A stretch of 63,984 nucleotides of DNA, counting the filler, from Octopus bimaculoides (lineage: Eukaryota), in NCBI RefSeq assembly GCF_001194135.2. It is 6 parts of 6 records of this genome, joined end to end, with 100 filler letters (N's around TTAATTAATTAA, not from the genome) between each part and the next. Parts side by side here need not be neighbours in the genome. Positions count along the whole stretch, not along the records: positions 54,717 to 59,264 come from NC_068991.1; 5 more parts are not named here. One strand, given 5' to 3'. Of the stretch, positions 1-63,984 are shown piece by piece (within the stretch, counting starts at the first letter, position 1; every line of letters starts with the position of its first letter). Under the pieces are notes generated by a model. The model did not search any database. It saw only the letters and a list, made by a program, of their open reading frames with translations, and had not been told where the DNA came from. The position numbers and the translations under genes are program-made.

Positions 1-113
1 CCTACACGCTCATAGAATATACTCAGTTACACCACACGCATATGCGTACGTACATATATACATATACACGCGCATACGAACACATACATGCGTACGCACG
101 CACACACACACAC

Positions 114-170
<57 letters not shown>

Positions 171-1225
171 AAGCCAGCCAGGAATCAATTTTATGCATGA
201 TCACTCAATCTTGGTGTCACTGCAGACTCCCTTAGCTGTTAACAGAAGGAAGACGACCGCCACCTTCCCTTACACCACCACCATCGCCGCCGACGCCACT
301 GGAACATCTCATTGCCGGAGGTGGCAACAGGTAGAAGTGGCAGTGACGCTGGTGGTGTGGTTGGTGGCGGTAGTGGTAGTAGTCGTGGTGTTTGAAATAG
401 TAAGGAGTGAAGTCTACAGGCTCAAAATCTACGTCTCAAATTTCATGACCTCGAAGTACACTGAAAGGTCAGCAGCAGCAGCAGCAATAGTGGTAGTAGT
501 AGTAGTGGTGGTGGTAGTAGTGGTGGTGGTGGTGGTGGTGGTGGTGATAGTAGTGTTGGTGGTGGTATAGTGGTATTGAGAGCAGGAATAATGGTTTCTG
601 ATTCAGGCACAAAACCCGCAGTTTTTGACGGGAAAGAAAACATTGTTCTTNNNNNNNNNNNNNNNNNNNNNNNNNNNNNNNNNNNNNNNNNNNNNNNNNN
701 NNNNNNNNNNNNNNNNNNNNNNNNNNNNNNNNNNNNNNNNNNNNNNNNNNNNNNNNNNNNNNNNNNNNNNNNNNNNNNNNNNNNNNNNNNNNNNNNNNNN
801 NNNNNNNNNNNNNNNNNNNNNNNNNNNNNNNNNNNNNNNNNNNNNNNNNNNNNNNNNNNNNNNNNNNNNNNNNNNNNNNNNNNNNNNNNNNNNNNNNNNN
901 NNNNNNNNNNNNNNNNNNNNNNNNNNNNNNNNNNNNNNNNNNNNNNNNNNNNNNNNNNNNNNNNNNNNNNNNNNNNNNNNNNNNNNNNNNNNNNGTGTGA
1001 GTATGGTTAATGTATCTTTGGCGATCCGAATGCCACATGTGCATTTTCCTGTGGGTCTTCAGCGAAAAACGAGTTTTATTCATTTTATGAGCTTTTGTAC
1101 AAAAAACAAAAAAAGCAAAAAAAGTCAAGAAAACGCGTGAGTAAAATTATATTATTATTAGTAATTGTAGATCTATTTATTATAATTATTTTCTGACAGA
1201 CAGGCAGACAGACAGACAGACAGAC

Positions 1226-1283
<58 letters not shown>

Positions 1284-1888
1284 AGATAGAGAGAGAGAGA
1301 GACAGACAGACAGATAGAGAAATAGACAGACAAACAGACAGATAGATAGATAGATAGATCGATCGATCGATAGATAGATAGATAGATAGATATTTCTCTC
1401 ATACGGTACCTATCGGCCCAGGGCTATAGTAGAAGGCACTTGCCAAGATGCCGAGCAGCAGGGCTGAACACGAAACCATGTGGTCTCCAAGCGAGCTTCT
1501 TAACACCACAGCCCTTCCTTTAGAATGTATCAACAATTTGCACCAAAGACCTCAGCAGGATCCCTAAATGGTTAAGAAATAATGAAAAAAATATATTGAA
1601 ATGAAACAAAATAACTAAAAGCCTGTCTTTGTGTTAAGTAAGAGGGAAGCTGTTTCGTCGTCCCCTATTAATGTCCAATTATGACGCCTAGATGTGCCAG
1701 TTCTATATTGCAAGGGTGTTATATAGGACCCAGTTCACGTTTGTTAGAAATGGTAAAGAAATTGATATGCTTGAGAGCGGTGCTATCACGGCACATAAAC
1801 CCCACGCCGCCAACAATCGCGCAGATACATTCGTGTAAACACGTATACACAAGTGTATGAGGGAGGTGTATGTGAGTGCGTGTGTGCA

Positions 1889-1935
<47 letters not shown>

Positions 1936-1985
1936 ACGCGAGAGAAAATTAGTGAGAACAGAATAAAGGAGGTGGNNNNNNNNNN

Positions 1986-2045
<60 letters not shown>

Positions 2046-3696
2046 ATGTGTGTGAGTCGTGTGTGTGTGTGTATACATATATACATACGTATACGTATAC
2101 ACGTGTATATATTGATACAGATACATAAATACGTGTGAAGAAACACGCAAATATATGTATGTATATATATCAATATATACATCATATATATACATATATA
2201 TATATATATATGTATATATACATCAATAACAACTGCCAAAGCATATCTTTGAGCTAATACAACGTTCATGATCCAAGCTGGACTTGTCCGGTTGTCTATG
2301 TTACGTAGGTGTACTTCCATTGTCTTCAGTCAGAGAATTCCTTCTAAAAAGTTCATTTTCGAATCAGATGTTGCTGAGGGGTCCAGCCAGATCAATTGGA
2401 GACGGTTGCTTCTGGCAGGACCCCATAGGAAGCGTGCTTGAGAATTCTTCCCCCGCGAGTCTCCCAAAAATAAGATGGCGAAGAAGATGATATAAGAAGA
2501 GATATTGCTCTTTGTCTCATGTATACTCTTTGACGTTTGATGGTTACTAGTTGTAGTCGCAGAGATATGTTGTCACATTCCAAGACTATTTAAATCGAAC
2601 GCAGTGCCAGCTTGTTTTCATTTTAGGTAGTGGTGGCCACTATTAGAGTTGATGTAAAATTTGCTGGTGATGGTGGTGTTGGTGGTTGTAGTGGTTGTTT
2701 TGGTGGTGCTCATGAATAAGTTTTCTGGTTTTTAATACCAACAAACCTGATCTCTTTTAGCGTCAAGTCAACCAACCGTCGGTTCAAGTTCTTGTAGAGT
2801 TTAGACATCGTGGATCGTGGGTCTCTAGTGATCTCTAGAATGTCAACAAATTCAAGTGCTTTTAGCATCGTGGAAATGAATTGAATATTCTTTTGTGATC
2901 CATCAAAATCGTAACCAAATACTTTCTATGCCATCGCAAATCTACCATCACATTTTAGAATCAAAAGTTCTATCGTGTTCCAAAATCGTAACCAAATTCT
3001 TTCTATGCCGTTGCATCACAGCATCACAGTTTACAATTCCACTGAGAACTTTCTAGTATGGAATGGTAAAATATTCCTATTTTCTCGATATCTTGTATCA
3101 CTAAACGACAATTAGATCTCATTCTTGTGCTTCCATATCCTGAAGATTTCTTGGCTGTCAGAACCTCAAAGATATCATTGTTATGTTCTTGATGCTGCAT
3201 GCGTTTTAGTAAGCGAAGAGGTCAATATTTCATTCAGATTTCTTCAGGCGTTTATGTTTGTATGTATGTATGTATGTATGTATGTATGTATGTATGTATG
3301 TATGTATGTATGTATGTATGTATGTATGTGTGTGTGTATGTATGTGTAAGTATCTAATCATGCATGCATGCGTGTATGTATATATGTATGTAGAGTAAAC
3401 TTTGGGTAAATAATTTCAGGAACACATTTATATGTGATGTTACGTATATATTACATGAAGAAAAATGTCTTAACAGCTGTTTCGAAAATTCGGCGAATGG
3501 TTGATATTATTGATATTTCAATGTATCCCATGTATATATTGCACACACACACACATACATACAGGGTACGATGGGTAAGTTGTCGCCATTTTATATTTTT
3601 AATTTCACGCATGCGTCTGTAAGAAAACCAGCACCATGATGCAATACACTCTGTCAGAAATTTGGAAACGACATGCTGTACTGCTTGGCATTCGCG

Positions 3697-3737
<41 letters not shown>

Positions 3738-6526
3738 TATATGTACGTATGTATGTGTGTGTGTATGTGTGTATGTGTGTGTGTGTGTGTGTGTATTTAT
3801 ATGTATATATGTATGTATGTGTATACACACACAGATATATGCCTGTACACATGTGCAAAAAGGCTATGATTGTTGTTTTCAACTTATTCCCCCCCCCCAA
3901 TCTATAACAACCAATAAACTGGTTTATAATAGAGATGTATTAATAGGGGTTAAAATGGAGGCGGTGTGAGGCAGTATCCCTGTCCTTCGTATACCCGTGG
4001 ACTTGATAGTATCCTTAATCATATATATAAAAAAAAACCACGACTAGTCGCCTTTGTTTGACCTAGAAATTATCTACGGCAAATATAATTTTATAAGATA
4101 AAACACGTCTAAAGACATAAATAAATTAAATAGTAGCGGTCGTTATAATATTGTATAGTATTGTTGTTTTAAAACTAATATTAACGATAATTAGAAATAA
4201 CTGTTTCGTATTAGCTTCAAAGTAACATTAACGCCATCGCCATTACGGTTTATATTTGAACTCGGAGTAATAAAATATAAAGGCATAATTATCTTATTTA
4301 TTACTGTCGTATCATTATTATTTTTTTAAATTTCATGTTTTATTAAAAAAATATAAAACACGTTCATAACTGCCAAATTATCCAAGTTGTGCATATTTTA
4401 AATGAATTATCTTAAACATAAAATTGTTTTCTCTTTAAAAAAAAAAATCTAATTAGGAACAGACGAAATTTGAAATGACGGGTTTAAAAGCAAGGGAAAC
4501 ATTTCCTCCTAAAAAAAAATGCAATTATTTCTGCGCATGCGTAAAAGATAATAAGGTATTTGTCTTGAAAATGTTAAATTAAAAACAGAATTAGTCTTGA
4601 GAAACGTTAATTAAAACAGAATCGCTCAAATTATATTAGTTACATAATATTGGCTCCAAATTTTGGTTCAAGGCCAGCAATTTCGATGAAAGTAAGATGT
4701 CGGTCACATCGACACCAGTATTCAACTGGTATTTATTTTATCCAAAGTCGACCTCGGCAGAATTTGAACTCAGAATGTAAAGACAGACAGAAAACCTCTA
4801 AGCATTCTACTCGGCGTGCTAACGAGTCTGCCAGCTTGCAGCCTTGTTCTTACAACTAATTAACTAATTAATAATAATATAAAGTAATTAATAACATATT
4901 AACTAATTAATAACTCATACTACTACATTCGATATTCATTTCAAATTTTGGCACGAGGCCAGCGATTTTGGAGGAGGGGCTGAGTCGATTAAATTGACCC
5001 CAGTGTTTAACTGGTACTTATTTTATCGACCTGTAAAGGAAGAAACGAAGTACCATGTCCCTACAAACCTTTAATGTTTACATATCAGTTCCAGGAATCC
5101 GACTAATATGTAAATTGGTATATCCAATAACTTAACACTGCTGTGTACGGTGGCTATATAAGCAAAGTGTTCGGAGACAGAAGTGGATTAGATGAGTACT
5201 GATGAGAGGGCAATAACCCCCGAAATATGGCATGTACACCCATTACCGAATTTTGTCTTCGATCTCAGTACTTGTTTACATGTGATGTCTCGATACGAAA
5301 CGTTGTAGCAAAAATCAGTGCTGGCTCTAAGTTCTATAGGATATCTGTAGAAACAATCTTGAAAATAACTTACCGGAATGTCAGTCGATTAGAATTTTAC
5401 CTCAACACAGGGATTTCCTGCAGCAATAATCTGGTAGCACATTCAAAAAAAATTTTTTTAAAGGAAACCAGCAGTGTTTCGTTACAAGTCTTGGAGGATT
5501 TATAAATATCGGAGTATAATTTCCTCCTGACCCCAAATGAAAGTTTTAGAATAAAATTTAAGCGTCCCTTTGCATAATGAACAGTTTTTTCGGGATTATG
5601 AAGTGGAATGAGAGTGTGAATGAAGACTATGATATTGATTTAACGATATTGATATTGATATTGATATTGATATTGATATTGATATGATATTGATTTAACG
5701 ATGGTACATGTAGCATCATCTGATCACAGGTTCTAATCATCGATGAAAAGCATTCAGTAAAATTCGAACTATGAAACTCAATTTCCCATCAGGAATATAT
5801 ACATCTAGGTCAGGCGTATGCCATCTGCAATGTAGACGCCGTGAAATGGTGAATGTTTGTGCGTACGTAATGTATGTACTCACACACACATGCAAAAAAT
5901 ATACATAAAACGAACATATACACACAAACATATGTGTGCGCGTGCGGATGTGTGCATATATCCGCATATATACACACATACATACATACATGTATATATC
6001 TTTATAAGTTTGAATATACGTATGAAAGAAATTAAATGGATATACATAATATGAAAATATATACATACAAATATGCTTATATATATATGTACATACATGG
6101 GTATATATATATATATATATATATATNNNNNNNNNNNNNNNNNNNNNNNNNNNNNNNNNNNNNNNNNNNNNNNNNNNNNNNNNNNNNNNNNNNNNNNNNN
6201 NNNNNNNNNNNNNNNNNNNNNNNNNNNNNNNNNNNNNNNNNNNNNNNNNNNNNNNNNNNNNNNNNNNNNNNNNNNNNNNNNNNNNNNNNNNNNNNNNNNN
6301 NNNNNNNNNNNNNNNNNNNNNNNNNNNNNNNNNNNNNNNNNNNNNNNNNNNNNNNNNNNNNNNNNNNNNNNNNNNNNNNNNNNNNNNNNNNNNNNNNNNN
6401 NNNNNNNNNNNNNNNNNNNNNNNNNNNNNNNNNNNNNNNNNNNNNNNNNNNNNNNNNNNNNNNNNNNNNNNNNNNNNNNNNNNNNNNNNNNNNNNNNNNN
6501 NNNNNNNNNNNNNNNNNNNNNNNNNN

Positions 6527-6589
<63 letters not shown>

Positions 6590-7456
6590 CAAGTGGGTGG
6601 CTGGTAGAAATTCCTGTGTAAAATTATGAGTGACAATCGTAAGGAAAACCTAACCCCAAAACGGGGGAAAGGATTAAAGTTTCTGACAACGGACATAAAT
6701 GTCAACATTGGCAGAACGTGTGAAGACAACAACGGGTCATATTCTTCAACCGTTTACAATTACAGCACTCTCTGTAAGCTTATAACTCACGGCGATGTTT
6801 CTACATTATTTTATGTTAAACATAACATTGCTAGCTCACGTGGTACAGGGTGGTGGTTTAATGGTTAACCGCAGAAAGTTTCTTTGATTGTAGTTTCAAA
6901 TACTGGACTTGTTTGTTTGTTGTTTTGATTTGTGCGAACGATGTTTCTTATGAGATTTGATCCAAATGACAGTGCTCCATATAGACACAGACACAAATAC
7001 ACCCTCGGGTGCATACATACAAGCAAACATATATCATCAATATCATGTGTTTTGGAATCCTTTCGCTACCACGGTGTCGCAAGAAGGCACTTTTTAGCTC
7101 TTGGTTAGCGCAACAGATTTCTGTCAGAAAGAGAGAGAGAGAGAGGAATCGGTTCCAGTGTCAGACTGATATTTTGTTTAACGACCAAGAAAGAATAAAA
7201 GGCAAAATAGACCTCGATGAGATTTGAACGTAGAAAGCAGACGTCTGGAACGATTGTTGCCAAGTAAACCTGTACGACGTTCTATTGACTTCGCCAGTTC
7301 GCTGCCCGGTTGTACGTGTGTATGTCTATGTATGTATATAAGTCGAGCTAGCAGAATTATTAACACGCCGAACAAAATGCTCTGCAGCATTTCATCCGGC
7401 TCTTTACATTCTAACTTCATATCCTTATATCCTTATAACTTCATATCCTTATACAC

Positions 7457-7491
<35 letters not shown>

Positions 7492-7874
7492 NNNNNNNNN
7501 NNNNNNNNNNNNNNNNNNNNNNNNNNNNNNNNNNNNNNNNNNNNNNNNNNNNNNNNNNNNNNNNNNNNNNNNNNNNNNNNNNNNNNNNNNNNNNNNNNNN
7601 NNNNNNNNNNNNNNNNNNNNNNNNNNNNNNNNNNNNNNNNNNNNNNNNNNNNNNNNNNNNNNNNNNNNNNNNNNNNNNNNNNNNNNNNNNNNNNNNNNNN
7701 NNNNNNNNNNNNNNNNNNNNNNNNNNNNNNNNNNNNNNNNNNNNNNNNNNNNNNNNNNNNNNNNNNNNNNNNNNNNNNNNNNNNNNNNNNNNNNNNNNNN
7801 NNNNNNNNNNNNNNNNNNNNNNNNNNNNNNNNNNNNNNNNNNNNNNNNNNNNNNNNNNNTTATACATGTATATA

Positions 7875-7931
<57 letters not shown>

Positions 7932-9167
7932 GTATATATACACATACATATACATATATATATATATATATATATACACATACACACGCACGCACACACA
8001 CACATATCTTTCCATATATATACGTGTGTGTATGTCTGTGTGCTTGCCATTGTGTGCGTGCGTTGACGTATGTGCGTGAGTATATGGCTGTTTGTGTGCG
8101 TATGAATGTGTTGTGCTGAATCATGGAGCGAGAAACATTTACATTTATTAGAACTCGAATTAGAGGAATGAACTAATTACTAAAATTAATAAAATGTGAG
8201 TCTCAGTTACGTTGAAATTAGTCGAAAGAGTTCACTGACGTATGCTGATAGTTTAGTATTTTCATTTGTAAACAGCTGCTACTCATTGGAGGTGAATGAG
8301 TTAAAGAAATATTTTTATTCAGCTTCAACGCTCACCCCTTCTAACTTTACTCTTTCGCTACTATGATGGCCCCTTCGGAAATGATTGGGCTTAAGCCATT
8401 TATATCCAGGACCCTCTGACCCACTCGTCTCTCGGTTTCTTATTTTCCCGATCCTTTATTTGAAACAGCTGCTCTACAGAATCGCTCGTAATATTAGAAA
8501 TCGGGATCAAATCTCCTTCGGGTCAGGCTCCACCATCATGCTTGGTACTTTTGTGATTATGTATTCCTAATTTTTTAAAAATTATCTCCCTTTGCTCCTT
8601 GAGAGTCGCTAATAATTATCACTTGCTTTTGTTTTATGCCTTCCTTTTATTTCTTCAAATAAGAGGCAAATTTTAATCAATTTATTTTAATTAATGTCAT
8701 TACGTCACTCTGTACATCATCATCTAACAATTTGGTTAAATGCTGCCTGTATAATATCCCTGCACAAATACACACACACACACACACACACAAATCACAA
8801 GCCCGGAGGTAAGTGGTTAGGTAAATGTATTCATCTCCCATACCACTCTGGGAGATGAATATGCATGTATACATACATGCATACATACATACTCCCCAAC
8901 CACCTTGGGCAATTGTCTTCTAATGTAGAATAAATCCTGGGGTCGATTTCTTCGACTGGAACCCTTTAAGGCGGTGCTCCAGCATGGCCGCAGTCAAAAT
9001 GACTGAAACAAGTAAATGAGTAAAAGAGTAAAAGAATATATNNNNNNNNNNNNNNNNNNNNNNNNNNNNNNNNNNNNNNNNNNNNNNNNNNNNNNNNNNN
9101 NNNNNNNNNNNNNNNNNNNNNNNNNNNNNNNNNNNNNNNNNNNNNNNNNNNNNNNNNNNNNNNNNNN

Positions 9168-9222
<55 letters not shown>

Positions 9223-9805
9223 GAATGCATATATATTGTATACGCACACACACACACGCACACCCACATACACACACATGCACACGAACGCGCGCGCGCA
9301 CACACGCACACACACACACACACACATATCCATCCATTATCGCCATTATCAGTCGGTTCTCAGTTGACAGGTGTGTTATCAAGTCGTTACATCTACGCAG
9401 GGTGGGGTAGATTTGTCAAGGGTATTAAGGGGTTTGTAACGATATAATAATCCCTCTACAAGTTAACATTAGATTTCAGATGTTCCTTCAAGACAACTGA
9501 ATCAGCATCCCATTTCTCTATCTCGGCTTCAGCCTCTCCAGCAGAGTTTACACAAGATGGCACCACGGGGCTACAGCTCTGTCTATAGTTTTCATTTGTC
9601 TCCAGCCTTATCTCTCTCTCTCTCTCTTGCTCACTCCTTCTCTCTCTTTCTCTCTCTCACTTTCTCTTTCTCTCTCTTTGTATGTATACATGTGTGCGTG
9701 CGCAAGTGCGTGTGTGTGTGTGTGCGTGTGTTCTGTGTTGGTTTTGGTTGTCTTAATTCTTCCTTTTATGCTCTATGTCTCTCGGTTTCGTTCTCTTGCT
9801 CATTT

Positions 9806-9857
<52 letters not shown>

Positions 9858-12044
9858 ATCTGTCTGTTTGTCTGTTTGTCACGATTACTTTTTTATTCAA
9901 ATTTTTAAAATTCATATTTCATTAAATTCTTATTTTCCAATTTATAAAATGCATCATTTTTAATAGCGTATTTAAATTTAAAGTAAACTTTAGACTTTTA
10001 GGGGCATTATTTAAGTCACAAAGACACATAGATAAATGTATAAATACATACACATACGCACACAACACACACACACATATACTCGCGCGCGTGCGCATAA
10101 TCACACACCTACCACTAAATCTTCCGTCCGAAACACAACCAAATCGCCATATTGTTTCCCCATTTTCCTTCTCTTTTGCTCTTCTCAGAAGTTCTTCCAT
10201 TCAACTGACCAAACGAGCTACGAACCTCGTATTCTTAACGTCCATCTGACGCACCCTATATTTCTCCTGAACTCCTTTGTGTCCTCCACACCTGATGGGG
10301 TGGATGTTGTGATATAAAGCGCGTAGCTAAGTGATTAGGGTGTTCGGCTAGCTATTGTAAAGTCGTGAGTTCAATTCCCAGCGGCGATTCGTGTTCTTGG
10401 GTAAGACCTTTTATTTCAAGTTGCACCAGTCTACTAAGCCGGCAAAATGAGTTGTAACTGTCATACAATGGGCCAGCCTTGTCACATTTTGTGTCACGCT
10501 GAAACTCCTTGAGAACCATGTTAAAGCTACGCGTGTCTGTGGATTCATATTTAACGTATGTAGAAATATTTATAGCATGGAATAATGCATGTAATGATGT
10601 CGTTGCGAAGGAATTGGTGCAATTAGCATCTCATTAACGTAATCTGGTAATCAACGTGATATAAACGATAAATCAACTTATCGTTTATATCACTGCCGTT
10701 TCCTCTACTTGAACCATAAACCCTGAAACAAAATGACCTAGATTACTGAAGTACCTCATCTCCTACTAGCCTTCTAGACTTCAGATATATTTATAAAGCG
10801 AATAAGAAAAGAAATACACACCTACATACATACATACATACACATACACACAATATATATATATATATATATGTGTGCATGTATGAATATATATGTATGT
10901 ATATATATATGTATATTTCGTTTTTGGATTTGGTTTGCAAGATTTCTTATGTGATTTCGTGTGTTGAAGCATATTCTGTTGTGGCTGGGGAGAGTAATTT
11001 TTTTTTTTGTGCCTAAGAAATATGTGGAAATTTTAACGGTGAGTGTGTTAAATTTTAAGGCACAATAAGAAAATGACTCCCCAGACACAGTAGAATATAT
11101 GTGTGTTTGTATGCATATAAACTAACTTGGGATAGTGACAGACCCACCCACCTTGTCTTGTATTACTGATGGCTCTTACATATACATATGTATGAATGTA
11201 TCTTGATATATATATATNNNNNNNNNNNNNNNNNNNNNNNNNNNNNNNNNNNNNNNNNNNNNNNNNNNNNNNNNNNNNNNNNNNNNNNNNNNNNNNNNNN
11301 NNNNNNNNNNNNNNNNNNNNNNNNNNNNNNNNNNNNNNNNNNNNNNNNNNNNNNNNNNNNNNNNNNNNNNNNNNNNNNNNNNNNNNNNNNNNNNNNNNNN
11401 NNNNNNNNNNNNNNNNNNNNNNNNNNNNNNNNNNNNNNNNNNNNNNNNNNNNNNNNNNNNNNNNNATATATATATATATATATATATACATGCATGTTTC
11501 TTCAGTTATTACTTTACCTTCCAGCATTTATAAGGCAATTTGATTCGATTCCTTTAAGATCTAAACCAGCTTCATTGTTATACAACTACTTCTAACCGTT
11601 TAACAAATCTCCTTCACATTCACATTGCAGATTTAACTTTGTGGACCTGTAAATTTTAAAAGTGCTCCGGAACTCCTTTATCTTTTTCTACATGTCCTCT
11701 GTGCTTTCAGCGAACATTAATTCTTCTTATCTTCTCTCTTGCAAGGTTACAATTATTCCTTTTTTCCATTGATCGAATCACTAAGGAACTAGCAAATCTC
11801 ACTCCCTACAAAATTAAAACAAACAAAAAGACACTTGATCCCGGAAGCCCGGTTAAATAACTTCCGAGCAGGGGCGTTGTCAAGAAGCCACAACGAGATC
11901 AACTTTGCCTTTCATCTTTATTCGATCGTTAAAATAAAGTATCAGTTTACTGGGTGCGATAATATCGATTAAAACCCTCCCCTCAAAATTGCTCGCCTTG
12001 TGTCTAAATTTCAAGCAATTATTGGAGAGGAATCTCTAAACAAA

Positions 12045-12174
<130 letters not shown>

Positions 12175-12607
12175 CTATATAATTATATCATGAGAGATAA
12201 GGCGAAAACGACCTGTCTCCAGTATGCTTGAAGTGCTGATACCCTCAAAAAACTACTAAAAGCTCCAGCTAAATATGCACATGACCGAAAACGGGTTAGG
12301 GACAGAAAATTAAAAAGACCCCACATGAATTGTGAATTGGTTCCAATTTCTGAATAATATAACAGAAAAGCCGCCAACAACTGATGAAGGGTCGTTTTTT
12401 CGTGTTACTTGTGTTGTTTTCCGTTTGTTTCTTTCATTGTTCGCAGCAAAAGTTCGTATTCCGTGTTGTCTTATTTCGTATTTCATGTTGTTTTCCTATT
12501 TTATGTTTATCTTATGTTGTTTACGTCCCGTGGCGTCCTGTGCCCATATATGTATGTACATATATATGTGTATGTATGCATGTATATTTATATATTATAT
12601 ATTATGC

Positions 12608-12641
<34 letters not shown>

Positions 12642-13283
12642 NNNNNNNNNNNNNNNNNNNNNNNNNNNNNNNNNNNNNNNNNNNNNNNNNNNNNNNNNNN
12701 NNNNNNNNNNNNNNNNNNNNNNNNNNNNNNNNNNNNNNNNNNNNNNNNNNNNNNNNNNNNNNNNNNNNNNNNNNNNNNNNNNNNNNNNNNNNNNNNNNNN
12801 NNNNNNNNNNNNNNNNNNNNNNNNNNNNNNNNNNNNNNNNNNNNNNNNNNNNNNNNNNNNNNNNNNNNNNNNNNNNNNNNNNNNNNNNNNNNNNNNNNNN
12901 NNNNNNNNNNNNNNNNNNNNNNNNNNNNNNNNNNNNNNNNNNNNNNNNNNNNNNNNNNNNNNNNNNNNNNNNNNNNNNNNNNNNNNNNNNNNNNNNNNNN
13001 NNNNNNNNNNNNNNNNNNNNNNNNNNNNNNNNNNNNNNNNNNNNNNNNNNNNNNNNNNNNNNNNNNNNNNNNNNNNNNNNNNNNNNNNNNNNNNNNNNNN
13101 NNNNNNNNNNNNNNNNNNNNNNNNNNNNNNNNNNNNNNNNNNNNNNNNNNNNNNNNNNNNNNNNNNNNNNNNNNNNNNNNNNNNNNNNNNNNNNNNNNNN
13201 NNNNNNNNNNNNNNNNNNNNNNNNNNNNNNNNNNNNNNNNNNNNNNNNNNNNNNNNNNNNNNNACACACACACACATGTATGA

Positions 13284-13337
<54 letters not shown>

Positions 13338-13635
13338 CATATATGGAAGCGCGTTAGATCAGAAACGAAGTGATTGAAGAACCAGTCAGAAAAAATATCT
13401 CTGGAGTAAACCACGCATTCTTTGAGCTGGGGTATAGAAGGGGTAATTGATACATAATATCTCTAAGGATATATTTTTTTATATTTCCCTATCACTATGG
13501 ACTTCCGGTAATGAAAGCTATCAACATTTTCGTAAAAGGATAAAAAGCAACAATTCGCTCCTTATTTGACTTGCCACCAAGGGGACTGTGTTCATGTTTG
13601 TGGGGCTTCATGTTTACAGGAACAGAACGGTGTTA

Positions 13636-13942
13636 AAACTGGCACTCCGTCGGTTGCGACAACGAGGGTCCCAGTTGATCCGATCAACCGAACAACCTGC
13701 TCGTGAAATCAACGTGCAAGCGACTGAGCACTCTACAGACACGAAGCTGGCCCTTAACGTGATCAGAATGTGGCAAGGCCGGCCCCTTTTGAATCACAGA
13801 TACCACACATTTTTGCCAGCTGAGTGAACTGGAGCAGCCTGAAATAAAATGTCTTGCTCAAGAACAAAACGCATCGCCCGGTCCTGCAATCGAAACCACG
13901 ATCTTGTGATTGTGAGGGCAACACGCTTAAACACTAGGCGAC
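13636..13942 (-). mobile_element. tRNA-derived SINE family C (CORE-like centre)
   Basis: tRNA head, then TTCTTGAGCAAGACATTTTATTTCA..CCAGTTCACTCAGCTG, then tail GGCC(A/G)GCCTTG(T/C)CACATT. Other copies at ~10318-10545(+), 46940-47088(-) and 47402-47705(-). Confidence 0.85.
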
Positions 13943-14770
13943 GTATATACAATTTCGTTTATATTATTATTTTGCGCAATTCACGTGTTTTCTACAACCT
14001 GCTGTATAGCGATATCTTGAACAAATCCGTTGCAATTTCGTCTCTGATTTGCCTATATCAGCAACAATTTCTGTTTTAAGTCGTAAATTTCACCAACACG
14101 TGTTACTGAGAAGTCTTGTTCTAATTTATTAATTACTCCTAATTTCTGTGTCACATTTAAAAGTTCACACGCTTTTTATTTACGTCCTCTGTCACTCTAC
14201 TCCACGTTGGAACTGCAAGGATTGCCAATTCTTAGAAAAAGAAATAGCTAGAAATAAATGAAACAAAATAATAATTTACATGTCACAGAAATACTTTGTA
14301 CACAACCTGAGAATGTTATATTCCTTGGTGAACTGCGACCAAAAGTGAGTTATTTTATATAAGAAAAAAGCAATAGGACATGCGCACGGGTCCGTCTGTA
14401 TAGACACATGCACAAATATTCATACATACACACATTCAGCTACACATTCAGTTATACATATACACATACGCACACAAACGTACAGGTATATACAAACATA
14501 AGTATTCATACAAGCAGGCATACACATGCATACACTCACTGACATTCATACGTATACTTACTTATATGTATGTGTGTGTATGCGTGTGTGTGAATGTGTA
14601 TGTGTACACACGCACAAACACACACCCACACACACCCACACATTTATACATATAGATATATAAAAGAACAAGTGGGGTTTAAAATTTACAACAGCTGTTT
14701 CGGTAGAATCAGCCCCATTTTTGTTTCATTTATACCCACGCCGCACGAAGGGCCAACCCTGAGTCAGATT

Positions 14771-15027
14771 TTCCGTTGCGTTGTTGCCTTTATTGAACTC
14801 ATAAAGCAAAATATGCCGAATATGCTCCTTTGTCATTTCCATTATAGCTTTAAAGAAATAACTGATAACATCGAACTGCACTCCTCAAAGCTTGCACTAA
14901 GAATAAGGACAAGGTAAAATTACTACCTGCTTTATAGCAAGTTGATGCAGGTAATTTATACCGTCTCCCTCCGACTTTTAGTTCAGGCAAATGAAAAAGC
15001 CCGCATTATTTATGGGATAACCCAATA
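14771..15027 (-). mobile_element. 5' half of the same mariner family as 30652-31152
   Basis: Aligns to 30897-31152, including one TIR. Confidence 0.85.
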
Positions 15028-16038
15028 TATATATATATATATGTATGTATGTATGTATGTACGTATGTATGTATGTATGTATGCATGTATGTATATTTTG
15101 TGATTGTGCCCTTGAAAGGGAAGTGCGACCAGTGGTCGTGCTAGCTAGACACAAACTGGGGCTTGATCTGTCCCTGGTTAGGTTACCTGGGTAAGGGTGT
15201 TTCATCTAGAAAGACCCAAATACCTATCTGTTCCAGGTGACGTCACTGATGATGTGCATCACACGATGATGTATGGAGAAACCTATGCTAACACATGCAC
15301 GCATGCACGCGCATACATACACACGCACTCACGCGCACACAAACACACACAACACTTATGTTATCCTCGCTAGGAATCAGGTTAATGTTTGTAAAAACTG
15401 AGAGTAGAACTTCACTCAAGATTTTAATTTTTAAAATTTTTTTTTATTCATTTGGAAAATATTACAAGGACTTCCAACGGGTTTGTTCCGGGATGTAAAA
15501 TTTGTATGTCAGCTGTGCCGGAGTTTAAATGTGAAAACGAGGGTAAGCGGGTGTAAACCGGGATGGTAAGGTAGGGGTGAATTCTTGTGAAGTCTGTATT
15601 TTGGATTAATTCTAACTTCAAACGTCAGGTAAACCAGTTCTTCGGGTAAATTACGGGGTACTATGCGGGTGGTCCTCTTTACATTAGCGTGTTTTCTTTA
15701 ATTCATATCACACATAGATGTATACGTGTGTGTACGCATATATACATATGCGTATATATGCATACATACACCCTTATACAAACGTATATAGGGCAAGATG
15801 ACGAACTTTACAATAAATTTGACTCTACTGTCAATAGAGAGAGAGAGAGACAGCCTCTGTAAATGTTTCGTTATTATTCTTAAACATGCTTTAAAATAAC
15901 ATTATTTTAACATTTACACCAATCCATACATGCATACAAGCGTACATATACATGCATATATATGTGTAAATATATATATATATATGTATATGTGTATCAC
16001 ATACAAATATATATATATATATATGTATCTGTACATAT

Positions 16039-16088
<50 letters not shown>

Positions 16089-16496
16089 NNNNNNNNNNNN
16101 NNNNNNNNNNNNNNNNNNNNNNNNNNNNNNNNNNNNNNNNNNNNNNNNNNNNNNNNNNNNNNNNNNNNNNNNNNNNNNNNNNNNNNNNNNNNNNNNNNNN
16201 NNNNNNNNNNNNNNNNNNNNNNNNNNNNNNNNNNNNNNNNNNNNNNNNNNNNNNNNNNNNNNNNNNNNNNNNNNNNNNNNNNNNNNNNNNNNNNNNNNNN
16301 NNNNNNNNNNNNNNNNNNNNNNNNNNNNNNNNNNNNNNNNNNNNNNNNNNNNNNNNNNNNNNNNNNNNNNNNNNNNNNNNNNNNNNNNNNNNNNNNNNNN
16401 NNNNNNNNNNNNNNNNNNNNNNNNNNNNNNNNNNNNNNNNNNNNNNNNNNNNNNNNNNNNNNNNNNNNNNNNNNNNNNNNNNNNNNNNNNNNNNNN

Positions 16497-16531
<35 letters not shown>

Positions 16532-16535
16532 TATA

Positions 16536-17390
16536 TGACATCTGATCAATAAGTATCGGGACTGTTGCCATAGTAACGAAGCTAAAGATCGCAGAGTGAA
16601 GTCACTCGGCACAGATTGACCTTGAACTCTGCTGTGCATGCGCACAAAGTTTTAACGTTATGGCTCACTTCCGTTGTTTACAGCAGTGCTTGGAAGGAAG
16701 GTGTGTAGCGTGTGATCGTCGCATTGACCATGACAGAGAAAGTTGTCGAGGCCAACACAAAGTTGCAGAAAGTATATGGAGGGGAGTGTATGAGCCATAC
16801 ACAAGTGTACGAGTGGCTCAGATTTTCCCAAGATGGTCGAAAAATGTCGATCGTAACGAACGTTCTGGGAGACCCGCAACCAGCAGAACTGCGAAAAACA
16901 TCGCAGATGTGCGTGCAGCTGTGAGGGGAAATCATCGAACCACTATCCGTGATTATCAGATGATGTGCAGATTAGTTACGGTTCAGTTCAATCCATTATC
17001 ACTGAAGATTTGGGTATGAGATGTGTGTCTGCCAAATTCGTGTAAAAACTGCTTTCAGCTGACCAAAACGACACTTGGGTTTCAGTTGCACAAGATCTCC
17101 TTGATTGTGTCGAGAACGATGAAAAGATTTTGAAAATTTTGCGTAGGCCCCTGAGCAGGTATCGCCAAGCTTTTGGCAAAATTTGATGCATATTCTCTGT
17201 CATGGTCAATGCAACGATCACACGCTACACATACCTTCCTTCCAAGCACTACTGTAAATAGCGAAAGTAATCCAGAACGTTAAAATTTAGTGCACATGCA
17301 CAACAGAGTTCAAGTTCAATCTGTGCCAAGCGGCTTTACTCTCCGTGCTTTAGCTTCGTTACTATGGCAACAATTCGGATACTTATTGAT
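16536..17390 (+). mobile_element. Mariner derivative with ~200-bp inverted arms and an N-terminal transposase fragment
   Basis: Arms at ~16544-16740 and ~17195-17390 are reverse complements. The interior encodes KLQKVYGGECMSHTQVYEW..NERSGRPATSRT..ISYGSVQSIITEDLGMRCVSAKFV. Confidence 0.9.
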
Positions 17391-17611
17391 GTGTGTGTGT
17401 ATATATATACATATATATATATATAAGTTCAAAAAAACAATAACAAAAAGACAACAAAGTGAGGACATGGTACGGATAGTGTTATTGGACGCTCCGGGAA
17501 AGGAAAGAGAGAGTGTATGACGTTTCGGGCGTAGCCCTTCGTCGGAAAGATGGAAAGTTCGGAGAATGGAAAAACGGAGAAAGAGGAAAATGGTACCGAT
17601 GCCCACGAGGT

Positions 17612-17650
<39 letters not shown>

Positions 17651-17839
17651 ACATGAGTATGAATCTGTGAATGCATTCAGCGTTGTGTGTTCAAATCCCA
17701 CCAAACTCAACTTGGTCGTTCACCCATTTGGGATCGATAAAATAGAATACCAGCCAACCCATCCCGTCAAGCTTTCTGGCTTCGTACCAAAACTAAGAAA
17801 CATTATTATCTCCAATTACTCCAATGCGAAACTTGTTAC

Positions 17840-17955
17840 CACATTGAGGGCATATTCTTTTTGCACCATGTTATAAAATAGTTCCAGACCTTTTCCCTTG
17901 GCACCTATATTCCCGTTGAACCAATATTTCTGAGTTGCTGTAATCAGATATCTTC
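17840..17955 (-). CDS. Candidate 116-nt coding exon of an unidentified - strand gene (GRYLITATQKYWFNGNIGAKGKGLELFYNMVQKEYALNV)
   Basis: Acceptor ttttatcttctgcag|, donor GTG|GTAACA, open and protein-like frame in unique sequence. Confidence 0.45.
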
Positions 17956-18448
17956 CTGCAGAAGATAAAATTCTGAATGTGATTCCACCATTCACGAGGT
18001 TGACACATTTGTGACACATTCCTCAATTGTTCTTACGAGGTTTGTCATTAAAATCTTTCGTTTGGCACCATATCCCCGCCTCTCTTTCTCTCGCTCTCTC
18101 TCTTTTCCTTTCTGTTTCACCCCATGCATACACATATATATGTACCTACCTACCTACATACATACATATTTACATACACACATGTATATATGTATATATG
18201 CATGTATATTGGTGCATATATGCATACACACACACATAGATGCATACACATATGTGTCTGTCTGTCTGTTTTTCTGTCTGTCTGTCTGTCCGTCCGTCTG
18301 TCTGTCTGTCTGTCTGTCTGTCTGCCTGCCTACTTACATACAGAGATGCATACACATACACACAACGTATATATGTACATTTGATAGGAGTTAAATGTAT
18401 TATTTAATAACAATTTGATTCAGCTCCTTGAAGTTTTGTAGGTTTCTT

Positions 18449-18493
<45 letters not shown>

Positions 18494-19064
18494 ACTATTA
18501 ATTATGTGTATGTGTGTGTGTGTATCCTTTACGTTTTGCTGAAATGATGAAGGAGCATGCGGGTAGCATTTAACATTTATCCAACAAACAGTTTAGACGA
18601 GACAATTCTCTTCACAAAAACAAGGTAACTCTCCATCTCTGACTCATTGAAAAAAAAAAATAAATAAAAACAAAAAGAACGAGGAAGATGAAAAAAAAAA
18701 CGGAAAATCTAGAACGTTCAACCATTTTGCATCTTCCATTTCTTATTCCTGTAATCTACATAAAATCAATGTTACATCTGGCAGAAATCTGGCAGGAATT
18801 AAGTCCGTTGGAAGATTTTTCGATCTAACGCCAAGGGTTGTGTTTGAACTTTCAAGCAACAGAACACTGGAGAGATAATGAAAGTTTCTTTTCATTTCTT
18901 AACAATTGCTTCTAGTTTTCCATGTGGTTTCCCACATTCGACGTTCGTTAAAAGGCTTTTGTGCATTTAGATTGGCTGCTGGGGTACCATGACTGCCAGG
19001 GTACTATAACTGCACTCAGTTATACTTACCTCTCTTTCCCTTCGTCTCTCCCTCTCATCCCCCC

Positions 19065-19095
<31 letters not shown>

Positions 19096-19689
19096 GTGTG
19101 TGTATAAAGTGAATTCAATGATCAAACGATTCAAAAACGAATCAACAACGAAAAAAAAATAGAGAAGGAAAAAAGAAAAGCAAACGGGACGCTCGACGAA
19201 AGGAGAGAGTTTAACATTTCGAGCATGGCTCTTCGTCGGAAAGGGGAAAGGGAAAAGTCCAAAGGAGTAAAAAAGATCGGCAACGGCCCACGTGTAGTTA
19301 CATTTCTTATATTATNNNNNNNNNNNNNNNNNNNNNNNNNNNNNNNNNNNNNNNNNNNNNNNNNNNNNNNNNNNNNNNNNNNNNNNNNNNNNNNNNNNNN
19401 NNNNNNNNNNNNNNNNNNNNNNNNNNNNNNNNNNNNNNNNNNNNNNNNNNNNNNNNNNNNNNNNNNNNNNNNNNNNNNNNNNNNNNNNNNNNNNNNNNNN
19501 NNNNNNNNNNNNNNNNNNNNNNNNNNNNNNNNNNNNNNNNNNNNNNNNNNNNNNNNNNNNNNNNNNNNNNNNNNNNNNNNNNNNNNNNNNNNNNNNNNNN
19601 NNNNNNNNNNNNNNNNNNNNNNNNNNNNNNATATATATATGTATATATTAGTGTGTGTGCTCTAACATATGCACACATATATATCTACA

Positions 19690-19738
<49 letters not shown>

Positions 19739-20090
19739 TTGTTTGTCCGTCTGTCTGCTTATCTATCTATCTATATATATATATATATATTCGCCCAGAC
19801 AATCACAAAAGAGGATCGCATTTACACGCAGCTACGCACACTGCCAGCCCATTGTGTATAGATGGATTATAAACAGATACACGAACGGAAATTTAAAAAA
19901 GACAATTAGAATAAATCGGTAGACATCCGTCTATGCACCCCAACCCCACAACGCATATCTGTCTATTTATTATATATATATATATATATAGACAGATGTT
20001 TCCCAAATTCTACAGAAATCCCCAAAACTCCACCGCAGACGAGAGGAAATAGTAGGGTAGCAAGCGAAAGCAACTATACTATATATATAA

Positions 20091-20150
<60 letters not shown>

Positions 20151-20417
20151 TATATGATTATGTACTGTATATGTATTACGCAAAAATTCATTGTACAGGT
20201 GTGTATATAAACGATTTCCGTTATGCTATGTCGGCTAATTCTATGTCAATTCTTCAAGAGTGAACTCCTTGTTTTTGTTTTTCTTTGCACAATATCTAAA
20301 AGATATTTTCTTATATTTTCTCGGCATGATGCCATTGTGGAACATTTAATTATTGAAGGCAATTAACACCAAATGGAAGAAGGCAAGTTTTAACAAATGT
20401 TGTATTACCTTAAGTGA

Positions 20418-20763
20418 AGGCGCAAGGCTCAGTGGTTAGAGCGTCTGGTTCACAGTCATGAGGTAGTGATTTCGATTCCCAGACCGGGCTGTGTGTTGTC
20501 TTCTTGAGCAAGACACTTTATTTCACGTTGCTCCAGTTCACTCAGCTGTAGAAATGAGTTGCGACGTCACTAGTGCCAAGCTGTATCGGCCCCTTTGCCT
20601 TTCCTTTGGATAACATCGGTGGCATAGAGAGGAGGAGGCTGGTATGCATGGGCGACTGCTGGTCTTACATAAACAACCTTATCGACCTGTGCCTCAGAGG
20701 CAACTTTCTGAGTGCAATCCCAGGGTCATTCATGACCGACTGTGGAGGTGGTGTCTTTACCCT
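20418..20763 (+). mobile_element. tRNA-derived SINE family D (same core as C, different tail)
   Basis: GGCTCAGTGGTTAGAGC A box and TTCGATTCCC B box; core TTCTTGAGCAAGACACTTTATTTCACGTTGCTCCAGTTCACTCAGCT; tail GCCAAGCTGTATCGGCCCC. Other copies at 22955-23061 and 23404-23655. Confidence 0.9.
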
Positions 20764-20934
20764 TTAATGCTTAAAAGAAAAGGAAAGACCCTTGATGCTT
20801 CGGACGCAAGTCATTCACCAGAAAAAAATATCGGAAAAAAGAGTGAAGGAGGAGAGTGGAAAAGAAAATGTAATTGGAAATATTCTTTTCTATTGGATGT
20901 TCAAAAAGTCTCTCCGCAGTGAATTTTATTTCAT

Positions 20935-21130
20935 TCAAGATGTATTTCAAAACATGTGTAGAAGAGTCAGCTTATGTATTGAAAATGAAGGACGACACTT
21001 TCAACACCTCTTATGAAGCTTTTTAAAGTCTGAAAATATGTGAAATCTACATCTAGGGGATTTGGGGTTAGATGCAGTTTTTTCTCGCGAATTGGGCTCG
21101 CCTAAATTGGGCTGCACCTTTTATATCCGT
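20935..21130 (+). mobile_element. Tc1/mariner-superfamily C-terminal remnant
   Basis: IQDVFQNMCRRVSLCIENEGRHFQHLL* matches the common IS630-Tc1-mariner C-terminus. Confidence 0.65.
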
Positions 21131-21438
21131 GCGCCTTAAATGCCCGGAAATATGGTTATTCCAAGGGTCTTAATTTGTTATACAGTGTTTCGGGTATCTA
21201 CCACCCGAATGAAAGACACTTAGGCTCTAGGACCCAAGCTTATGGTTGTTACGCCCTTAATAGACGGGGTTACGCCCTTAATAGACGAGGTTTGGTCTTA
21301 TGTTAGATTAGCGTATATTAATTCTGATTCTTTCTTTGGGTGAATAAATATTGAGAGGAACCAACCGTGATAAGGACGTTAATTACGTCATAAACTGTAT
21401 CTTCTACGCATATTACAGCGTGTTTAAAGACTACAGAA

Positions 21439-21474
<36 letters not shown>

Positions 21475-21533
21475 ACATACACAAATATGTATGCATGTAC
21501 ATGTACATATATTCTCACTCATGCATATAAAAT

Positions 21534-21565
<32 letters not shown>

Positions 21566-21910
21566 ACGCACACATACACATGCACGCTTATATATGTATA
21601 TTCTTTTATTCTTTTATTCAGTCATTTGACTGCGGCCATGCTAGAGCACCGCCTTTTAGTCGAGTAAATCGATTCCAGAACTTATTCTTTGTAAGCCAAG
21701 TACTTATTCTATCGGTCTCTTTTTGCTGAAGCGCTAGGTTACGGGGACATAAACACACTAGCATCGGATGTCAAGCGATGTTGGGCCGCGACAAACACAC
21801 ACACACAAACACACGCGCGTGCGCGCATATGTATGTTATGTGTGTACAAAAATGCGCGCACACATTCACATATGTATATATATACACGCATGCACCAAAA
21901 CACACCGAAC

Positions 21911-21944
<34 letters not shown>

Positions 21945-22771
21945 GTCATTATCTCTCTGTCGCTGTCTCTCATACACTAGCTCGTACACATACGTACACA
22001 ATCGCACACGCACAGACACACACACACACACACACGTTTGCAAGCACACACGTCCACGCACTTACATCGGAAGTGCTGTAAGAGGCTGTGAAGATAAGAT
22101 GCCGGAATCCTGACTTGACCCGGCGGTCATCAGTTTCCTTCTTGGTGTGGTGATTCTTCCGTGGGAAAACTAATAAACTCCAATTACACTTTATTATCAA
22201 ACTCGATGTAACCTCATTAGAGGTGGCCTTATTTCACTCTGGATCACATGTTGAGAAGGGTGGTCATGTTGAGAAAGGCTTCGATACATGTCGTGTTGTA
22301 TTAGACACATAAATGATTTCTGATTTTGATTTTAAATATAAGGGTAGCAAGTGGAGGACTGGCCAGGGTGCCAGCTTGCCCGATGGCAAGTGGGGTCTCT
22401 GCGCCATTAAAATCCATATATAAAGGCCCATGTTAGTATCTAAGGAGCCCATCCCCTCAAGTTTGAGAATTTTTTATTCACTCCTGGAAGAATGCATTAA
22501 TTATTTCAGCCTGGCTGTGTTTGTAGACAGTTGAAAAGAATACCTTTAACAAAAAAGAAAAAAATTAAATGATAGCATTGTAGTTGCGGAGGGGCCCCCT
22601 TAGTCACCTGGCAACCAATAGTTTTAGACCCAGTCCGCCACTGAGGGTAGCAGCTCTGGGGGAAGGACTTCGAAAATCGGAGAAACTGATTTGCATATAT
22701 AACGTACCTTGGGTAGCTAGTTTGATTAATAAATTACTGGCGTGTTGACGTGTTCTTTTAATGCTGTACCG

Positions 22772-22901
22772 TACAGGGTGTCCACAAGGTCTGGGTACAT
22801 GGAGTAAATAAAATCATAACATAAACAATTAAATATAAGAAATAATAATTTCTTAAAGTATGTGTTAATCCCCCTGTACCCAGACTTTGTGGACATCCTG
22901 T
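22772..22901. mobile_element. 130-bp Tc1/mariner-type MITE
   Basis: 28-bp TIRs TACAGG(G/A)TGTCCACAA(G/A)GTCTGGGTACA with 2 mismatches. Confidence 0.9.
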
Positions 22902-23699
22902 ACTATATAATATATCTGTAAATTTTAGTGAACACTTAAATAATAGACAGGTGTCTATGGCTCAGTGGTTAGAGCATCTGGCTCACAGTCATGAGGTAAT
23001 GAGTTCGATTTCCAGACCGGGCTGTGCGTTGTGTTCTTGAGCAAGACACTTTATTTTACGATCATTCGTGCATGTGCGTCGACATCCGTCTCCATTGGAC
23101 TTTATAAAATGCAAAACGGACCAAGAAATGAAACGAATATTGAGGTATCTGTACGTCACTGGATTTAAGGGACAAATGCTTGTCCAACCCTTTTGCCACT
23201 CGCTTGCTCACCACAGTCGGTTCCAGCATAAAGTATTGTAAGATGACCGTCACTATTTCAACTGCAAGTTTTATGTCAGACTATCTTTCTCCGAGAAGAG
23301 CTGCTTTCTCCTATGACTTTGTCAAAACAATGGGAGCCTCCTCTAACGATGAAATATATATTAAATTACGATTTAAAAATAGCTCTAGTAATGTAAGCAT
23401 TATCGCGGCTCAGTGGTTAGGTCGTTGGGCTCACAGTCATGAAGCAGTGAGTTCGATTCCCGGACTGAACTGCGTGTTGTGTTCCTCAGCAAGACACTTT
23501 ATTTCACGTTGCTCCAGTTCACTCAGCTATAGAAATGATTTGTAATGTCACTGATGCCAAGCTGTATCGGCCCCTTTGTCTTTCCCTTGGATAACATCAG
23601 TGACGCGAAGGGAGGCTGGTATGCATGGGCAACTGCTGGGCTTCCATGAAACAACAGCAGTTTTCACATCGGTGATTGAGGACTAGCACTAACGCACAA

Positions 23700-23738
<39 letters not shown>

Positions 23739-23788
23739 ATACACACATTTATATTGAAAGCGTAAAAAAACATTTTATGTATGTGTAT

Positions 23789-23937
23789 AGGAATGGTTGT
23801 GTGGTAAGAGGCTTGTTTACCAACCACATGGTTCCGGGTTCAGTCCCACTGCGTGGCACCTTGGGCAAGCGTCTTCTACTATAGCCTTAGGCCAACCCTG
23901 TGAGTGGATTTGGCAGACGGAAACTGGAAGAAGCGTG

Positions 23938-23981
<44 letters not shown>

Positions 23982-24208
23982 GTGTGAGTGTGAATGTGTG
24001 TGCGGCTGTGTTTGTCCTCTCAACAATCGCTTATCAACCGATGTTGGTATGTTTACGTCTCCGTAATCTAGCGGTTCAGCAAAAGTTACTGATGCCATAA
24101 GTACTAGTCTTAAGAAACGAGTCCTGGGGTCGATTTGTTCGACTAAAACCTTTCAAGGCGGTGTTCCTGCATGGCCGCAGTCAAAATGACTGACACAAGT
24201 GAAAGAAT
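23789..24208 (+). mobile_element. SINE family A, near full length (tRNA-like head, central TA/TG microsatellite)
   Basis: Head TGGTTGTGTGGTAAG..GGTTCAGTCCC; body CACCTTGGGCAAG; 3' CATGGCCGCAGTCAAAATGACTGA. Partial copies at ~1412-1512(-), 8900-9039(+), 21599-21800(-), 24240-24357(-), 40600-40757(-), 41074-41180(-), 43700-43920(-), 45160-45237(-), 49172-49293(-), 51350-51540(-) and 52541-52690(+). Confidence 0.9.
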
Positions 24209-24523
24209 ATACGACGAGATACTTTCAGTTTATCAGAAATAGTTGGAAGGGTTTGGTCGAACGAGGATGTAATAGAAGTCGAAGGTGCTGCACAGTGGGA
24301 CTGAAACCAAGACCATAGACTTGGGGGAGCAAGAGGCTTACCCACACGGCCGCACCTGTTACTGGCTGAAAATATCTTCGTATTTTGATTTATACTTTAA
24401 TAAAATATTTTAATATTTTATACATGCAAAGATAGATAGAAAGATAGATAGATAGATAGATAGATAGCTAGATAGAGAGATAGATAGACAGATAGATAGA
24501 CAGATAGATAGATAGAGAGAGAG

Positions 24524-24563
<40 letters not shown>

Positions 24564-24669
24564 TTGAATGATAGATATAAAGATAGAAAACAGACTGACA
24601 GATAGAAATGAAATGGCTTTAGCATTATATTTACATGTGCTCACACTAACACCACATATTCCTACCTAC

Positions 24670-24700
<31 letters not shown>

Positions 24701-25309
24701 AACACACACAAACACACACACACACATATATATATATGTATATGTATATATAGATGTATATATATATATATATATATATATNNNNNNNNNNNNNNNNNNN
24801 NNNNNNNNNNNNNNNNNNNNNNNNNNNNNNNNNNNNNNNNNNNNNNNNNNNNNNNNNNNNNNNNNNNNNNNNNNNNNNNNNNNNNNNNNNNNNNNNNNNN
24901 NNNNNNNNNNNNNNNNNNNNNNNNNNNNNNNNNNNNNNNNNNNNNNNNNNNNNNNNNNNNNNNNNNNNNNNNNNNNNNNNNNNNNNNNNNNNNNNNNNNN
25001 NNNNNNNNNNNNNNNNNNNNNNNNNNNNNNNNNNNNNNNNNNNNNNNNNNNNNNNNNNNNNNNNNNNNNNNNNNNNNNNNNNNNNNNNNNNNNNNNNNNN
25101 NNNNNNNNNNNNNNNNNNNNNNNNNNNNGAGAGAGAGAGAGAGAGAGAGATTTAGAAATATGATATTTCTAATTTATATATATATAGATGTGTATATACA
25201 TGTATATATACGTATGTATACAACGATGGGGAATTATTAGATAGAAAGAGAGAAGCAAAGGAGAGAGGAAAGTAAGAAGAAGAAAGAGAAACAGATGATC
25301 AGAAAATTA

Positions 25310-25341
<32 letters not shown>

Positions 25342-26204
25342 GAGGGGAAGAAAATGCAATTGAGAGGAAGGGAATAAATAAAAAGCGAAGAGAAAGAAAA
25401 AGAAGGAGGGGGAGGGAGAGAGAGAGAGAGAGAGAGAGAGAAGGTAGAAGGATTGAGAAAAGAAAAAGTGTTGTAGCGAGAGTAGGAGTTGGAGGAGGAG
25501 GAGGAGGAGGAGGAAGGGGAGGAGGGGGGCATTTTTGTTGTTGAAAGAAGCTGAAAGAAGTTATTAGAGCAATTAAGAAGAAACCAGTTGAAAGGGAGTT
25601 TTTCTGATTCTTCTGCACCACGCACTGACTACTGAGTCTAACAACAACAACAACACTGCTGCTGTTGGTGTTGGTGTTGATGTTGGAGGTGTTGTTGTTT
25701 GTGACCACACACACACACGCACACGCACACACACGCACACACACACACACACATACATTCACACACAAACACGCATACATAATACAACATACGCACCATG
25801 TAGTAATGATACACATTCATTCACATAAACATACATCTACATATATACACACGTAATTATATCATATATATGCATATATATCACCTATATATATTGTTAC
25901 CTAAGATACCTCGTAGATAATTCCCCACACGCACTCACACACATATATATATAATACACATTCACATATACACAAACACATACGTACATCTACTATTATA
26001 TACATATATATTTATATATATATTAGAATTTTTATTAGGTGAAACTTAATACACACAGTATATATATATATATTTATATACGATATCAACATACATACGC
26101 ATAGCTATATCTGTTTATCACTGGACGTATCCACACGCCGTATATAAATATATAAACACACGTTATTCTTAACCGTGAGACGTACTTGACAAGGCGTTGC
26201 AGCC

Positions 26205-26292
26205 ATGCCGAGGAAACCACCTTTTTATATGGATGAAAATATCGTTCCTTGGAAATTGCCGAAGTTTCCAACTAGGAAGAAGAAACTGAAAG
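26205..26292 (+). CDS. Candidate first coding exon of an unidentified + strand gene (MPRKPPFYMDENIVPWKLPKFPTRKKKLK, phase 1)
   Basis: GCAGCC-ATG context, non-repetitive open frame, donor AAG|GTAAGG, and a GA-rich promoter/UTR-like region at ~25.2-25.7 kb. No homology recognised. Confidence 0.45.
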
Positions 26293-26655
26293 GTAAGGGA
26301 TCATTCTTATCCCCTATTTGTTTTTTAAAAATCAGTATTTAATCAAAAGGTAACGTCACTCACCTAACTCTCTTTAGTCTGAGATTGATATGAATTTTTT
26401 TTTTTTTTTTAATGAGAGGTGTAATTTATAATATTACAAATGTGTATGTAACATCGGAGTTGTGGAATAGCTGTATTTCGGAGTCCCATACCTCATCCAG
26501 AGAGGATAAAGGTACGGAAATGGGAGGACGGTGGTAATGTAAAGGAATTGGAAACTTTCGGAAAACTTTTATTTTGAGGAACGTAATTTGTTGTATCAAA
26601 CATCAAAGGCCACTGTCTGTCTGTCTGTCTGTCTGTCTGCCTACCTGCCTGCCTG

Positions 26656-26732
<77 letters not shown>

Positions 26733-26845
26733 ATGCACACATGTATGTCTGTATACACACTGTGTATACAAATATCGCATATCAGCCAGGCTATCGGAAG
26801 CTGTTATACATCACTGAACTCCTGTATGTGTATGTGCGTATGCGA

Positions 26846-26891
<46 letters not shown>

Positions 26892-27050
26892 CGAAAGGAG
26901 GTGCGGTCCATGTCCTTTACCTCCATATATACATACATTCATGTGTCTATGTATGTGCATATGCTTTTGTAATATTATGCGTGCATGTGTATGTGTGTGT
27001 ACGCCTGCGTACATGTGTGTTTATTATACAAATATACACGTGTGCTTATA

Positions 27051-27302
27051 CAATACTCCTTAGACTATCGCGGTTGTTACGTTCCAAAACCACCCCGCGA
27101 TAGGTGAAAATCCGCGAAGTAGAAACAGTACTGTATATTTTTTAAAAATCATTTTCACAATTTGTATCTAGGATTCCGTTTACATCTCCGCCATGTCAGC
27201 TATTTATTTTATTATAAATGCAAAACAACACCACGGAGGAATCAACGTAAGCTTAAATAATAAACCGTGATAGGTGAACCGTGATATAGCGAAGGATTAC
27301 TG
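27051..27302. mobile_element. Tigger/pogo-like MITE, 252 bp
   Basis: Imperfect TIRs CAATACTCCTTAGACTATCGCGG and (reverse complement) CAGTAATCCTTCGCTATATCACGG; TA on both flanks. Confidence 0.75.
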
Positions 27303-27377
27303 TATATATTTTTCCAAAGCATCCGATAAATCTTTATTGTATATTGACATTAACCATAGCAGAGTACTACGGAGAGG

Positions 27378-27408
27378 AGAGGGAGGGAGAGAGAGGGAGA
27401 GAGAGAGA

Positions 27409-27487
<79 letters not shown>
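27378..27487. repeat. (GA)n microsatellite, representative of dozens of (CA), (TA), (GA), (GATA), (GACA), (CATA) and (TAA) tracts across the window
   Basis: Directly visible; most N-gaps are bordered by such tracts. Confidence 0.98.
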
Positions 27488-27490
<3 letters not shown>

Positions 27491-27641
27491 AATTCACGCT
27501 TCTTGCTTTTCAACGTAAAAGTGTTTGCATGTAAAGCTATCGTGGATGTTTTGAAGTTTGTAATGATCGTTCTATAAACTATCTTTGTTTACATAACTGT
27601 TCGTCTCTCTCTCTCTCTCTCACGCTCAGCCATACTCTCTG

Positions 27642-27702
<61 letters not shown>

Positions 27703-28159
27703 GTTCTTTGCGCTAGTTACAGTAAAACGATATATATACATATATATATATACATATATATATACATATATAGTTACAGTAAAACGATATATATATATTT
27801 GAAAATAATATGTATTCTTGTTTTTATACTATTCATTTGGTTCTTTATAGATTATTTTAATAGATAACTTATTTAACACTATATTATTTAGAAGTTATAG
27901 TTTCATTTCAACATAATATTAGAACTTCGATTGGAATAGTGTTGATATATTTTCGATTATTTTTGATTAATATTATTTGATTAATTATTAATCTTTATAG
28001 TTTATAATATCGTTAAAGTTTTTAAAAAATCAAAACTTTGTATATATATATAAAGTTTAACCTTTTATTCTTAATAATTTTTTCTTTCCTAATTTTTTCA
28101 TTCATAATTTTTTCCATTCATAATTTTTTCATTCATATTTCTTATTATTACGTTTGTAG

Positions 28160-28259
28160 NNNNNNNNNNNNNNNNNNNNNNNNNNNNNNNNNNNNNNNNN
28201 NNNTTAATTAATTAANNNNNNNNNNNNNNNNNNNNNNNNNNNNNNNNNNNNNNNNNNNN
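28160..28259. other. Assembly spacer (44 N + TTAATTAATTAA + 44 N); also at 42089, 54617, 59265 and 62610
   Basis: Identical 100-base layout five times; the 12-mer places stops in all six frames. Confidence 0.95.
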
Positions 28260-28576
28260 CTGATTACTACCTAGCTCAGATGCCAGGAAACCCCAAAATG
28301 GCTGAAGTTCAAAAGATAGTGCTCATGGGAACTGCCCATATCCTACGTAAAATACTGTCTATGTGATCTCAAATTTTAAAGCAAACATAATTTTCTTATG
28401 GTTTCTTAAACATTTACACTTGAACAAAACTGTACAAATCCAAATATATGGTACCCTAGGCATAACACCTACATGAACTTCTAACTTGTTGTCTCTTGAG
28501 GTCTCTGGGTGAGACTTGGATCCAACTTGTACAAATGCAAAACAAAAGTCAAACATAAAATAATAATAATAATAAT
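28260..28576 (+). mobile_element. R4/Dong-like LINE 3' end, third (young) subfamily with (TAA)n tail
   Basis: YYLAQMPGNPKMAEVQKIVLMGTAHILRKILSM* followed by a 3'UTR and (TAA)n. Near-identical to the reverse complement of 54327-54616. Confidence 0.8.
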
Positions 28577-29461
28577 GATTTCTTTTATTTACCACCAGGG
28601 CGAAAGATGAGAAGACAATACAAAGATGGACATAAAGTGTGGGGGGTTATATATAATGGAATGATAAAATAAAACGTATACACGGAATACATTAGAAGAA
28701 GGGAAATATACGTAATATATGACACTAGAAAAAGAGGTGGGGAAAAAGGATCATGATGAGGGATCACCCTAATTCAGGAGGATCTCTAGGGATAATCAAG
28801 GAATCCCACCATCCAAGTTCACCCTGAGTACCGAGAACGAGAGCCCACTCCAAGTTCTTTCTTCCGACTCACATGTCTACACTGGGAGTGGTACCATCCA
28901 CTCTTGCCATTTTTGCAACTTTCACCCGTCTTTTGATAAATTCATTCGCAAAAACACCTCCCTCTCCACCCTCACTAATCCTTTTCAAGGGACTTTACCA
29001 AAAGGGAAAGTTTCTGTCTTCATTCCTTTCAGCTTCGTCTATCAGATAACTCTTTTGCCACAGTCACCAGACAAAGGAAAACTGCCTTGCCAGCCCGATT
29101 AAAGGGTAATCATCATTATGGACTCGGATGACAGACGAATCTGTCCTACACGCGACAGCAGCTGTTCGACATGACTTCACGTCAGCAATGCCCGGACACT
29201 AAACGAATGCATGCAGAACGGTTTCGACGCTCTGCGAACAACTCGGACAAGCCTGTCTGACAGACAGCACATCCGTGCCTGTAGAGTTTATCTCGAACCG
29301 GTCGCGCCCCACGGTAGAGCCCCCCCCCCCACCTCGGTAGCACTGCCAGACCAAAGACATCTGGAAATTATCCATAACAGTCCCCGACCGGAAAGTCCTC
29401 CAGAATAGACTTGCCAGTTCATCTTCGTCGACGCTTAGGGTCTCCCCGAGGACGTCGTCGC
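28577..29461 (-). mobile_element. Tx1/L1-clade LINE 3' end inserted into a (TAA)n array
   Basis: Minus-strand translation with frameshifts: MDNFQMSLVWQCYRG..VRDKLYRHG..CSQSVETVLHAF..AVFLCLVTVAKE..ANEFIK..VKVAKMARVDG. The 3'UTR ends AATAAAAGAAATC. (AAT)n on both sides (28561-28576, 29462-29479). Confidence 0.75.
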
Positions 29462-30530
29462 AATAATAATAATAATAATCGATTAAGTAAACAAAAGATG
29501 GAATTGGTATAAATCCTTATTCTGTTTACTTAACCGATTATTACCTCAACTAACCCTGCGGAATTCCTGATATAGATCCAAAGTAAAAATACCCCAACGG
29601 NNNNNNNNNNNNNNNNNNNNNNNNNNNNNNNNNNNNNNNNNNNNNNNNNNNNNNNNNNNNNNNNNNNNNNNNNNNNNNNNNNNNNNNNNNNNNNNNNNNN
29701 NNNNNNNNNNNNNNNNNNNNNNNNNNNNNNNNNNNNNNNNNNNNNNNNNNNNNNNNNNNNNNNNNNNNNNNNNNNNNNNNNNNNNNNNNNNNNNNNNNNN
29801 NNNNNNNNNNNNNNNNNNNNNNNNNNNNNNNNNNNNNNNNNNNNNNNNNNNNNNNNNNNNNNNNNNNNNNNNNNNNNNNNNNNNNNNNNNNNNNNNNNNN
29901 NNNNNNNNNNNNNNNNNNNNNNNNNNNNNNNNNNNNNNNNNNNNNNNNNNNNNNNNNNNNNNNNNNNNNNNNNNNNNNNNNNNNNNNNNNNNNNNNNNNN
30001 NNNNNNNNNNNNNNNNNNNNNNNNNNNNNNNNNNNNNNNNNNNNNNNNNNNNNNNNNNNNNNNNNNNNNNNNNNNNNNNNNNNNNNNNNNNNNNNNNNNN
30101 NNNNNNNNNNNNNNNNNNNNNNNNNNNNNNNNNNNNNNNNNNNNNNNNNNNNNNNNNNNNNNNNNNNNNNNNNNNNNNNNNNNNNNNNNNNNNNNNNNNN
30201 NNNNNNNNNNNNNNNNNNNNNNNNNNNNNNNNNNNNNNNNNNNNNNNNNNNNNNNNNNNNNNNNNNNNNNNNNNNNNNNNNNNNNNNNNNNNNNNNNNNN
30301 NNNNNNNNNNNNNNNNNNNNNNNNNNNNNNNNNNNNNNNNNNNNNNNNNNNNNNNNNNNNNNNNNNNNNNNNNNNNNNNNNNNNNNNNNNNNNNNNNNNN
30401 NNNNNNNNNNNNNNNNNNNNNNNNNNNNNNNNNNNNNNNNNNNNNNNNNNNNNNNNNNNNNNNNNNNNNNNNNNNNNNNNNNNNNNNNNNNNNNNNNNNN
30501 NNNNNNNNNNNNNNNNNNNNNNNNNNAAAG

Positions 30531-30567
30531 TCTTTGACGTTTCGAGCCTACGCTCTTCAACTGAAAG
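30531..30567 (-). ncRNA. Hammerhead-like fold of the same family, with a mutated core
   Basis: Reverse complement CTTT-CAGTTGA-A-GAGC-GTAG-GCTC-GAAA-CGT-C-AAAGA, with a GUC site. Confidence 0.5.
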
Positions 30568-30651
30568 GAACACAGAAAGAAACAAGGAGAGAAACAAGGA
30601 GAAAAAAATATAAATGTAGTGGTCAGCGATCTATCATGGCGAATCGATATA

Positions 30652-31152
30652 TATTGGGTCATCCTATAAATGATGCAGTTTTTTTTATACTTCTTTTATT
30701 TTTCAAAATTAAGATAAAGTTCTTTTTTAATCTAAAATATACTCTCCTTCATTTTCTACAATGATCTTCCATCTGTCTGGTAGACTTGCGAGGTCCCTCT
30801 TCTAAAAGTCACTTGTCCGTGACGAAATATACTCCTCCAGTACTGTTTTGACCTCGTCTACAGATCCCCATATACTGCATTAATATTCCTCGCACTTTCC
30901 GTTGCATTGTTACCTTTATTGAACTCAAAGCAAAATATGCCGAATATGCTTTTTTGTCACTTGCATTACAGCTTTGAAAAAATAACTGTTAAAAATCGAA
31001 TTGCACTCTTCAAAACTTGCACTAAGAATAAGGACAAGGTAAAATTACTACCTGCTTTTATAGCAAGTTGATACAGGTACTTTATCCAGTCCCCCTCTGA
31101 CTTTTAGTTCATGAAATTGAAAAAACAGCATTATTTATGGGATGACCCAATA
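30652..31152 (-). mobile_element. Non-autonomous mariner, ~500 bp, with both TIRs
   Basis: TIRs TATTGGGTCATCC(T/C)ATAAAT(G/A)ATGC(A/T)GTTTTTT. The minus strand fuses N-terminal KKHIRHI..ESARNINAVYGD to C-terminal SVDEVKTVLEEY..LPDRWKIIVENEGEYILD*. Confidence 0.9.
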
Positions 31153-32043
31153 TAAATCCGAAAAAGGAGCACACTCTAAGTTATAGAGCAGTATACAATA
31201 TATATAAAGGTAGATAAGGGGAGTTTCTGGGATTACCCTGGGTTTCACGTCCATAAAACGCTTAGCTTTACGGTGTATCATCAGATCCCAAAACCTGTTG
31301 TCTTAAGGCCTCTCTAGCGAGTGGCTTCTTTAGGATATGGAGAAGGAAAGGACCTCACTACTCAATGACAATAACTGGGGATTGTCTCCTTCGGCTATCG
31401 ATCGCGAGAGACCCTGTTATCCTGTGGGTTCTAACAGGCCAGCAGGAATTTCCTGAAATGCAAGCATGTTTGGAAGACCTCCGTTCTGGAGTTAAGGATG
31501 TTCCTTGGTCTTCGGACCGTGCTTGCATTTCAGGAAACTCTTGCTGGCCTATTGGAACTCAAAGGATTATACTAAGTTCTACTTTACTCACTCCCTCATG
31601 TTTATTCTTACCTCTAGTCTTCTTCTGCCCTTTTAAAAAAGACAAACACACTGTACCCAACCACTTAGTCCCTCTGAAGAAGCCTAGAGGTGCATTCATC
31701 ATCCAAACTTATATATATANNNNNNNNNNNNNNNNNNNNNNNNNNNNNNNNNNNNNNNNNNNNNNNNNNNNNNNNNNNNNNNNNNNNNNNNNNNNNNNNN
31801 NNNNNNNNNNNNNNNNNNNNNNNNNNNNNNNNNNNNNNNNNNNNNNNNNNNNNNNNNNNNNNNNNNNNNNNNNNNNNNNNNNNNNNNNNNNNNNNNNNNN
31901 NNNNNNNNNNNNNNNNNNNNNNNNNNNNNNNNNNNNNNNNNNNNNNNNNNNNNNNNNNNNNNNNNNNNNNNNNNNNNNNNNNNNNNNNNNNNNNNNNNNN
32001 NNNNNNNNNNNNNNNNNNNNNNNNNNNNNNNNNNNNNNNNNNN

Positions 32044-32104
<61 letters not shown>

Positions 32105-32861
32105 TAGAGAGAGCAAGAGCAAATAAGTATATTGAGAACAAGATGCAAAAAAGTAGGAGAGACATTTATAGTCAATATTATTAGTTTGACGCTCAAACAA
32201 GAGAGGAAAAGTGGAGGGTATTACGTTTCGGACACAGTCTTTCTTCAGATATTAGAGAAAATCCAGGAAAGACTAGGAAGAGAAGGGAGGAAGAAAAAGG
32301 AAGATAATGACAGAAAAAGTACACGTACGTGCGCGCGCACACACATACACTCACACATACAGCATAAAAATAATTTCAAGAGAGAGCTATCTTCTACCCA
32401 ATGAACGCCCAACCGATCGCCCAGTAAACAAACAAACCCGAACAAAAGAATATATACAATGCATGAAAGCAAACAAAGTCGGTAGAATAAAGTTTTGTGT
32501 CAGTGAATAGTGAGGCCATGGTGTAAACAATAGAGGTTAGAATCTCTTTTATTTATGACAAAAAAATAGAAGAAAGAAATGGCCTTTTTTAAAAGGTTTT
32601 ATTTCCGCTGGGACGTGAATCTATAACACGAGTTGTCAGCAACTGGGTGATGGGAAAGTATCCCAGGTGATCGTTCAGTATACTTATAGGAGCTCATGTG
32701 ATATGGGGGAATATTGATAGTTGAAAAGAAAACAAGAGCGATAATGACACAAAAAAAAAAACAAAACAAAAACAAAATTGGAAAGAAAACAAAATAACTG
32801 TAAATTCTCACAGATAAAATATGGTAAGTTGGAAAAGAAATCTAAGTAAAATCTCGATTAA

Positions 32862-32925
32862 CAGATTATCCATGCAGATTATCCATGCAGATTATCCATG
32901 CAGATTATCCATGCAAATTATCCAT
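32862..32925. repeat. 13-bp minisatellite, about 5 copies
   Basis: (CAGATTATCCATG)4 plus one degenerate copy. Confidence 0.95.
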
Positions 32926-32999
32926 TCCAGATGACTTTCAAAGCTTTAAAAACATTCCAATAGCTAAGGGAAATAAGCAGACCAAACGTGCGATACTAA

Positions 33000-33780
33000 A
33001 CGATTCCGGGAGGTGGCCATGTACTTTGACTACCGAACAGATGACTTTGTACATTGCAGTAATCCAGCATCTGAAAACGGGACCGAAACCAGCCGCTTTG
33101 AGGACAGCCTCTGGTCGACCCTATCAAATACTTACAATAGATCCAAATGGATCATGGCCCCACCCATGTCAGGTACTTTGCCAACCCTCTCTATGATGTA
33201 TCATGAAAGGTGGAGGTTGTCGTGTATAGTTCTGCTGGAGATAGAACCAGTTTGTCAACGACAAGCGTCAACCTCTTTGCTAACACCTTGGCCAAAATTT
33301 TGTAATATGTATTTAGCAGAGTTAACGGCCTAAAGTTATCAACAATGTCCCCCTTGTTCGGTTCCTTTCTCAGTAGCGTCAACACATCTCGGCTCACAGA
33401 TCTGGGTATTGTGCCATTCTGCTGGCCTACAAAGTACTCTATCTAGCTAAGATCTGGATGACTCGACACTGTTTGCCCATGCCCACACTGAGGTGTTTAG
33501 GAAATCCAGTCTGAACCCGTCTACCAGCTGGAAACGATTGAGCAGTTTTGCGAGGCTTGCGCACCCACTTTCCTATCTGCTAGCCCTACCCAATCCACAC
33601 GGGCATCCAAAATGGTGTCCCAATCGCCCGCTAACACTAAAGAAAGGCCCCCAGACGTCTGACAAACTCCAGCTGCTCCCTTCCAGTCGGTGAGTACACT
33701 GCAACCAGTCTACCGACTTACCTTCCTTCCGGGTTCAGGAAGACCGACCGTATCTCGAGATCTAGGCCTTGTCTGCATCG
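33000..33780 (-). mobile_element. Tx1/L1-clade LINE relic: APE endonuclease joined to RT by an internal deletion
   Basis: APE-like LAGDWDTILDARVD..FQLVDGFRL..LDRVL (33420-33700). RT DNFRPLTLLNTYYKILAKVLAKRL and IHLDLL*VFDRVD..AAGFGPVFRCWI (33000-33397). Confidence 0.85.
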
Positions 33781-33866
33781 GCAAAGTCAATCCGTAAATG
33801 TTCTTTAAGTAAAAAATATATTTGGAGTTTACACCATATGAATTTAGAAATTTCGAGAGACATGAA

Positions 33867-34016
33867 ATAATTCGCATTTAACGGTAGAACTCGGAGTAGA
33901 TAAAACTATAAATAATAGGGTGTAAATATTGAGTTAGTAAACCTTTAAATCCGATATTTACACACTGTTATTTACAGTTTTATCTACTCCGAATTCCACC
34001 GTTTAAAACGAATTAT
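33867..34016. mobile_element. Foldback/MITE-like inverted repeat
   Basis: ~63-bp arms (33867-33930 and 33954-34016) sharing CGGAGTAGATAAAACT. Confidence 0.8.
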
Positions 34017-34976
34017 AATTATAATTAGAGTGAATTTTCCTTGGGAAGTAAAAATATCTGAGGTTTCAGACATTTGTCCTTCCTCAGAAAGAAATATATA
34101 GTGAAAGCTCAGCACGGAGTAGTGTATCTAAGACTGTATTATCCAGTGTGACCGTATTTTTATCCATTATAAATGTTGTTACTGTATCCGATTTGGATGT
34201 AGTCGTTATTTCGTCCTACGTTAGCTCTAACTAGGCACACCTAAGTGTTCCAGCTTGATCATTCTATCTCTTTACACAACCGGGTGCCTACTGTACAATG
34301 CGTACTTCTTTAAAAATATATTAAGATGTGATTTGAATGGCGTGTAGTTGTTGCTTAGCTCTTGGTTGGCCCAGATCTAAAAGGTCTATGAACAAAGGCA
34401 TTCCAGCCGTGTCCATCCTGTCTATGTATATCTAAGAGTACGCTATCCAATGCGTCCTTTAAAAAAGACGTTACAATATAATTTGAATGAGATTTGACTG
34501 TTTTTGCTTAACCTCAAGTCAAGCTGATTCAGTAAATCTGTAATCAAAGGCAATCGAAACATAATCAATCTGTTTCATTCCCAGACACAGTCCACTGTGC
34601 CCTCGGAACCATATCATCCACCGAATCCGTTTGTTTTGTTTTTTAAGATGGTGGAGTGTGAATTGAGGGAGATTTTACAACAGCTTCTATCAGATCGACC
34701 GTTGACGTAAAGGTAGTCCACATTGGTTAGTGCCAGGTCATACCTGATCAAACAGACTTTTAATCAAAGACTCTACAGCTCTGGCCATATTGTCATATGA
34801 GAAGCATGTAAGACTACATACATTGCATAATGCGTCCTGTCTATGTATAAAGTAGGATGGTGTGATTTGATGGATATTTGGCTGCTACTTTCTGCAAGCC
34901 GAGCTATGAGGTAGAGGCCAGCAACCATTGGTTCGCAATTCGAGTGTTTCTAGTTGGTCTAAAGAGGGACCGATAG

Positions 34977-35043
<67 letters not shown>

Positions 35044-35113
35044 NNNNNNNNNNGAGAGAGAGAGAGAGAGAAAGAGAAAGAGAGAGGCGGGAGAGAGAAA
35101 TAGAAAGACAGGC

Positions 35114-35163
<50 letters not shown>

Positions 35164-35639
35164 CGAGAGAAGGGTGTTTCCTTATCTCTCTTCAGTTCTA
35201 AAATATTAAGCTCTGTACACCTTTCGTGCCGTCTAGTCTTCGGTCAGATTAAAATTGAGCCGAAGGGAGAAAATAAAGCATGTAAATATGGAAGTGTTTC
35301 GTTATGAACTACGTACATACATACATACATATATACATGTATGTATGCATACATGTATGTGCGTATTTATCCTTTTTCATTCGACCCCTTTTTTACTCGT
35401 TAGTTATTTTTTTAAAACATGTTCACTCTAATTTTTTTGTTATTGTTGCAGTTTTATGCAATTATGAACAACACTATTGTTTCGACTCTCTGCGACGCTC
35501 GCTAAGTGACTATTGCTGGACCTACAAAAAAAAAAAGTCAAATCTCCTTCATATCCTGCCCTACTGATTCAGATTAAGTAAGTGCGTAGCCATACGGGTT
35601 GAAGAATATTATGATCCAAAGTTGTGACAGAGGATTTGT

Positions 35640-36195
35640 GGAATCCGGCCTGGAAGTCGCTTTCTGTAAACGAGTCGAGGACCTTCTGCGATTCGCTCCG
35701 GATCACAACAACGGTGTTAAAACGGTGACCTTTGAGCTGTCTTTTCATCTTGGAGAAGAGATGGAAATCTGCAGGTGCTAAAATCTGGCGAATAGGGCGG
35801 GTGAGGAAGCGATACCATATTGTTTTTGGCGAGAAACACACGAGTGAAAAGAGCTCGGTAAAGAATCCAATTCTTCACGCTCAATAGAACCGGTCGCCTT
35901 CGCCGAATGTCCTCCCTCAAATACTTCAAAGCATCACAGTAGAACTCTCAACTGACGGTCTTGACCGGAGGAGAAGAATTCTCGTTGCACAATACCACAT
36001 TTCCAGGGGTGACGCTCGTGGATGGTCTTCCAGATTGCTCATCGTCTTTCAGGGACGCTCTTCCGCATTTGAAGCGTCCGTGCCATTCGAAACATTGCAT
36101 TACCGTAAACTTGTGGAAGCATGCTCAATGTCTCTGTAGCAGACTTCCCAAGTTTAACGCAAAATTTCACGTCGGTTTTTTGTTCCTGCCCATAT
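35640..36195 (-). mobile_element. Mariner transposase relic, internally deleted
   Basis: VKFCVKLGKSATETL..SLKDDEQSGRPSTS; LKYLREDIRRRRP..LPHPPYSPD / LAPADFHLFSKMKRQLKGHRF. Confidence 0.9.
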
Positions 36196-36589
36196 AAAAT
36201 ATTGGAAAATTAAATTGGAATTGTGCTCTGTAATGGGTGCATGAGGAAGGCCTCAGCATCCAAGCAGAAGATCCTATTGCTATATTAGTGGCGGCAAAAG
36301 CCGTTTAAGGGTGTTCTACTTACAAGGTGTAAAAAAACAAAATCAACAGCAACAAATGTTTTCTGTTATTGGTACGAGTCTGAAAATTTGGGAACTGGAG
36401 AACAGTAGATTATATCGACCCAGTATTTAATTGGTACTTATTTTATCGACCCCAAAAGGACGAAAGGAAAAACCGACGTCGGCGGAATTTGAACTCAAAA
36501 TGTAAGGAACCGAGTGAAATGCCGCTAAGCATTTTGTCCGACTGCTAACGATTCTGCCAGCTCGCTGTTTTATCAACTAACAAATAATG

Positions 36590-37420
36590 GCGGTTGATAG
36601 TCTTAAGGGGTACCGGGTACAAACCTGAAGACACCAAAAGAAATAACTGTTTCCTCATTGTCAGGGACTATGGAAAATTTCCAGAAATTTCTTCCCTGGC
36701 AATACTAACGCCAAGCATTGGCACTGTTCGGGAGAAACTCTACAAGCAGAAAAATATTGCCAGTATGGTCATTCTGAGATGCATGCAGAGTGACGAAACC
36801 ATTCTGCACGCTTTTTTATAGTACCCGGCTTGTGGAATTTGCTGAAAAGCTGTTATTATGTGTAGAACAAATCCTGTTATTGGTTGGGTCCATTATGAAG
36901 ACTGTCCAGCCGCCTTCCTTCGGTTGTAAGGAACAGGTTAGTTTTCCACTGCTCGGTGGCCATAGCAAAAAAGACAATTGTGTACGTGGCTGAAAGGACA
37001 GAAGACAGGCTCTTTTCTCTGTGATTAAAGCCCTCATCGACCTTTACAAGTTGAGAAAAGGGAAAATGTTGAGGGAAATGCTACCCACTCCATCTGGTAA
37101 GTTTGTTGAAAGGTTAGTGATAATAGCGAAAATGGCCCAAAGCAAATGCCCTTGCGGAACAGGATTGTTGACCCTAGGTGGTTGGGGAACAGGATTGTTG
37201 ACCCTAGGTGGTTGGGGAACAGGATGGTTGGCCCTAGGTGGTTGGGGAACAGGATGGTTGGCCCTTCCTATTGATGGTGATCTCTCTTGTTTCAATTTTA
37301 TTGATATTTATTGTTTTTGTTATTTTCTTTCTTTCTTTTTTTTTACACCTGATTAATCTGTAAACACTGTATTACAATTTGCATCGTATTGTTATTTATT
37401 CTGTCCCCCCCACCCCGGCT
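36590..37420 (+). mobile_element. Tx1/L1-clade LINE 3' end (older copy related to 28577-29461)
   Basis: VREKLYKQKNIASMVILRCMQSDETILHAF..LVEFAEKLL..GKFVERLVIIAKMA, followed by a 3'UTR containing a tandem repeat. Confidence 0.7.
37156..37264. repeat. 30-bp tandem repeat, about 3.6 copies
   Basis: Unit GGAACAGGATTGTTGACCCTAGGTGGTTGG; copies 3-4 carry two substitutions. Confidence 0.95.
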
Positions 37421-37500
37421 GATAAAGACTTTGCTTGTCATCTTTTCGAGGTCGATGTAATCGACAATCACTCCACACAAGTAAAATGCAGTCCTTGTGC

Positions 37501-37568
<68 letters not shown>

Positions 37569-37569
37569 T

Positions 37570-37783
37570 ATTCAGACAAATACATAACAAAAATACCAGG
37601 ACTTACAAATATATATAACATACAGAAAATTGCACTACTAGGCACTGCACACATTCTACGCAAAACACTTTCAATACAGTAAACATAAGAGCACCACAGC
37701 AAACCACAGCACATACCCAAGGCGCACAGAGCTGCGCTCGGTAGTGAAGTGAAAGCACGTTATAAAACTAAAACTACTGAACC
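37570..37783 (+). mobile_element. R4/Dong-like LINE extreme 3' end, second subfamily, between (TAA)n arrays
   Basis: KYITKIPGLTNIYNIQKIALLGTAHILRKTLSIQ* followed by a 3'UTR. (TAA)n at 37502-37561 and from 37784. Confidence 0.8.
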
Positions 37784-37916
37784 ATAATAATAATAATAAT
37801 AATCATCATCATCATCATCGTCGTCATCGTCGTAATCTTCATAGGTATTTAGTTGCGGTTCTTTAAGCTTTAAATTCGAATATCGCAAAAGCCAAGTTTG
37901 CCTTTCATCCTAGTCG

Positions 37917-37940
37917 CAGCAACAGTAGCAGTAGTAATAA

Positions 37941-38009
<69 letters not shown>

Positions 38010-38296
38010 TAGTATTACTTTGGATGCTCTTGTTGCCTTCGACAACTAACCTTTGTTGTCATGGCTACAACTTGTTGCTATATCAAAAATTACCGTTAAC
38101 GCAAAATTGTCGAACCCCCTTCTATATCACCCCCTTATCTCTTTTTCCTCCTCCCACCACCACCGCAAGCAGCACCGCAAGCAGCACCACCGTGAACATC
38201 TCCAGCAGCACCACCACCACTCCTACCCCTGCCACTAACCCACCAATGTCTCCGAGTGTCGGCATCACGAGCGTCGACGACATTCCGCACAATGAT

Positions 38297-38332
<36 letters not shown>

Positions 38333-38354
38333 CTGCTGCTGCCTGCTGCTGTTT

Positions 38355-38418
<64 letters not shown>

Positions 38419-38513
38419 AATTACCACTACTACAACAGTTACTGCCATCACCACGTCTACTATCATCATAACCCCTACAGTTACTACCACCGCCGCCGCT
38501 GCCGCCGCTGCCG

Positions 38514-38577
<64 letters not shown>

Positions 38578-38600
38578 AGTAGCAGGCATTGTCATTGTCG
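37917..38600. repeat. Compound trinucleotide low-complexity tract (GTA, CAC, CTA, CTG, GCC)
   Basis: Directly visible; accounts for the poly-V/T/L/A ORFs. Confidence 0.9.
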
Positions 38601-38788
38601 TCATAAGCACAACTATTAAACAGGTGTGATTGTTATGAAGGGAATGGTCAGTAAAATATGCGAGGTCGCTAATATTGTTAAGGGAGCCTTTTCCACGGTG
38701 GATGGGTGAAATTGGGGGACCCTAGTTTCTGTTGCTGAAAATGCCAGCTGGTTAAGATGTTGCCCAGAGAACAATCTCATATTTATGT

Positions 38789-38829
<41 letters not shown>

Positions 38830-39076
38830 NNNNNNNNNNNNNNNNNNNNNNNNNNNNNNNNNNNNNNNNNNNNNNNNNNNNNNNNNNNNNNNNNNNNNNN
38901 NNNNNNNNNNNNNNNNNNNNNNNNNNNNNNNNNNNNNNNNNNNNNNNNNNNNNNNNNNNNNNNNNNNNNNNNNNNNNNNNNNNNNNNNNNNNNNNNNNNN
39001 NNNNNNNNNNNNNNNNNNNNNNNNNNNNNNNNNNNNNNNNNNNNNNNTATGTATGTATGTGTGTGTATGTATGTGT

Positions 39077-39117
<41 letters not shown>

Positions 39118-39180
39118 TGTCTCTCCCCTCTTTCTCCCATCCTCTCTTTCTCTCTCTCTGTCTATGTGTGCATGTCTCGA

Positions 39181-39660
39181 CGGGTTGGACAAAACAATGG
39201 AAACACCTTGTTATAAATGGAAGTGGCTTTTTTAACAATTTAATTAGGTGTTGCTCCACCTTTGGCACCAATTACAGATTTAACACGTCGAGTCGAGGAA
39301 ACGACTCGTATAAGTTCAGAATGGTTGTTAAAGGAATTTTGAATCGTTTTTTGAGTAAAACCTGCTTTAACTCTTTCAGTGACTATGGTGTAGGGAATTG
39401 GCTGCTTACTTGTTCCAAATTGCAATATAGGGGTTCGATTATACTGAGGTCCGGTGATTGTAGGGGCCAGTCTAAGTGTCCTACTTCACTTTTGTGCTAT
39501 ACGTATCAATTTTGAATAACATTATTCGCGGTAGTCGATGCATTGTCGTCCTTGAAGATTGCGAAACAATTACAGAACAATGTTTGTACCATTGGGTGGA
39601 GATGATCAACCAAAATACTCGGATATGTGTCAGCTCACGTGTGAGATCTCGCATGAGTGC
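39181..39660 (-). mobile_element. Tc1 transposase 3' half with terminal repeat
   Basis: DHLHPMVQTLF..IFKDDNA; LDWPLQSPDLSIIEPL; VKSVIGAKGGATPN*. TIR-like GGGTTGGACAAAACAATGGAAACACC at 39182. Confidence 0.85.
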
Positions 39661-40139
39661 TACTGGTAACATGAAATCCAGTACAACTTGTTGCATGGTC
39701 AGGCCAGGGGCGACTAAACCGGCACCCCCACTAGGCTTGACTAGCGAGGATGGTAGCTAGGAACCCAGTAGCTCTAAAAGCAAAATCTGTCAAAAGGACG
39801 GTGAACCTAGTGTAGGTTCAACGACTATCTAGTCATAGCACGGGCCCCTCACAAAATCCGGACTGGTGTCCGGCATACTCGAAGACCATTGGGAGTCAGG
39901 TACCTTTTAGCTTTTGTTAAAGCATGTCTCTAGAACCGGTTTCAAACACAGGATACATCTGCTCCGATTAATCTGCGGTGACTTGGTTAGTGAATGCCCT
40001 GCGACGGTCGACAATCGATGGCAAAAGGATCTACTACGGATCCTAAAGTGTGCATACATGTGACCGGAGACCACATATCGGAGCCGGCTCAACCCACCCC
40101 GGGCGAATGCCACCGAAAGTAAAAATAACAAGTAAAGTA

Positions 40140-40385
40140 CTCAGATAATCCTTTGTGTTAATTCTGTAGAACAACTAAAATGCCAAGAGAATTCGGTTGC
40201 CAGAATCATCACATAGCTACCTCTATCCTTCATGGTAGGGGACAAACATTCAGGATTGGTTTTGATGTCTCTAGTCATAAACTCGCCCCGAAGTGTGGGA
40301 AAAAGGGTGAATGAGGATTCATTAGAGAAGATGACATTGTTCTATTGAGCCATTGATCACCTCTGAAAAATAGCAACGAAAGCCA
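40140..40385 (-). mobile_element. Tc1 transposase central fragment (first DDE motif region)
   Basis: NNVIFSNESSFTLFP..NPECLSPTMKDRGSYVMI..INTKDYLSTL. Confidence 0.75.
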
Positions 40386-41605
40386 AATGTGTATGCAGTA
40401 TGTACAGAATAAAATACAAAAGGAAGGAGAACAGTAATAGTACCATGAGAAAGTACCATAAGGCTGTTGGCGAATTTGAAGAGCATGGGATTTTTGAAGG
40501 TTGCATGTATTTTACTTTGGAATTAATATACATCCAATTAAAGCACTTGCTTTGGTTGTATTTCCCTTCAGTTTTATTGTCATTAAATGAGATCTTTTTA
40601 TCTTTTATCTTATACTTATTTCAGTTACTGGACTGCAGTCTTGCTGATGTATCACCTTGAAGGGCTTGATCGAACAAACCCGCTTCAGTAGTGTTTTTAA
40701 AGTCTGGTACTTATTCTATCGGCCCGAACGGCTAAGTTATTGAGACGCAAACACAACACAAAGATGAAGACACATTCTCGCTCTCACCCTCTCACTCTCT
40801 CTGTCTTTCTCACATATATAAAGCAAAGCAAATAATAAACTAACAGAAGTCAAAAGTACGTTTACAGTTAGTATCATTAGCTTGATGCTCAGCGAAAGAA
40901 AAAAGTTATAGAGTAGAATTTATAGGGCAAAAGTATAACGTTTCGGATAAAGTCCTTCGCCTACCACAGTAAGGTCTAGGAGAGACTGAGAAGAGAAGGA
41001 AGAGAGTAAAGACAATAAAAAAGAGAAGAGACAAAGTAAATATGCATGTGGGTTAGGTTCAAGGTTACGACGGCTTCCTCACAGTTTCCGTCTACCAAAT
41101 TCACTCACAAAACATTGATTGGCCGCGGCTATAGTAGAAGATACTTGCCCAATGTGCCGCGAAGTGGATGGATCCCCAAAACTCGTGAAAAAGCTTTAAT
41201 GATAACAATGTACCCATTATATAATTTCTTGGTGGTAATACTAGTGATATAGTTAGTTGGGGATGGGGCGGCGAAATGGAGGAGGGGACGAAGGGAGGAA
41301 GGGATGAAGGGGATGAGGGGACGAAGGGAGGAAGGGATGAAGGGGATGAGGGGATGGTTCACCCCTGACAAGCTTTTATGCTGAGGGCACTTTTGGGTCT
41401 GCTGTATAAGGGAAGGGAAGGGGGAAGAGGGAGGGAGATTCAAACTCAACGGCTGTTATCGGCGGCGCACACTCTAGCTACGCCCCTCGATAACTCCCAC
41501 TCGTTGCTCTCTATCTTTTTTATTGGAGTGTCATTGGGAATTTTGTTAATATTCTCTTTATATCTCTTTTATGTATTGAGTGTGCTTGTGTGTGCGTGAG
41601 TATAA

Positions 41606-41637
<32 letters not shown>

Positions 41638-41703
41638 GTGTGTATAAATATTTAATTGGAATGACGGTGTTGTTGCTATGTGTGTTTTTATATATGAAGG
41701 TGA

Positions 41704-42088
41704 GAAGGCGGCGAGAGCTGGCAGGGTCGTTAACAGGCCGGGCATTTTCCCCGACTTTACGTTCTGAGTTCAAATCCCACCGAGGTCGAGTTTGCCTTTC
41801 ACCATTTCATGGCCGATGAAATTAGTACTAGTCAAGCACTGGGGTCGATGTAATCGACTAGCGCCCCACCCCTCAAAGTTCCAGGCCCTGTGTTTATAAT
41901 AGAAAGCACTAAGGCAGCGAGCTGGCAGAAACGTTAGCACGCCGAGCGAAATGCTTAGCGGCATTTCGTCTGTTTTTACGTTCCGAGTTCAAATTCCTCC
42001 GAGGTCGACTTTGACTGTCATCCCTTTCGGGGTCGTTAAAATAAGTACCAGTTGAACACTGGAGGTCGATGTAGTCGACTTAAGCCCC
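41704..42088 (+). mobile_element. Two tandem copies of short SINE family B
   Basis: GGC(A/G)GCGAGCTGGCAG..GAGTTCAAAT (B box)..GTCGATGTA(A/G)TCGAC at 41704 and 41911. Other copies at ~4697-4845, 4948-5040, 7150-7287 and 36412-36567 (all -) and 11899-11970 (+). Confidence 0.9.
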
Positions 42089-42316
42089 NNNNNNNNNNNN
42101 NNNNNNNNNNNNNNNNNNNNNNNNNNNNNNNNTTAATTAATTAANNNNNNNNNNNNNNNNNNNNNNNNNNNNNNNNNNNNNNNNNNNNTGTCGCGCACAT
42201 ATGGTTGTGATGCATGTGCCTGGTGTACCCTTATCAGACGAGTAGTCATGACGAGTATAATGGGCTTCGTATATTTTACCCCAGTGTCACTTTGATGGCA
42301 TGCACTGCTCTCTCAC

Positions 42317-42387
<71 letters not shown>

Positions 42388-42388
<1 letters not shown>

Positions 42389-43376
42389 GCAAATGGAAAG
42401 GACCACTACTATTCGTACTGTTCATGACACCGCTCACTTTGATACTGCAAAATTTAAAATTGAAATGCCAAATGGGCAAACAATGAGAGCGGTTGAGAAA
42501 GAACAGCAGTTGGGAATATTAGAAGCAGACGAAATACGTCGGGGAGAGAGTGGGTATCATTGACGGACCGAACGAGCGGTGCATGGACAATTTCATAGGG
42601 ATATTGAAGATAAGGCAGATGGAATAGAATGGCTATGGATGACTAAAAGTGATTTAAAACCGGAAATGGAGGCTCTAATCTGTGCAGCTCAAAAGCAAGC
42701 ACTAAGAACCAATTACATCAATACAGAACTGGCAACACATCAGACAGTGATAAGTGCAGAATTTGTGGACAAAATGGTGAAACCGTATGGTATATTACCA
42801 GTCAATGTACGCCACTAGCCCTGAAAGAATATAAGAGACGTCATGACAACATAGCAATGATTGTCCATTGGACACTTTGCAACAAGTATGGACTTGACAG
42901 AGCAAAAAAGTGGTACGAACGTAAACCTGAAGGCATCATCGAAAATGATAATGCAAAGATCCTATGAGATTTTATGATTCAGTGTGACCATGAGTTAGAG
43001 AATAGGAAACCAGACATAGTGTTAATTTAGAAAGAAAGCAAACGATGCTGAATCATAGATATAGCATGGTATGCGGTAAGGAAAAAAGAAAATTCGAAAG
43101 ATATGACAGGTTAGCTTGGGAAGTTGTGGTCGCTGAAAAAGGTGGTAGTAGTACCAATAATTGTCGAAGCCCTGGGAAAAGTGAATAAAAATCTTGAGAA
43201 GTACACGGAACAAATAGGGGCTGCAATAAGGGTGGAGCGCTTGCAGAAAACAGCACTGCTCGGGAACCGCTCGAAAACTTCGGATGGTGCTCGAAAAATA
43301 AGGGGCGTTACCTCAGTTCACTGGCTCCGTAGTACATCTCCAGCGTTAGAAGCTGTAAAAAAACAATAAATATAAT
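42388..43376 (+). mobile_element. R4/Dong-like RLE LINE, 3' portion (CCHC knuckle and restriction-like endonuclease), flanked by (TAA)n
   Basis: VHGQFHRDIE...LKPEMEALICAAQKQALRTNY; DKCRICGQNGETV..ITSQC; EYKRRHDNIA; RKPDIV..IIDIA; VVVVPIIVEALG..LQKTALLG. (TAA)n lies at 42318-42386 and ~43377-43443. Confidence 0.85.
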
Positions 43377-43445
<69 letters not shown>

Positions 43446-44589
43446 CTAGCCACACCCGTAAAAAATTCACGGAAAACATAAGAAATATAAGCATCTCTAA
43501 ATTGTGTGCTGGTGCCATGAGAAGTGTTTCTATAATGTGACAATTACAGAATATAGAGAGATGTGTAAAACCGATAACTATATAATCCAATCAAAATATC
43601 TGTTACGCAAACGTAAACAGAATTACTATTTAACCTTAAAATACATCGATCACATTTAAAGAACTTTCTCGGTTTAGTGGTACGGAACGTTCTTCTGGTA
43701 TTCTTTTATTCTTTTACTTGTTTCAGTCATTTGATGGTAGTCATGCTGGAACATCGCCCTTTAGTCGAAGAAATCGACCCCTTGGACTTATTCCCTGTAA
43801 GCCTGGTGCTTCTTCTATCTGTTTCTGCTGCAGAACAGCTTAGTTACAGGGACGCAAACACACCAGCATCGGTTGTCAAACAATGGTGGTATGGGAATAA
43901 ACACAGGCACAAACACACACACATAAAAATATAATATAAAATTTCAGATATGTAGCATTCCCTTGGTGAGATATCGGATGTAAATATGTTAAGAGGCTCA
44001 GGTAAAGAGATGTAGTATTCAACATCAATAAATAGATAAGTAAGAATTATAGGGAGTAAATATATGCTAATAAAAACAATAATAAGAGCTTAAATATGTG
44101 TCAATTCCAGAAGTTAAATTAAAACTTAATAAAATTATTTAAGTAGTTAAATGTAAAGCCCTCAAACCCGGAAGTAGGTATTGATATAGAGGTGAAGAGC
44201 TAGAAAATAGCTGGGAATAATCTAAATTAGGGAATACCAAAGCGAAACCAAGTAGAAATAAATATGTTTTAATTTACAGTGAGTTAGAAAATAGCTACAT
44301 GTTTGGTTCATATAGTACAATTAATTTAATTAAGAGGTGAATAGCTAATGAAAAACTAGGAACAATCTAAATTAGGGACACTCAAAATGAGACCCGGTGA
44401 ATTAATAAATGATAATATATTAATTATCTATTTTCTTATCTTATAATAAATAAATATATATAAACCACCGTTTATATAGTTACTTGCAGTTAAGAACTGT
44501 AATGTTCAACATTCATTGTATAGGCAACTAAACAGTACTTTCATAGGATTTTGCTATCCTTGAATGAGATTTGTAACCTTTATTTGTAC

Positions 44590-44633
<44 letters not shown>

Positions 44634-45680
44634 TAAACAGAGTTAGCGGTTATAATAACCGACTAAGGGATAAAATATTCGTATATACTATCGATATACA
44701 TTACCCGTGTTATCTCCGGGCATTGGTGTGCAGGCACACTATGCATGTAGAGTGCAAGTAACAACAGGATAAATAAGAGTGTAACATGAAACAAATACAA
44801 ATAATCAGAAAATGGAGAAAACCTCACATTAACAAACACATCGATTGGACCACATTTATAGCTTATTATTTTAATACAAAGCATGACATATCAAATAGGT
44901 TACGTAACATATCTTACGGCCGTTTCTGATCCGTTGCCAAAATGATCTCTATAAATAAACGCGAGAATAAAGTTCTTCATCGTCATAGCACATTCCAATT
45001 AAGGCATGGAGATTCATCAGAGTAAAAAACAAGAGCATACAATATAAACAAAAGGAAAAAGGAAAAGGAAAGAAAACATTGCCTAGAAAAAACGTCTAGA
45101 AACCCAATATGTTAAAAAGCATATAAAGCATATAATCTACCATCTAGGGATTATATATATGACAGGCTTCTTTCAGTTTCCATATACCAAATTCACTCGC
45201 AAGGCTTTGGTTGGCCCGAGGCTATAGTAGAATACACTCTTTAAAGTTCAGAGTTAAACTTCGTGTAGCCGCCTGTTGGCAACTTTTCTTCTCCACCTAT
45301 TTTGTAGGGGGTATTACCTATTTTCTGGGTTCTTTTCACAGCTATACCCTGTTCGAAATTTGCATTAGTTTTTGTATGAAGAAAANNNNNNNNNNNNNNN
45401 NNNNNNNNNNNNNNNNNNNNNNNNNNNNNNNNNNNNNNNNNNNNNNNNNNNNNNNNNNNNNNNNNNNNNNNNNNNNNNNNNNNNNNNNNNNNNNNNNNNN
45501 NNNNNNNNNNNNNNNNNNNNNNNNNNNNNNNNNNNNNNNNNNNNNNNNNNNNNNNNNNNNNNNNNNNNNNNNNNNNNNNNNNNNNNNNNNNNNNNNNNNN
45601 NNNNNNNNNNNNNNNNNNNNNNNNNNNNNNNNNNNNNNNNNNNNNNNNNNNNNNNNNNNNNNNNNNNNNNNNNNNNNNNN

Positions 45681-46540
45681 CTTCAGGTCGAGTGTAGCCC
45701 ATCCCGCTCAAAAGGTCCCTGAATAAGGTTTGTTTAAGGATGTTGAGCAAAACACCCATGTTTCCAAAGGTGAATTATCCAAACCCAAAAGAATTCCTCT
45801 CAACAGATGGCTATGATTCTCCCCCACTTCTGCTTGTGATGAGAGATGCACATATCGTCAGCCACCAAGGGACAGGCTCAATTAGTTAAAATCAAACAAC
45901 TGACAAACAAATCTGTGGTATTGAGCAGAATATTTACTGTAGCCAAACTTTTATACCAAGACAAAACAATGTACATGATAACACTTCCAATCAGTTAAGA
46001 TCAGAATCCATGAGAGCCACAGCCTGGTACGACATCGGGGCATTTATTATTATTATTATTATTGAGAGAGCAGTGCATGCCATCAAAGTGATACTGGGGT
46101 AAAATATACGAAGCCCTGTATACCCATCATGACTACCCATCTGATAAGGGTACACTAGGCACATGCATCACAACCATATGTGCACGACATAGTGATTTCA
46201 TATTAAGACAAACAGTGCATAACCTTGCAGGTGTGACCCACTTAGAATTTTCTTCCGGTCGAGTAGCCCATTCCACTCAAAAGGTTCTTGAATTAGGGTT
46301 ATTTAAGGATGCTGAACGAAACATTCATGTTTCCAAAGGTGAATTATCCAAACTCCAAAGAATTCCTCTCAGCACATGACTATGATTCTCCCTCACTACT
46401 TCTGCTCATGATCAGAGATGCACATATCGTCAACCACTAAGGGACATGCTCAACTGGTTAAAGTCAAACAATTGACAAGCAAATCTGTGGTATTGAGCAG
46501 AATATTTACTGTAGCTCATCTTTTATACCAAGACAAAACC
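45681..46540 (-). mobile_element. Two head-to-tail copies of a non-coding (TAA)n-tailed element (family E)
   Basis: 46045-46540 and 45681-46044 are homologous and joined by (ATT)n. 3' parts also occur at 42189-42386 and 47960-48120 (+), each ending in (AAT)n. Confidence 0.85.
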
Positions 46541-46656
46541 TCTCAATAATATTAATATGCCAATTTGTTCTTTTTGTACGTACCTGGCGTATGTGTCACA
46601 CTTACTTCAAAGAAGTGAGTAGCAAAGCGAGAGAGAGGAGGACAGAGAGGAAGTAA

Positions 46657-46689
<33 letters not shown>

Positions 46690-48087
46690 TGAAAGATAAA
46701 TGAAAAAGACAATGAGTAGTGGCGGTGTTCATTTTGTGTTTTTAAATGTTTATCACATCGCAAGAAATGTAAACACATAGATACGTACACACAGTTAAAT
46801 TAAAAGCGGGAGAGAGGAGGGACACACAGGAAGTGAAAGAGAAAGAAAGTGAGAGAGACAGTAGATACATAGACATATCGTTAAATAACTACAGCAAATA
46901 TTGGATGTCACTTTCACTTTTCATTACCACACGAGGATAAAATTAACTTGCAAGTGGCAGAGTACTCCACAGACATCCATATCATTAACGTAGTTCTCAA
47001 GGGGATTCAACGTCACACAGAATATGACAAGGCTGGCCCCTTTCAGTCACAGCTACAACTCATTTTGGCCAGCTGAGTGGACTGGACCAAGATAACCCTT
47101 CAAGTGGTTGGAAAACGAAAAAAGATCCTATATAGGGGAAGGAAAATCTTTTTAGTCATTAGGATCATTATGGGTGTTAATCTGGTCTAACAACGGCGTT
47201 TGTGGGTCTCACAGATCTGGAGGCCAAGCCCCCAGCTAAACACCGATGCGCAAGCTGTCGTTATCAAACTGAACGTCAGTCGAGGCCGAATACACGACAG
47301 AATAGCAATTATTTCATCTTAGCTTTCACTGCTTATACTAAACACATGACATTTTTACCTTAGGATATGGAACATTTCCTTTCCTTTCACTTTTTTTTTA
47401 AAATGGCACTCCGTTGATTCCTGTTTATCTGATCAACGAACAGTCTGATCGTAAAATTAATGTGCAAGCGGCTGAGTACGCCACAGACATGCATACCATA
47501 AGGTAGTTATCAGGGAGATTCAGCCTCACATAGAATGTGACAAGGTTGGCCCCTTTGAATTACAGGTAGAACTATTTTTTGACAGCTGAGTGGACTACAG
47601 CAAGGTGAGGTAGAGTACCTTACTCAAAAACACGATGCGCCGCAGGGAATCGAACTCATGGCTTTACAATCTTGGGCCGAATACCCCTAACCAATGAGCC
47701 ACGTACCTTCACTCTCCTAACCGTAGAGAAAAGGGGTGAAGCGACAGAGACAGAGAAAACAAGCCTCAGTCATTTACAATGACAATTAGACTGAAATACG
47801 ATCGATCTTTTCTAGCTTCTTTACATTTAATACTGAAAAAGAGGGGGAAATATTTAGTAATGAATAGAGGGAAAGTTTTTCAAGTGTTTATCTTTTCATT
47901 CTGGGAGTTCTAAAACGATAGACTGTTAATTCTTTCTTCTTTCCCCCACCTTCTTTCCCATCACCATGTCGCGCACATATGGTTGTAAGGCATGTGCCTG
48001 TTGTACCCTAATCAGACGGGTAGTCATGATGGGTGTCCTGGGCTTCGAATATTTGACCCCAGTGTCACTTTGATAATATTGTCACTC

Positions 48088-48120
<33 letters not shown>

Positions 48121-48245
48121 NNNNNNNNNNNNNNNNNNNNNNNNNNNNNNNNNNNNNNNNNNNNNNNNNNNNNNNNNNNNNNNNNNNNNNNNNNNNNNNN
48201 NNNNNNNNNNNNNNNNNNNNAAGTATGTGCATACCTACATCTACC

Positions 48246-48412
48246 TGTATATATAGGTGCATATCTGGGATACAGGATATTGCAAACAAGACGTAGACAA
48301 AAAAATAATAATAACCAGAGTACAGAAAACACACAGGCCACATAGAGAACATTTTCCTTCATCAGCTGCCCCCATTCTAACACAGGCATTTCGAAGAGTT
48401 AGGGCAGGAGAC
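48246..48412 (-). CDS. Candidate first coding exon encoding a signal-anchor-like hydrophobic segment
   Basis: MSPALTLRNACVRMGAADEGKCSLCGLCVFCTLVIIIFLSTSCLQYPVSQICTYIY ends at CAG|GTAGAT, with a CT-rich upstream region. A second frame is also hydrophobic, so the frame is ambiguous. Confidence 0.25.
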
Positions 48413-49805
48413 ATCGTTAAAATGGCTCTTCCCACGGACCACAAATTAAATTTGTATACACAAATTAAATTTGTACCATGGAGGAATGTAGTGGCGGACA
48501 GAAAACAAATGGAAAAGAAAACAAGACAGGAAAACAAACAGAAAATGCTATACGGCCAGACGTGAAAAATTATGTGTATATTGAACGCTGTGAAGCAACG
48601 AACTGGAAGCGGGACGAAGTAAGTTCATATGTTTGCTCAGTGATAGCCAAGGAAGAAAAGAATTAGTAACTGGACACATGTGACCAGCGAGGGGTAAGGA
48701 AGAGAGAGAAGGGTACAGGGAGAAACAAGGGGAGGAAGTAGAAAGTAGGTGAGCAACAAGAGAAAGAGAGGAAGGGAGAATATAGTAGTAACAGAAGGAA
48801 GAACGAGAGGGGGAAAAAGATATAGAGATAGAGATAGATAGAGTCTCATCAGAAAATATAAAGTTCAAAAACTTACATGTATATGTATATAAATATATAT
48901 AAATATATATATTAATCGAAAGGACAACAAAAGAAAGAAAGAGACCTTGATATTATGTAAATAGAGGAATTTATCTGTAAAAATATGTGACATTTATTCG
49001 GTAGCCATGATAAAGCTCATCATGTTATTCGGTAGTCATGATAAAGCTCCGAAACTCAGAGTTTTATCATGGCTACCGAATAAGTGTCACATATTTTTAC
49101 ATATATATATATATGATGATGATGATGATATATATATATATAAATAAATATATATAAATATATATATAAATATTACTCTTTACTCTTTTACTCGTTTCAG
49201 CCATTTGACTCCGGCCATGCTGGAGCACCACCTTTAGTCGAGCAAATTGACCCCAGGACTTATTCTTCGTAACACTAGCACTTATTCTATCGGNNNNNNN
49301 NNNNNNNNNNNNNNNNNNNNNNNNNNNNNNNNNNNNNNNNNNNNNNNNNNNNNNNNNNNNNNNNNNNNNNNNNNNNNNNNNNNNNNNNNNNNNNNNNNNN
49401 NNNNNNNNNNNNNNNNNNNNNNNNNNNNNNNNNNNNNNNNNNNNNNNNNNNNNNNNNNNNNNNNNNNNNNNNNNNNNNNNNNNNNNNNNNNNNNNNNNNN
49501 NNNNNNNNNNNNNNNNNNNNNNNNNNNNNNNNNNNNNNNNNNNNNNNNNNNNNNNNNNNNNNNNNNNNNNNNNNNNNNNNNNNNNNNNNNNNNNNNNNNN
49601 NNNNNNNNNNNNNNNNNNNNNNNNNNNNNNNNNNNNNNNNNNNNNNNNNNNNNNNNNNNNNNNNNNNNNNNNNNNNNNNNNNNNNNNNNNNNNNNNNNNN
49701 NNNNNNNNNNNNNNNNNNNNNNNNNNNNNNNNNNNNNNNNNNNNNNNNNNNNNNNNNNNNNNNNNNNNNNNNNNNNNNNNNNNNNNNNNNNNNNNNNNNN
49801 NNNNN

Positions 49806-51337
49806 CTTGGTGAAGAATGGAGTTTGATGTAGCTACCCTCATTTGCACCTCTTGCCGTGAGGTAGGTTCATCTGGGACTCTCGACAGGAAGAGTTCCAGC
49901 TTAGATTTAAAAGCCCCTACATCTACTTTGTGCAGGTTCCTCAGGCTCTTTGGGGGAGTATTAAAAAGCTGAAACCCAAACTGTTGCAGTAACTGGTCCT
50001 GAAGCGCAATGGCATTGCTGGGGTCTTTGGCACTATGCAGTGTCGTCCCGTTCTGGCGTTGGTGTAGCTTTCAATGCCAAAATTTGGCACAATTCCTTCT
50101 AGGATCTTCCAGATGTATATTACTGCATAACTCTCCTGCCTTCTCTCCAAGGAGTAGAGTCTTAGCTGTTTCAGCCTTTCCCAGTAGCTGAGCAGTTGCA
50201 AAGAGACAATCTTCTTTGTGAATCTTCTCTGGATTGCTTCAAGATCCGCTGTTAATTTCACACTGGTGGGTGACCATAGCTGTGAGCAGTAATCCAGGTG
50301 GCTGAGGACGAATGTTTTCCAGAGGACCATCATGGTTTCCTTATCTCTGGTTCTGAATGTTCTCAAGATCCATCCAGCCAGTCGTCTGCACTTTGTCGCC
50401 ATACTGGTAATGTGCACTTGGAAAGAGGTATCATCACTCATGTCGATACCCAGGTCTCTCACTAATTTAGGCTCTGGGATTGAAATTCCCTGTGGACTAG
50501 TGTACTCTGTAAGTTTCATATTCGGTTTTGGATGTTGGTAGCGCAGGGTTGGAATTTTTCAGCATTAAACTGCATATTATTATCTGTAAATTGAGTCCAA
50601 CTCTTGCTGCAGATGTGCAACATCACTGGAGTTCTGTATTTTCTGCGAGACTTTCGTATCATCTGCGTAGCTTGCAAGGGTGGCTATCCAGGCACTTGAG
50701 GGCATATCTGAGAGGGCGACTATAAAAAGCAATGGTCCTAAGATAGTGCCCTGTGGAACACCGCTCACTGTTTGTGTTTTCATAGAGGTGGCTCCATTAG
50801 CCATTACTGCCTGACTTCTGTCTTTCAGAAAGTCATGTAACCACTCTCCAAGTTTTCCAGCTATGCCGAGATAACGCAGTTTGTGGAATATCATACCATG
50901 ATCCACTTTGTCAAAAGCTTTTGCAAAATCAAGGTATATTACGTCCACATTTGAGTTGTTGAGTAACTGCCTCAACGTCCAGCCATAATGTTGTAAGATC
51001 TGGGTCAGGCAGCTCTTACCTGGTCGAAAGCCATGTTGGGTATCACTCAGTAAGTTATTTTCTTCAAGGAATGTGATTAGTTTTCCTCTGACTATCCTTT
51101 CCATGACTTTGCTGATGTGTGAAGCCAGAGAGATAGGCCTATAGTTTTTGGCATCTGCTCTGCTTCCCCCTTTGTGTATTGGGCATATTATTCCATCCTT
51201 CAGCTTGCTTGGCAGTCTGCCATTTGCAAGAAAGCTCTGGAAGAGGATCTGGAGGGGTTTTGCCAGGGCATGCTTACACAATTTAAGGAGGATTGCTGGG
51301 AAACCATCAGGACCAGCAGTTGAGTTTGTGTCCACTT
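49806..51337 (-). mobile_element. 5'-truncated CR1/L2-group LINE (RT and C-terminal region), frameshifted
   Basis: ORF 50580-51335 has KNYRPISL, QHGFR, YLDFAKAFDKV, GVPQGTILGPLLF and YADD. ORF 49941-50519 has VRDLGI, LSHLDYCSQLWSP and SYWERLKQLRLYSLERR. Two compensating frameshifts lie around DNNMQFNAEKFQ (50520-50580). The tail FKSKLELFLSRVPDEP...SNSILHQ reaches the gap. Confidence 0.95.
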
Positions 51338-52704
51338 CATATATATATGATGGGCTTCTTTCAGTTTCAGTCTACCAAATCCACTCACAAGGCTTTGGTT
51401 GGCCTGAGGCTATAGTAGAAGACACTTGCCCAAGGTGCCACATAGTGGGATTGAACCCGGAACCATGTGGTTGGTAAGCAAGCTACTTACCACACAGCCA
51501 CTCCTATGCCTATACATACCACACAGCCACTCCTGCGCCTATTGGTCATTATAATGTAGTGGGAAGCAAGAAGATAAGTTGAATGATTAATAAATATATA
51601 AAATTGAAAATACAACTTATCAGTTTGCTGCGAACAATTCTTTCATTCACCATTAATAATTCCTATGTTTGCTGCTTACAAATTCTTGAGGTGAAGAATA
51701 CTGATTCAGGATGCTGGGTAGCCAACTTATAAATGGAAAAGTAAAATCTGCAAAACTCCTAAAACTGTGTTCTGATATAAACCTGGGAACATCATTTTTC
51801 ACTTCCAATCTTATATTTAATATCTATTAGTAAACCCACAAATATAACTCCAATACATGAAAAAAAAATGTAAGTAGAAATATAAAGAGGGAGACCCTTC
51901 CCTGTACTTCTGCACAAGATATATAATCCAAAGCAAGCATGAAAAAACACAGTCCTATTTTAAAACAGTCAAACAAAGTAAATCAGTCAACCTGTCATGA
52001 TAAAAACTCAACCCTACAGAATAAAGCATTGTTAGGATGAATTTCCATGCTTTCATTCTTTGTAACATATTTACATTATTGTGTAGGGAGTTCAGTTGCT
52101 GACATGAGTTACCCCCCCCCCCAAGCACCACTCTGTATCCAAGTGGGAGAGGGGGAGCTGGAAAAGTTCATAACTTAATAAATTTCCTTTGGATAACTTT
52201 CATTTGAAGTTTCATGAAAGTGAAAGAAAAATTCAACAATAGCCTATATTAAGTACTAAAATTTGGCTGTAAGCTACTCTATTGAAAGTAGAAAAGGAGG
52301 AAAAAGAAGAAAGAAGGGTAACTATAGTGGAAATGTCATGATCAGAGAAAAATGCTAAATAAAATTCTAAACCTACTATTTCCCCTGCTAAATGCTAGAT
52401 ACAAAAATTTTCTTCTAAATGCTGAAAAAAAAAATGCTAGATCTATCATAAAATATGCTAAATTGGCAACCCTGGATTTACACCACAAAAGAAGTTACCT
52501 TAAAAATGCTATAAAGAAAAAAAACTATAGCAAGAGTATGCAGGCATGGTTGTTTGGTAAGAAGTTAGCTTCTCAACCACATGGTTCCAGGTTCAGTCTC
52601 ACTGTGTGGCACCTTAGGCAAGTGTCTTCTATTATAGCCTCAAGCTGACTAAAGCCTTGTGAGTAGATCTGGTTGAAAAAAGCCCATATATATCAAATGC
52701 CCAG

Positions 52705-53250
52705 GAGGCTCTTTTGAGGTAGTAGATAGTTATGGCAAGAATAGAATGAAGGAAGTTCAGAGAGCTACTACTTCTGTTGGCAATAAAAGGACTCTCTCAG
52801 AGTGAAAGGTAGATTGTATGATGCTTGTGTGAGAACAGCTATATTACATGGTAGTGAAACATGGGCTCTGACTGCGGATGGCATGCATAGGCTGGAGAGG
52901 AATGAAGGTAGTATGCTTTGTTGGATTTGCAACATCAGTGTGCATGGCTGACAAAGCACAACTGTGTTGAGAAAAGATTTAAGCATAATAGGGATTAAAT
53001 GTGGCATGCAGGAGAGGAGAATGCATTGGTTTGGACATGTGATGTGTATGAGTAAAGACAGCTGTATACAGAAGTGCCTGTCACTGAAAGTGGATGGTAC
53101 CTGTGGAAGAGGGAGACCCAGGTAGACATGGGATGAAGTGGTGAGGACTGATCTTAGGATGTTATGACTCACAGAAGACATGACAATGGACCGAGATGTT
53201 TGGTGGTATGAGGTTTTCACACACCCTGCCTCAAGAAACCGAACTATATC
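52705..53250 (+). mobile_element. RTE-clade LINE, 3' end of ORF2 (degenerate)
   Basis: + strand translation: LRVKGRLYDACVRTAILHGSETWAL...RRMHWFGHVMCM...GRGRPR*TWDEVVRTDL, typical of the RTE C-terminus; contains stops. Confidence 0.9.
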
Positions 53251-53732
53251 TCTTCTAAACTGCATCTTTCTCTTCACATTTCCTCTTCATAAAATATCAT
53301 TGTCTTCCAATCCCCTTTCCTGCCCTCACTGCCCTACTTACTGTATCACTGCTTTCCTCCCACCCCATTTTCTACCCAGGTTTTCACTGCAACCCTCACT
53401 CCCTACTTGTGCTTCCTTGGCAATACCTGACTGTGTATATTATGACCTTCGTGCCTCTCTCTTCATGCTCTTATCCCTGTTACTTGTGAGTATACCTTGG
53501 CACTTCACCACCATCTCTCTCCTGCTCTCTCTTACACTTTTTCTGTTTCCTACTCTCCCTTTCTCTTTCCCTTGCTCTTCCCTTTGGATGGTAGTCATGT
53601 ATCTCCTCTGCAACAGCACACCTATTTCTGCCCTCATTCTTGATCACTCTCTCTCTTCATATTTTTTCTCTGGCAGGGTAACCAAGTATCTCCTTTACAT
53701 CAGCACACCTGTTTCTGTCTTCTCTCCCTCCC

Positions 53733-53763
<31 letters not shown>

Positions 53764-53791
53764 CTCTCTATCTCTCTCTCTNNNNNNNNNN

Positions 53792-53830
<39 letters not shown>

Positions 53831-54289
53831 CCTCCTTCTCTGTCTTCCTCTCCCTCTTTTTCTCTTCTTTCTGTCTGTCTTTCTCTCTCTCAGAAGGTTA
53901 TTAAAGATTGTAATTTGATAATTGATACAACAAACTTAGTAATAGAGCCCATGATTCTCAGATAACAAAAGGAATTAAAGCAATTCATCCCAAGATATGT
54001 AATCTCATTGTTATGCTAGCATCATTAAATGGTTGCACATATACATTTGAAATATTTGCAAATGATGAAGGTTATTCAGAGTGACTGAAATATACTTTCA
54101 AGGCATGCAACTACAACTTTACATGACAGTATATATTTAAGTTAATGAGTGAAGTGAAAAAAATTCATTATCCATATTATTTTGTGTTTTACATTCTATA
54201 CATATTAATTGCACCTAAAACATCAATACAGTATAGTAGTAAATACAAAGTAAAGAGTTGAAGTCAACATTTCATAAAGGTAAATGTAG

Positions 54290-54616
54290 TTTGTTGTTGT
54301 TGTTGTTGTTGTTATTGTTGTTGTTATTATTATTATTTTATGTTTGACTTTTGTTTTGCATTTGTACAAGTTGGATCCAAGTCTCACCCAGAGACCTCAA
54401 GAGACAACAAGTTAGAAGTTCATGTAGGTGTTATGCCTAGGGTACCATATATTTGGATTTGTACAGTTTTGTTCAAGTGAATGTTTAAGAAACCATAAGA
54501 AAATTATGTTTGCTTTAAAATTTGAGATCACATAGACAGTATTTTACGTAGGATATGGGCAGTTCCCATGAGCACTATCTTTTGGACTTCAGCCATTTTG
54601 GGGTTTCCTGGTATCT
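54290..54616 (-). mobile_element. Second copy of the young R4/Dong-like 3' end
   Basis: Reverse complement matches 28270-28576 with only a handful of differences; (TAA)/(CAA)n tail at ~54290-54338. Confidence 0.8.
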
Positions 54617-54741
54617 NNNNNNNNNNNNNNNNNNNNNNNNNNNNNNNNNNNNNNNNNNNNTTAATTAATTAANNNNNNNNNNNNNNNNNNNNNNNNNNNN
54701 NNNNNNNNNNNNNNNNGTTTTTCTCCTTGTTTTCTCCGTAT

Positions 54742-54778
54742 TCTTTCTGTTGAAGAGCGTAGCTCGAAACGTTAAAGA
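54742..54778 (+). ncRNA. Minimal type-I hammerhead ribozyme-like fold in a PLE terminal repeat
   Basis: Stem I TCTTT/AAAGA; core CTGTTGA (A6 variant); stem II GAGC-GTA-GCTC; GAAA; palindromic stem III ACGT; GUU cleavage triplet. Activity unknown. Confidence 0.6.
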
Positions 54779-55016
54779 CTTTCCGTATGCCCGAGCGTCA
54801 AACTAATACGTCCTTTTGTTGTTTACACCACCTGTCCTCGTCTGTTGTTTTTTTTTTCGTATATTCTCCCATATATATATATATACACTTAAGACTTAGT
54901 TGTGGATTGGGACTTTCATCGGCAGAGGTCATTATTATTACGACCATATATATATGCACACAGAATGCACATTAATACACACATACATACAAATACCTAT
55001 CATTCTTTTTTATTTA

Positions 55017-55117
<101 letters not shown>

Positions 55118-55262
55118 GCCCATCTTAATATATAATGCTGAAGTTCTGTATGTGTGAAGCCTTTTTAAAAGTTGTTCCCTGTAAAAACATTTAAATTTCA
55201 GAGAACGACTATTAAATATTTTTCTGTTTCCGTGAGTTGCTGGAAATAATCTTTTACCAATG

Positions 55263-56800
55263 TTAGTTCTTTATATTAAGGGAAAAGGGAGGGGCGAACC
55301 AAATAATTTTCCTTGGTTTATTTTTACGTTTCTTATCATTCTGATTAATACTAGAGTAGTTATGTATTACATTATCTTTGATGACATTTGATCGATTATT
55401 GATATTTTGATTATTATTAGAGGCATTATATATTAATTTATCTTTGAAGCCACTATTGACTAGGGTCTTGTTATAATAGGGGGAGGGGGTAGATTTCTCG
55501 AAAATTTCTTTAGAAGAAGAGAGGTTAGACATTCTGTTACTAATATTAGCTATCAGATTTTTAAATATTACAGGAGTGTGACAAGACTGTTTATGTATAT
55601 ATGCGAGTTTCTCATTAGGCTTATGGAAAGGTTTATACTATGAGGAATTTAGATCTAGGGGAACATCTAAATAATCAACTGTAGAGAGATTGAAGAGATT
55701 AGTAGCTACTGTAATTTTAAGTCCTAATTGATTAAAGGTAGAAATAAGTTGCTTTCTAAATCTATCAAGGATGTGACCATCACACCTATGGGAAATAACC
55801 AAACCGTCGTCACGGTATAGGCCAACGTCATGAGATGAGCATTTATATCTCAATGTGTTTACTATAATAAACCCACAAGATCACAGACGTCAGCACTATC
55901 ATATGACCCCTATAGATACATCAAATAGTTCGTCACTACGCAACTTTTTTACTCACGCTAATCCTTTACTGAACAATAGTGTTTTCCTCGCATGCCAGAT
56001 AAAATATTGTCAACATCAACAAATGATTTAGCAAATTCAATTGCTTTATCAAGCAGCGATCTAGCTATAGAGGGATAAAAGTCTATGATATCAATCTGGG
56101 TAAATTTAGCCTTATTCTTATTCTTGATATTCTTAAACCAATCTATTACAGTAAAATTGTTATTTCATTGTTGAATCCCAGTAATTTCCCTAATTCTATT
56201 ATTAATGTCTTTAAGTAATTTCTTTTAGTTACTAGCCCATTTTCTGATCTCACCGGATTTAACAATCTAGATGTAAGATTATCACAAAAATTAGACTTAA
56301 GGTCTTTTAAAGTAATTAACGCCTCGCTCTTAGTAAAGCGTTCTAATCTATTATCGATATTACTACGTTTAGCGAGGAGTTTAGCTTCATCATTGATATC
56401 ATAGTATCTCTCTACGTTAGCTTTCTTACATTTAGAGGAAAAGGTGTCTTTTCGCAACTTATTGTATAAACCATTAGTAACTTCATAACAGAGAAAAACA
56501 TAAATATATTTTGAAGAATACTACCTATTCCTAACTGACTTGATATCTTCCCAACCTTATCATTTAAGGTCTTAGGACAATAGTTCCTTTACTTTTTTAC
56601 TTTTCATTTTTTACAGTTTAGTCTTTGTGTTTTCATTTCCACTTTTCGTTTTTCGCTTTCTGTTGTTTACTTTCTGCGTTTTATATATGCTGCCTTCTTG
56701 GTTATTTCGCGTTTCTTCTATTATTGAATATTTTTTTAGTTCGCTATGATATATGGTTTGCGCCTGAAGAATGCTTTTGATTTTTCTCAACATATGAAAC
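55263..56800 (-). mobile_element. Penelope-like element RT relic
   Basis: ALITLKDLKSNF..RLLNPVRSENG; IDIIDFYPSI; FDVSIG-SYDSADVCDLVG; GLYRDDGL; LKITV; RKIIWFAPPFS. Many stops and frameshifts. Confidence 0.85.
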
Positions 56801-56861
56801 TATCAGTAGCACTTTCATGTATTTTAACCTTCAAATAAATAATATATACAGTTGTTGTTGT

Positions 56862-56936
<75 letters not shown>

Positions 56937-57274
56937 TATAGACAGAGAAAGAGAGAGAGAGAGGGGGATAGATAAAGATGGCCGGTTTTGGGGATTACTC
57001 TGATTTTCACGACCATAAAGAGCTTAGCTTTACAGTGTTTCTTCAGACCCTAAACTCGTTGGCCTATGGCGTCACTAGCAAGTGGCCTGTCTGGAAAATG
57101 GACGAGGAAAAGACTTCGTTACTATAAGTCAACAATAATGGATTGTTTCCCTTTGATTGCTATCTATAGGGCTTTCCTATAAGTAGGTTATCTCCCTTGG
57201 CTAGGCAGCGCTCCATGTAGATAATTAAACTTCCGGAGGCTACCCACGCCATTGTTATTGTTTTACGTCTTATC

Positions 57275-57487
57275 ATGGATATAAAGCAGCTTGGTGATTC
57301 AGCTATCGAAGTACTTACTGTGCCTGAGTTAAAGAAATATTTAAGATTATATGGACAGTATGTTACTGGAAGAAAGGCGGACTTGACTGAAAGGTTGAAA
57401 GGAATAAAAATTCTGTCGATGAAGAATGTCAACAAAGTAAATTCATCAGATGATAAGTCTGAAGTATCGGACGATACTTCAGACAGG
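57275..57487 (+). pseudogene. SAP-domain ORF fragment inside the TIR element (runs into a gap)
   Basis: MDIKQLGDSAIEVLTVPELKKYLRLYGQYVTGRKADLTERLKG matches the SAP pattern LxVxELKxxLRxxGxxxxGxKADLxERL. Confidence 0.75.
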
Positions 57488-57780
57488 NNNNNNNNNNNNN
57501 NNNNNNNNNNNNNNNNNNNNNNNNNNNNNNNNNNNNNNNNNNNNNNNNNNNNNNNNNNNNNNNNNNNNNNNNNNNNNNNNNNNNNNNNNNNNNNNNNNNN
57601 NNNNNNNNNNNNNNNNNNNNNNNNNNNNNNNNNNNNNNNNNNNNNNNNNNNNNNNNNNNNNNNNNNNNNNNNNNNNNNNNNNNNNNNNNNNNNNNNNNNN
57701 NNNNNNNNNNNNNNNNNNNNNNNNNNNNNNNNNNNNNNNNNNNNNNNNNNNNNNNNNNNNNNNNNNNNNNNNNNNNNNNN

Positions 57781-58050
57781 GTGCTACGGATGAAATCAAA
57801 GCAACAGTTAAGGAGTGGCATATTTTACCACGACAGACACGTACACAGCATGGAATACCACGATGTGAGTGAAAGCTGCTCTCACTGTATTGTCCTGTGT
57901 CTGGTAATCCCTTCGATACCGACATCAAACCAAAAAAAGAATCCTGACCACAGAGTGTGGGTAATTATGTCAAATGTCACTGGCAATGTGCATTCAGCTG
58001 ATTGCAACTGTTAAAGCAAATCACTGAGCATGCGTACATGTCATACGGGA
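57781..58050 (+). pseudogene. Disrupted SWIM zinc-finger fragment inside the TIR element
   Basis: LVIPSIPTSNQKKNPDHRVWVIMSNVTGNVHSADCNC*, then frameshifted ACVHV, giving a CxC..CxH arrangement. Confidence 0.65.
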
Positions 58051-58524
58051 GAGTTCCAATCAGGGGTGGATAACACCTTATAGGAAAGCCCTATAATTAA
58101 CGCTGTTGGCTGATGGATCCTAGTAGCAACAGCAGCTCTCCCAATTACTACTACAGTACCAATAGCAACAGCAGCAGACAGGAATAGCAGCAGCACCATC
58201 GCCAGTGATAACAATAACAATATCGACAGCAACGGTAGCAACCTCGAACAGAAATAGCAACAGTGCCATCGTTAACAATAATAATAACAACAGTTAGAAC
58301 ATCAGCCACTTCGACAGCGCAGATAACAGCTCCAGAAACTCCAACGAAGATGGTCATAATACCACCAATAGCACCAACAACAGCGTCACTACCGAGGATA
58401 TCCCCTACACCAGCGTTAATGGAACCGGCGCCAGCACCGACACGAACGCCAGTTTTAACGATATAAACACCAACAATACCAGCGCCATCAACAGCCGTGG
58501 CATCTACGTAAACATCAACAGGAA

Positions 58525-58748
58525 TAATATCGCCAACACCCGCACACGAAGATATACCAAATGTTCCGGAAACACATTCAAACAGCGCCTCTTCAGGATT
58601 CCAGACAGTAGATATGTTACGTCCTTAGCCAGCCATGTATGACGGCTGAAAGACAAAAGAACTCCACACATAATATCATGGAAGATCCTAGAAAATCCAG
58701 GCCCGTACAAAAATGAGATCAAGCGTTATAAACTGTGCATAGCCGAGC
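58525..58748 (+). mobile_element. Penelope-like GIY-YIG endonuclease remnant
   Basis: YTKCSGNTFKQRL..TSLASHV*RLKDK..IISWKILENPGPYKNEIKRYKLCIAE resembles the PLE endonuclease C-terminus. Confidence 0.7.
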
Positions 58749-59118
58749 GGATGAGGGGAATATCCCTAACTCCAGGAGGGAGGTCTTCAGACTCTGCTCG
58801 CACTTCAGGAAATTTATGCTGGAGTCCTGGGATCTACCAACAGTCAAGGTTAATTACAGATAGCAGTCAAAGGGAGATAATACCTTGTTGTTGACGCATA
58901 GCAACGAAGTCTTTTCCTCCTCCATTTTCTAGAAAGGCCATTTGCTAGAGAAGCCATAGGCCAACAGGTTTAGGGTCTGAACAAACGCTGTAAAGTTAAG
59001 TGCTTTATGGACGTGAAACCCAAGGTAACCTCATAAACCGGCCACGTCTATCTTTATATACTCTACTGCTCTATAACTTAGAGTGTGCTTCTTTTACGGA
59101 TTTATGATTTACTGACGA
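58749..59118 (+). mobile_element. PLE terminal-repeat (pLTR)-like segment; paralogues at 31153-31560 and 56990-57167 plus 58093-58130 (opposite orientation)
   Basis: Three copies share GGGTTTCACGTCCATAAA, AAACCTGTTG, GGAAAAGACTTC and CACACTCTAAGTTATAGAGCAG. This copy directly follows the GIY-YIG remnant. Confidence 0.65.
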
Positions 59119-59399
59119 TACACACACACACACATAACTATACCTATTCACCTATTCCAATATTTGCCTAGACTATGTATATTTGTACATACACCTATAC
59201 ATGCACACATACACATACGCACACATATACACATTTATAGACAACCCTATATATATATATATATNNNNNNNNNNNNNNNNNNNNNNNNNNNNNNNNNNNN
59301 NNNNNNNNTTAATTAATTAANNNNNNNNNNNNNNNNNNNNNNNNNNNNNNNNNNNNNNNNNNNNGTTTTGTTTGCATTAAAGGTAATTAGGGGAAATTT

Positions 59400-60330
59400 C
59401 GAAAATGTGTCTATATATGTGTCTAAATGTTTGTCATTCCCCTTGTAGGGGGTGAAGTGGGATTTATTTCTGACAATTGGTTCATCATTCATATCCTTAT
59501 TTCGGACTTCTGTAAGCCGGAGGTGGCGGTTAAAATTCTCAATATCAGTTTTTAGTTCAATGAGATTAGGGTTGGGTTTCGGGGGGTAAATTTGAAACGT
59601 TTCTACGGGAGAATCATATCATTGTTGAGGTTTCTAAATTTACACATTTATGATCTTCGGGGTGATATGTTCTGTGTGCTCATTAAAATATTCTGTTGTG
59701 TCGGGTCTGGTGCGCGATTGTGGTATTTTCTCCTTATTGTGTTTCCATTTTTTGCTGTCTCCGGGGTTCTGGTTCCCTCGTAGGTGAGGGATGATTCATG
59801 TTCTTTGTACGTACTTCGTTGTCTATAGGTTCTGTCTTCTTCCCATCTTCTATGTTTATTCGACCATTCAGGATGTATATGATTGTTGGTCGTAAATCGT
59901 GGGTTTCTTGAGTTTCCACGATGATTATTCATATTATAGTTTCTGTGTTGTCCATATTTTACTTGTCTTTCTCTCCGTTTATTCATCTATCTAGGGTATT
60001 TAGTATTATGGGTTGGTGTCTGTCTGTATGTTACTTGTCTTTATTGTCTCCCCCCCCCATTCATTCATCCATCTAGGGTGTTTGATATGAATTGATAGTT
60101 GTCTTCTATATTCCATGTGTTTGTTTATTGCAATGTTGTGTTTTGGTATTGCAGAATATGGATTTCTGGTCTGCACTTGGGATGAGCTGGAGTTCATCTC
60201 CGCATATGTTCTTGGATAACTAGAGGTTCGATAACTTAGTCTGGTTCCCCTGTGGTCAGTGTCTATATTTGTTTTTGGTTTCCTTGTATTTTTTTGTTGT
60301 TGTATTTTCGTTTTCATAATAGATTCCCCC
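59400..60330 (-). mobile_element. Second Penelope-like family, 5' ORF region
   Basis: Low-complexity R/N/T-rich N-terminus, then PKPNPNLIELKTDIENFNRHLRLTE..IVRNKSHFTP, resembling the PLE pre-RT motif PTP..L..D...F.R.LRL.E. Confidence 0.6.
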
Positions 60331-61140
60331 NNNNNNNNNNNNNNNNNNNNNNNNNNNNNNNNNNNNNNNNNNNNNNNNNNNNNNNNNNNNNNNNNNNNNN
60401 NNNNNNNNNNNNNNNNNNNNNNNNNNNNNNNNNNNNNNNNNNNNNNNNNNNNNNNNNNNNNNNNNNNNNNNNNNNNNNNNNNNNNNNNNNNNNNNNNNNN
60501 NNNNNNNNNNNNNNNNNNNNNNNNNNNNNNNNNNNNNNNNNNNNNNNNNNNNNNNNNNNNNNNNNNNNNNNNNNNNNNNNNNNNNNNNNNNNNNNNNNNN
60601 NNNNNNNNNNNNNNNNNNNNNNNNNNNNNNNNNNNNNNNNNNNNNNNNNNNNNNNNNNNNNNNNNNNNNNNNNNNNNNNNNNNNNNNNNNNNNNNNNNNN
60701 NNNNNNNNNNNNNNNNNNNNNNNNNNNNNNNNNNNNNNNNNNNNNNNNNNNNNNNNNNNNNNNNNNNNNNNNNNNNNNNNNNNNNNNNNNNNNNNNNNNN
60801 NNNNNNNNNNNNNNNNNNNNNNNNNNNNNNNNNNNNNNNNNNNNNNNNNNNNNNNNNNNNNNNNNNNNNNNNNNNNNNNNNNNNNNNNNNNNNNNNNNNN
60901 NNTTACGAGAGGCAACTCTGAACGAACTTAATAAAGCTGTAGCTTTATATATAATTCAGTCAACACGTTGACTGATTTTTCGCCACGTAACTGCAATGCT
61001 TTTTAGCAGTTGAAGTATGTGACAAACATTTCAACTAACCTAAATTCTGTTCATGCCGAAACACTGCTTTGCGCCAATGATTCGTTATTCACCTTGGCCG
61101 GGTCATCTACTAACACAAATTTGTGAATGTGTTGACTGAA

Positions 61141-61310
61141 TCTATATATATAAAGATGAGAATGTGTGTCTGTGTCTCTGTCTGTCTGTGTGAATCCCTA
61201 AAACTTGAGAACTACACAATCAATTTCATTCAAATTTTACACATGCCTTACTTAGAGTCCATGTAGTGTTTTAGGCCAAAATTTTTTTAAACTTCTTGCC
61301 TAGTGCGAGT
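61141..61310 (+). mobile_element. Helitron-like non-autonomous 5' end
   Basis: A|TCTATATATATAAAG start followed by (TCTG)n, typical of metazoan non-autonomous Helitrons. No 3' CTRR end found. Confidence 0.55.
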
Positions 61311-61759
61311 GACGTACGCGCGCACGCGCACGCGCACACACACACACGCACACACATATATATCCTTTTGATTCAATCGAACGCTGAATCAAAATTGATC
61401 AGTGAATTTAATGGTTGTCCTTTCTTTGTACGAATACATATGGTGTAATAAACAGCTGGTGGAAGCAATATGGTGTCACAGTGATGGCGTTGCTGGTGGT
61501 GATGGTGTGCTTACGTGTGCTTCTATGCACAAAAGGGTTCCGTTCCGTAAGTGTTACTTGCTTTACTTAGGCGTAGTCACATTCAACAACAATTGGCACG
61601 AATCTCATTTCGATTCAGCGCTGAATCAAAATTGATCTGTGAATTTAATGGTTGTATTTCTTTGTAGGAAGAAATATGATGTCATCGTTGGTGCGTGAAA
61701 GTATTTATGGTGGCAGTGGTGGTAGTGGTGGTGGTGATGTGTATGTGAGTGTGTGTGAG

Positions 61760-61814
<55 letters not shown>

Positions 61815-61851
61815 CAGTACTGTGGTTAATTCTGCAATCCAAGTCAACTAG

Positions 61852-61932
61852 GTCCGTTTAGACATGTGATCAAAGAAGTTCTAGCCGAAACCAGCTGGAG
61901 CAGCATTGTCTATCGCGTCCTTCATCAAGACG
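61852..61932 (+). CDS. Candidate 81-nt phase 1-1 coding exon (GPFRHVIKEVLAETSWSSIVYRVLHQD)
   Basis: TAG| acceptor and G|GTAGGC donor. The frame is closed by stops just outside both sites. Phase-compatible with 26205-26292. Confidence 0.4.
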
Positions 61933-62162
61933 GTAGGCTGTGATCTGAGTAAGATTTGATTGGTATTTCTATACGATCGAGCAATCAAAATGAGTCTGCT
62001 CGTGAGTGATACAAGAGAGCAAATATCCAGTGGACCTGGCTCTGTGGGATCTATACTTGTAGTCATTGAGAAAAGAAATAGATAAATGGATAGACAGACT
62101 GACAGATAGACAGATAGACAAACAGACGGATAGATATATAGATAGATAGATTGACAGACAGT

Positions 62163-62221
<59 letters not shown>

Positions 62222-62709
62222 CTTTCTTTATTAGCCACACAAAGCTGAACATAGATGGGACAAGTACAATGTAGAGTTTTTCTTTTCGAGGGGGGCGAAA
62301 ACAAAGTAAAAAAAAAAAGACAAAATTAGGGACAACGATCAAAAGGGATCGAAATCGTTTGGGATATATACAAAAAAAAAAATCCTAAATAATGCAGAAA
62401 GTTCCCAAGAAATGGGGAGGTTTATCCGTGGAAAGAAAAAACTACGAAAAGACCACGGTAACTTCGGGCAATAATGTCACATATTAACACATTTATTTAC
62501 AAGAAGTAACTCTCTGAAATATTTTCCGTTTTATAGGACCATGCTCAAGGTGACTTCGTCATTCATCCGTGCCATCCTTGCCACATTCACCCATCTTTTT
62601 TTGAAACATNNNNNNNNNNNNNNNNNNNNNNNNNNNNNNNNNNNNNNNNNNNNTTAATTAATTAANNNNNNNNNNNNNNNNNNNNNNNNNNNNNNNNNNN
62701 NNNNNNNNN

Positions 62710-62744
<35 letters not shown>

Positions 62745-62883
62745 GGAGAGAGAAAGAGACAGAGACAGACAGATAGAGAGAGCACTGTAGGAGTTTCTAA
62801 CGCCCTACTCACATAGTCTCGATTATAGTTTTGCTGTTCGGTGAAGAATTGCAGCCTGCTGTTAATATTAATTATATAAATAT

Positions 62884-62923
<40 letters not shown>

Positions 62924-63039
62924 CTAACGGATGGCGATATTTATGGCACTAGTTTGGAATCAGTAGTTCTTTGACTGCTATTTCTAAATTTTCAGTATGT
63001 TGGAGAAGCAACTCATGCTAATCCCTGTATATTTATGAT

Positions 63040-63096
<57 letters not shown>

Positions 63097-63236
63097 ATGT
63101 ATGTATATGTATATATGTACGTACATATGTGAACATGTATGCACGTAATTCATGTAAGTGTGTATGTGATTTTGTGTACGTGTGTGCGCATCTGCATGGG
63201 TATGTATGTACATGTATGTATATATGTGTATATATG

Positions 63237-63298
<62 letters not shown>

Positions 63299-63941
63299 GA
63301 TGAAGAATAAAAACCTGTATATGTATACATATACAGATAAGTACGTATGTATATACATTTTCGTATGTATACATATATGTATGTGTGTATGAGTGCATAT
63401 GCGCATGCGCATCTATATACGATATATATGTATAGCTAGAGATATAGATATAAACACACAGACACGCACACACACACATACTCACCGACCCATGCTCATT
63501 TAAACATGCCAGCCTTTCTGTTTTTTTTTTCTTCCTCCCTTTCTTTTTTACCCAATTTGTTCCGAACGAACTCGGCAATCAAGACTAATAAGCAAAGTTC
63601 ATTGATGTAATTTTCCCTGGTTACATATTTTGACATTTCATTTCTGGCTCCCCACATTCTACACTCCCTCCGCCCACCGACCACCGACCACCACCGCCAC
63701 CACCACCATAAATAACGTCTGCCTATTTGTGCATTGTGTAGGCACATTCTGTATCTACTAGGATAAGCCTATCCAAATCATTGACTCGAAACTTTGCTTT
63801 AAACCTGTTACTTTAGGAATCTCTTGAGAAAAAGATAGGCACCAATTTTTCTAATCCCAAACTTTATCTTTTGTTTCTCACCGTTATACGACTGCGGCAC
63901 CGCCTTGAAGAAATTTTCAATCGATCGAATCGTTCACAGTC

Positions 63942-63984
<43 letters not shown>

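What the first reader, a model, noticed from the sequence alone, without database searches (positions are those of the whole stretch)
57168..58092. SAP+SWIM TIR transposon with an AT target duplication supported by an in-window empty site
Seen: perfect 16-bp TIRs bracket a SAP ORF starting ~107 bp inside the left end and a broken SWIM finger ending just before the right TIR. The host repeat has a paralogue at 58849-58864 (reverse complement GCTATCT-GT-AATTAAC). Removing the element with AGGG termini and an AT TSD restores GCTATCT-AT-AATTAAC at the same length, whereas a TA TSD would leave 2 extra bases. Established: ISL2EU-type PIF/Harbinger relatives make AT TSDs and carry an accessory YqaJ-exonuclease ORF; SAP and SWIM also occur in Zisupton/KDZ elements. 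Inference: this is a deletion derivative of a cephalopod ISL2EU-like family whose accessory protein has an N-terminal SAP domain, an architecture I do not recognise as described.
Basis: partly seen in the sequence, partly recalled or inferred. Interest (0 to 1): 0.75.

Follow-up and report, generated by a model that had tools for sequence, protein, structure and literature searches.

The report
Truncated ISL2EU transposon copy in octopus
This is a short, defective copy of an ISL2EU-type cut-and-paste DNA transposon in an octopus genome that keeps only the element's ends and the first part (SAP domain plus half a zinc finger) of its accessory nuclease gene; it is an ordinary repeat, though the SAP-SWIM front end of that accessory protein was not described in the papers I could search.

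Summary
A perfect 16-nt TIR (19 nt with flanking bases) brackets 57168-58092, and no shuffle exceeded 14 nt. A SAP ORF starts 107 nt inside. The flanks lie in a repeat whose inverted paralogue gives a gap-free empty site.

The ORF is multi-copy in Octopus bimaculoides (12 short protein clusters, 77-97% identical). Its full-length relatives in bivalves and gastropods are SAP + SWIM + YqaJ proteins of 550-600 aa. In Sinanodonta, Mya and Haliotis these genes sit tail-to-tail with a THAP/HTH_Tnp_4/DDE_Tnp_4 transposase gene, between TIRs homologous to the octopus TIR. AT flanks both ends in 14 of 15 independent insertions. This is the published ISL2EU architecture.

Three corrections apply.
- The SWIM finger is truncated, not just broken. 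Only the CxC half survives; the downstream "CxH" lies in right-end non-coding DNA.
- The in-window empty site alone also fits TATA, 3-bp or TSD-less models. Other copies exclude the 3- and 4-bp models. A blunt A|T insertion cannot be excluded.
- The 293-N gap hides about 28-39 codons. Both sides are collinear with relatives, but the frame across the gap is unknowable.

The window copy has no transposase or nuclease, and no autonomous cephalopod copy was found. Verdict: new member of a known kind, modest interest.

The parts
57166..57167 (.). Left copy of the AT target-site duplication
   Evidence: AT flanks both ends here and in 13 of 14 independent insertions in three other molluscs. The empty-site paralogue has GT at this spot.
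57168..57183 (+). Left terminal inverted repeat, AGGGCTTTCCTATAAG
   Evidence: Perfect inverted repeat. Its GGGCTTTCCTATAAG core matches the Sinanodonta TIR GGGCATTCCAATAAG at 13 of 15 positions.
57184..57274 (+). Left subterminal region and 5' leader of ORF1
   Evidence: Aligns with the left end of the Sinanodonta element (AACTTCCGG.GGCTA block conserved).
57275..57487 (+). ORF1 remnant, part 1: codons 1-71; the SAP domain is residues 13-42 (57311-57400)
   Evidence: Pfam SAP E=6.2e-6, above the gathering score. It differs at 3 of 71 residues from O. bimaculoides P0004.
57488..57780 (.). Assembly gap (293 N) inside ORF1
   Evidence: Relatives carry 28-39 residues here (..NKQKLISPLGEV..PNFTDNDIYNYL..). 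True length and frame are unknown.
57781..58014 (+). ORF1 remnant, part 2: VLRMK...VHSADCNC plus the TAA stop; holds the strands and CxC half of the SWIM finger only
   Evidence: Corresponds to P0013 residues about 106-179. The DNA aligns to Sinanodonta exon 1, 10325-10537 (score 133, shuffle max 49). Most octopus copies share the same stop.
58015..58027 (+). Junction of the internal deletion (with the stop codon, 16 nt of uncertain origin)
   Evidence: Lies between the last residue homologous to exon 1 and the first base homologous to the right end. It weakly resembles the Sinanodonta exon 1 end and intron start.
58028..58076 (+). Right subterminal region (non-coding in full-length elements)
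   Evidence: 58028-58092 aligns to Sinanodonta 14399-14464, upstream of the transposase THAP exon (score 57, shuffle mean 24.7, max 40).
58077..58092 (-). Right terminal inverted repeat, CTTATAGGAAAGCCCT
   Evidence: Exact reverse complement of the left TIR.
58093..58094 (.). Right copy of the AT target-site duplication
56954..57165 (+). Host repeat, part left of the insertion
   Evidence: 86% identical to the inverted paralogue.
58095..58134 (+). Host repeat, part right of the insertion
   Evidence: Homology to the paralogue continues about 40 nt past the insertion point.
58817..59072 (-). Inverted paralogue of the host repeat; holds the empty site GCTATCT-GT-AATTAAC at 58849-58864

Best explanation
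57168-58092 is a non-autonomous internal-deletion derivative of an ISL2EU-type DNA transposon (PHIS, or PIF/Harbinger-ISL2EU-Spy, superfamily).

The intact element type, seen in bivalves and gastropods, is 4.6-6.9 kb and carries two convergent genes between short TIRs. ORF1 is a SAP + SWIM + YqaJ (lambda-exonuclease-like) protein. ORF2 is a THAP + HTH + DDE_Tnp_4 transposase.

The octopus copy keeps both TIRs, about 90 nt of left and 50-65 nt of right subterminal sequence, and roughly the first exon of ORF1 (SAP, linker and the CxC half of SWIM). It lacks the rest of SWIM, the YqaJ nuclease and the whole transposase gene.

Inferred: it was mobilised in trans by a transposase from an autonomous copy that recognised the conserved ends. 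It inserted into an AT dinucleotide inside an older repeat and duplicated the AT through a 2-nt staggered cut.

Shown: the anatomy, the homology, the multi-copy status, the AT flanks and the empty site. Inferred: trans-mobilisation, the staggered cut and the roles of ORF1's domains. Those roles would be SAP and SWIM for DNA or protein binding, and YqaJ for 5'-3' resection during excision or gap repair.
For: - TIRs are perfect and far beyond chance.
- The ORF is multi-copy in O. bimaculoides: 12 clusters, all short (77-175 aa).
- An exhaustive HMMER search finds 550-600 aa relatives in molluscs with SAP, the SWIM signature and YqaJ.
- The YqaJ part matches lambda exonuclease and LHK-Exo by sequence (3syy E=3e-23, 1avq E=3.5e-10) and by predicted fold (mean pLDDT 84.8; TM 0.76 to 3syy). 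D428, E444 and K446 are nearly invariant.
- The SWIM region is predicted as four strands followed by a helix.
- Genomic context: ORF1 lies next to a THAP/HTH_Tnp_4/DDE_Tnp_4 gene in Sinanodonta (4 loci), Haliotis rufescens (2 loci), Mya arenaria (9 of 10 loci) and, without SAP, the fish Merluccius.
- The TIR and subterminal DNA of octopus and Sinanodonta are homologous at both ends.
- AT flanks both ends in 14 of 15 independent insertions.
- The empty site is restored without a gap.
- These features match the published ISL2EU description (PMC4482050, PMC4122938, PMC9179366).
Against: - No transposase or YqaJ sequence exists in the window, and no autonomous cephalopod copy was found. No cephalopod is named among the top 120 hits for ORF1 or for the transposase.
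- Octopus genomic DNA other than this piece could not be searched. The TSD in octopus therefore rests on one insertion.
- The DDE domain was not placed in a phylogeny with reference ISL2EU, Spy and Harbinger sequences.
- Two described ISL2EU traits are not seen. TIRs do not start with GG (they start AGGG, TCGA, TGTCC). The flanking bases are W..W rather than A..T.
- The gap could hide extra sequence.
Confidence: 0.9

Rival explanations
1. The same element, but with a Spy-like integration mechanism. It would insert bluntly between A and T (element ends T...A, here TAGGG...CCCTA) and duplicate no host base.
For: The filled and empty sites are identical under both models whenever the dinucleotide is AT. 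The window's empty site, all 14 AT-flanked copies and the Mya tandem GGACA-AT-TGTCC fit equally. Spy, the sister group of ISL2EU, does insert without a TSD (PMC4122938).
Against: The literature treats AT as a 2-bp TSD for ISL2EU (PMC4482050, PMC4122938). The base next to AT varies between families (A, T, T) while AT is invariant. That pattern is more natural for host sequence than for an element terminus.
Confidence: 0.08
2. The truncated SAP-half-SWIM ORF is not just debris. It would be expressed from many copies as a small DNA-binding protein that modulates transposition (like a P-element KP-type repressor), or it has been exonised into host genes.
For: Many octopus copies keep an open frame from M1 to the shared stop after CNC. 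One gene model (P0016) splices the element exon onto a host-like Kazal/OATP sequence.
Against: The copies are 77-97% identical, so open frames can persist by youth alone. The gene models are predictions with variable internal deletions. The SWIM lacks two of its four zinc ligands. No expression data were available.
Confidence: 0.05
3. A SWIM-bearing element of another superfamily (Zisupton/KDZ or MULE), or a host SAP-domain gene that happens to lie between inverted repeats.
For: SAP and SWIM domains occur in other transposases and in host proteins. This is background knowledge, not tested here.
Against: Full-length relatives with homologous TIRs encode THAP/HTH/DDE_Tnp_4 plus YqaJ. The duplication is 2 bp, not 8-9 bp. 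The ORF is multi-copy.
Confidence: 0.01

Closest known systems
ISL2EU transposons (PHIS superfamily; Repbase families, Han et al. 2015, PMC4482050)
   Same: Short TIRs and AT flanks. Full-length relatives carry two ORFs: a THAP + HTH + DDE_Tnp_4 transposase and a YqaJ-exonuclease protein. They are 4.6-6.9 kb, against a published mean of about 4.8 kb. They occur only in animals.
   Different: The window copy is an internal-deletion derivative with neither enzyme. Its TIR begins AGGG, not GG. The flanking bases give T|AT|A here and W|AT|W in Mya, not A|AT|T. The YqaJ protein's N-terminal SAP domain and central SWIM finger are not mentioned in the papers I could search.
Spy transposons (Han et al. 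2014, PMC4122938)
   Same: Related DDE transposase superfamily, an AT-rich target and short TIRs. A TSD-less reading of the junction cannot be excluded by sequence.
   Different: Spy has a single ORF, no THAP and no YqaJ partner, and inserts in AAA|TTT. Here the relatives have two ORFs with THAP and YqaJ, and the target is not AAATTT.
PIF/Harbinger
   Same: DDE_Tnp_4 transposase, a two-ORF organisation and non-autonomous deletion derivatives or MITEs.
   Different: Harbinger's second ORF is a Myb/SANT protein and its TSD is 3-bp TWA. Here the second ORF is SAP-SWIM-YqaJ, and a 3-bp TSD fails in Mya.
Lambda exonuclease / YqaJ / LHK-Exo (PD-(D/E)XK 5'-3' exonucleases)
   Same: The C-terminal domain of the full-length ORF1 relatives matches by sequence and by predicted fold, with the D...ExK motif conserved.
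   Different: That domain is deleted from the window copy. The eukaryotic proteins add SAP and SWIM in molluscs, or SWIM and a C-terminal PHD finger in fish, tick and sponge.

Membership tests
ISL2EU (PHIS superfamily) | DDE_Tnp_4-type transposase with HTH and an N-terminal THAP domain | tested here: met
   Met in full-length relatives with homologous TIRs. Sinanodonta L001 has DDE_Tnp_4 (1e-43), HTH_Tnp_4 (2.3e-14) and THAP (3.3e-8). Mya and Haliotis show the same. It is absent from the window copy itself, which is non-autonomous.
ISL2EU (PHIS superfamily) | Second ORF encoding a YqaJ-exonuclease protein | tested here: met
   The window ORF is homologous to the N-terminal third of SAP-SWIM-YqaJ proteins: 52% identity to P0013 over residues 5-175 of the octopus relative P0004, which is about 94% identical to the window ORF. 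YqaJ scores 3e-18 in P0013. The YqaJ part is deleted in the window.
ISL2EU (PHIS superfamily) | 2-bp AT target-site duplication | tested here: met
   AT lies on both sides in octopus (1 of 1), Sinanodonta (3 of 3 independent), Haliotis (1 of 1) and Mya (9 of 10). The in-window empty site is restored gap-free. A 4-bp TATA TSD is excluded by L003, Haliotis and Mya, and a 3-bp TSD by Mya. Blunt A|T insertion is not excludable.
ISL2EU (PHIS superfamily) | TIRs usually begin with GG; target A|AT|T (described traits, PMC4482050) | tested here: not met
   TIRs begin AGGG (octopus, Sinanodonta), TCGA (Haliotis) and TGTCC (Mya). Flanking bases are T..A in octopus and mixed A/T in Mya. The paper says 'usually', so this is variation rather than exclusion.
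ISL2EU (PHIS superfamily) | DDE domain falls in the ISL2EU clade, distinct from Spy, Harbinger and IS5 | not tested
   No reference ISL2EU, Spy or Harbinger transposase sequences (Repbase) were available in the tools.
Spy | Single ORF; insertion in AAA|TTT without a TSD | tested here: not met
   Relatives have two ORFs with THAP and YqaJ. No target is AAATTT.
PIF/Harbinger | Myb/SANT second ORF; 3-bp TWA TSD | tested here: not met
   The second ORF is SAP-SWIM-YqaJ. 3-bp models fail in 5-6 of the Mya copies.
Zisupton / KDZ | Zisupton-type transposase; 8-bp TSD | tested here: not met
   The associated transposase is DDE_Tnp_4 and the duplication is 2 bp.
SAP domain (PF02037) | Match above the Pfam gathering score | tested here: met
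   The window peptide scores 26.2 bits against 23.9, E=6.2e-6. 16 of 22 aligned sequences match. The family profile also hits the MKL1 and Tho1 SAP structures.
SWIM zinc finger (PF04434) | CxCxnCxH signature on a strand-strand-helix core | tested here: not met
   The window has only CxC (..ADCNC*). The downstream C..H lies in right-end non-coding DNA. In full-length relatives CxCx7CxH is present in 18 of 19 sequences (one has S in place of the third Cys). The region is predicted as strands plus a helix. Pfam is sub-threshold there (17.5 against 19.6 bits; 3 of 22 at E<=0.01).

The most novel reading that the evidence does not exclude
Molluscs, including cephalopods, host a distinct ISL2EU sublineage whose accessory nuclease gained an N-terminal SAP domain. 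Non-mollusc relatives carry a C-terminal PHD finger instead. In octopus, first-exon-only derivatives of this lineage amplified and still encode an open SAP peptide of about 180 aa. That peptide may act as a trans-regulator of transposition or be exonised into host genes.
Probability: 0.1. Interest if true: 0.5.

Novelty: new member of a known kind. Interest (0 to 1): 0.3.

Why it matters
Mainly annotation value. This octopus repeat family, and the dozens of 'SAP domain-containing' or 'uncharacterized' O. bimaculoides gene models derived from it, can be labelled as non-autonomous ISL2EU fragments rather than host genes.

A smaller point of biology also emerges. The little-studied ISL2EU accessory protein is modular, with a SWIM + YqaJ core. 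Molluscs add an N-terminal SAP; fish, tick and sponge add a C-terminal PHD finger. Mya arenaria holds at least 12 copies encoding an identical 581-aa ORF1 protein (10 loci examined), nine of the ten beside the transposase gene. That element would be a practical starting point for testing what the nuclease does in transposition, which the literature calls unknown.

Tried and rejected
- Exact-protein look-ups for three octopus models (P0004, P0002, P0009) found no genomic record. No further octopus copies or flanks could be tabulated.
- A metagenome scan for the octopus TIR plus subterminal motif found nothing.
- Rfam and tRNA scans of the piece gave only sub-threshold hits on microsatellites and no tRNA. 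The host repeat remains unidentified.
- Pfam on ORF fragments at 55263-56460 and 58151-58722 gave nothing.
- I first read 'ACVHV' or 'TCH' after the stop as the frameshifted second half of the SWIM finger. I rejected this when that stretch aligned to the non-coding right end of the Sinanodonta element.
- The 4-bp TATA TSD model is rejected by L003 (AATA against TATA), Haliotis and Mya. The 3-bp models are rejected by Mya.
- L002/L004 and L005/L006 share flanks, so I counted each pair once as a segmental duplicate.
- One literature query was badly chosen and returned only irrelevant papers.

Full report
**The gap first.** The piece has one N run, 57488-57780, 293 N long. The sequence left of it ends exactly on codon 71 of an ORF that starts at ATG 57275 (...TSDR). 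The sequence right of it starts exactly on a codon (VLRMKSKQQ...).

Both halves are collinear, in the same order and orientation, with single proteins from elsewhere. These are O. bimaculoides P0004 (residues 1-71 and about 100-175, with 3 of 71 and 5 of 76 differences) and Sinanodonta woodiana P0013. The two sides therefore belong to one ORF of one element.

Relatives carry 28 aa (P0004), 32 aa (P0003) or 39 aa (P0013) in the missing stretch. That corresponds to 84-117 nt, against the 293 N written. With 293 N the halves are out of frame (57275 and 57781 differ modulo 3). Since the N count is only an estimate, the frame and the possibility of extra hidden sequence remain open.

**The observation.** AGGGCTTTCCTATAAG at 57168-57183 is exactly complementary to 58077-58092. 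The perfect inverted repeat is 19 nt when the flanking TAT/ATA is included. In 200 shuffles of 57000-58900 the longest exact inverted repeat was 14 nt.

The ORF's first 71 residues contain a SAP domain above Pfam's gathering score (E=6.2e-6). After the gap, frame 0 reads ...YHDVSESCSHCIVLCLVIPS...VWVIMSNVTGNVHSADCNC and stops at TAA 58012-58014.

The flanks lie in an older repeat. The stretch 56954-57167 plus 58095-58134 aligns to an inverted paralogue at 59072-58817 with 86% identity over 243 positions. The junction aligns without a gap: GCTATCT-AT-AATTAAC against GCTATCT-GT-AATTAAC.

**What the ORF is.** A word-indexed search with the post-gap peptide returned only Octopus bimaculoides proteins. 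There were 12 clusters (26 member sequences), 77-97% identical and all short (77-175 aa). Several are named 'SAP domain-containing protein' by UniProt. The ORF is therefore multi-copy and not a host gene.

An exhaustive HMMER search with the 175-aa octopus model P0004 found longer relatives of 550-600 aa. These come from Sinanodonta, Haliotis, Gigantopelta and Mercenaria. They carry an N-terminal SAP, a CxCx7CxH SWIM signature and a C-terminal YqaJ domain.

A second search with P0013 added many more bivalves and gastropods with the same layout: Pinctada, Pecten, Mya, Mytilus, Dreissena, Saccostrea, Solemya, Patella, Littorina, Lottia and Batillaria. It also found more distant SWIM-YqaJ proteins in a fish, ticks and a sponge. 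Those lack SAP and end in a PHD finger instead.

The YqaJ part matches lambda exonuclease and LHK-Exo by sequence (3syy E=3.1e-23, 1avq E=3.5e-10). It also matches by predicted fold (model mean pLDDT 84.8; TM 0.76 to 3syy). D428, E444 and K446 are nearly invariant. By established knowledge this is the PD-(D/E)XK motif of that family. The SWIM region is predicted as four strands followed by a helix, although Pfam's SWIM model stays just below threshold.

**What element it belongs to.** In Sinanodonta woodiana (L001) the SAP-SWIM-YqaJ gene (10001-12110, +) lies tail-to-tail with a second gene (12353-14346, -). My own scan of that gene's ORFs gives DDE_Tnp_4 E=1e-43, HTH_Tnp_4 E=2.3e-14 and THAP E=3.3e-8.

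The pair is bounded by inverted repeats of AGGGCATTCCAATAAG at 9901 and 14464, giving an element of 4564 bp. The core matches the octopus TIR at 13 of 15 positions. Homology between octopus and mussel extends beyond the TIR at both ends: about 100 nt on the left and 65 nt on the right.

The same two-gene unit recurs in other genomes.
- Three more Sinanodonta loci carry it; two of the four loci share flanks and count once as a segmental duplicate.
- Haliotis rufescens has a 6.9-kb element with TIR TCGACTTTCCGAAAAG.
- At least 12 contigs of Mya arenaria carry an identical 581-aa ORF1; ten loci were examined. The element there is 6.48 kb with TIR TGTCCTTTCCGATAAC, and nine of the ten loci also carry the transposase gene.
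- A fish SWIM-YqaJ gene (Merluccius) also overlaps a THAP/HTH/DDE_Tnp_4 gene.

This is the published definition of ISL2EU: a transposase with DDE, HTH and THAP domains, a second ORF with a YqaJ exonuclease domain, AT TSDs and a length of about 4.8 kb (PMC4482050, PMC4122938, PMC9179366).

**Anatomy of the window copy.**
- Left TIR, then 91 nt of leader.
- Roughly exon 1 of ORF1: SAP, linker, and the strands and CxC of SWIM.
- Sixteen nucleotides of uncertain origin, including the stop codon.
- The last 65 nt of the element, including the right TIR.

The tail 58028-58092 aligns to Sinanodonta 14399-14464 with score 57, against a shuffle mean of 24.7 and a maximum of 40. That region lies upstream of the transposase's THAP exon. 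The C..H that appears to complete the SWIM finger is therefore fortuitous. The finger is truncated, and the rest of ORF1 and the whole transposase gene are deleted.

In Sinanodonta an intron splits ORF1 between CxC and CxH. The octopus breakpoint lies within about 16 nt of that position. Most octopus copies share the stop after CNC, so the deletion predates the family's amplification.

**Target-site duplication.** The in-window empty site alone is restored to the right length by several models.
- An AT TSD (ends AGGG..CCCT).
- A TATA TSD (ends GGG..CCC).
- ATA or TAT TSDs with asymmetric ends.
- No TSD at all (ends TAGGG..CCCTA).

It excludes a TA TSD and also excludes AT being part of the element; each is off by 2 nt. 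The other copies narrow this down. Sinanodonta L003 has AATA on the left and TATA on the right. In Haliotis and Mya the base next to AT is T on the left and A on the right, which is TIR-complementary. Four-bp and 3-bp duplications therefore fail, whereas AT is present on both sides in 14 of 15 independent insertions. The exception is the right flank of Mya L011.

In Mya L008 two elements lie head to tail with a single AT between them. A blunt insertion between A and T, with T...A as the terminal bases, gives identical sequences in every case seen. It cannot be excluded without non-AT duplications or experiments.

The flanking bases are T..A in octopus and mixed A/T in Mya, not the A..T reported for ISL2EU. 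The TIRs do not begin with GG (PMC4482050). I treat both as lineage variation.

**What is not shown.**
- No transposase, nuclease or autonomous copy was found in a cephalopod. No cephalopod is named among the top 120 hits for full-length ORF1 or for the transposase.
- The transposases were not placed in a phylogeny with reference ISL2EU, Spy and Harbinger sequences.

**Novelty.** ISL2EU and its YqaJ ORF are known, and Repbase lists ISL2EU families in an oyster (cited in PMC4122938). The library I could search holds no paper combining ISL2EU with octopus, or YqaJ with SAP domain and transposon. The three ISL2EU papers I read do not mention SAP or SWIM. UniProt's automatic names already flag the domains. 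I therefore rate this as a new member of a known kind, with a small descriptive addition: a SAP-SWIM-YqaJ accessory protein in the mollusc lineage, and a modular N- or C-terminal accessory domain across animals.

Noticed in passing
window 56954-57167 + 58095-58134 and 58817-59072 (inverted); spacer 58135-58816: The host repeat forms an inverted pair, 86% identical. The roughly 680-bp spacer is rich in GCT/GTT-type low-complexity sequence. It could be a foldback-like element or two copies of an unidentified repeat. No tRNA or real Rfam match was found.
   Followed up: partly
window 55263-56460, minus strand: There are broken ORF fragments with motifs such as YRDDGL and IIWFAPPFS. They may come from a decayed retroelement. 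No Pfam hit.
   Followed up: partly
window 55019-55116 and 56863-56965: Long microsatellites, (TG)n and (TG)n(GA)n(GACA)n. The second abuts the outer edge of the host repeat. They account for all the weak Rfam miRNA-like hits.
   Followed up: no
L008 10881-10914 (Mya arenaria CP111013.1): Two full-length ISL2EU copies lie head to tail, separated by a single AT (GGACA-AT-TGTCC). This is as expected if one inserted into the other's flanking AT. L015's right flank also begins AT-TGTCCG.
   Followed up: partly
L011 about 10896 (Mya arenaria CP111012.1): This is the only copy whose right flank is TG rather than AT. Its left flank is a short tandem repeat, and a Harbinger-type DDE gene starts about 460 nt downstream. 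A secondary rearrangement may explain it.
   Followed up: no
P0016 (O. bimaculoides gene model, 278 aa): This predicted protein joins the element's SAP/SWIM exon to a Kazal/OATP-like host sequence and an acidic tail. It is either exonisation of an element copy or a gene-model artefact.
   Followed up: no
L001 10545-10960 (Sinanodonta woodiana): ORF1 has an intron exactly between the CxC and CxH halves of the SWIM finger. The octopus deletion breakpoint lies within about 16 nt of the same position.
   Followed up: partly
P0224, P0225, P0234 and relatives (sponge, fish, tick): Non-mollusc SWIM-YqaJ relatives lack the SAP domain and carry a C-terminal PHD-type finger. The accessory protein's peripheral DNA- or chromatin-binding module appears to have been swapped between lineages.
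   Followed up: partly
L007-L016 (Mya arenaria): At least 12 contigs encode an identical 581-aa ORF1 protein. Nine of the ten loci examined have the transposase gene alongside. This looks like a very recently active, possibly still active, ISL2EU family.
   Followed up: partly
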